Shown piece by piece: positions 1 through 50,075 of a DNA stretch of 50,075 nucleotides (positions within the stretch are counted from its first letter, which is position 1; each line of letters opens with the position of its first letter). The notes beneath the pieces are model-generated. The model searched no databases. It was not told where the DNA came from and was given only the letters and a program-made list of their open reading frames with translations. The DNA comes from Sarea resinae (Eukaryota), in assembly GCA_026026165.1 (NCBI GenBank), contig JAPEUD010000113.1, positions 1-50,075 of the forward strand. Direction: 5' to 3'. A program made the translations under genes and the position numbers.

Positions 1-77
1 TCTATTGTAAACGAAGATTGCGAAGCAAAGGACAGAAAAAAAGGCAAGGCGCTTGATGAGACATGCTTCAATTCCGA

Positions 78-86
78 CTCCTGCTT

Positions 87-127
<41 letters not shown>

Positions 128-128
128 T
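78..128. repeat. (CTCCTG)n hexanucleotide microsatellite, about 8 units
   Basis: ctcctgcttctgctcctgctcctg... read directly, downstream of the TSA1 stop. Confidence 0.9.
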
Positions 129-300
129 CACCGTGGCTTCGGATTCTATTCTAACCTCTCACACGTCTAAATCTCTATCTAATGACATTAATGGGGGGGG
201 GGAAGGGGCGGAATGAAATCTAATGCCTGCCGCACATGGGTGTGTCTATGGTCGCTTCGGAATCTTCGTCGCAAATTGCCTTGGTTCCCTGCCGCTCTCT

Positions 301-1074
301 CTAAGCCTTCCGGCTCGGGATCCCGTTGGCCTCTCCGTTCACCTTCTCGAAGTAGGCCTTGCTCTCGGTCGGAGTGGCCTTGATGGTCTCGGCACCAGGG
401 TTCCAGTTGGCCGGGCACACTTCGCCGTACTCGTCCGTGAACTTGAAGGCGTCGATCAGGCGGAGAGCCTCGTCGACGCTGCGGCCGACGGGGAGGTCGT
501 TGATGGTGATCTGTTTTGCATATCAGCGAGTCTGTCTGCATTGTAAATTGCCCAACAGCAAAAAGCACATACCTGTCTCAGGACGCCCTTGGGGTCGATC
601 AGGAACATTCCGCGGAGAGCGACGCCGGCCTCCTCGATCAGCACGCCGTAGTCCTTGCTGATGGAGTGGTTCTTGTCGCTCAGCAGCGGCGTCTTGACCT
701 CGCCCAGGCCGCCGTTCTTGCGCGGCGTCTGGCTCCACGAGAGCAGCGAGTACTCGGAGTCGGTGCTGGCGCAGATGACCTGGGCGCCGCGGGCGGCGAA
801 TTGGGGGGTCGCCTCGCTGAACGCAATGATCTCAGTCGGGCACACAAAGGTCCAGGCCATGGGCACGAAGACGAGGATCGTCCATTTGCCGGCGGCAGAG
901 TATGAGGACAGGGAGATTTCTGTTTCGCAGCGAGTCAGTCTCGTCATACAATGAATGCACAGGAATGTTGAGGGGGGGAGATTTTGTACCCTCGAACGTG
1001 CCGTCGACCACAGCCGTGCCCTGGAAGGCAGGGGCGGGATGCTGAACGCGAGCCTTGGGAGTGTAGGAGGCCAT
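301..1074 (-). CDS. TSA1: Typical 2-Cys peroxiredoxin (Prx1/AhpC family), 3 exons (1074-990, 919-573, 510-301)
   Basis: Spliced product has [13 protein letters not shown] (peroxidatic Cys), [33 protein letters not shown] (resolving Cys) and a YF motif; GT..AG introns. Confidence 0.93.
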
Positions 1075-2183
1075 TGTGACGGAATGGATGAATTTGAGTA
1101 GTGTGTGGGGGTGTGCTTGGACGGGAACGGAGGGCAAGAAATGTCAATTCGAAGAGGTTGAGACGAGACGGGACGGGGTGGAGTGGGAGCGTGCGGGCCG
1201 ATTGATATATGTACGGAGTACGTATGAGAAGCTAGAGTACTTGAGTGGACGGGCAACCTACCATGTAAGTCAGGGCGGTCAGGGAACGGGAAGTCAGAGT
1301 AAGGTAAGGGAAGGGAAGGGAAGGGAAGGTATGTATGGGATGGGATGTCGGTATGCAGGCGGGCAGTGCCTCAGGTCTGTCGGTATGTACTGCGTCGAGA
1401 AGGTCTCGCAGCTTACGGAAGAGACCGACAGAGACCGCCAAACCCGTGCAGATGGACCCGTCGATTTGTCCTCGATGGGTTCTGGAAAGCTCAACGGCCC
1501 TGCATGTTAGATAATCCGTTGATAATCCGTTGGTCGCGCGAGGTACGGAGCACACCAGTACCGCCGTGCACCAGGACACACCACACCGTCACTGACGATC
1601 GTGGCGAGAGGTACTCAGAGTCATGGTACTCCTCCCAGCCGTGGATCTGCTTGACTCGGCCCAACTTTGGCCAAGGTGTTGCCCCCACTCGCATGACACA
1701 ACCACTGGGGACTGGGGACTTGGGGCTTATCAACCTGCAATGGATCGAAATGGATCGAAATGGACCCAAATGGATGGCGAACACCTATGCAGTACTCTAC
1801 TCGTACTCAACTGCGGTATCCATTACCACTTCACTCTCTCTCTTACTCATCTCTCGTTCTCGTCTCTCGTCTCATCAAAGTCAAAGTTTCAAGTCCGATG
1901 CCGCAGGCGCTGACTCATCTGTTCCTTGACCACTGCAGGTACGAGGTACATGTACCTGAGGTGCTGCCGTACTCCGTAGTCGTCGCAAATCTACTCAGAG
2001 TAGATCCATCCATACAGTATCAGATGTGATTACTAAGCGCATCGCTGGCCGGAGGTGCTCGAACCCGATGTATCTCTCACCTCGACATCCAGCTGGATCC
2101 ACTGAGCTTTCATCAAACAATTCGATCATTAGTCACAATCAAGGCCACCAGAGGCTGAGAGTCAGGCTGACTGCTGCTTCGAC

Positions 2184-3719
2184 ATGCCTCCTGCGGCGCG
2201 AAAGCCGTCCGACGTGTCGGCCGCATCCAAGGAAAAGAACGAATACATCCCCAACTTGTGAGTCGATCACCGCGCTTGCTCGAGCAAGATCGAATACTAA
2301 CCGCACCGCAGCATCTCCAAACGGCCCTTCTATGTCGCCGACGATGACTCCACGGCCGATTACCTCGAGCATCAACGTCTCCAGAAAGCCGCCCCGGATT
2401 CCTCGAAATGGTACGACCGCGGCAAGAAGCTCGGCCCCGCCGCCACCAAGTACCGCAAAGGCGCCTGCGAGAACTGCGGCGCCATGACGCACAAAACAAA
2501 AGAATGCCTCAGCAGGCCGCGGAAGCAAGGCGCCAAGTGGACGGGCAAGGACATCCAGGCGGATGAGATCGTGCAAGAGGTCGAGCTGGGCTGGGACGCC
2601 AAGCGGGATCGGTGGAATGGGTATGATACGTCCGAGTACAAAGCCGTGACGGAGGAGTATCAACGGATCGAGGAGCTGAGACGGCAGGCCAAGCTCAAGG
2701 CAGATGAAGAGCAGGGGGCCCTCGACGATGGCGAGGAGGAAGGCGAGAGCAGAAACGAGGAAGCCCGCTACGCCGAAGAATCAGACATGGGCCGCCACCA
2801 AAGCACCGCGACGCGAAACCTGCGCATCCGAGAAGACACGGCCAAATACCTCCTCAACCTTGACCTCGACTCGGCCAAATACGACCCCAAAACACGTTCC
2901 ATGGTCGATAGCGGCGCTACCGCCGATCAAGCCGCCGCCCTCGTCGCCGAAGATAACTTCATGCGTGCCTCGGGAGACGCGGCCGAGTTCGAAAGGGCCC
3001 AGAAATACGCATGGGAGACACAGGAGCGCGGGGACAAGAACAAGCAGCATCTGCAAGCCAATCCCACGTCTGGGGAGTACTTCCGGAAGAAGGAGCGCGA
3101 AGAGGCCGAAGCGAAACGCGAGGCGCATCGGAAGGTGCTGCTGGAAAAGTACGGCGGCGAGCAACACCTGCAGCCGACGCCATTGCGACAGGTTGCCGTG
3201 ACAGAGTCGGAACGCTACATTGAATACGACGAGACAGGCGCGATCAAAGGCACCCCCAAATTGGCTGCCAAGTCCAAGTATCCCGAGGATGTCTTGATCA
3301 ATAACCACCAGTCCGTCTGGGGGAGCTGGTGGTCCGATTTCAGGTGGGGCTATGCGTGCTGTCATTCGACGGTCAAGAACAGCTACTGTACAGGCGAGCA
3401 GGGCAAGAGGGCTTTCGAGGAGGCCGATAAGCTGCGTACCGGTGGCGTCCTGGAAGATGAAGCTCGGCAGAAAGAGATCGAGTGGAATAAGGACGATGCT
3501 GGCAAATTGCCGGCAGACGACGAGGCTGCCAAGGAGACTCCGAAGGAGCTCAAGGAGATTCGAAAAGATGGATCGGATGACGCCAAAGCGAAAAAGAGAA
3601 CGCTGGAGGAGATGAAAGGCGGGATAGGAGAGGATGAGCTCGAAGAATATCGTCGGAAGAGGACCGTGGCAGATGACCCCATGGCGGCTTTCTTGGGCAA
3701 GGATGAGCTGGTGCATTGA
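2184..3719 (+). CDS. SLU7: Pre-mRNA splicing factor Slu7 (intron about 2258-2311)
   Basis: NEYIPNFISKRPFY, zinc knuckle [57 protein letters not shown]. Confidence 0.93.
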
Positions 3720-3943
3720 AAAACGGCTACATTGAATATGGTTTCGGCGTTTGGGCGATGTTTTAGTCTTAGATTTACCCATGGTAGGAGTTCTCTGAAA
3801 TGAATCTACGAATGAACAATCGACTTCAAAAGAGCATCACTTTGAGAGAGAAACTTAGAATTGCAGGGAGTAAATTACAATCCTAATTCCATTTGACAAC
3901 ATGAGCTCATAGCTTTTCCTTGCCGAACGCTGAGGGATGCCAT

Positions 3944-4769
3944 CTATTCCTCATCTTCCTCGTCCTCACCCTCATCCTTCTTCTCCGCGGCCTTCGCCTT
4001 CTTTCTCCGAACACGACCGGGGCGCCCACCACCAAACGGCGAGCTGAGAGCGAAGTCGATGTGCTTCTGGGAGTCGAGACGGACGACGAACGAGGGGACG
4101 TTGACGATCTGCTTGCCGACACTATACATCATGTCAATCTTCCATTCTAGCCATGACCGTATTGGGAGATTTCCTACCGGATATGTCGCTGTCTGATCAA
4201 GACACGGGCGTGGTGGATGGACTTGGCCAGACCGAGCTTGTAGACGCAAGTCTGTAGACGGCGCTCCAAGAAATCCTCGACCTTGAGAGCCAACACGTAA
4301 TCGAGCTTCATGCGCGACTCATCGAGCACACCGACACGGACGAGACGGCGAATGAGAGCATTTCCTTCGAAGAGACGCTTGGGGTCCTTCTCGTCAAGGG
4401 TGAGCAGTTGACTGTTGCGCCAAGAAATCAGTTTCCGAAAGATTGAACCTGCGTTATTTCGAGAAGGCATACCGAGCGGCACGTCGAATCTTGGAGAGAG
4501 TGAGCTGGACACGCCACACTTCACGCTTGTTGCGGAGACCGTATTCGCCGACAATCTTCAATTCAGAGTCCCTACAGCGATGATTAGTTTCAGACTCATC
4601 GACGTAAGCAGAGACAAGCTCATGCTCAGTGGCCGGGAACTACTGACAGACGAGCCGACTCGAATGCTATGAAGTTGATTAGAAGCTGCGTACAAACTCA
4701 GTTCCGTGATCTGGACGACTTACGACGACGGGGGACCTTGTAGGTCTTGGAGTAGGATCGCGGCGCCAT
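3944..4769 (-). CDS. RPS9: 40S ribosomal protein S9 (uS4), 5 exons incl. a 19-nt microexon 4666-4648
   Basis: [78 protein letters not shown]. Confidence 0.96.
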
Positions 4770-5083
4770 GATTGCAATCCGAGAGGCGATCAGAAGTTGC
4801 TGATCGTCGAATTGATGTTGGCGACGAGGTGTCCGGCGGTTGTCGTTGTCGTGGTCGGGATGGTCGCTTGGAGTTCGCAAGTCGGCGAATTCGCGATGTG
4901 TGAAGGAAAGAACAGTCTTCGCTTAGCCGGGCCTTGGCATTTTTAGGGCTCACACGTCGCTTAAACTTTTGGGGCAACCGAACCGCGGGCACCTACACAG
5001 GCAGCGAACCCGAGCGCACATCGTGAACTTCGACAACCAACCCGACAACATCACGACTCGACACCCCATTAGACACCGACAAG
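4770..5083. promoter_or_regulatory. Short bidirectional promoter and leaders shared by RPS9 and RPL21
   Basis: 314 bp between divergent ATGs; contains TTAGGGCT (4943-4950) and GCTTAGCC (4921-4928). Confidence 0.7.
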
Positions 5084-5792
5084 ATGGGTCACGCCGCTGG
5101 TCTCAGAGCCGGTACTCGGGTATGCTGATACTTGACCTTTGCGATGGAGAGGATGATTGTTAACCCTGTTTAGTATGCCTTCTCGCGCGACTTCAAGAAG
5201 AAGGGTATGATCCCTCTGTCGACCTACCTTAAGCAATACAAGTATGCGATCGCCCCAGAAAATTCGGTTCGAGACTTCGGATTATTGACAGGTTCTCAGG
5301 GTTGGCGACATTGTGGATATCAAAGTGAACGGTGCCGTCCAGAAGGGGTCAGTGATCAAATTCCGATTTCTCGTCCTCCCGTGTACAGATTCTATGGATT
5401 GCGCACTCGAAACATATTGCGGGGATTGATTTTGGAGAGCGAATTACTGAGATTCGAATAGTATGCCCCACAAGGTCTACCACGGAAAGACCGGAGTCGT
5501 CTACAACGTCACCAAGAGCGCCGTCGGTGTCATCATCTACAAGCGTGTCCGCAACCGGTTCATCGAGAAGCGTGTCAATGTCCGCATCGAGCACATCTCC
5601 AAGTCAAGATCGCGAGAGGAGTTCATTCGCCGTGTGAAGACCAACGCTGAGAAGAAGGTGGTCGCCAAGACTGAGGGCACCCACATGTTCCTGAAGAGAC
5701 AGCCAGCGATGCCGCGGGAGGCACGGACGATCAGCACGAAGGACAACAAGCCAGAAAGCATTACCCCCATTCCTTACGATACGGCTATTTAG
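5084..5792 (+). CDS. RPL21: 60S ribosomal protein L21 (eL21), 4 exons
   Basis: [71 protein letters not shown]. Confidence 0.96.
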
Positions 5793-6760
5793 TTTGGGGT
5801 TGTTTTACTGTGGTGTGGCATGCGGAGTATCTCAAGAGCTGGGGCCGGAAGCTGAATTACAATCAAAAAGCTATGTTACATAACTTGAGAATGGAGCTGG
5901 CTTGGGGGAGTGGAGAAGGCTCTCTCTGCCGATGAAAAGCTTCTATATCTTGACTGCAAGCAACTGGCGACATGATATTCAATGATCAAAGACCTCATTT
6001 CTCGCCGTCCCTAGCCGATTGAAGTGGATTATTTACAATGATTTTGCACATGACAGCATGTCCCATCACCGATCATGATTCTTTCTCTGGCCATTGTCGA
6101 ATACCAGTGCAGTCATGCCTTATTTCAGGAATAGCGATCGCCAACAGAAAAATTCCGCCATCTTTACCTAGGAAACATAACTTGTCTACGCAATACAACA
6201 CGGCCGAAGAGCTGCAAACTGTGATGGATCTCCACGTAGATACAGTCCGGGTGCAAGTCTTTCGTGCCAGCGGCCCAGTAACATTCTATTCTGCGTAGTG
6301 TCTGTAGCGACCAAGCAAGCTCGCAAAATATCAACACCGAAGAACATTTGAGGCTGCCTTGCGAATGAGTGTCGTTGTGGAGCACTCCATGGGCCAAAAG
6401 ACCTTTCAATCACTATTCCGTTCTCTTCGTGTCATTTCAGCGAATGGTAACTCTGGAGTGGCAGTTTCTACTCCCGGGTTTATGGTGATGATTGCATTAA
6501 TTTGACGTGTACTTCGTAATTCGTACCTCGCAGACGACATCACTGCGCGCGACCAACTTTCTCTCAAAGCTGTCTGGTCATTCAGCTCGTGATAACATCT
6601 CAGATTTTTCTTCTACCACAGGAGTTCTCTTTTTTCCAAGCCCTCGGCGGACTCTTTGAGCGGCCTGTTTATTCCTCTTCTCATATTCATTCCGTACTAT
6701 TTTCTCGGCCTATGTTTTGAATTGGTTCGAGGACCTCTGTGTTCTCGCCGTCGTCCTTTA

Positions 6761-8082
6761 ATGACCTTCTCCACAACTTCCAGCACGCAGTCGCAGACGC
6801 AGCAACAGGAGAAACATCTTGACTTTCGTCAAAGCCCACTTTCACAGTCAAGAGAGACCGGTGATGTCTTGCCAGCAGATGATCTCGATCGAGCTCCGAT
6901 AGCAAAAAGGGAATTCCCTGTGGGCAAATCATGGGCACATTTTGTCGCAGGCGGGTGAGCTTATCCTGATACTCAATAATCAGCTCTCTTATTCTATCCG
7001 GAGCTGACGATGATTTCTCTCAGTGTCGGAGGGATGACAGCCGCCTTTCTCACCTCCCCCCTCGACGTCCTCAAAACCCGCTTACAATCTGACTTTTACC
7101 AATCCCAACTTGTCGCCTCCCGCGCCGCCCGCAACATTCCTCCTCCATCACAGCTCCCGTTCACCCGCAGTGCGCTCCTCCACTTCCGTGAAACCTTCCA
7201 AATCCTCTTCTCTATCCATCGCGTCGAAGGCTGGCGCGCGCTCTTCAAGGGTCTTGGCCCCAACCTCACGGGCGTTGTCCCCGCCCGCGCCATCAACTTC
7301 TACACTTACGGCAACGGCAAACGCATCATCAGCAATCACTTCAACAACGGCCAAGAAGCCGCATGGGTACATCTTTGCGCGGCCGCCACAGCGGGTATTG
7401 TAACCAGCACAGCTACGAATCCCGTCTGGATGGTCAAAACCCGGCTGCAGCTCGACAAGTCACATGCGGAGAAGTCCGGCTCACCGCAGCTGCACCGACA
7501 GTATAAAAATTCTTTTGATTGTACGATGCAAATCTTGCGTCAGGAGGGCATCAAGGGACTCTACCGTGGACTCAGCGCCAGTTATCTGGGTGTCAGCGAG
7601 AGTACCATGCAATGGGTGCTGTACGAACAGATGAAGATGTTCCTGGCGCGGCGCGAACAGCGCATGCTGGCATCGGGCCGGGTGCGCACGACATGGGACC
7701 AGACGGTTGACTGGGTGGGCAAGATCGGCGCCGCGGGGAGCGCAAAGTTCTTCGCGGCCATCATTACCTATCCTCATGAAGTACGTTTTACGCTTTTTCC
7801 GTTCATTTACCCACTTTTACCCCCCTCCACACCTACCTGTACGTGATAGCTAATGCGACTTCTCATCAGGTCGTACGCACCCGCCTCCGACAAGCGCCGA
7901 CCCAGAACGGCCAGCTCAAATACACAGGCTTGATCCAATGCTTCAGCCTGATCTGGAAGGAAGAAGGTTTCGCCTCCATGTACGGCGGCTTGACGCCACA
8001 TCTGCTCCGCGTGGTGCCGAGCGCGGCCATCATGTTCGGCACATACGAGGTTATTCTGAACTGGTTTGGCGTGGATGCTTAG
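6761..8082 (+). CDS. RIM2: Mitochondrial carrier, pyrimidine nucleotide transporter type, 3 exons
   Basis: Three PX(D/E/W)XXKXR-type repeats (PLDVLKTRLQ, PVWMVKTRLQ, PHEVVRTRLRQ), SWAHFVAGG, GLGPNLTGVVPARAINF, GLSASYLG. Confidence 0.88.
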
Positions 8083-8953
8083 AAGCCGGAAAAAAAAAGG
8101 AAAGGCTCAGGTCCACTGGCAGGCAAAAGGGAGTGGTGTATCTGGTATTTTTATCAAAGACAATCCATGTATTTCTAATTTCGATCCGGTGCGATGTGGT
8201 GCGACGCGGTGTGGTGTGCTACGGTGTGCTACGGTGTGCTAGACTAGACATCTTATCGTCCTTGTGGACTTTATCCCCTCTGATCCTGACTTGATTGTGA
8301 CTTGACTATGACTTGATTCTGACTTGATTGACTCCTTTTACTGAACTAGATATGATTCAACTTGCTTGATGAATGGACGGATGCCACACATCTGATGGGA
8401 TACATACAGTTAGAGGAGAGCAGGGAGAGGGATGATATAGATGCCGAGTGCGTTCATGGGTGATGTGGCTGCAAATCAGTCGAAAAAGGAAATAATGACG
8501 CGAGAGAGAAGCGCGAATCGAAGGCTAGAAAGGCGAGCGAGATGACGGAAAGGGAAAATGGGGGGGGAAAAAGGGAAAGGAAAAGGAAAAAAACAAAAAG
8601 GGAGCCGAGGAGCAAAAGAGAAAAGCATGGAGAGAATAAAAACATCCGCCACAAATAGTCGGACAGACGGATGGAGGCGCCCCGTTTCCCCCTATCCCTC
8701 GGAATTCTCCTCCCCTCCAAGCCCTCGGAAAGAGAAAAGATGATAGAGCTTGGTATGTATGATATGTTCAATGTCCGTAACGGCTACATGAGCCGTATTC
8801 ATGTCTTCATCGTCTAGATCGGATGGGCATCTGTGTCGGTCCCTTTTTACCCCCCATGCTGATCGCTCTCATTCGCGTGCGCCTTCGTCGTCCTGCGATG
8901 AAGAACTTCAGCCACCCTACGGCCTCTCCGTTTCCGTCTGCACTGCCATCGTT

Positions 8954-9615
8954 TCACCACGAGTTCCTATCCCAATTCGGGTCTACATGAATCAGCCCAG
9001 CCACTCGAACCCTTTACCGGCTCACCTGACGTGAACCAAAGGGGCCAACTTACCCTGCACGAATCCCGCTAGCACCTTGCTCCCGGTCTGCAGTAACGGA
9101 TGGCCGACGACGATCTGCAAGAACCGCTGCAACCCCTCCCGTCGGTGCTCGATCACATCGTCGCTGAACCGGTTCGTAAACACCTTCCCCGGCAGCGGGG
9201 GGATCGTCACGCGCGCACTCTCGCGCTCCAGGATGTCGCGGAAGTACTCGAAGTCCGAGTAGCGGCGGCGCACGGACGAGGATTTGAGCTTGAAGGCTGG
9301 GATGTTGGTGCGGCAGAGGATTTCGTAGTCCGTGTACATGTGACGGCCGAAGCCGTGGGTCTGGGGGTTGGTTACCTGAGGCGCATGGAGGGTTAGATCA
9401 AGTAGCTTGTCTGGCAGACGGGCGACGTTGGAAGCGGTAGAACGGGCACGGCTGTTGTTGTGTGTAAAGGAGGGTGCGACACAGGGGGAGGAAAACGCAG
9501 GTGCAGGACGTACTTCTATCTCGAGGAAATTCTCGGGCTCGCCGTAGATCTCGTCGAAGCTCTGTTGGTGCCTTTCTGGGAGAGTGGGCGTGATGGGCCC
9601 GGGCATGGCTTGCAT
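8954..9615 (-). CDS. SNX3: Sorting nexin-3 (PX domain), 3 exons
   Basis: [73 protein letters not shown]. Confidence 0.93.
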
Positions 9616-10224
9616 GGTGGCCGATGTCTGGGATGTCTGTCGGGATACGAAGGGAAGAAGAGACAAAGATGATGCCAAGCGATGCGCCTGGTGTTGGTTC
9701 GTCAGGGCGCGCGGAATTGGTCTCTCCAGTAGCAGCCCTGGAGGTGATTGTGAGTGGGAGTGGAAGGGAAGAGCGGAGATGTCTCGAGGGTTCTGATGTC
9801 GTGGTCGTATGCTCTGCGGCAGAGGCTCTTCGGGCTTGAGGTTGACGTGCATGGTTTAGTCGCAGTGGAGTGTGGAGGTCCAAGGTGGGGGGGCCCGCGG
9901 CGGTCAAAGGTTTCGCCGACGAAGCTTCTCGTGCTGAAATGGATGATTGATCCACTACTCACTATGAGTACGAAGTATTGTACCCTCACCATTGACGTAT
10001 TTCCTCGTACATGGATCCGCGCGCATCGCAAGACACTAGGTGATGCGCGACTGGCATCAACAAGCTTCACGTCATCGATGCTTTGACCGAACCATTGCTC
10101 TCTTGCATCTCATTCATCTCGACGCGATGTCTACGTCTGAGGTCTTGCTTACCTTGGCTTCAACATGACCTTACGCATATCTCGCTGTTGCTCTGGGAGC
10201 TTCCCTCCTTGAGTGCTGCCTCTT

Positions 10225-13200
10225 ATGGAGCCCTTTCGCGTTCGCCTCAATTGCGTGGACCACTACCAGGCTGCTCCCACCGAATTCGACCCTCACCTCA
10301 GACTTGGTGGTCCTGGTGGTGCTCCTCACAAATGGTCCCCCAATGTCCCGGTCATTCGCGTCTTTGGCGCAACTGAGACTGGACAAAAGGTCTGCGCTCA
10401 TATCCATGGAGCCTTACCTTACCTTTACGTTGAATACGAGGGGAGCCTAGATCCCAAAGACGGTATGAACACGACCCTCCCGACTAAAATATGGCGTTCT
10501 CATATCACCCTCAGTAAACCCTTATATCCATCGTCTTCATCTTTCGATAGACCATGCGCTCGCGATCAGCTATCGCCGCAATGCGTACGATGGCAAATCA
10601 GCATATGTGGCGCACATCACACTGGTCAAAGGCATACCGTTCTATGGATTTCACGTGGGATACAAATACTTTTTGAAGATCTACATGCTCAATCCTCTAC
10701 ATATGACGCGACTGGCGGACGTCTTGCAGCAGGGTATCATCATGAAAAGGTCTTTCCAGCCGTACGAGAGCCACCTACAGTATCTATTACAATGGATGTG
10801 CGATTACAACCTTTTTGGATGCTCGTATCTGGATTGCAAAAAGGTCAAGTTCCGCAGTCCGATACCGCAGTGGGACGAGATGGATAGCATCGTTCACCAG
10901 TGGCATGACCGCTCTATCGACCCTGAAAGGATCTCGAAAGAGGATATCCTGCCACGCCAAAGTCATTGCTCCATCGAGATTGATATTTGCGTCGAGGATA
11001 TAATGAATCGCGAAGATGTAAAGGCGAGAGACCTGCATCACGACTTTATCGAGCGGTCTAATCCGGTGACCCCGGACGAGAAACTCGTTCGCAGTATGGC
11101 CGGCTTATGGCGTGATGAGACGCGACGACGCAAGGCTAAAATGCCGGACGCGAAACCTGGGAGCAGTCCCTTTCCGCCCGAGGTATTGATATCTATGTCT
11201 GCGGAGTCACGTAGCTCTCAGCGAGGGGGCTGGATCCACGAAGATGAATATATGGAGGACTTGAGGGCTATCATAAGAGACGAACAATCAAAGAACGATG
11301 AGGATGGCATTTCCTATGATACTTTCGTGAAAAGAACGAAGTTCGAGGACCAAGTACAGACTGCCCTAGAGAGTGTTGGAGATCTATATCCTGATAGGCT
11401 CCGAAACAACGTCATCCCGGATCGAACTACAATCGGGCTACAAGAGGGCGATGGAGAGGCTGACTTGAAAGATGTTGAGGTTGATGAGTTCCGAATACCA
11501 GACCTTTCAGATAATGGCTTTCCTTACGACTCTGAAGGAGGCGACCTCGTTGACGAAGGTACGTCCATATATCCAACGTCAGAAAGCCTTCAAGGACAGA
11601 ATCATATTGGCCAAGGCATAACAAATGCCAAGTATGATGATGAGGCTCGCCCCAATGAGGATAGCTATGCCCGGCAAATTCAAGATGCATCGACCGACCA
11701 GCAGCCTAGAGAGCCAAATAGCTCTGCCGAACTGGAATCACTTGGCATTCGGAATGCTGGAGACTTCGAACATGCCGAGGATGATGAGTTTGATATTCCT
11801 CCCGACTATGCAAGTGATATATCAGGAGCAAAGGCCCGCTTGAAGAGAGTGCGCCATGGAATTTCCCGTGCTGGCGGAATAAAAAGACGACGGCTATCCT
11901 TCGAGGACCCTCCGAATGATCCAACAAAACAGACTCCTGATTTGCAGCCTGAATCATTGGCAGAAGAAAATAGGGCAGTTTCACCCATTGCGCCAGGGCA
12001 CGTAGCAGAGAAGTCAGTGGAGCTACCTACTACAGGTAGAGATCCAGCAAGGGCGCCATTGCTCTATGGCGGTCCTATCGGTGAGGCTGCTTCTCATAAT
12101 GGGCCTAGAGGGAATAAGACCTTGGGCTTTCCCGTGGTCAAGAATGCCCATGATCCGGACACAATTTTGAGGCTCAGTCAACGAAGCGCAGCATCGCAGA
12201 AGAGTGAAGGATCAAAATCAGAAAAGACTCATACATCTACTGAAGTGTCCGATAAATCAATTGGGTTGCCTACTTCTGGGACGAAAACCGGGTCTGACAC
12301 AGCGTCAGATGATACAAATCAATTATCTCCACAGGCACAAATACTTTCTGGGAGATTATACGATGCCTTTGAGCTATCGCCGGGCAATAAGCAATTCATA
12401 TATACACCTGCGGCTCCATCGACCTCTTTAGTTCTCTCAACCCTATCGGAGATAGGTCTTCCTGCTGTCATATATCAAGATGCATACTACAGCGACGAAA
12501 AGGACGTGCCCGATCGCGCAAGAGAATACGCGGGCCGAGAGTTCAAGCTTGAGAGCAAGACATTACCTTTCCTACCTGACTTTGATCCTACTGGGATGTC
12601 AGACGCCAATTTTGGTAGCAGGCAACCGATCATAGTTGACAAGCCAAGAGAAGAAGCCATTTTGAATCAGCGACGGGGTCGATGCGGACTGCTCAATTGG
12701 GAGATCGCAGCTAACCCGCCTAGTCATCATGAAGTACGTGACTGGACAAAGGAGCAAAGAGCCTTGGAAGACGAACAACAAAAGCACCAGGCAGAAGGTC
12801 TCGATAATGATGATATTGGGTACGAGAATACAGAGACACAAGCTAGGCGCCACTTGTCGCAAATCGATGGGCCAACACAGAAGCACAGACACGGGTTCAA
12901 ATTCTCCCAGAACAAGAAGAGTTCAAATATCAAACAAGAAGCGCAATACATGAGCATCATGAGCATCGAAGTTCATGTCAACACTCGGTCAAGTCTTCTT
13001 CCAAACCCAGAAGAAGATGAGATTGCTTGCATTTTCTGGTGTTTGCAATCTGACGACGAGGAACTGGAAAGCAACGGCATACGAGAGGGTACGCATGTTG
13101 GAATTCTTGCTCTGTCAAATGATGACGGCACAGGCCCAAATATCTCGACGCAGGCTGCTGTTGAGGTTTGCAAAGAATCGTCCGAGCTTGATCTTTTTAC

Positions 13201-15556
13201 TCGGATGGTAGATATTGTGCGATATCACGATCCAGATATCTTGACCGGGTACGAAGTCCATGGGTCCTCATGGGGCTACTTGATCGAACGAGCAAGGTGC
13301 AAATACGAATACAACCTCTGCGATGAGTTCTCGCGTATGAGGTCACAATCTCACGGACGGTTTGGAAAGGAGAACGATCGCTGGGGATTCAATCATACCT
13401 CAACTATTCGAGTGACGGGGCGTCATATGATCAATATCTGGCGGGCCATGCGTGGAGAGTTGAACTTGTTACAATATACGATGGAGAATGTCTGCTTTCA
13501 CCTCTTACATCGAAGGATACCTCATTACCCGTATCATGATCTTACAAGATGGTACAGCAGCCAGAAGCCGCGGGATCTCGCCAAAGTCATCGACTACTAC
13601 ATATCTCGAGTCCAACTCGATCTGGAAATCCTCGAACAGAATGAGCTGATCCCTAGGATCAGTGAACAGGCCCGCCTTTTAGGGGTCGATTTCTTCTCGG
13701 TGATGTCAAGGGGCTCTCAATTCAAGGTCGAATCTCTCATGTTTCGTATAGCTAAAGCAGAGAACTTTCTCCTGGTTTCTCCCAATCGGAAACAAGTTGG
13801 CCAGCAAAATGCTCTAGAATGCTTGCCTCTTGTCATGGAGCCCCAGAGCAACTTCTACAGCAGTCCTCTACTTGTCCTTGATTTCCAGTCACTGTATCCT
13901 AGCGTGATGATCGCTTACAATTACTGCTATTCCACGTTCCTAGGCCGAGTGGTCAGCTGGCGTGGGCAGAACAAGATGGGCTTTACCGATTTCAAAAGGG
14001 AACAGGGACTGCTTGAATTGTTGGGTGACCAAATCAACAGTAAGCCACCAGATATATTCAGTCAATGTCGTCACGCTAATATTGCAACAGTTGCCCCGAA
14101 TGGGATCATGTACGCCAAACCAGAAATCCGCAAGTCTCTGCTCGCAAAAATGTTGAGTGAAATTCTAGAGACAAGAGTCATGGTCAAGAGCGGGATGAAA
14201 CAGGACAAAGATGATAAAGCCTTGCAAAGATTACTCAACAACAGACAGCTGGCTCTCAAGCTCATCGCAAATGTCACCTACGGCTACACCTCTGCTTCTT
14301 TCTCCGGTCGAATGCCATGTTCAGAAATCGCAGACAGCATTGTCCAGACGGGCCGCGAAACGCTAGAAAAGGCCATTGCTCTAATTCATTCCGTGAAGAA
14401 GTGGAACGCCGAGGTTGTGTACGGAGACACCGATAGCTTGTTCGTCTACCTCAAGGGTCGGTCCAAGGATGAGGCTTTCGACATCGGCGAGGAAATAGCA
14501 AATACGGTCACGAAGATGAACCCACGGCCCGTGAAACTGAAGTTTGAAAAGGTCTACCTGCCCTGTGTCCTGATGGCGAAGAAGCGCTACGTCGGTTTCA
14601 AGTATGAGAATAGAAATCAGACAGAGCCCGACTTTGACGCCAAAGGCATTGAGACTGTCCGGCGAGATGGCACACCGGCTGAGCAAAAGATTGAGGAGAA
14701 GGCACTGAAGATCTTATTTCGGACGGCGGATCTCAGCCAGGTGAAGAGTTATGTTCAGGGGCAGTGCCGCAAGATCATGCAGGGTCGAGTTTCTATCCAA
14801 GATTTCTGCTTCGCCAAAGAAGTAAAGCTGGGTAGTTATAGCGACCGTGGCCTCCCGCCCCCTGGAGCCCTGATCAGTGCGAGGCGGATGCTGCAAGATC
14901 CGCGTGCAGAACCCCAGTATGGCGAGCGTGTCCCGTATGTTGTCATCACTGGAGCGCCTGGTGCCCGACTCATCGATCGTTGTGTGGCTCCGGAAACATT
15001 GCTGGAAAATGATCATAACGAACTAGACGCCGAGTACTACATCTCGAAGAATCTCATCCCACCTTTGGAACGCATATTCAACCTCGTTGGAGCCAACGTG
15101 CGTAGCTGGTATGACGAAATGCCAAAGTGGCAACGAATTCGGCGTGTCGAAGGTGCCGGAGGCGGTCCAGGCGGATCCAGCCATGGCAGGGACATGATCC
15201 TAGCGAAGAAGACGCTCGAGTCCTACATGAAGTCCTCGTCCTGCTTGGTCTGCAACGCCAAACTCGACGACCAGGAGCTCCCCATCTGTCGGAGCTGCTC
15301 TCAGAGAACAGACACATCCGTCCTGACGCTGCGGTCTCGCCTCCGTCAGGCCGAGAAGAAAGCCCTCGATTTGGAGAAGGTGTGTCGCTCGTGCAGCGGG
15401 CTGGCCTTTGGCGAGGACGTGCGATGCGATAGCAAAGATTGTCCGGTGCTCTATACGAGGAAGAGGCATATGGCGAGACTGGGCAGCATCCGAGCGATGA
15501 CGGAGCCTGTTGTCGGTCTCTTGGAAGCAAATGCAAACGGCCAATATGATTGGTAG
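10225..15556 (+). CDS. REV3: DNA polymerase zeta catalytic subunit (introns about 10463-10513 and 14040-14090)
   Basis: VIRVFG..CAHIHG..PYLY N-terminus; family-B motifs LDFQSLYPS, KLIANVTYGY, YGDTDS; C-terminal CysA/CysB motifs. Confidence 0.96.
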
Positions 15557-16274
15557 GGTTTGGAGAAAGGAGGCATTATCCTCTTTAGGAGTAAGGTATT
15601 GTTTCTGGGTTATTTGGAGATACCAGGTGGATTGGGCATGAAGACCCAGAAAAGCTGGGTCGTAGATAGCTAGCTACCTCTCGACGGGGTCCTAGACTAC
15701 AGCGGTATACCTGATGTATCATGATGCACTGTACCACACCGCTACACACAGCGAAGCCATCATTGACAATACCCGTCCGGAAGGCTCCACTGCGAGGAAG
15801 CATCTCATCTATCTAAGAGGAAGAATCGCTCACGCCTGCATAGTACTCCGAGTACAGTGTGCAGAGTCTGAAGTAGAGGCCGTCGAGATGATTAGCTGGC
15901 TGACTGGCAGAGACGTGCCATGGATCCAGCCATGGATCCATGAGTGTCGCGAGGATCGTAGTTGCCTAGCAGCAAGAGAGAGCAAGAGAGCCCTGGAGAG
16001 GGTTCGATCACGTGGGCTGGGCTCCTCCCGGCTACGGCGATCTTTGTTTGGCCATGACGCAGCACTCCAGCTCAACCACCTGCACCGACCACCGAATGGC
16101 TACGGCGAGTCATCCGACGCAAAGCAACATACCTGGCCAGACCACCACCAGCCTATTCAGGTCATTCATATCCTATCCGCGAGCAAGCCATGGCAGGGCG
16201 AGCGTTCTGTGCCTGTAGTTGAGGCAAATGGGACGACTCCGACCGACCTTCCTCCACAGCCTGCCTTCACCGTG

Positions 16275-19102
16275 ATGGCATCCTTCAAGGCATTCCTGGT
16301 CGTCTACTTCCTCGGCGGCCTCACCTTCATACCTCTTCTGTTCGCTGTTGTCTTGCTACACGCTTACCTCACGTTCCCGACATATCAGCCCCCTACCAAG
16401 TCTACTCCAGACGAGTTGAAGCAACCAGAGGATGATGAAGATGCCATTGAATCCGGGCCCCATCTGGAGGAGAAGTTCAAATTGACTTCACACGAACCTG
16501 ATGTTGCTGCTGGCTATTTCTCAGTATGTCGAGAGTGGGTTCCCGGCGGCGTCAACGGCAAACCGCCCGAGCGTACGACTCCGGCAGGATCAGTCGTTGC
16601 CACCGAGAGCCCGAGCGTTTATCAGAGCATGTACCGCAGTCTCTTCGATCGGAATAAAACGCCAGCGACAGACAATGGCCGAGGAGCGGGAAATCATGTG
16701 AAGAAGGGCCGTAACGTGTTCTTCGTGGTGTTGAGGTGCATACTCTTATCTGGAGATGGAAAGCTGGAGACTAATGTTCGTGCAGGCATGGTCATCTGAT
16801 GCTCTATGATGATTCGGAACAGATTGAAGTCAGGCATGTCATCTCGCTCGCGCATCATGATGTGGAACTGTATTCTGGCGGAGGCGATATACCCGAGGGA
16901 GAACTATGGATAAAGAGGAATGCAATCCGTTTATCCCGAAAGAACGCGGTCGGCGACCTCAATACTATGTCCAAACCTTTTTACCTGTTTTCCGACAACT
17001 GCTCCGACAAGGAGGACTTCTATTTCGCTTTGATCCAGAACCAAGACCGCAAAGCTCACGATCCCGAAAACTTACCTTTACCGCAGACGTTCGAAACCAA
17101 GCACCTCGTCGATCTCGTTAAACGCCTTCACTCTTCCGAGGAACAACTACAGACCAGATGGCTCAATGCGCTGGTAGGAAGGTTGTTTCTAGCCCTCTAT
17201 AAAACCTCCCAGGTAGAAAACTTCATTCGAACCAAGATCACCAAGAAGATCGCTCGCGTCAAAAAGCCAGCATTCTTGTCGGATATCGTAATTCGCAAGA
17301 TCGAGATGGGCGAGGGCGCGCCATATATCACCAACCCTCGATTGAAAGATTTGACCGTGGATGGAAATTGCTGTGTAGAAGCAGATATCGATTACACTGG
17401 CAACTTCAGACTAGAGATTGGAACCACAGCCCGTATCGAGCTCGGCTCTCGTTTCAAACCTAGGCAGGTGAATCTAGTCCTAGCGGTCGTGCTGAAAAGA
17501 CTCCGAGGGCACGCTCTTGTCCGTTTCAAACCCCCTCCGAGCAACCGAATTTGGTTGACCTTCGAGACAATCCCAACGATTGAGATGTCAGTCGAGCCTA
17601 TCGTGAGTTCGAGGCAGATAACATACGGTTTCATCCTTCGCGCAATTGAAAGTCGGATCAGAGAGGTCGTCGCTGAGACTCTCGTCCTACCGCATTGGGA
17701 TGACAGCCCTTTTACCAGCACTATCGGGCAGGCGTTTAGAGGAGGAATCTGGGCAAACGAACAGCCCCCAAGGCCCGCCGAGGATCCATTGACGCGTGCG
17801 GCGGAGTCTGGCGCCGCTAACGAAGTGGAGAAGGAGGAGTCTGACAATATTGGAGCGACGTTGAAGGACGCCCTCGCCAACAACGAGAAAACCGCAAGCA
17901 TGCCTACCTTGTCTTCGTCAGCTGGGTCGTCTGTAACGGCTAGAAAGCCAACCGCCTCGGCTGTCCCACCAGCCGAGACGAATGGTGCGGTCTCATCAGG
18001 AGTGCAGACCCATACCCCTCCAGCGATCCCTCCTCGGGCAATGAGATCTCATTCTTTTGCCACGGCTGCTACCCCTATTGTGAGCATGGATACGACTAGC
18101 GCAGGTGCGGTCAAAGACCAGGCAAGGGGTGATCAATCAAATGCAACTAGTGCGATGATTGCAATCAGGAACCGTTCACAGCCTGCTTCACCCATGGGAT
18201 CGCCAATGAGCTCACCTCCAAAGCCTGCATTGCTATCAGAAACTTCCAGGAATGCTAGTTATTCGTTTCCTCTCGCACAGGACGAGAGCTCTGCGGATGA
18301 GGTTGACACCCAGTCTTCTGGGCAGCTACCAGAGCAGAGCTCATTCTCATCAAGCCTTGCAAGCTTCAACGGTAGCTCTGGTGGATCCATCTCCACCCAC
18401 GGTCTTGACGGGTCGCACAACGTCCAAAATCATCTGACACCTGACACTGCTAGTATCGCGGAGAAGAGACGATCGCTGGCTTCCCTGGGCAGTGCAGCGA
18501 ACACAGCCAAAAAATGGGGATGGAATGTGCTCAACAGGAACACGAATCAAAGGGCAAACGCAGGCGACTGGGAGGAAGAAGAAAGAATGGGAACGCCCGA
18601 ACATCCTATTGGACGAGGTCGTCCTCTTCCACCTCCGGGGACTCCTCTTCCTCCCCCAGAGAAGAACGCTTCGAGAACCTCCATCAGAAGTCTGCCGAAA
18701 AGAAAGCCCGTTCCACCATCACGCAACGGCGAGAAGGCTAAAAGGCCTGTCCCGCCACCTCCTCTGCCTATACGAAAGGCTAGAAATGCCAGGGAAGCAG
18801 AGCGCGACAATTATCAAGGTATGCTTGTAGTTGAAGCCCCTCCAGAATCTGAGCCATCGAGTCCCATGTTCGGGTCTCCAAACGATTCGGGTGAAGCTCT
18901 CACGGTGGAGGATGCTCCCGCTTCCGATGCGGCATCAGCATCTACAAACTCGTCCGAAACACCAGAAGCCCATCCAGCCTCTGAGCTTGGTGCGGTACCA
19001 ACAGAAGCCGCAAACAGCTCTATACCAGTATGGGAGGCGGCTCAGGAGGAGGAAGAAAGAATAAAAAGCGCCTGGATCGATGCGGAGAATGAACACTTGT
19101 GA
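16275..19102 (+). CDS. NVJ2: TM-PH-SMP domain membrane-contact-site protein, Nvj2/TEX2-like (intron 16736-16786)
   Basis: N-terminal TM YFLGGLTFIPLL, PH segment FFVVLRHGHLMLYDD..DKEDFYFAL, SMP start TRWLNALVGRLFL, KPPPSNRIW; low-complexity S/P-rich tail. Confidence 0.8.
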
Positions 19103-20005
19103 AATCTTCCGTACATTATCATGATTGGCGTTGGTTTGAGCATCTGGAGCTGCATCTGGTTTTTTTGCATCCGAGACTTCGGCGCTGTTTAAAGGAGACA
19201 TTATTGCAGATCATGGGGTGGGTAGGTCGGATACAGGAAAGGAGACCTCGTTATGGCTTTGCTTGTTTGGCTTGAAAGGGCTTCAAGTCCTCGAACTCTG
19301 GTAGTCTCTCTTCGCGATATCAAAATTGAAAACCAGTGTTGCCAATGAGCCGGGCGGCCTTGTTAGTCAAGCCTTGGCTTGTTCTGAGTATTGGCGACAT
19401 GAGTGTTCGGATGCGTAGAAAGTTGTCGTGGTGAAGTAGAATGCAAAATAATAGTCCCAAATAATATAGCCTACAGATCTGACTATTGTTTTATTCTAAA
19501 TTCGCTGATAATCTCTGGTTGGGGTCGCACTTGGTCATTTATTAGAGAGCACTTAATCTATTCAAACTGTATTGGTGTTTGCTATTATTCCACCTAACGA
19601 ATTGATATAGGACAGAGACGTGGACGTTGACGTTGTTCGTTTGAGATGAGGACTGGAGGTCGGAGGACACCCTGGATGCCTACATGGGTGGCTGACGCGT
19701 GCTCGGCTGAGCTTAGCCACTTACCGAGCGGAAGCGCAAGGCAAAGAGGCAAAGTAAGATGAAGAGCAGGGAGCTATGCAGGCGGCAGCTACGTACTCCA
19801 TACAACTTCCAGATGCATGCATGGCATCTTCCGACATCTCAACACGGCCATTCCGCAACTCTCCTCGTGCTGCTTGTTTCACAGAGGCTCACAATCTCTC
19901 ACACATCAATCCCCTCACCTTATCTTTGAATTCGTCTCTGCATTACTCTTCGCCTGACCGTCTCTCCAAGACCTCATCCTAACCGCCTCCGAGGCATCAG
20001 GCAGA

Positions 20006-23000
20006 ATGTCTTACGGTTATGGGTCGCCAACAACGGCGCGCCATGTAGACCTGGGCAAGTAAGGCTGCCTCCAGTCAATCTCGAAGCTGGGGACTCTGAT
20101 CTTTAACTTCCGTCTCAGGTCTGAATCGGATCTGGCCATCAACATCCGGAAAGCTACAAGTATTGGTGAGCTGTTATATATGCCCACCTGAATCTAAAGG
20201 TTCAGGCCGCTAACAGCCCATACGTGCAGAGGAAACGGCTCCCAAGCGTGAGAGATTCATTGATAGGACTTTGAGAGCTTGTGGAGTATTAACAGGAGAC
20301 AGGCAAACATGTTCGCAGCTGCATCGTCTACTCCTGGGATCACAAGACGTCACAGTCCTTCTGGGCTGGCATGAAAGTGTGAGTAATCTTGAGCTGACCC
20401 CAAAGGACTCAAAGACCCAATTCATAGGGCATAAAACTCACTATCCACTCTGTAACAGGCAACCCATCCTAGCTGACGAAATTCAAACCTTCAAGGCCTT
20501 AATCACAATTCATAAGGTCTTACAGGAGGGCCATCCAATCACAATCAGAGAGGCGCAAGCGAACGTCAATTGGCTGGAGAGTCTCACCAGAGGGGTCAGT
20601 GGCGATGGGATAAGAGGTGCGCGAACCAGACGACAGCCCACGGAAATGCGTTTGGAAGGCTGGGCAGCTGTGGATGCTGACTCCGCGAACAGGCTATGGA
20701 CAACTTATACGGGAATATGTCTACTTTTTGCTGGCCAAATTGGCATTTCATCGCCAGCATCCGGAATTTAATGGTTTGTCCCCATGTCTTCGAGCGGTGT
20801 TGTGACTTTGCTGATATCTCCCTTAGGGACATTCGAGTATGAGGAGTACATAAGCTTGAAATCCATCAACGATCCAAATGAAGGGTAAGGCAACTTTGGA
20901 ATAGATATTCTTCCCCTTCCGGTCATACTTAACTCATCTCAACTTTCTAGTTACGAGACTATCTCGGACCTTATGACCCTTCAGGACCAAATCGACTCCT
21001 TCCAAAAACTCATATTTGCGCATTTCCGAAGCGGTACGAACAATGAATGCCGAATATCTGCTTTGGTGCCTTTGGTGCAGGAGAGCTATGGAATTTATAA
21101 ATTCATCACTAGCATGTTACGGGCCATGCACACGAGTACGTCTCCTATTACCTATACCTTGAATCAGTGCTGACCTTGAGCAGCAACGGGAGACGATGGT
21201 GCGTTGGAACCGCTTCGGTCTCGCTACGATGCTCAGCATTATCGACTCGTTCGATTTTACTACGAGTGCTCCAATCTCAGATACCTTACAAGTCTTATCA
21301 CCGTTCCCAAACTGCCCCAGGACCCGCCAAACCTCCTTTCAGAGGACGAAGACAAGCCAGCGTTGCCGCGTCGGCCAACGCGTGAATTAGACCCTACTCC
21401 AGTTCCGCGGACGGCTTCTGCCATTGATCCGGAGCCAATAAACGAATTCTGGAAAAATGAGCAGCGACGGCAGCAGGACGAGTACGAGGAGGAGCAAAAG
21501 CGATTGCGGGAGCAATGGGAGGCGGCGCAGTACCAGCAGCAGCTGCAATCGCAACAAGCCCAACGGGAATTCGAGGAGCAGCAACGACTCCAGGCCGAGC
21601 AGCAGCGACTGGCGCAAGAGCAGCTCATGCGTGACCAGTTCCAGCAGCAGACGCAAGGGCGAATGGCAGAACTTGAACAGGAGAACTTGAACGCTCGTGC
21701 TCAATATGAGCGCGATCAGTTGATGCTGGAGCAGTACGACAAGAGAATGAAGGCTCTGGAGACCGAGCTGAACCAGCTTAACTCCACGTTCCAACAACAA
21801 ACAAGCTCCAAGGATGATCAAATCCGAGCATTGCAAGGTCCGTTGACCTTTCTCTGTGGGAGCTCATATACTGATATGACGTAGAGCAAATCAACACCTG
21901 GCGGACAAAGTATGAAGCTCTAGCCAAGCTCTACTCGCAATTGCGGCACGAGCATCTTGAGCTTCTGCAAAAGTTCAAGAGTGTGCAGCTCAAGGCCGCT
22001 TCTGCCCAAGAGGCAATCGACAAGCGGGAGAAATTAGAGCGGGAGATAAAGACGAAGAACCTCGAACTGGCGGATATGATCCGTGAGAGGGACAGGGCAC
22101 TTCATGAGAAGGACAGGGTCTCTGGAGTAAGTAGACCCAATAAGGCTTCGAATGGCTTTACTAACGTCTGATTAGGGCAATAAGGAGGAAGTCGAGAAGC
22201 TCAAGCGCGAACTCCGTTTTGCGCTTGAGAAGGCTGATAATGCTGAACGTGCGAAAGGATCAGAATTGTCATCGATGCTTTCCAAATACAATAGAGAGAT
22301 GGCGGACCTGGAGGAGGCCTTACGGGTATTCCTTGAGCTAGTCCTGGTTCTGAAGTTGGCATGACACTAATTCTGTAACAGAATAAGACACGTGCTTTAG
22401 AAGATATTCAATCGAGGTATGGCGAGCACGATTCAGATCTCGAGCGGACGCTGCGCGAGAAGGAAGAGGAGCTTGAGATATTCAAGGCTGGCATGGATGA
22501 GACTCTGGTGCAGCTGAATGAACTCAAAATGGTAAGTTCCGAGACCTTCGTGCTTGTATGTCTCTAAAAATAAGCAGTCGCAGCAGGATCAGGACCACGT
22601 TCTCGATGGCCAGATCGATACATTGGTCTTAGACAACATCAGGAAAATTAATGATATCATTGGTAATTAGAAAGAATCTTTACTCTTTGGAGCATGGCTG
22701 ACTGTTGCAGACTCTGTTCTTCAGAGCGGCGTACAAAGAGTGGACGATGCGCTTTACGAGCTCGACTCGTCTATGCAGGCCGGCAACCAGAATGCCTCTC
22801 CGGCTTACGTGCTTTCGCAGATTGAAAAGGCCTCGTCGAGTGCTATGGAGTTTTCCACTGCTTTCAACAACTTCATTGCCGATGGACCCAATAGTACTCA
22901 TGCTGAGATTATCCGCACTGTCGCGGTTTTTGCCGGGTCGATTGCAGACGTTCTAAGCAATACAAAGGGTCTTACGCGGTTCGCTACCGATGACAAGAAA

Positions 23001-24027
23001 GCAGACCAGCTTGTCAATACTGCTCGACAATCGGCAGTCTCCACCGTCACCTTCTTCAGGGGTCTTCTGTCCTTCCGACTTGAAGGACTTGAGCCATTGC
23101 AGAAGACCGACATGGTTATCAACAGCAACAACGACGTGCAGATTAATTTGCAGAAGTTATCGAAGTTAGCGGATGCCTTTGCGCCGAAGAACAAGATCAC
23201 AAACGCTAGTGGCGATCTGGGGGATCTCGTTGACAGGGAAATGACCAGTGCAGCTGCTGCGATTGAGGCGGCCACGGAGAGATTGACGAAGCTGATGAAC
23301 AAGCCGAGGGACGCTTACTCGACTTACGAATTGAAGATTCACGAGTATGTCTTCCCCTTGTTTCTTGCTATCATACTGACTAGCTTTCTAGTTCGATCCT
23401 GGAAGCCGCAATCGCTGTCACCAACGCGATTGCCCAGCTTATCAAAGCAGCCACCATCTCCCAGCAGGAGATCGTCAAAGAGGGACGCGGAAGCTCTTCG
23501 CGCACGGCTTTCTACAAGAAGCACAACCGCTGGACTGAAGGACTCATCAGTGCCGCCAAGGCCGTGGCAACCTCGACGAACATGCTCATTGAAACGGCCG
23601 ACGGCGTCATTAGCGGTCGCAATAGCCCAGAGCAGCTGATTGTTGCCAGTAACGATGTTGCAGCTAGCACCGCCCAGCTTGTGGCCGCAAGCCGAGTGAA
23701 GGCCACATTCATGAGCAAGACACAAGACCGCCTCGAGAATGCTAGCAAGGCGGTCACAAATGCCTGCCGGTCGTTGGTCAGACAGGTGCAGGATATCATC
23801 AGTCAGAGGAATAGGGATGAGAATGAGGTTGTCGACTACACCAAGCTGAGTGCGCACGAGTTCAAGGTCCAGGAGATGGAGCAACAGGTTAGTATCGAAT
23901 GTCATTATAAAATGAAGAGAAGCACTGACGGAAGGCAATCTAGGTCGAGATCCTCCAGCTACAGAACAACCTTGATCAGGCCCGCCACAGATTGGGAGAG
24001 ATGCGGAAGGTATCTTATCAAGAATAA
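20006..24027 (+). CDS. SLA2: Endocytic adaptor Sla2/End4 (ANTH, coiled coil, I/LWEQ), many short introns
   Basis: KATSIEETAPKRKHVRSCIVY, KALITIHKVLQEGHP, FYKKHNRWTEGLISAAKAVA, VAASTAQLVAASRVKA, EMEQQVEIL. Confidence 0.95.
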
Positions 24028-24577
24028 TCGTCAACCGGTTCTTTGTAAGCAGCATTGTATGTACTTGGAATATTCTGGACTGTCATGGCAGGCCGAAATG
24101 GAGGAAGAATTTTTGCATTGCCAATATCAATTGAAGCTTAAGAGAGTGATGCTACCTGATAGTCTATATGGTGGCAGGTGAATGGGGTTTACTCTATCAA
24201 TGCCTGTAGATCTTCTGATAAATTGTAGACTTGAATTGAGCGTTCCGTATCACATACGATATAATCAGAGGAGTTTAGAAATTACTCAAAACAATTTTCA
24301 AGATAGTAGGATAGACAATAAGATCACTTCTTTTATTCTTTCAGCGGTTGCTGACCTGAGCGTAAATACCTGAGATCAGAGGATGGCCTTCACATGACCT
24401 CGTGCTATATGTATTCGCCTGTTGGACGCGAATACATTGCCGAGACACGTCTTCCCGGGCAGCTTCTGTCTAGGCGATGTCCATCATCATAGCGCAGCTG
24501 GGGGGCCATCAAGCCCCGCCACCATACTAACCTTCCACTCTGATAATCGAGTGAGAATGATTGCCTCTCAGGATTGA

Positions 24578-27314
24578 ATGATGTCTCGTTGTCTCACAGC
24601 TCCCAAGGTCGGCCTTTTGGCTCTTATTTGCATATACACCGACTCGGTCGTCCCGACCGCTTCTACCATCCCAATCCTTTCATTTATCGCATCGCATGTG
24701 ATCAATTTCGAGGCCGTCACTTCAGGCATTTCCGTAAAACGTGATTTCAAGGCTATACTCTCAATCGACGATTTCCAACGAGCGACTATCACACAGTCTT
24801 CGACGTTTGCTGGCCGCACGATCTGGGACTTGTTTCTGAGAAAGCTATGGGAAATCAATTCATTGGATGCCCTCCATGTGTTCTTCGACAACCTCGGCGC
24901 CCTTCTCGCAAAGACCGGAGAGGACTTACGGCGGGAAAGCGAGCAAGATGTAACGCCTGTTGAGGAAAAGATACTGCTTTCGCGGGCATCACCCTTAGGG
25001 ACCTTTGTCCGTCGCGCGCAAATGGACTTCACCCAGCTACAATTCCATGATGCTGTGGCATTGTGGAAGAGCTTCATTGTATACCGTTCATCGACCTTGG
25101 ACATGTGGCGAAGGAGAAACCCGTCAGCCGAAGGGTCGGGCTTGGACGTCAATCTTGAAGCTTCTATGCTTGACTGGGAAGATGATTTGACAAAGGTGGT
25201 TTACGGGGATTCACTGGATGAGCAAGGCATGCAAGGACTGGTCAGTTCAAATGATTATGAAAAGCTTTTGGAATTCCAGGTCGAAGAGATGCAGAGTGCG
25301 TGCTATCTCCAACCTTTGTATGCCCTTCAGCGATGCTGATTCTGAGCAGGACTGGGAAACCGAGTGCCTGTAGAAGTAAAGGAGCAATTCCGGAGGCTGA
25401 TGGAAGGCAATGTGAAAGTCCCTAGTCTGTCGCATTATGTCAGGTATGATAGTAGACGGCCGGAAGAAGGCTACAAGGGCTGGAATATAGCTAACCCTTT
25501 CTTACAGCTTCCTCGATGCATGGCGTTCCGGCGATTATCCTTCGTCTTTCGACAACCTCCATCGATACTTTGATTACACGATGCATCACCGCGATCGGAC
25601 ATTCTACCAATATGCTCTCCTGAACCTTGCTATCCTACAAGCCGACTTTGGCTGCTATAGCGAAGCCATTGCTGCCATGCAGGAGACAATATCGACTGCA
25701 AGGGAAAACAAAGACATGGGCTGCCTGAACTTTAGCTTGAGTTGGCTGTATCATTTTGGCAAAGCCCATCCGGGCCATATGAACGAGGTGGGCAAAGCGG
25801 GAGTTATGGGAGTCGAGCGGGAAGGCTTAGCCTTCTTGAAGGCAAAGGCAAAGGAAGCTGGCATGTGGAGTTTGCTCAGCACCTCGCTGTTGAGCGAGGC
25901 TAAGTTAGGTCTGAGTAATGTGAGTATACTCCTAACTTGTAATAGGTCTTCCAGAATGGCCGCTGACTGCAGATTGATTAGGGAGAGAGTGTTCCCCTTG
26001 CTCTCGAAAATATTACAAGAGCTTCGCACCTGAATATCACCAAGTCTATTACCAATGCCATGAGTGCACAGCTCCTATTGCAATCTTCTGTCTTTGGACG
26101 GCTTGGTAACTACGACCTTGCTCAAAGCGAACCTATCAATAAGCTGGACCTCGCTGACCATGACTAACAGGAATCACCCACATTGCTTGGTCATATTGCG
26201 AGATATTTCTCAACTGCTATGCCGCAAATGCACCCTTCGAGGAAGTTTTGAGGTGCAAATGCCGGAGCGCTTTCCTCGTAGGTCTAGCGCGAACAACGTA
26301 GGTTCTCAAAACTAACGCATCAATTTGTGCAGTTGTCTCAAAATGGTCACTATGATCAGGCCATGGCTCGAATGAAGGAGATTGATACGGAATCTCTTCG
26401 TGTGCTGAAGAACTATCAATATGTCACAATTTTCTCCGGCATTCTGAAACTAAAACGAGAGCTCCACAGGTTCGTACTTTCTCCAACGCCTCAAAGGATC
26501 CAAGATAACATTTTTAGAGATGATCTGATCGCCGCTGAGCATCTTCTGTCCAAACTGCTTTTTACACCGCCTTCGGATCCGGACATCGCCTTTTCTCTCT
26601 CGTTGCTAAAGATTGACTTTCTCATGCGCAAAGGTTCTGATAGCGCGGCACTGGGAACTCTCGAGGACCTTGCGACGAAGCTTAGCGACGAAGGTGCAGA
26701 CATCTACTGGCGGACTCGTCTGTTGAGTCTGAAGGCTTTACTACTGGCCAAATGCGGCCGGCCGCAAAAAGGCTTTTCCGTGGCACTGCGGGCTGCGAGC
26801 ATTGCTCATCGGGCAAGGCTTCTGCCTGCACTGTGGGAAGCTATAGGCGCTGTTGCCAACGTTTTGAATAGCTTAAACGAATTCGATGCTGCTTCGAAGC
26901 TCCTCTCGGCCGTGATGCCGCAGGCGCTCGAATGCGAAGATTGCGCTCTCGCTGCTCAGCTATATTCCTTCCTGGCGGACGCGAAAGTCGGCCTCGCCGG
27001 TCAGGCCAAGTCCAAGAGACCCGATTCGGAAGAATGGGAGATTTTGCTGAAAGATGCACTGGCCTCACTCGGTTCTGCAGCTATTGGTAAGTGCTATTCG
27101 TCTTCTTTTCTCTCTCTGCTATCTCTAGCGTAGAGACATCGGTGACGGCCCGACTGATAGGTGCGCAGAATACAGACGCGTGGAAGATGTCAGAGGTCAA
27201 TGCGAGATGCTGGCCAAGAAGTCGGTGGTTGCCCGGCAGCTGGACGATCTGAAGCTGTCGAATACGTATGCCCAGAGATATCTGGAGATCAAACGCGCCA
27301 AGAAGTGTGCCTGA
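24578..27314 (+). CDS. APC5: Anaphase-promoting complex subunit 5, multi-exon
   Basis: MSRCLTAPKVGLLALI, SPLGTFVRR, NLHRYFDYTMH..YQYALLNLAILQADFG..ARENKD..CL; canonical MAT-neighbour gene. Confidence 0.88.
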
Positions 27315-27737
27315 TTTGGATGTCCTCTGCTCGAGAGAGCGATGGCATCTTCATCTCCTTACTATATTGAGTCATGAAAGGATGGATGACTATCTGGCGT
27401 TTGGGGATGGCAACAAAGTGGTTGGGAGGGGCTTGTGTGTACGAGAATCGGGCAGCTTTACCTGTCCGACATATACTTGATCTTGACAGTAATGTTTTGA
27501 GCTTGACGAAAGCGTCGGATGGATAAGACAAAGGCATTGCGGTTAATCGACGCGAAAGAAATCCAAAGACAAGGATAGTATTGCTATTTGACACGGCGCA
27601 GGCTGGACGCAATCCTCCGCGACTCAACCATTCTAGGCTACCTGATCCTCTATTCACACATATACAGTTCTCTGCCCGCTGCTCAGCCGTGCCCAGTCAC
27701 GTGGCGAGCTCTTCAATTCAGCAGTCCGATGATTCCC

Positions 27738-28393
27738 TTACTCCTTCTTGTTGTAGTTGACCTTGTCGTTCCAGCTAGAGTAGTTCAAGTCAGCGCATGC
27801 TTGAACCAGCCAAGGTATTCGTTCCCAACGGCCCAACGGGACTCCTGAAAAGCCGAGTTCGCGATCCTTGCGTTATCCAAAGATGTCAAGACACTTACAA
27901 GAGAGTCTTGTCACCGTCTCCCCAGAAGAAGTTCTTGGCCCTCAGATTCTGGTAAGAGTATTGTGGGCGCTCCTCCAAGGGAGTCGAGTGCTCCCAGTGC
28001 TCCCAATGCTCGTTCCACAGGGTATAGGCATTGGCACCAGCAATTGCCAGACAGGGGATGACGGCGCTGAATCCTGTCAGTATTTCCGGCATGTTCGGGG
28101 TCATGATCGGAGCGTCCTACAAAAGCGAAAGCTTCCTCCAGAGGTCTAGATATTGCCAGTCAGTAAATTGATCACTTTTGATTGAAATATGCCCTCGCAA
28201 TTGAGCTGGTGGGTCTAATGGAAAGGACGGCCTTACGGCTGGACTCCGCGGCGTGCTGCTTCACAGCCGCCCGTTCCCGATTGAAGGCATTGTCGGCAGC
28301 TCCGTGGAGGCTGGACTCGCAGCGGCGCGAGACGGTGGAGCGCAATTGCGGGGCAAAGCGCTGCGAGGCACGGAGGACGGTTCGCTGATACAT
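27738..28393 (-). CDS. COX13: Cytochrome c oxidase subunit VIa, 4 exons
   Basis: Arg-rich presequence, NAFNRERAAVKQHA..LWRKLS..WNEHWEHWEH..YQNLRAKNFFWGDGDKTLFWN. Confidence 0.93.
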
Positions 28394-28892
28394 GGTGATG
28401 GTGTTGTTTTTGGATTTTGAAGATTGGAGATTGAGTGGAGAGTTTGACGATGTCCTTGATGGCCTTCAAGATTGGCGTACGGTAGCGGGAGGGAGAGACG
28501 AGGGTGAGGTGATGTTGCTTGCTCTCGCTTGTCCGTCGGCCGTTCGTTGGGTCGTTTCCTTTCTTGATGACCCGATTGGCCCGCAGGTCCGCTCCTGCTG
28601 AGTCATGATCTCGTCACGTGGGTACTCCGTAGTAGATGATATCAGCGAGTTTGTGTACTACGTACTATTAGTACCTCGATCGATATCGCGAGCAGTCCTA
28701 TGTAGATGGGAGGGAGTAAGGGAAGCAAACCTCATGTGGAAATGTGATCTGGGAGAGAATGATAATCATAGGTGCATGTCCGGCATGATATTCTACTTCC
28801 ACTGTCACAGCTCACCCTCATGAATCTGGCCTCATTTCCACTCCAGCCGGCCTCATCGTGATGAAGCCGCGAATACATATCCGTCAACAATC

Positions 28893-31205
28893 ATGGGGCT
28901 TCGAATCACTACTTGGAATGGTCAGTAGCATCCAAATGTTCCCTCCACTATCAGCTGACAGATTCTCAGTCAATGGAATTCGGTCAGTCGTCATCAGATG
29001 GAAGCCATTGTGACCATAACCAAACATGATATTGACATCTTTATCTCAAAGGAACCCCTTCGGATACCAGCCATGGCGGGAGAAGAGAACATTCGATGTA
29101 TGAAAAGAACCTCAACAGTAGAACGATTGTCGCTGACTTTATCCCCCAGTCGATGTTCGACATTCTCGAGGCAGACATCGTCATCATGCAAGAGCTGAAG
29201 ATCCAGCGCAAGGATCTGAGAGATGATATGGTACTCGTGCCGGGATGGGACTGTTATTTTAGTTTACCAAAATACAAGAAAGGTGGCGACCTGAAGGCCA
29301 AGCTACCGAAGGGATGAATTGCTGATATCAGTCAAGGCTACTCGGGAGTCGCCATCTACACTCGCCAGTCGGTCTGCGCTCCCATCCGTGCCGAAGAGGG
29401 CATTGCCGGCGTACTTTGCCCCCCCGGCTCCCCTTTATGCTACCGTGATCTCCCAGAACATGAATGCATCGGCGGCTATCCCACACCAAGCCAGCTTGAG
29501 GACATCTCCATTGACCCTGCAGTCCTTGACTCTGAAGGTCGATGTGTTGTCCTGGAGTTTCCCGCATTTGTGTTGTTCGGAATATACAGCCCGGCAAATA
29601 GTTCCGGAACCCGAGATGATTTCCGGATAGGCTTTCTGACGGCTTTGGAGACTCGAGTACGAAACCTGGTGGCACAGGGGAAACGGGTTGTAGTCACTGG
29701 CGATCTGAATGTCTCCCGCGAGGAGATTGATACTGCAAATGCGGAGGAATCAATGAAGAAGAATGGCCTCACTAGGGAAGAATACGCCTCTACGCCTTGC
29801 CGCCGCCTGTTCAATCAGCTGCTCCTTGGTGGGAAGGTATTCGGTGTGCGCGACGAAGGCAGAGAGGTCGCTGTGTTGTGGGATATCTGCAGAGGTTTCC
29901 ACGAGAAGCGGAAGGGAATGTTTACGTGCTGGGAGCAAAAGATCAATGCACGACCCGGGAACTATGGTTCCAGGATAGACTACGTGCTTTGCAGTCTAGA
30001 CATGAAAGATTGGTTTTGCGATTCAAATATACAAGAGGGGCTGATGGTGATTCTGCGTTTCTTCACATTGAGATATTTGCTAACGGCCAAAGGGTTCCGA
30101 TCACTGTCCCGTCTATGCCACTCTGAAGGATCAGGTCATCATAGACGGTAGCGAAGTGGATATCCGTGACATCATGACTCCTACTGGTACATTCGAACAT
30201 GGCAAGAGGCTTAAGGGGTATTCACTCAAGGGGATCCCATCTCTGTCTGGGAAGCTTCTTCCTGAATTCGATCGAAGAAGGACAATCCGCGACATGTTTG
30301 GCAAGAAACCTGCTCTTCAATCCATTCCAAGTGCGGAATCCGCGGCCCCGCCTAACGGAAACCAAGGTCCCGCCAGCAATGGTGCTTCGAATGCCAGTAG
30401 CATTGCCGACGAGGGCACCGGCAAAGTGGAGGAGAGCCAACTGTTAGAAACGACACAGCAACCACCGCCCTCGGCGCCGGCGAACTCTTCTCAGGGGTCG
30501 GAAATTTCTACCCGAACGGTCCCGAGGAAGAGACCTTCGACCGATACCTCGGCTTCTCGACAACTCAAGCGGAGCAAATCTGGGGCAAGCCCAGTAAAAA
30601 GCGCTCCTCCCTCGAAAGGGCAGAAAAGCCTCATGGGCTTTTTCAAGCCCAAAACACCGGATACTAGTACTGACGGCAGCCCAACTGCAGCAAGGGAAGA
30701 TAGCGTTAAGCAAGAGGATGGTGCCAGTCCAAACGGGCGAGCTTCCACATTGGTCCCAACAGGTTCGCAACCAGCAGACAAGAGCAAGGACTGTACGCTA
30801 TCTAGCCAGACAAGTCAATCCGCAACTCAGCCGGACTCACCTATGAAAGCATCCTCTCCAACACAGAGAAGACAAGCTCCGCCTCGGGACCCAGAAGACA
30901 TTATAGATCCCGTCGCCAGCAAAGAGACATGGTCGAAGCTCTTCACCAAGCCCGCCGCACCGCGATGCGAAGGTCATAACGAGCCTTGTATTACCCTCAC
31001 GACGAAAAAAAGCGGGTTCAATTGCGGCAGAGCGTTCTGGATATGTCCTCGGTACTGTTTCTGCTCCCCCTATGTGAGGCTTTGTATAGGAGGCACAAGC
31101 TAATGCATATATAGGCCGGTCGGGCCCTCAGGTACGAAGGAAAAGGGAACTCAGTGGCGTTGCCAGACGTTCATTTGGTCTAGTGACTGGAACGGGACCA
31201 CTTGA
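28893..31205 (+). CDS. APN2: Class II AP endonuclease / DNA lyase Apn2, incl. a 13-nt microexon 28970-28982
   Basis: MGLRITTWNVNGIR, ADIVIMQELK, GYSGVA, GDLNV, GSRIDY, GSDHCP, PIP box QKSLMGFF, C-terminal zf-GRF (CEGH..GRAFWICPR..C). Confidence 0.95.
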
Positions 31206-31829
31206 GCTCCTCCATGATGCTTCCTTGCCCACTCGGCTGCAGTCGCTGGTCCCGACATCCGGGCCCAAGTCGCAGCTTCTAGTCTACAACACGGCGCCGT
31301 CCATTCACACAGGGATACTGGAAATCGAAGCTCCTATCGAAGGCATACAGAATAAAGCTCCTGCATCTCTGAAGGCTTGACTGGCTGCGGTCTACGCTCA
31401 CTGCTCGGACAACAGTAGCCATTTTCTTCAGGCCATCGGATATACTATTCCCTACTCAATCTATCTTCTCGGCCGTGTAAATAGGGCGAAAATGAGATAT
31501 TCACGATTGTCCAGGCGTTCAACATGCCGAGCATAGAGCCGGCGTGTTATCGGTTCCCTGTTACGTACCCGGCCGGAACCAGGAGTCAGGAGTCAGGAGT
31601 CAGGAGCCAGACGGATCGAGGTGCCAATCTACCTCGAGGGTGCTCCGACTCACTACTTGGGCGTCTTCGGACTTGCTATCGTGAGAGGGTATCAGGGTAC
31701 AGGCAGGCAGGCAGGAAGGATCAGAGGAGGACCTCCTCTGCTTCCTTACTTCCTTACTTGCCGGTGTTGTTGAATTAGGTGGCTCAGTCTTCAAAAGTAG
31801 ATTCTTCTCGGACCTTGCATGTATAGAGA

Positions 31830-31831
<2 letters not shown>

Positions 31832-31865
<34 letters not shown>
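31832..31865 (+). repeat. Poly-G homopolymer, about 34 nt
   Basis: Uninterrupted G run between APN2 and the MAT genes. Confidence 0.9.
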
Positions 31866-31867
<2 letters not shown>

Positions 31868-32029
31868 CCGGAGACATGGGCTTTCAAGGCTTTATTTATT
31901 GATTCCCTAGCCGCGCATGAGTGTATGTATGTATATATATGTAGGCTCGAGATGAGAGCAGCCTGTAGAGAAGAGGGCATTCTCAAATCGCAATTCAGTC
32001 ACTACTATGCTCTGCTTCTTTCGACGGGA

Positions 32030-32185
32030 AAAATGTGTGTTGTGTGTGTTATTTGCTGTGTGTGTTATCTGCTGTGCTGTGTCGTGTGTCGTGTGCTCTG
32101 TTGGGGCTGGGTATGGGGTGTGCATGGGGTGTGTTATGTTGTTTACGGCCTGTATTTCTTGCTCGTGTGTTAGATTGTTGTGTGT
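32030..32185 (+). repeat. TG-rich low-complexity tract
   Basis: Degenerate tgtgt/gtgtt/gctgt units with strong G+T strand bias. Confidence 0.75.
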
Positions 32186-32494
32186 TATTCTAGACCTTCA
32201 GCATACATTTATGTGACCACCAAGATGAGATGTGATATGTAATATCACAAACACGCCATTGATATGTGAATGTGCCAACAAGAACTCATTGTTCTTCTTG
32301 AATAGGATACAATGGTGTTGGCTATTTTCTGTATAATACGGCTTCACGGCCTCGGTTCACATCTGGATATGGAAGGCCAAGTTCTCTTTATAAGAAGCCC
32401 TCAGCCCCCCTCTCTTTCACAAAGTATCAGTAATTGACGAGCCAAACTCATGACATTGCACTTGCCCCTCCAAGCTTCAGACATAAGAGTTGCA

Positions 32495-33719
32495 ATGTCT
32501 GAATCTATGGAACCGCCTCAAGGCAACCAGATATCAGCCTGTGCCAAAGATGATATGGCAGATAGTACGTCGTAATTCCCTGACGAAGATGATATACAGA
32601 AGCTGACTACGTAGTTTATGATCGCCGATTAAGACTCAGCCTTCGTAAAGGAAACACCCGCAACCTCCTCAGGAGCCTGGTGGTGATCCGAGACTCCATT
32701 GTCCTCAACATCCCATTCGCCCCGAAAAAATATACAGAGCTCGCACTGCGAGCTATTCTGGAGGAGGCTAGTCGCCTGGACAACGAACCTGGCTGCTTTA
32801 AAGATGAGCAAAGCAAAGCCAAATTCTTTTCGGCCATGTGTCGCTATTGCGAACAAATCACTAGAGCATCCTCGATCTGGAAGCAGCACGAGAGGAGAGA
32901 ACAGGCTATTATCAAAGGCCTCATCGTCTTTCTCGCAACAATAAGTCGACTCTCCTTCGACCCAAATCGCCACTCTTGGAATCAATTTCTGTGTAAAAAT
33001 GGTCCTGGTACTGGCGTGAAATTCAAACATGACAATCCTACCGCTTGGGTTCAAGTGCTGCCAAGGGCAGGAATCTCTATTATGGCGAGTTGGGATGGCG
33101 AGTCCAAGAAAGTGCGAAATGCTATTCAGAGCAGAACCGTAAGTCGAAATCCTCACAGCAGCGGATTGGAGACGCTGGTGCAACTACATATTTGTGGATA
33201 GATGCTGACGCTCCTTGCGATATGCAGAAAGAGAATCTTATGGTCAACCTGAAAAAAGTAAGATCAGAGATTCATTCAAAGGATTGGGCCCAGTGCTGAA
33301 AGAATCGCAGACGTACACGCCAGATTTCCTAGGAGGACCTCCTACCGTGAACATTACAGCAGTCATGAGACTTGTGAGTCCATTCCAGCACATGTGAGGT
33401 AAAGCTGAAGCTAACATCACGTAAGGCAACAATTCAGCCCAATCCATTCCCGCAGGTAGATGCCAATACAATAATTATACTCAAGAAGATGCTAAAATCA
33501 AATGTAGCATTTTCGAACCATGATAAGAGGGCGCAGACAGGGAAAACTTGAACTTTTGGGGAAAACAATTGGTAAGCCAAGCTGCAATCCCAGAGAAGAA
33601 TGCTAACAAACATAGCTCATGTGGTAAAAGGACGGCTTCGACGGGTCACAGCTAGCTGCCCAGTATTACTTTGTACTCAGTGGTTGCCAAATGGACTTGG
33701 TGGCCCTAACGACAGATGA
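32495..33719 (+). CDS. Accessory MAT1-1 idiomorph gene, probably MAT1-1-7 type (formerly Onygenales 'MAT1-1-4'); about 7 exons
   Basis: TATA near 32388; ATG 32495; series of GT..(GCTRAC-like)..AG introns (32565-32614, 33139-33227, 33258-33310 and three more) joining open frames to TGA 33717-33719; sits between APN2 and MAT1-1-1. Family name inferred from position and structure. Confidence 0.65.
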
Positions 33720-34329
33720 CTGTACTTGAGCTCAAAAAGTACGGTAATTTGCGCTTGTCGAGCGACTGGAGTTTTCTGTCATGGCGGATTGAGAGGAAGA
33801 ACGGTCCAAATTGCAGGCGTTTTCGGAGGATTTTCATGTTTAGATAGCGACAGCTGTAATTGTTCGTCAGCGTGGTGTTCATAGCGCGGATCACAAACTG
33901 AATCAGATTCTTAGTGAATCAAACTGGAAGTGAATCGCAGCAGAAGTGAATCGAACCCCATGATAATTGAATACAAAGAAAGGAGACCAAAGCGAATCGG
34001 ATCCAAATCTGAAGCTAATAGTAGACCATGCTTCCGCTTTGAGACATTCCATTTCTTTGTCCTGCGCACACTCATAAATGTAACGGCCAGCCTCTTCAAT
34101 TTTATGAAATCATTCACGTCTCCAGTAGAGCTGGATTTGTGAATTTGATATCACTTCACTTAGACGAGATGGGCTTTTCTCTCTTATAATTCTATCATCG
34201 TCGACACTGCTCACTCTGTCCACATTCTATTTGAATCCTCAACTTCGTCTCAACGAAACCACTCTTCTTCATACTCATCACTCATCAATCATCAATCAAC
34301 AAGACTTTCATCCTGAGGCAAGAAACAAC

Positions 34330-35656
34330 ATGTCGACTTCAAATCAGCTTTTGCCTGGAGTGTCAGGGCTTCAGCAAATCCTCTCTTCATACACGCCAGC
34401 TCAGCTCACGCAGGCGCTTCAAGCTTTTCAAGGTGGACAGAACACGCAAATGGCGGCTGGGCCGCTTCCATCTGTGCCTACTTCGACGACAGCGAGCAAC
34501 CAGGCAGGGCTGAAGAAGAAAGTGAAACAGCAAAAGAAGCCCAAGATCATCGTGCCCAGAGTCTCAAGACTGGGAACACGGCCTCTGAACTCTTGGATTG
34601 CCTTCAGAAGTGAGTCGAGTCTGGAATTCCTGAAAATGTGAGCTGACTCAAGCAGGCTATTACTCTGTCATATTCGAATCGCTGCAGCAAAAGGATATCT
34701 CTGGGTTCCTCACTTACCTTTGGCAAACCGATCCATTTAAGGCGAAATGGTCTATCTTAGCCAAAGCTTACTCAATCATTCGTGATACGAACGGCAAAGC
34801 TAAGGCTCCACTGGATATGTTCTTGGCGCTTAATGGCCCCTACATTGGCATTGTAAAGCCGTCGGATTATCTCTCCACGCTTGGCTGGGAAATCGCAACA
34901 GACGAGAACGGAAATCGAGCGATCGTCCGACACACAAAGCCCGACGCATCCAGCTTTAGCACACAGCTTCTCACTACCAATCTGTCAGTTCAGGACATAA
35001 TCCAGCACAGCTATGAGAATGGCTACATACCCGATAATGGAGGCAAATTCCAGCTCGATGGACCGGTGCCCTCTATGACAATGGCTTCTGTGAGCTCTAT
35101 CGCACAGCCAAGTCAAGATCTGGTCTTAAACACTACGCCTACTCTGGCGCAAATGCCTGGCTCGGTGTTTCCTTCTCAAGGCGGCGGGCATGCAGCAGCT
35201 GCGGGGTTTCCTAGCAACAACTCTCAATCATCAAACAATGTTCAAACAGTTGGCTTGCCCCATCCTCTGCATGTCGCCCATGCCCAAGCCACAAGCATCA
35301 TGGGCGCGCAACCCACCAATACCGTTGATAGCAGCTTTGCATATAACGGCCAGAGCAATGCAAGCTCTAGCGAAGCCGTCAGCAATCTTGGAACATCCGG
35401 GGCACTGCAGATCAGCGAAGGGCCATCGGATTCCGTCCATCACGACATGCACGACATGCGCGAAGAATCTCCGGATATTGATCTTGCCATGCTAGCAGAA
35501 GTCACAAAGCTTGCGACCTCTGGAGATGAATTCCCGTTCAACGGTCAATTTACGCCGGACAACATGGACGACCTCTTCTTCGAACCCTTCCTCGGGAGCG
35601 ACTTCAACCCTTTCGATTTGGGCCAATTCATCAACATGGATATGCTGGAAAATTAG
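34330..35656 (+). CDS. MAT1-1-1: Mating-type alpha-box transcription factor (intron 34610-34655)
   Basis: Spliced alpha box RPLNSWIAFRSYYSVIFESLQQKDISGFLTYLWQTDPFKAKWSILAKAYSIIRD with the intron inside the Ser codon; acidic C-terminus. Confidence 0.96.
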
Positions 35657-38600
35657 GTACTGTTTCTCTGCTTCTGATTACCTTGGTTCTCAGCTGACTT
35701 TAGACATCATCAAGAATGCGACTGAACGTTCTTTCGGTGCAGGCCAGAATACTTCGCGCCGTCGGGTATTACTCTACTGGCTCATGTCCACACCATCCCC
35801 GATTCGGCATACCCCAAACCCACCTCATCTTCGCATAACGTAGCCGAGTATCTCCGCATCCAACGTCAAACGTTAAAGCCAGGGTCTTCATACGGCAATT
35901 TACACGCATTTTGGGCTTCATATCTGTACAACTTCTCTCGTTCATGGACGTATCTAGCTCTCCAGTCACGTCATCACGCACAGCAGTTGGCACTCGGTGT
36001 TGGATCACAAGCTTCGGGTTGGAAATCAGGACTGGAAGCCTGGGTTATGGACGAACCAACGTGGGGATTTCTTCTTTGTTTTCTTTGTGTCTTCTCATCT
36101 CCTTCAGGTTCACCAAATTGTTCCATTCTCTTATGTCCTATTTGTCCATCTTTCTTCAAAGCCTCTAAGGTACGAGAGCGGTGTGACTCAATGTATCACT
36201 GGCATTCCAAAAATCAACATGCAGCATCACTTGTTCCCAAATGCGTGAACAAAGCAAATGTGTGATAGAGGAACCTTTCTTACTCTCATAGGGAGCATAA
36301 TAACTTCTACGAACATGGAAATACACTAAAAGAACTACACTAATTTCTCACCAAGCCAACAACGATCGTGGGCTGTTTAATTAGCATAATGCTCTAGCCC
36401 ATCGCTGTCGACAGACCTCTCGATTTACTGGCCAGGGATCTCGTTTGAGTTGCAGATCTGGACAACTCGCAGCCGCTCTCAAATACATCCATCTGTGCGA
36501 AGTTTCTCTTCCAGACATCTTATTCTCAAAGGGTAGATACATCTGAACCAAGATCTGTCATATGCACGTAGTGCGCCCATCATCGGCTCCGCCGCGGGAA
36601 AGAAAGCCTACCCCGCGGAATTTCGTCTTTTGAACAAAAAGGAAAAATTGCTTGTAATTCGAACCAGAGGCCTTGGCCCCCAACTTTGAATCTCCCTATA
36701 TTCCCCACATTCCCCGCATATCGGTAGGCGGACAATGCTGCAAACTATATTTGGAGCTGAAAGACGTTTCGGAACAGGATTTACTGTTTCCTCATAAAAA
36801 TCTCTCAATGTGGCCATGGGTGCCTTGCGGGATATACAAGAGGGCAGCGCAGAATTGTCTACAGAATCCCCGTAAATGATTGTAGCCCCGCGGCTGTCTC
36901 GGGGCCAATCTCGCCTGTACTCTGGGGCTCCTTGTTGAAGATCACTTGCACCCATGGTTGAGTATCTGAAGACGTGGGTGGCTTCCATCACACGCATGAA
37001 CTATTGAATTACCCTGCCACGGCCGGAGATGTTGGAGGTCGCTGTACCCTCTTTGTACACTCCCACGGTCCACGCTAGCAACCTCTGCATAGTTGTATTT
37101 AATTGTGGCTATTAAGCTGGAGGTATCCATGTGTCCATCGAAGATGCCTTGACCGAGGCTCATGTCGCATCGAAAGCTGTCCCTCGTGCTATGATTTGAT
37201 GAGTATACCACAGGTTTGCATCGGAAGTGACCACTGCCATAGCTATGGCGTCTTGACAGAGGGTGGCTTTGCAACGGAATTCATCATCAGGCAAGAACTT
37301 CAATTGCTCGTCCACGGGGCTGGCTCTAAAGCCGGATGCTAGCAGCTATTCCGATTTTGAAGGCTTTCAGACGGGCTAGGAGAACCACAACGAAGATGAT
37401 CGTAGAGCCGACAACGATGTCGATGGACATCCGGATAAAACGATAAAGCGTGGAGCATCGGAGTGCTTGATAATTTTGCCATCGACTTTCTCTTGATTGA
37501 ACGGAAATAGAGAATCTCTCTTGTGCGTGCATTTAACTAATGCTTAATATCAATAACCTTTGGATGACAAAGTAAACCTGGAAGAAGTACAGTTCAAACT
37601 GCGCGAACTGCCACGTGCACTGCCTTTCCCAAATAGCCGTGCTCGTGCCAGGGACTGAAGACTAACTTTCGGGGGGAATGAATTACCGATCTTCGTTTTC
37701 ACCTTATGATTTTGGCGCTGTTGATCACTTTGTCAAGCACGAGGGCTTCGACTGCCTGCGGAACATATAGTACAGAGCGAGATCTGTTGCTTTGGAGCCT
37801 GATCGTGATCAGACATTTCTTGAAAGAGTAGCTGCACGGATTCATGCCCAAATGCCATAACAGCGAGAGCAAGTATTGTCAGCGCACCACGTGGATAGGG
37901 CGATCGGAGAGCCCCAATAGCATAAGGTACTGCGGCTAGGCAGATTTCGATGACGAAAGCTGTAAAGCAGAACATATCAAACACCTGGAGATGCGCCGTT
38001 ATCCACATCACAGCATACTTCAGGCATTACGAAGCTGAAGATGCCCACAGTAGCTGGAGAGAACAAGGACACCTTGAGACATTTATATCTTCACCTTAAC
38101 AGTGCTCATCTAAAGCACAGATATGGTCAGCATATGGGCAATAGTGCCACACTGAAATCAAGCGGCCCATCAACACAGAGAGCTGGTGTATGAATCAACG
38201 ATTGATTTCATGAATCACGAGTCTCTAGCTGTGCAGACCAAGGTCCTGGGTATGCTGAATTTTGCCCACATTTTGCATTTGCCAACACCGACATGGACTT
38301 TCAGAAGCATAGCCCGATTGCTCTTGCCAGATTCATGATACCCTTCAGCCCACGATCGGGGCACTTAACCGTAAATCTTCTTGAAGCGCCATGTATCCAG
38401 ATAAGTAGTAACTTAGGCAAAAAGAATAGGAATTATCCTATAGTCTCCGCTCCACGTGGTTCATCCAGATAGCATGCCAAACAGCTCGAAGGGAGAGCAA
38501 TGGGTCGAGGAAATTTCTCGCTCCCCTTTGCTCTGATATCGATATCCTCGTCTCGGCTTCTTACGCAGTCCCGAAATCACGCAGCCCCATCGGAGCATCT

Positions 38601-39169
38601 TGATAGCAAGACGCCATACGTGAGACCCATTTCGAGTCCATCAAAGGCTGTCCGTCAGTCGATAGATAAAAGCAAGAACCGTATGAAGTAGGAAACGAAG
38701 CCCTAATAGATCAATCGGCTCGCTTCCACAGAGCCCACAACGGCCACGAAGACTAGGGGTTCCGCTCACCGAGACACATCCTCCTTTCGTCTCCAACCAT
38801 CATCTTCTACCCTCCACCACACACCCTCCACTTCCTTCCTTCCATCACCCTTTCTCACATAGTTGAAGGCCATCAAAAGCTCTCGACTGCGTTCCGGTCC
38901 TCATCAGAGTACCCAAAGAAGTTGAATATCATCAAACGATCATCGATCTTCCTCTTCTTCTTTGAGCCTTTGCCTCTTCTCATTCCTCACTTCCTCCATC
39001 ATTCTTCATCCTTCAGCCACCCGTCAATCTCTTTCAGAAAGCCTATTACTTTACAAGAAGTAAGTCTTCCCTACTCAAGCTCGTCCTGATCCAAGTCATC
39101 GACGCTTGCTAAGCGTCTTTTCTGCACCTCTAGCAACGCTTCAACGCATCGGAAGAATCCTTTCTGAAG

Positions 39170-42100
39170 ATGTCTTACTCTCCAGTGACTCCTGCCAAGG
39201 GAGCTGGTGATCCAAGTCAAGGCATGATGGGGCTCGCCTCAGACAAGCTAAGTTCAGCCAGCAAAGGCAATGAACAAGCTGCTCTGCATCAGTCTTCTCC
39301 GGCCAGTACGCATGTAGAGACCACGCCCGGCAACAGTGTGCCAGCAACTCCTCTTGGAGGTAAAGATCACGGTAAGTGATTCATTCTCCATAGTCACATC
39401 TTTCTTCACATGTATCCTTCTTGAACCTTCCCTCAAGTCCCGAGTAATGAAGCAGCTTCTTCATGTCTTTCTTTATGGGTAGCAGACTGTATGTCTTCCC
39501 TTGGAGACGTTCTCCTTCATCTCTTCCCTTCATGCAATTCTTTACACCCAGGTCTTGATTACACTGTCATATGTATTTTAAAGTCTTGAAGTTTCTTGAC
39601 AGGAGATGGAAATTGCTGCACACTTTCTTACTCCCCCACGCTTCTTGCTTGGCTTGCCCACTTGTATCCCATCATTCAGTCTTTCTACCTTGTCTCGCCA
39701 CTTGGAGATCGTCGTGTGTTACTTTGGTCTCTCGTACCTTGGTTTGAAGGAGGCATAGCCCACTAACTCGTTGTCGAAAGACTCCATGTCAGGCATCATT
39801 CGTTCGACAAGTTCGTTACATCTTACTCCTTTGAGGGATGGTGTCATGGTCGGACAAGAGTCTCCAGATGTAAAGGTGCAGTCCATTGCTCCATTGTATG
39901 TGCTGGATCAGGATACTGTTGGCGGACATCCCGGGCAGTTGTACAAGCAAGCAGAGGTCGCCCGCGGTAAGCCGACTCATCAGGAGCATACCGTGTCCGA
40001 TGTCTCCAATACTGGGGCCATGGGTAACTTCATGCATCAACCTGCATCCGGACCGCTCTCTCCCGGGGAGCAGGATGTAAAGGAGCTCATCTGTGGAGCT
40101 GCACCTCAGCGTGAGCGTGGCGCACCAGGTTTCGTTGTCCATGGTAAGGATAGCGGAGCGGATGACCCTTTCTTGTCCCCGAGCCGTCGTCAGCATGGTT
40201 CTGCACCAGATGCTGAGCTGGGAACTCCCCAGCGCAAGAGCATGGCTCTCATTGCCACCCCTGGTAGCCGTTCACAAGGCACGCCGAGTCGTCTTCGTCA
40301 AAAATTCATTGGCACCCCGAGACATGGTCAAGTTGCCTCCCCCGGCATTGTTGTTCGCCGTACTCCAGACAAGAACGGCAATCAGTCTGTGTTTTCTCCG
40401 CGTGAGAATCGCATCATCGGTCCGATCTCTGCAGACAATGCCCAGGCAGTGCTGCCACCTGACGCCTGCGTTTTCGTAGCCAAGTAGGTCCTTCTTGACG
40501 AAAGAGATATTCATTGACTGACGTGAGATAGTTTGTCATCTTCTCGTACCGACGATGAATTGCAGGAGTCGGTCACGGATGCTTTCAAAGGGTTCGGCTC
40601 CGTCTATGTCAAGATTCGCCGTGATGCCCGTATGATGCCGTACGCATTCTGTCAATATGAGGTGAGTATCTGTCACATGTGGAGCGTTCTCAGCAGCTAA
40701 GCGATACTCAATAATCATAGAACGTTAAGGATGCTGAAGCCGCAATTCAGCTTGGTAAGAATGCCCTTATTGATGGCCGTAGGTGCCGTACCGAGCAGGC
40801 TAGAGTGAACCGTAAGTAGACTATTGAGAGATCCGACGCAGGGGATGTGATGAGGGCTAATGCTGTCGGTACTGTAGGCTCTCTGTACATGTCTCGAGTG
40901 ACAGGTGGTCCTATTTCCCAACAAGAGGCTCAGCGGGCTCTCCAGGAGTTTGGTCCCATCGAGAAGACATGGGAGTCTTCTTTGACCGAGAAGGAAATCT
41001 ACCAGCTCCCTGAGGGCATTTGGGTAAAGTTCGCATACTTTCAGGATTGTCGTGATGCTCAATCGGTATGTTCCTAACTTTCTAACAAGATGAGCAAAGG
41101 GACTGACATTGTCGTAGTTCTTCAGAGAGAACACCGAGTTTCGCCTCGATCAACCGCCTCCACCTCCGGATGCTCCCATGAAGACGAATCGTCAAGCGAT
41201 CACATTCACAAGCCCGGCTAGCTCCTCTGTTGGGCCAAGCCCTAACCGCACTGTTTTCTGGGATCGCCAAACGCCTTGGAAGAAGATCGAGGAGCGTTGT
41301 TCAGTCTTCGTCGGAGGCCTTAATACCAATGTGACTCAAGAGCAACTCATGAGCTTCTTTGGCAAGTTTGGGCATGTTGTTACAGCTCAATTGATCTCAA
41401 AGCCGTCATTGCACTGTGAGTAAATGTGGTCGGATTAGATCAATTCCTTGATGGCCAGTTGCTAATCCTTGGTGAAGGCAATGGCGTCAATGTGTTTGGC
41501 TTCGTTGAATTTGCAAATGAGGATGGAGCGACGTCAGCCATTGAGAGCCATGTAAGCATTGTCTTTGCTGTAGAAGATAACATTCCAGCTAATCGAATGG
41601 TCCAGGACAAGCATATGATGGATGGTGTCCGCATTCGCGTCGAGCGCAAGCAGTCAATGGACCCTTATTCCCGTCAGATGGTACCACGCACTCCCAGAGC
41701 TGGAGGATATTTGACCGGAGGAAGCCCGATAAGTCGCCGACCCGGCCGTGAGGATTCCTTCACCGGCTACGATCGCCGTGCAGTACAGGAAAAGTCATTC
41801 GACCAGCCTCTTGTGTATAACAATCCTCAAGTCGCACGCCCTGCTGATGGCCTGGATCGACGTCCTTCTGCTGGTGATAGCCGCCAGGCGCTTTCAATGT
41901 CTAACGCAGTTTATCAGATGCCGTATGCGTATTATCCTTCGCAATATCCTCCGGTGAACGGGACACCTCCATACGCCAATTATGGTCATGGTATCGGAGA
42001 CGAGGATTCAGTGCCTGGCTTGTCTCCGAGCGGGCCAACCCTGGCACAGGGCGGATACTCGCACGCTGGATACTATCCTCAGGGACGTGAGCAGATGCAG

Positions 42101-42391
42101 TCCTCGCCCTCAGGTGCGCTGCAAACCCAATTGACTGGCGGAGCTGGCATGCACCAAGCAATGCAAACACAGTACTTGGGTCAGCAGGCTCTTGGACCAA
42201 TTCCCTACTCTCAGAGCCAAATGGCTTATGCTCAGTACCCGGGAGCTTATTACCAATATCCGCCTCAGTCAACGGGCACTATGCCACCAATGTACCATTA
42301 CATGTATCCCCAGAACGAGGAGCACTCCCACATGGCGGTTCATTCAGCCCCACCCTCGGTCAATCCGGCAGACTCTACTGAGTCGCGTTAG
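39170..42391 (+). CDS. RIM4: Three-RRM RNA-binding protein, Rim4/Msa1-like meiotic regulator, about 8 coding exons plus a 5'UTR intron 39060-39133
   Basis: RRM1 ACVFVANLSSSRTDDEL..KIRRD..PYAFCQY..IDGRRCRTEQARVNRSLY matches the recalled Rim4 pattern; RRM3 SVFVGGL..FGFVEF; Q/Y/P/G-rich tail. Confidence 0.78.
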
Positions 42392-44639
42392 GAGCCGTGG
42401 AATCTTTTCAATGCTCTGCATGCCGAAGACTATGTGGGTGAACTGCGAGTAGTGGGTCCTCCCATGTATTCTTCACTGTTCGACGAACCGTCCTGTCTCT
42501 TTTCATATTCAATCTGTCCACAAGCATTCGTGTCCCCAAGACGATTTCTTTTCATGATTGTTTGTCTATTCGTCTTTTAATACTGTTTGTATACTGAAGA
42601 TCGTGTACATGTTGGATCTCGTTCGTCGTTAGGTAGCTTTGCTGCTTAAGGATGGGCGCTGATCAGACAAACGGCAAGCTAAGCATGTATGCCAGTGATC
42701 GGAGGTGTTGCTCGCTAGCCACTGTGGACCAATGCTTGCTAAAGTATCGGCAAGCGGTCTTACAGTCGGCATTCTTGCTCTGGCTCACGTGTACTTTTTC
42801 CTGTCCTTTTCGTTCTTAGATCCGACTCCCTCCGCCATGATCGTCAATACCTGTACAGATCTACTTCACCTTTGGCTTTGTCGACGTTTATCGTTGGCTT
42901 AGCGCTCGACGGGTGTAGAGAACTTATTCAGTCCTGTACTGGTTTGCCAAGGGTAGTTTGATAGTGTCTACCCTTCTCGAGGTCTCAAAGTCTTGTAGGA
43001 CACATGTCCAATGGCTTGTACTTGCTATTCTTTTTCAAACAGCGTCGATTTCGGGAGTGAACATTGATGGACTTCCCTGGGTTTCTTCGAGTGCCTTAAG
43101 TGCTCGACGCGAAAGGAGGGTCACCAGCAAAGAAACCTAGCACATTGCGGGAAGCAGGTGGCGGAAAATTGGCTGGTGGTGGCTTTGGTGTGTAGTTTAG
43201 CTTCGAGCTCTTCACCTGAGCGCAGTCAATCCAACCATTCATGCCAACTTGATACTGGCCGATCTGTGATAGATTGATAGTGACGAAGACCATATGAGAT
43301 GTTCGTCGATAGTGATGCTCGCCCAAGGTGGGATACGACAGTATAATGACCGATAGCTCATCCGATGGATATGCAACGAGAACGGAATAGATTCTTGTAG
43401 GTAAGGTGATTGGGGTGAGGTGATTCTGGACCTCGTCGCAAGTGATAACTTGGCAGTGTCATTATGATTCTTGTCTTCTCGATGATAGGCAACTCGTCAT
43501 CTTGATTGACTTTGGCCTCTATCCGGATCATCATCCTGAGATTTTTCATCATATGGCAATGGAAAGTAAGGTAGGTAGGTGGTATATCTCAGTTGCCCCC
43601 CTCCCTCGCTCGTCTCACCCGTGCCGTGAGAACTCGAGCGGATTAACATTGATGGATGTTTCTTTCTCTTCGCGCGTCTCTTGATACTTTGCTGGCACAT
43701 TGTATTGTGATGTGTTTTGGTCCACTTCGAAGCTAGGAGAGAGGACAATTTGCAGGATATTGATTGGATAGATCACGTGACTGCATATGCAGGGTCCATG
43801 GGGTGACGGCGTGGACGGAGAGATTCTTGAAAGACGGGACGGAGATCTCACTCTCGTTTCACGCGCCTGATGTGGGACGAGTGACGAACGACAATGTGAT
43901 GTGATGGATGGCCAGCGCACCATCAACGCGGACGATTCAGATGATATGCAATAATGTAGGCGGATCTCGAGAAGGTGGAGATGAAGAGATAGGCCTGAAG
44001 AGGGATAACCAAATCTTATCGAGGAATTAATCATGATAGTGTAAGAGAGAGTTCAAGTTGCCAGTACTCTTGACTCTACAGCCTAAATGATCGAGTGTAT
44101 CGATCACGATCTACAGGGTCCTCTAGTCTCCTAGACGTAATAGACTGGGACATATCGTAAGGCAGGTAAATTGGCAAAACCCACCGACACGACATGAAAC
44201 CGAAGCACTCACTTCCCTCCATTCTGTGTCCTCGTCCATCGCGCGCGCGTGCCTTCTCTTGGTATACTTGATATACTTGGCATACTTGATATCCTTGGCT
44301 GAATCGGGAACGAGTCCGTGTGTAGCAATAACAAAGGTTCCCCACGCACACTTTGATAGATATACACACTCGCACACCGCGACTTGGAAATCAACATCAC
44401 CCATTCGGATCCTCTCCACTCTACTCTATTCCACGAGAAGCATACAGCGCTTCTCCGCACCTCTCACCAAGCCCCAAAGACTATCCCCACACACACGCGT
44501 CCCTGAACCTCAAAGCTCAATTGCCGTTCTACAGGACAGATAAAGCTCTCCTCTCCTCCGTCCCGGGAGCCTAGACTACTCCCCACCAAACCATTCCCAC
44601 GACCAGCTCTGCGGCAGCCCAACGCCGTAACGCGTCGCC

Positions 44640-45887
44640 TTGCTGGCTCCCGCCTCCCTCTCGCGCTCCACCTCGACTCCCCTGACCGCATACGGGTCGG
44701 CCCGCAACCACAGCGACGGCCGCGGTAACTACGCCAGCGGTGCGAACAATGGCGGCTTCATATCGCGACTGCGGTCGTTGTCCCCGGCGGGGCCGCCTCC
44801 AGCATATCCGGGAACCAACAGCGCCCTCGACGACAGCCCAGCAACATCGGAAGACCCCGGGACAAACTCAGCTTCGGCCTTGCACCCTCGCGTGGCAGTC
44901 ATCCTGGGCGTGGGGAGAAAATGGCACATTCCACTGCTGATATGTCGGGCGTTGTCGACGGGACCGGCGATATGGTGGGGCTTGAGGTGTACGGCTAGTT
45001 TTGTCAGCGAGCTGTTGTTTGTGGACGAAGTCGGCGGTGCCGCGGGGCCAAGATTCACCACTGGGAATGGGGAGTTTAGTTTCGGTGGGATCGAAGGGGA
45101 TGTGGTCGGAGCAGGAATGGGTCCTCCGGTCAGGGGCGCCGCTGCGTTGGTGAAGTGGGGGATGGAGAGACGATTCAGGGTTACGGAGTTCTTTTTGGCT
45201 GTTCTTTGGGTATGGATGTGTGCTTCAGTTGGAGAAAACAACTAGCTAAGATGCGACCCAACAGTGTTCGGCGTCAGCATATCTTTCTTTTTTCTTCACA
45301 GACTGTCTCATGTCTCGATGGTATTTCCCCCCTCTCAGCTCTTTCCAAGACTGTCCTGAGCCATACTAACAGGACACAAATGCAGGCTTCTATACTACAC
45401 CCCTTCGGCCACGCTGGTCCGTCTCCTCACAATCGATGCCATGAATGCGTATCTCACATCCTGGGTACTGTTCCTGTCGGGCAGCCTCGAGGATCCACAG
45501 CTCATACTCCCGGCATGGGTCTCGATCGCCAGCGTACGTCCCCCCACTATCCATCCATTTCTTCTTCCTCCTGCCATCCTCCCCCCCGGTGCCCCCCAAA
45601 GGTGAACCAAGCAAGACAACTCGCTAACCCCCTATTTCCCCACCGGGACAAAGACACTAACATTGAGCTACCACGTGCTCCAACTAAACGCGAACATCAA
45701 GCGCGAAACCAGCGCCTCCATCTCTGTCTTTAGCATTGCCTCATTTATCTCCATGTGCGCGCTGCTGCTGCAGCTGCACCTGGCGCGCGACGACGAGCCC
45801 GTGGTCCCTGCGTTCGTGTACGCGAGGCTCATGGGCCGCTGGTGCTGGAAGGCTATCGAGGGTGGCGTGAGGTGGTTTGGTGTTTGA
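44640..45887 (+). CDS. EOS1: Eos1-family ER membrane protein; start codon unresolved (no in-frame ATG); 4 exons
   Basis: LHPRVAVILGV..LLICRALSTGP.WWG..TEFFLAVLWCSASAYLSFFFTDCLMSRWLLYYTPSATLVRLL..LPAWVSIA..HVLQ after splicing; stop at 45887. Confidence 0.75.
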
Positions 45888-46628
45888 CTTGGCGATTGAT
45901 TGGGATTGGCTTCTGTCTGGCATCCGTGGATTGGTTGTTACGGCTTCACTTGTCCTTTCTTCTGACGATATCGACTTAATGCGGCGGCGAGAAATAAAGG
46001 GTAGAGCGGGTTGGGTGTTCCCCATCCATGATATCACGTCAGGGTTTCCGATACAACGGCCACACTACCTGCTCGTCTGTCTTCCTTTTCCCCCCAAATG
46101 TTTATCTTCTCTTCTCTTCTCTTCTCTCTACGTTAACAGCAGACTTGCCGCCCTGAAAGCGGTAAAATACAGCATGATGATTTACCCCGGGTAGCTTGTC
46201 GAATTTGAGTGAGTGAATGCATGCAGTGAATAACAGGCGGCGTACTCGATCACAGCGGCATTGCCTGATCAACATGGATGCAGGGCACAAGTACCCTCGT
46301 ACATGCCACGCCGCTTACCTAATCATCCCTCTGTCGCCACATCATAGCCTCCCTCGTTATCTCCGCCAATCAACGTCCGAGAAGGCCTGACGACTCCCTT
46401 CGCCCTCTTTCCCCTCGCGCCCCTCTTGTCTTCTTCGCCTCTCGTCTTCACACTACCCAACCCTACTCACCTCAACTCAACTCAACCCAATCTACTACCC
46501 ACCACCTCGATCCACCACCAACGCTCAAACAGCATCGAATCGACAGCGATCTCATCCTCGCACCCTTTACATCTTCCATCATTTCAGACAAGACACTTAG
46601 CGAGGGTTCATCCGAAAAGCACGAGTTT

Positions 46629-47191
46629 ATGTCAACCGCAAACGTTGAAAGTATCGAAAACCTTAAGACCTTCGGTAGGTGACTGACTGACGAGCGAGAC
46701 TGTCATCTCTGTCTAACTCGGGCCAGATCCCTTCGCCGATGACGATGTTGCTGGCGAGGCTCAGCCCTCTCAGGAGTACATCCACATCCGTGTGCAGCGT
46801 AAGATTCATCTCTCCTCACCTGCGGACCTCAGCGACTGACATCGTTCCAGAGCGCAATGGTCGCAAAAGCTTGACTACGGTCCAAGGCATTCCCGAGAAG
46901 TTTGACCAGAAGCGCATCCTGAAGGTCATCAAGAAGAAGTTTGGTGTGTATTTGTCTGCGCTGGCTACGACGAAGCGTGGAGGCTAACCTGGAGAACAGC
47001 CTGCAATGGCACCATCGTCAGCCATGAAGAAATGGGTGACGTGATTCAGCTGCAAGGCGACCAGCGCACCCTTGTCCAGCAGTTCCTGACCAAGGACCTG
47101 GAACTCGAGGAGGAGACCATCAAGGTGAGCCTTGAACCGAAAGCTTCTCCTTCCCATCACTAACACTGCTTCCTAGGTCCATGGCTTCTAA
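46629..47191 (+). CDS. SUI1: Translation initiation factor eIF1, 5 exons
   Basis: SIENLKTFDPFAD..YIHIRVQQRNGRKSLTTVQG..KKKFACNGTIV..IQLQGDQR..IKVHGF. Confidence 0.96.
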
Positions 47192-48584
47192 GCCCAGTCC
47201 ATGGCCCCGCCCCGCGCTCAACGCGCTCCACCCGTCGTCCAACCACTAAAGGGGGTATTTATTTGTCGTTGTTTGTCAAGTTGCGGCATCTCCGGAGTGA
47301 TCTCGCACTCTCTGACGACGGTGGACATTTGCCTCCTTTCTTTTCGCCGCGGTGTTTCGAGCCATGATGCATGCATTCGCGCTTGGGCAGGAGATCGTGT
47401 CGTCATGGTTTGGTAGAGTAAAGGAAAAGGCCTTTCTTTGCCATTCCACTGGCGGCGGCGGGGGCGTATGGTGTCTTTCTTTCTCCTAGCTAGATGGCGT
47501 GTTTTGTTGCTCGTTCGCACGGATGGGATTACAGGCCCGAGCTGTCCCTCACCTGTTTCTGTCTTCACATGTGGTCATGGGAGGTCGGAGGGCAAGAGGG
47601 AATGGAGCGATGGGATGGGAAGCGATGCTATGGGATAGTAGGGAATGGATGTGTTTACCGTGTTTCATTCATTCATTCAATTCATCATAGACTCTAGCTC
47701 TAGCTCTAGTTTCCTCCTAGCTCGGGATCTCTTCACTCGTGGCTTTGCAATCCACTTTACTCAGTCAACTCGTGTGATGGGTGGATGAATAGATGGATGT
47801 GTCCTTGCTTGCTTGCTTTAGACGTAGTCGCCCAGACAGGGGTTTTTTTAATCGACCCAAGCACATGTCCTCGCTCGCTCGTGCGAAAGAAGCCAGCAAC
47901 TTCAACTTCAGACCGATCGGACTCTTGTCGTTAGTAGAGGGAGGAGGATAGAGCAGACCAGACCAGACCAGACCAGGGTAGGGTAGGGTAAAGGAGCGTA
48001 AAATAGAGCAAGAGTAGGAAGAATAGAATGGCTACAAACTGCATGACTCCAAGTCCAACTCTGACTCTAAATATAACTCTTGACTTGTCTTTTCTTGTCT
48101 CGTCTTGTCTCGACTCGACTTGTCTTGACTGATATTCACTGGACCTTTCTTATGATCCCAACTTAGCTGATCTTCATTTGTTTTTTTTATCTTCTACTCA
48201 TCACTGGAGACTATAAAGACTTTTAAGGCTTGAATAGAAAAGGATTCAGTATTTTCTCGCTTTGACTTGTTGAACCGGCAGAAATACCCAAGGGGACCCT
48301 AGGCAGGACAGGGAAATTTCTTTTCCGGTCGTATAGAATCAGTGGGATAGAGGAGGGGTGTGTGTTGTATTGTATTTTACAGGAGGGGGCGCTATGGGAG
48401 GTGGAGGGGTAGAGGTAGAGGGACAGGGGTCAAGGGGGGGGGGGGAGGGGAAAGGACTTGTTAGGTGGCGTTATTTCAGTCAGCCACAAGGAAGAAAAAA
48501 CCAAAAAGGACGGTTTGGATGTTGATGGTTTCTTGGGCTTCCGCATACCGTACTTTCGGCACCAATTCGTCTCATTTTCTTTGC

Positions 48585-48661
48585 TACCTGCCTACCTACC
48601 TACCTACCTACCTGCCTACCTTCCTCCTCCTCCTCCTCCTCCTCCTCCTCCTCCTCCTCCC
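48585..48661. repeat. Compound microsatellite (CTAC)n + (CCT)n
   Basis: cctacctacc... followed by about 13 CCT units. Confidence 0.9.
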
Positions 48662-48825
48662 CTTCTTTCTCGCGTCTCCAACCCCCAAACCTCGTTCGTC
48701 TCTCCGCGTCTCAGAACTCCACTCCTGGCACCACCACCACCACCGACAGCAGGGTGATACCTAGCTCGGAGGCCACGGGCGATGGACCCTTTCGAGCCTT
48801 GCCTTTGCTTTTACGTGGCTTGACT

Positions 48826-49759
48826 TCACTTCGCCTGCCCCTCTGCGCCCTCAGCACCCTCTGCACCCCTGATCTCGATCCAGCGCTCGACTTCCTTCCG
48901 GAGGCCGTCGCGCTGGCGGCGGGCGTTTTCGATCAGGGTCGCGCATGTGCGACCGAGGGGCTCCGCTGCGACTGTGCTCTCGTTGGCCGACGGAGTGTAG
49001 GCGTCGTAGGCCGCTATCATCGTGTCGAGCACGGTGAGGAGCTGGTTGGGTAACCACTGTGTGTGTGTTTGTTAGTTGGTTGGTTGGTTGGTTGGTGGCG
49101 GGGAGGGGATTGGGTTGGGTTGGATTGGGTTGGATTGGATTGGGGGGGTTAGGGGGTTAAGGAGGTGCTGGGAGGGAAGGGAAAGGAAAGGGAAGGGAAG
49201 GGAAAGGAAAGGGAAGGGAAGGGGATGGGGTGGGGGGAGGAGACGGCGGAGAGGGTGGTAGGAAGGAAAAGAAAACAATCTTACAGTCACGATAGGCGAC
49301 CCGCCCGTGGCGGTGGCGTGCTTGGTCTGCTTGAGGATGAACTCGCGCGTCAGGCACCAGTGCCGGTAGCGGAAATCGCGGATCTGGTTCAGGATGTGGA
49401 TGTAGAGTACTGTTTGTGTTGGGTGCGATGATCATGCAGTGGGTTAGCTTTTCTGGTTTCGTTGGGTTGGGTTGGGTTGGGTTTTGTGGGGTTGCGGGGT
49501 GGGGTGGGGTAGAAGAGGGATGAGATGGGAGGAGAGGAGACGAGAGGATAAGACGGCAGAGAAATCGCTGGCAGAAGACAAAAAAACGTACGGAGTGAGC
49601 TCCTCTCTTTCCGAGCGTACTCGACCAGATGCAGGTCCCGCGAGCGCTGGCTCACGTACTCGAGGAACTGCAGGTGGTTGCCGGGCCGGTAGGAGCGAAA
49701 GTCCTGGAGGATGGCCGTCAGGGGCGTGGGCGGCATCGCGATCTGGAGGAGATTGTCTG
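48826..49759 (-). CDS. Indoleamine 2,3-dioxygenase-family protein, last 3 exons only (49759-49592, 49409-49285, 49056-48826); 5' part outside the window
   Basis: DNLLQIAMPPTPLTAILQDFRSYRPGNH..RDFRYRHWCLTREFILK..ATGGSPIVTWLPNQL (R..H heme-ligand region and TGG motif of IDOs). Confidence 0.8.
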
Positions 49760-49940
49760 CTAGGGGGATCTGCCGGCCCGGGAGGGGGGCGGTGTTAGTA
49801 TTTTTGAGTCTTTGTTCGACGGGGTGTTGTCTTGGGTGGGGAAAGAAAGTACGGAAGGGGATTCAGGAAGGGGGAAGGCTGGAGAGTGAGAAGGATGGAG
49901 GAGTGAGGATGGTGAAGTGGAGAGGATGGTAGAGTGAGAA

Positions 49941-50075
49941 GGATAGTGAATGAAAAGGATAGTGAATGAAAAGGATAGTGAATGAAAAGGATAGTGAATG
50001 AAAAGGATAGTGAATGAAAAGGATAGTGAATGAAAAGGATAGTGAATGAAAAGGATAGTGAATGAAAAGGATAGT
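49941..50075. repeat. Perfect 16-bp minisatellite (GGATAGTGAATGAAAA) x8 plus a partial copy, running off the window end
   Basis: Copies start at 49941, 49957 ... 50053, partial at 50069. Confidence 0.95.

Follow-up and report, generated by a model that had tools for sequence, protein, structure and literature searches.

A conserved CUG codon as the probable start of the EOS1 gene in Sarea resinae, and an apparently AUG-less start across the EOS1 family of filamentous ascomycetes

The DNA analysed here (the window) is a stretch of 50,075 nucleotides at the beginning of contig JAPEUD010000113.1 of Sarea resinae, and judging from alignment and frame it carries an intact EOS1 ortholog in four exons, which encodes the ER membrane protein Eos1 of the Pfam PF12326 family. 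Translation of this gene probably starts at the CUG at 44643-44645 and not at any AUG, a reading to which we give a probability of about 0.8. The first-pass annotation of this DNA had proposed that full-length Eos1 begins at some near-cognate codon; conservation and the spliced contigs of relatives now support this strongly and narrow it to CTG 44643. More generally, the whole orthologous EOS1 family of filamentous ascomycetes appears to use a non-AUG start, and the placement of EOS1 among the genes that start solely at a non-AUG codon is, on comparative grounds, well supported. To our knowledge, only a few genes owe their sole product to a non-AUG start, and known fungal examples are very rare; no report of such a start for EOS1 was found in the searched literature.

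The gene model, whose spliced product can be aligned to annotated EOS1 proteins along its entire length, consists of the following parts.

44643 to 45209, + strand: EOS1 exon 1, read from the CUG, with the conserved segment LHPRVAVILGV...CRALST.P.WWGLRC
45210 to 45264, + strand: intron 1, GTATGG...CAACAG, 55 nt
45265 to 45320, + strand: EOS1 exon 2
45321 to 45385, + strand: intron 2, GTATTT...ATGCAG, 65 nt
45386 to 45533, + strand: EOS1 exon 3
45534 to 45653, + strand: intron 3, GTACGT...ACAAAG, 120 nt
45654 to 45887, + strand: EOS1 exon 4, stop TGA at 45885-45887

Counted from the CUG, the protein has 334 residues; all four exons are open and their splice signals are canonical. Residues 44-334 align to P0279 (154 of 247 positions identical), and residues 2-322 to P0154, which is named N-glycosylation protein EOS1. 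Exon 1, with 31 invariant columns, is the most conserved part of the family. A Pfam scan of three exon translations, each scanned separately, returned no family, and a precomputed PF12326 match exists for 32 of the 39 longer homologs retrieved with exon 1. The segment between the CUG and PPPAY is of low complexity in the window and has no close relative, so that its coding status rests on the open frame and on its conserved ends.

Upstream, the EOS1 frame is closed by TAA 44541 and TAA 44628, both in phase with codon 44631 as previously claimed, and the next stop in this phase, TAG 45243, falls within intron 1. It had also been claimed that no in-frame ATG precedes 45117 and that the + strand is free of ATG from about 44200 to 44748, and both statements hold: the in-frame ATG at 45117 (the second is at 45162) comes only after the conserved LHPRVAV...WWGLRC segment, and ATG 44749 is the sole + strand ATG between 44194 and 44921. 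The in-frame near-cognate codons TTG 44640, CTG 44643 and CTG 44682 are all present.

44197 to 44748, + strand: ATG-free stretch, presumed 5′ leader and first 35 codons, with strand-specific AUG depletion
44643 to 44645, + strand: proposed CUG initiation codon (CTG GCT CCC; G at +4, C at +5, T at -3), conserved across species
44609 to 44630, + strand: relic of a mini-uORF, recognized by alignment to the element of relatives (CTG 44609 at the first uAUG site, ACG 44622 at the second, CCG 44625, TAA 44628)
44610 to 44629, + strand: small predicted hairpin in the uORF relic, 6-bp stem UGCGGC/GCCGUA, 8-nt loop
44749 to 44940, + strand: ORF of 63 codons in the +1 frame, opened by the region's first AUG (acaATGg); not conserved in relatives, possible sink

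At 555 nt, the gap between successive ATGs exceeds every other on the + strand of the 50-kb window. Specifically, the 552 nt within it hold no ATG, against 4.25 expected, a count reached in 0.2% of 2000 dinucleotide shuffles, and the same 552 nt contain eight CAT, that is, eight ATGs on the opposite strand. AUG depletion of the EOS1 leader therefore exceeds chance and is strand-specific.

The evidence that singles out CTG 44643 is comparative. The window was set beside 68 metagenomic EOS1 loci; of the loci and the window together, 62 were usable and fell into 35 clusters at 90% DNA identity, to which L060 was added, giving 36 lineages including the window. The codon homologous to CTG 44643 reads CTG in 33 of the 36 lineages, the remaining 3 having ATG, raw counts that are inflated by phylogenetic non-independence. 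As a control, five Leu columns that are invariant in the conserved core each use 5-6 different Leu codons (the column counts cover 34 of the 36 rows), and CTG accounts for just 88 of the 338 Leu codons from the start to WWGLRC. G at +4 is found in 33/33 CTG lineages and C at +5 is invariant, while the codon after the CTG shows wobble variation (GCT, GCG or GCC) and the sequence beyond varies in a codon-like manner; the invariance of CTGGC could partly stem from a nucleotide-level element instead of a start codon. An in-frame stop lies 6-54 nt upstream of the CTG in 22 of the 33 CTG lineages (within a 60-nt range), and in all 33 the frame from the CTG to WWGLRC is free of ATG. The three ATG lineages share the same layout, namely a uORF (MWS* or MWV*), a spacer of 13-14 nt and the ATG, with PPPSY following seven codons after it (PPPY in L032). 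One locus, L044, is without the CTG owing to a deletion of about 19 nt. The first-pass annotation had named both a conserved near-cognate codon and a conserved +1 AUG as features to look for; the alignment of EOS1 5′ regions bears out the former, as a CUG, and returned no conserved +1 AUG.

The same alignment revealed a second conserved element. In relatives, a mini-uORF encoding MRQHMP* precedes the start, with the consensus AUG CGG CAG CAY AUG CCN stop and the core AUG-CCN-stop. The TAA 44628 already mentioned is the stop of this element, a connection missed in the first-pass annotation; the window keeps only this stop and the Pro codon, both AUGs being mutated (CUG 44609 and ACG 44622). A uATG lies at most 80 nt upstream of the start in 34 of the 36 lineages, the corresponding positions of the window reading CTG and ACG, and 2/36 have no uATG. 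In 24/36 the uORF stops 2-31 nt short of the start, and in 10/36 it overlaps the start out of frame. A spacing of 12 nt from stop to CTG is common to the window and six other lineages (L009, L011, L033, L036, L041 and L061). Since its frame relative to EOS1 differs among lineages, the uORF is a separate reading frame. Among the 24 lineages with an ungapped element, the first uAUG is present in only 12, codon 2 is CGG in 22, AGG in 1 and TGG in 1, codon 4 is CAC in 10, CAT in 13 and TAC in 1, codon 6 is CCG in 17 and CCC in 7, and the stop at codon 7 is TAA in 5, TAG in 7 and TGA in 2; MRQ* variants alternate between CGG and CGA and between CAG and CAA. Variation thus falls mainly on sites that are synonymous in the uORF frame, as expected of a conserved-peptide uORF, and an AUG-initiated short ORF is common in relatives, the window having only the relic.

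Transcript evidence comes from relatives. Two of them, L023 and L007, are represented by fully spliced transcript contigs, and the three introns of the genomic locus L008 are absent from L023. Its leader of 163 nt contains a sole AUG, in AUG CCC UCG UAG, which is in frame and whose UAG lies 12 nt before the CUG; over its last 80 nt this mature leader is colinear with genomic L008, and the first in-frame AUG of L023 is codon 83. For the organism of the window itself, the single RNA run in which the locus occurs (X1) yielded three contigs, which are unspliced, span only 45212-46099 and include none near the start, and are therefore uninformative on the 5′ end or on expression. A conserved intron acceptor just before L-A-S was considered separately and rejected, because many lineages have no AG there and the spliced contigs retain the leader.

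The best surviving alternative, improbable in our estimation, is that initiation occurs at another near-cognate codon or at several, such as TTG 44640, which adjoins CTG 44643, or the in-frame CTG 44682, CTG 44643 having no special role. In favour of this alternative, initiation at near-cognates is frequently distributed over several codons. However, the codon preceding the CTG is unconserved (TAC, AAG, GCG, CTC, ATT, TCT, AGG, AGT and others), L012 and L059 have their in-frame stop only 6 nt upstream of the CTG, with nothing but AGG and CTG between this stop and the conserved codons, and the three lineages with an ATG have it exactly at the CTG position.

Slightly less probable still is a conventional start on an upstream exon, which would be spliced in frame, for example from ATG 44194 with a donor near 44262 to an acceptor at 44713. 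All the parts exist and are frame-compatible (ATG 44194, GT 44262, AG 44712-44713), a branch-like CTGAC lies about 27 nt before the AG, and some annotated orthologs, such as P0279, have modelled 5′ exons of this sort. Those modelled exons mutually disagree, however, the donor GTATAC has no G at +5, the intron would measure about 450 nt as against 55-120 nt for the other EOS1 introns, and the splice would delete two conserved features, the uORF element and the CTG-GCN-TCC codons. Moreover, the interval from stop to CTG is devoid of AG in four lineages (L024, L033, L041 and the window) and can therefore take no splice acceptor. The first-pass annotation had itself named this exon, joined to acceptor 44713, as the arrangement that would overturn its proposal; in a relative it is contradicted by the mature leader of L023, with its in-frame UAG 12 nt before the CUG.

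Slightly weaker again is the suggestion that a 1-nt indel (of assembly or strain) between 44750 and about 44800 makes ATG 44749 the true start, or that ribosomes shift frame there. The ATG has a strong context (acaATGg), it is followed by C and G runs at 44781-44793, and its +1 peptide, MAASYRDCGRC..., initially resembled ortholog motifs such as RDGRICR. That resemblance, once taken as a hint of an indel or frameshift, was rejected as empty, since CNAAAHA, QCGSICR and MRQHMP* are the same nucleotides, those of the uORF element, read in three frames. In addition, the conserved CTG 44643 shares the frame of the downstream domain and needs no correction, the AUG-less layout is repeated in 33 independently assembled lineages, and the first downstream ATG of relatives has no fixed place or frame. 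Least probable of all is a start at the first in-frame AUG, 45117, or a decaying pseudogene: ATG 45117 and ATG 45162 are indeed in frame, but their product would be without the 31 invariant columns of exon 1, and the open exons, canonical splice signals and full-length alignment (including the match to P0279) argue against decay.

If translation does start at CUG 44643, initiation of the scanning type should be weak there, because the -3 position is not optimal (a purine in 19 of the 33 CTG lineages, T in the window). Scanning ribosomes that escape the uORF, where one is present, would use the CUG inefficiently, starting with Met-tRNAi, and those passing the CUG would start at the next AUG, which in the window is 44749. 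In 36/36 lineages the ATG that comes first after the start lies in another frame. A weak CUG combined with an out-of-frame next AUG means that Eos1 output would be low and sensitive to start-codon stringency. EOS1 may serve as a natural, conserved reporter of that stringency in fungi.

ATG 44749 had been described as a strong out-of-frame decoy that catches ribosomes skipping the near-cognate start. Its description is accurate (phase +1, 63 codons, ending at TGA 44938-44940), and the decoy role itself draws weak support from the out-of-frame first ATG in every lineage. Its position, frame and length are not conserved: the first ATG after the start varies freely across the 36 lineages in distance (13-350 nt), frame (+1 or +2) and ORF length (9-73 codons), from which ATG 44749 emerges as a lineage-specific bystander and not a conserved device, although it may act as a sink for ribosomes passing the CUG.

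A more elaborate possibility, which we consider unlikely, is that mini-uORF and CUG form one coupled start module across the Pezizomycotina. Ribosomes would then finish the uORF of two to six codons and terminate 7-16 nt before the CUG, after which either (i) the small subunit would be handed directly to the CUG, in a termination-coupled restart on a non-AUG codon, or (ii) a pause at the Pro-stop upon a cellular signal would gate access to the CUG. The CGGC/GCCG hairpin, which the window retains in the absence of any AUG, would belong to the module, and Eos1 synthesis would be a regulated read-out of both termination and start-codon stringency. A uORF extending beyond the CUG in 10/36 lineages shows that the coupling cannot be obligatory, and a stop close before the restart, as in TURBS-like termination-reinitiation, is not found in all members. 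As for the hairpin, its core CGGC-N(4-10)-GCCG occurs in 19/36 lineages with no compensatory changes seen; the fold of segment 44600-44660 has z = -1.09 in the window, the three other scores for the upstream hairpin being -3.58, -1.32 and -1.60. An initiation-aiding structure downstream of the CUG was also considered and is unsupported, 44643-44740 folding no better than shuffles (z = +1.01), and an Rfam search of 44150-45000 with E up to 1 gave no match.

Several known systems invite comparison. Among cellular main ORFs initiated solely at a near-cognate codon are EIF4G2/DAP5/NAT1 (GUG) and TEAD1 (AUU) (PMC5666671). As in these genes, the whole functional protein of EOS1 would hang on a non-AUG start whose codon is conserved in orthologs and which gene finders and early cloning overlooked. 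EOS1 differs from them in its codon (CUG), in being a gene for a fungal ER membrane protein, in an unconserved -3 context and in the conserved mini-uORF 7-16 nt upstream in most lineages. Closer in phylogeny, Neurospora crassa cpc-1 and its Pezizomycotina homologs have conserved N-terminal extensions initiated at near-cognates (PMC5487733, the main text of which contains no occurrence of EOS1). Both cases belong to the same subphylum and show near-cognates long conserved and interleaved with uORFs, but cpc-1 retains a main AUG, its near-cognates giving optional extensions, whereas EOS1 has no AUG that would spare the conserved domain.

The uORF itself recalls peptide-dependent mini-uORFs such as the MAGDIS hexapeptide of mammalian AdoMetDC and the uCCs of ODC homologs with their proline-rich ends (PMC2811004). 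It likewise has six codons, is conserved with mostly wobble variation and carries Pro directly before the stop, where the codon is known to influence termination. In those cases, as there described, the main ORF starts from an AUG; for the EOS1 uORF no ligand or stalling is known, and its first AUG is present in just half of the ungapped elements (12/24). The TURBS of caliciviruses and influenza B mediate termination-reinitiation with a restart near the stop and better tolerance of non-canonical restart sites (PMC5972666). In EOS1 the putative restart codon likewise lies near the stop of the preceding ORF, but the TURBS described require a long upstream ORF and an 18S-complementary motif, and the EOS1 uORF has only 2-6 codons. 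The loss of the mini-uORF in the window and its retention in most other lineages would offer a natural comparison for the effect of a uORF on a non-AUG start.

The proposed start also bears on annotation. Named EOS1 relatives come from Eurotiomycetes and Leotiomycetes. Eight ortholog names in two NCBI listings are marked 'partial', and sorting 282 proteins by N-terminal motif was uninformative, as these are mostly products of ORF callers with arbitrary starts. Such erratic N-termini and inconsistent models would arise because gene finders cannot see a non-AUG start, and a suitable annotation rule for EOS1 would be to begin at the CTG of L-A-S/P. Seven of the 32 retrieved ortholog sequences do not have M as their first residue, and the start of P0213, likewise retrieved, falls exactly at L-A-P.

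In the window, the EOS1 reading frame (phase of codon 44631) has stops at TAA 44541 and TAA 44628 and its earliest in-frame ATG at 45117, and the near-cognate codons TTG 44640, CTG 44643 and CTG 44682 are in frame. On the + strand ATG is absent between 44194 and 44749, and the ATG at 44749 (acaATGg) opens a 63-codon ORF in phase +1 that ends at 44940; the first-pass annotation had described these stops, near-cognates, the missing in-frame ATG and the +1 ORF correctly. The resulting gap of 555 nt is the longest without ATG on the + strand of the window, and its 552 nt hold eight CAT and no ATG (4.25 expected), a zero count that came up in just 0.2% of the dinucleotide-shuffled versions (2000 shuffles).

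Searched as protein from 44631 onward, exon 1 matched 200 relatives (E up to 0.001; 1.84 billion representatives), and also entries named N-glycosylation protein EOS1 from Aspergillus, Penicillium, Talaromyces, Coccidioides, Blastomyces, Diplocarpon, Rhynchosporium and others. PF12326 is carried by 32 of the 39 longer exon-1 matches, and a Pfam scan of the exons taken singly returned no match. The four-exon model (334 residues; introns of 55, 65 and 120 nt, all with GT...AG ends) matches annotated EOS1 proteins along its whole length; with the relative P0279, for instance, 154 of 247 residues are identical. In yeast, Eos1 is a protein of the ER membrane linked to N-glycosylation and to oxidant sensitivity, the support here being database names.

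Features of the locus
44609-44630, + strand, relic of a conserved upstream ORF (uORF) element, by alignment to the element of relatives
44643-45209, + strand, EOS1 exon 1, four-exon model
45265-45320, + strand, EOS1 exon 2, four-exon model
45386-45533, + strand, EOS1 exon 3, four-exon model
45654-45887, + strand, EOS1 exon 4, four-exon model

Metagenome contigs searched with an alignment of exon 1 yielded 68 loci with flanks; counting the window with these loci, 62 sequences were usable (start region and at least 60 nt upstream). The 62 usable sequences formed 35 clusters at 90% DNA identity; L060, with less than 60 nt upstream, matches the consensus element and CTG and, as a separate lineage, was added as the 36th. 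Contigs of L030, L043 and L068 end too early and were left out, as were L057 and L064 (<60 nt upstream), both of which agree with other lineages in the consensus element and the CTG. The seventh unused locus, L044, is the sole real exception to CTG, which it lacks through a deletion of ~19 nt relative to its close relative L046 (L044:1460-1510); it retains both uORF ATGs, out of frame, and may reflect genuine variation, decay of the copy or a fault of the assembly.

Full-length Eos1 had been proposed to start at a near-cognate codon, to be sought across species, and the comparison supports this and pins the start to CTG 44643, the codon at that position being CTG in 33 of the 36 lineages and ATG in three (the L010, L032 and L039 groups). 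The downstream context reads CTG GCN TCC (L-A-S, or L-A-P/T/F/Y); G occupies +4 in all 33 CTG lineages, a purine -3 in 19. To control for synonymous drift, Leu codons were counted in five invariant columns of the core, each of which uses 5-6 codons; CTG accounts for 88 of 338 Leu codons from the start to the conserved exon-1 segment WWGLRC (34 of 36 rows, L032 and L039 being dropped by a pattern mismatch). An in-frame ATG between CTG and WWGLRC was found in 0/33 CTG lineages. Of the 33, 22 have an in-frame stop no more than 60 nt upstream (in L012 and L059 just 6 nt away), and in four lineages, the window included, no AG separates the upstream in-frame stop from CTG. The CUG is conserved and closed upstream, and no AUG preserves the conserved domain.

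Two contigs of relatives, L023 (whole contig, 1058 nt) and L007 (1823 nt), are intronless across all three exon junctions and behave like mRNA-derived assemblies. Compared with the genomic locus L008, L023 is missing three segments at the junctions; its colinearity with L008 starts 80 nt before the CUG. The 163-nt leader of L023 has one AUG only (AUG CCC UCG UAG), in the EOS1 frame and closed by UAG 12 nt upstream of the CUG, and its earliest in-frame AUG is codon 83; the 79-nt leader of L007 has as sole AUGs the two of the uORF, in frame +1. The upstream stop and the missing AUG would stand even if both were intron-less genes.

Annotated N-termini of relatives are irregular: eight NCBI names in two listings of exon-1 matches contain "partial", in 7 of 32 fetched proteins the first residue is L, F, P, Y or S, and the remainder have mutually dissimilar N-termini. 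The partial model P0213 starts exactly at L-A-P, and P0254, an annotated Penicillium EOS1 protein, starts M-A-P-P-R-R-N-A where relatives read L-A-P-P-R-R-N-A, which, judged from the protein, may be a further CTG-to-ATG switch.

The consensus uORF element is ATG CGG CAG CAY ATG CCN and a stop (MRQHMP*), with shorter forms MP*, MPS*, MRQ* and MWS* among relatives. Since its frame relative to EOS1 varies across lineages, it does not belong to the EOS1 coding sequence; the apparent protein motifs CNAAAHAV, LQCGSICR and AMRQHMP*, which lie ahead of the conserved domain, were rejected as one nucleotide element in three frames. The uORF ends 2-31 nt upstream of the start in 24 of 36 lineages (canonical stop to CTG GCN TCC, 7-16 nt) and overlaps it out of frame in 10; an upstream ATG within 80 nt is missing only in the window and L059, which reads TTG at the second AUG. 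Among the 24 lineages with an ungapped element, the second AUG is kept in 23 and the first in 12, codon 4 is CAC (10), CAT (13) or TAC (1), codon 6 is CCG (17) or CCC (7), and 14 have a stop at codon 7 (TAA 5, TAG 7, TGA 2). Judged from sequence, the mini-uORF looks translated. The second AUG has C at both -3 and +4. Of the 36 lineages, 19, among them the window, can form a small hairpin with a CGGC/GCCG core, and no compensatory change was seen in it. In the window both AUGs are substituted (CTG 44609, ACG 44622), the 12-nt spacer to CTG equals that of six relatives, and TAA 44628 is the uORF stop, given the position of the element at 44609-44630. ATG-start lineages (L010, L015, L032, L039, L040) carry a diverged uORF (MWS* or MWV*) and no hairpin 3' arm, and therefore start codon and uORF form may have changed together.

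Scanning ribosomes that escape the weak-context upstream AUGs would initiate at the CUG with Met-tRNAi, probably at low efficiency because -3 is unconserved, and those passing it would be captured by the next out-of-frame AUG, in the window 44749. The proposed decoy role of this AUG is weakly supported: it is out of frame and a sink is plausible as a consequence of layout, but it is a lineage-specific bystander and the sink is not a conserved design. The first downstream ATG is out of frame in 36/36 lineages; the conserved +1 AUG that had been suggested as a check did not emerge, since distance (13-350 nt), frame (+1 or +2) and ORF length (9-73 codons) all vary. Termination on the uORF and use of the CUG may be coupled more tightly, though not obligatorily, given the 10 overlapping uORFs and the two lineages lacking an upstream AUG.

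In the literature library searched, no paper combined EOS1 with a non-AUG start, and nothing on the EOS1 start appeared in literature on Pezizomycotina/Aspergillus CUG starts, Aspergillus/Neurospora near-cognate ribosome profiling or YNL080C; the main text of the Neurospora cpc-1 paper (PMC5487733) does not mention EOS1. Comparison systems were drawn from PMC5666671, PMC5972666 and PMC2811004. The window EOS1 is supported as a new addition to genes starting solely at a non-AUG codon, and the conserved mini-uORF is an added, unexplained feature beside it.

Contigs of X1, an RNA-labelled run, match window 45212-46099 at no less than 99% and are unspliced through introns 2 and 3, and may therefore derive from DNA or pre-mRNA; in one, a CT-rich repeat just after 46099 differs in length from that of the window. 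The second and fourth longest + strand ATG-free gaps, 38683-39170 (487 nt) and 46303-46629 (326 nt), may be leaders of other genes. At 44264-44297 (+), ~350 nt upstream of the CUG and adjoining a (CG)5 run (44240-44249), a 9-nt unit (ATACTTG and 2 further nt) occurs four times in tandem, with ATCCTTG in the fourth copy, and could be a promoter repeat.
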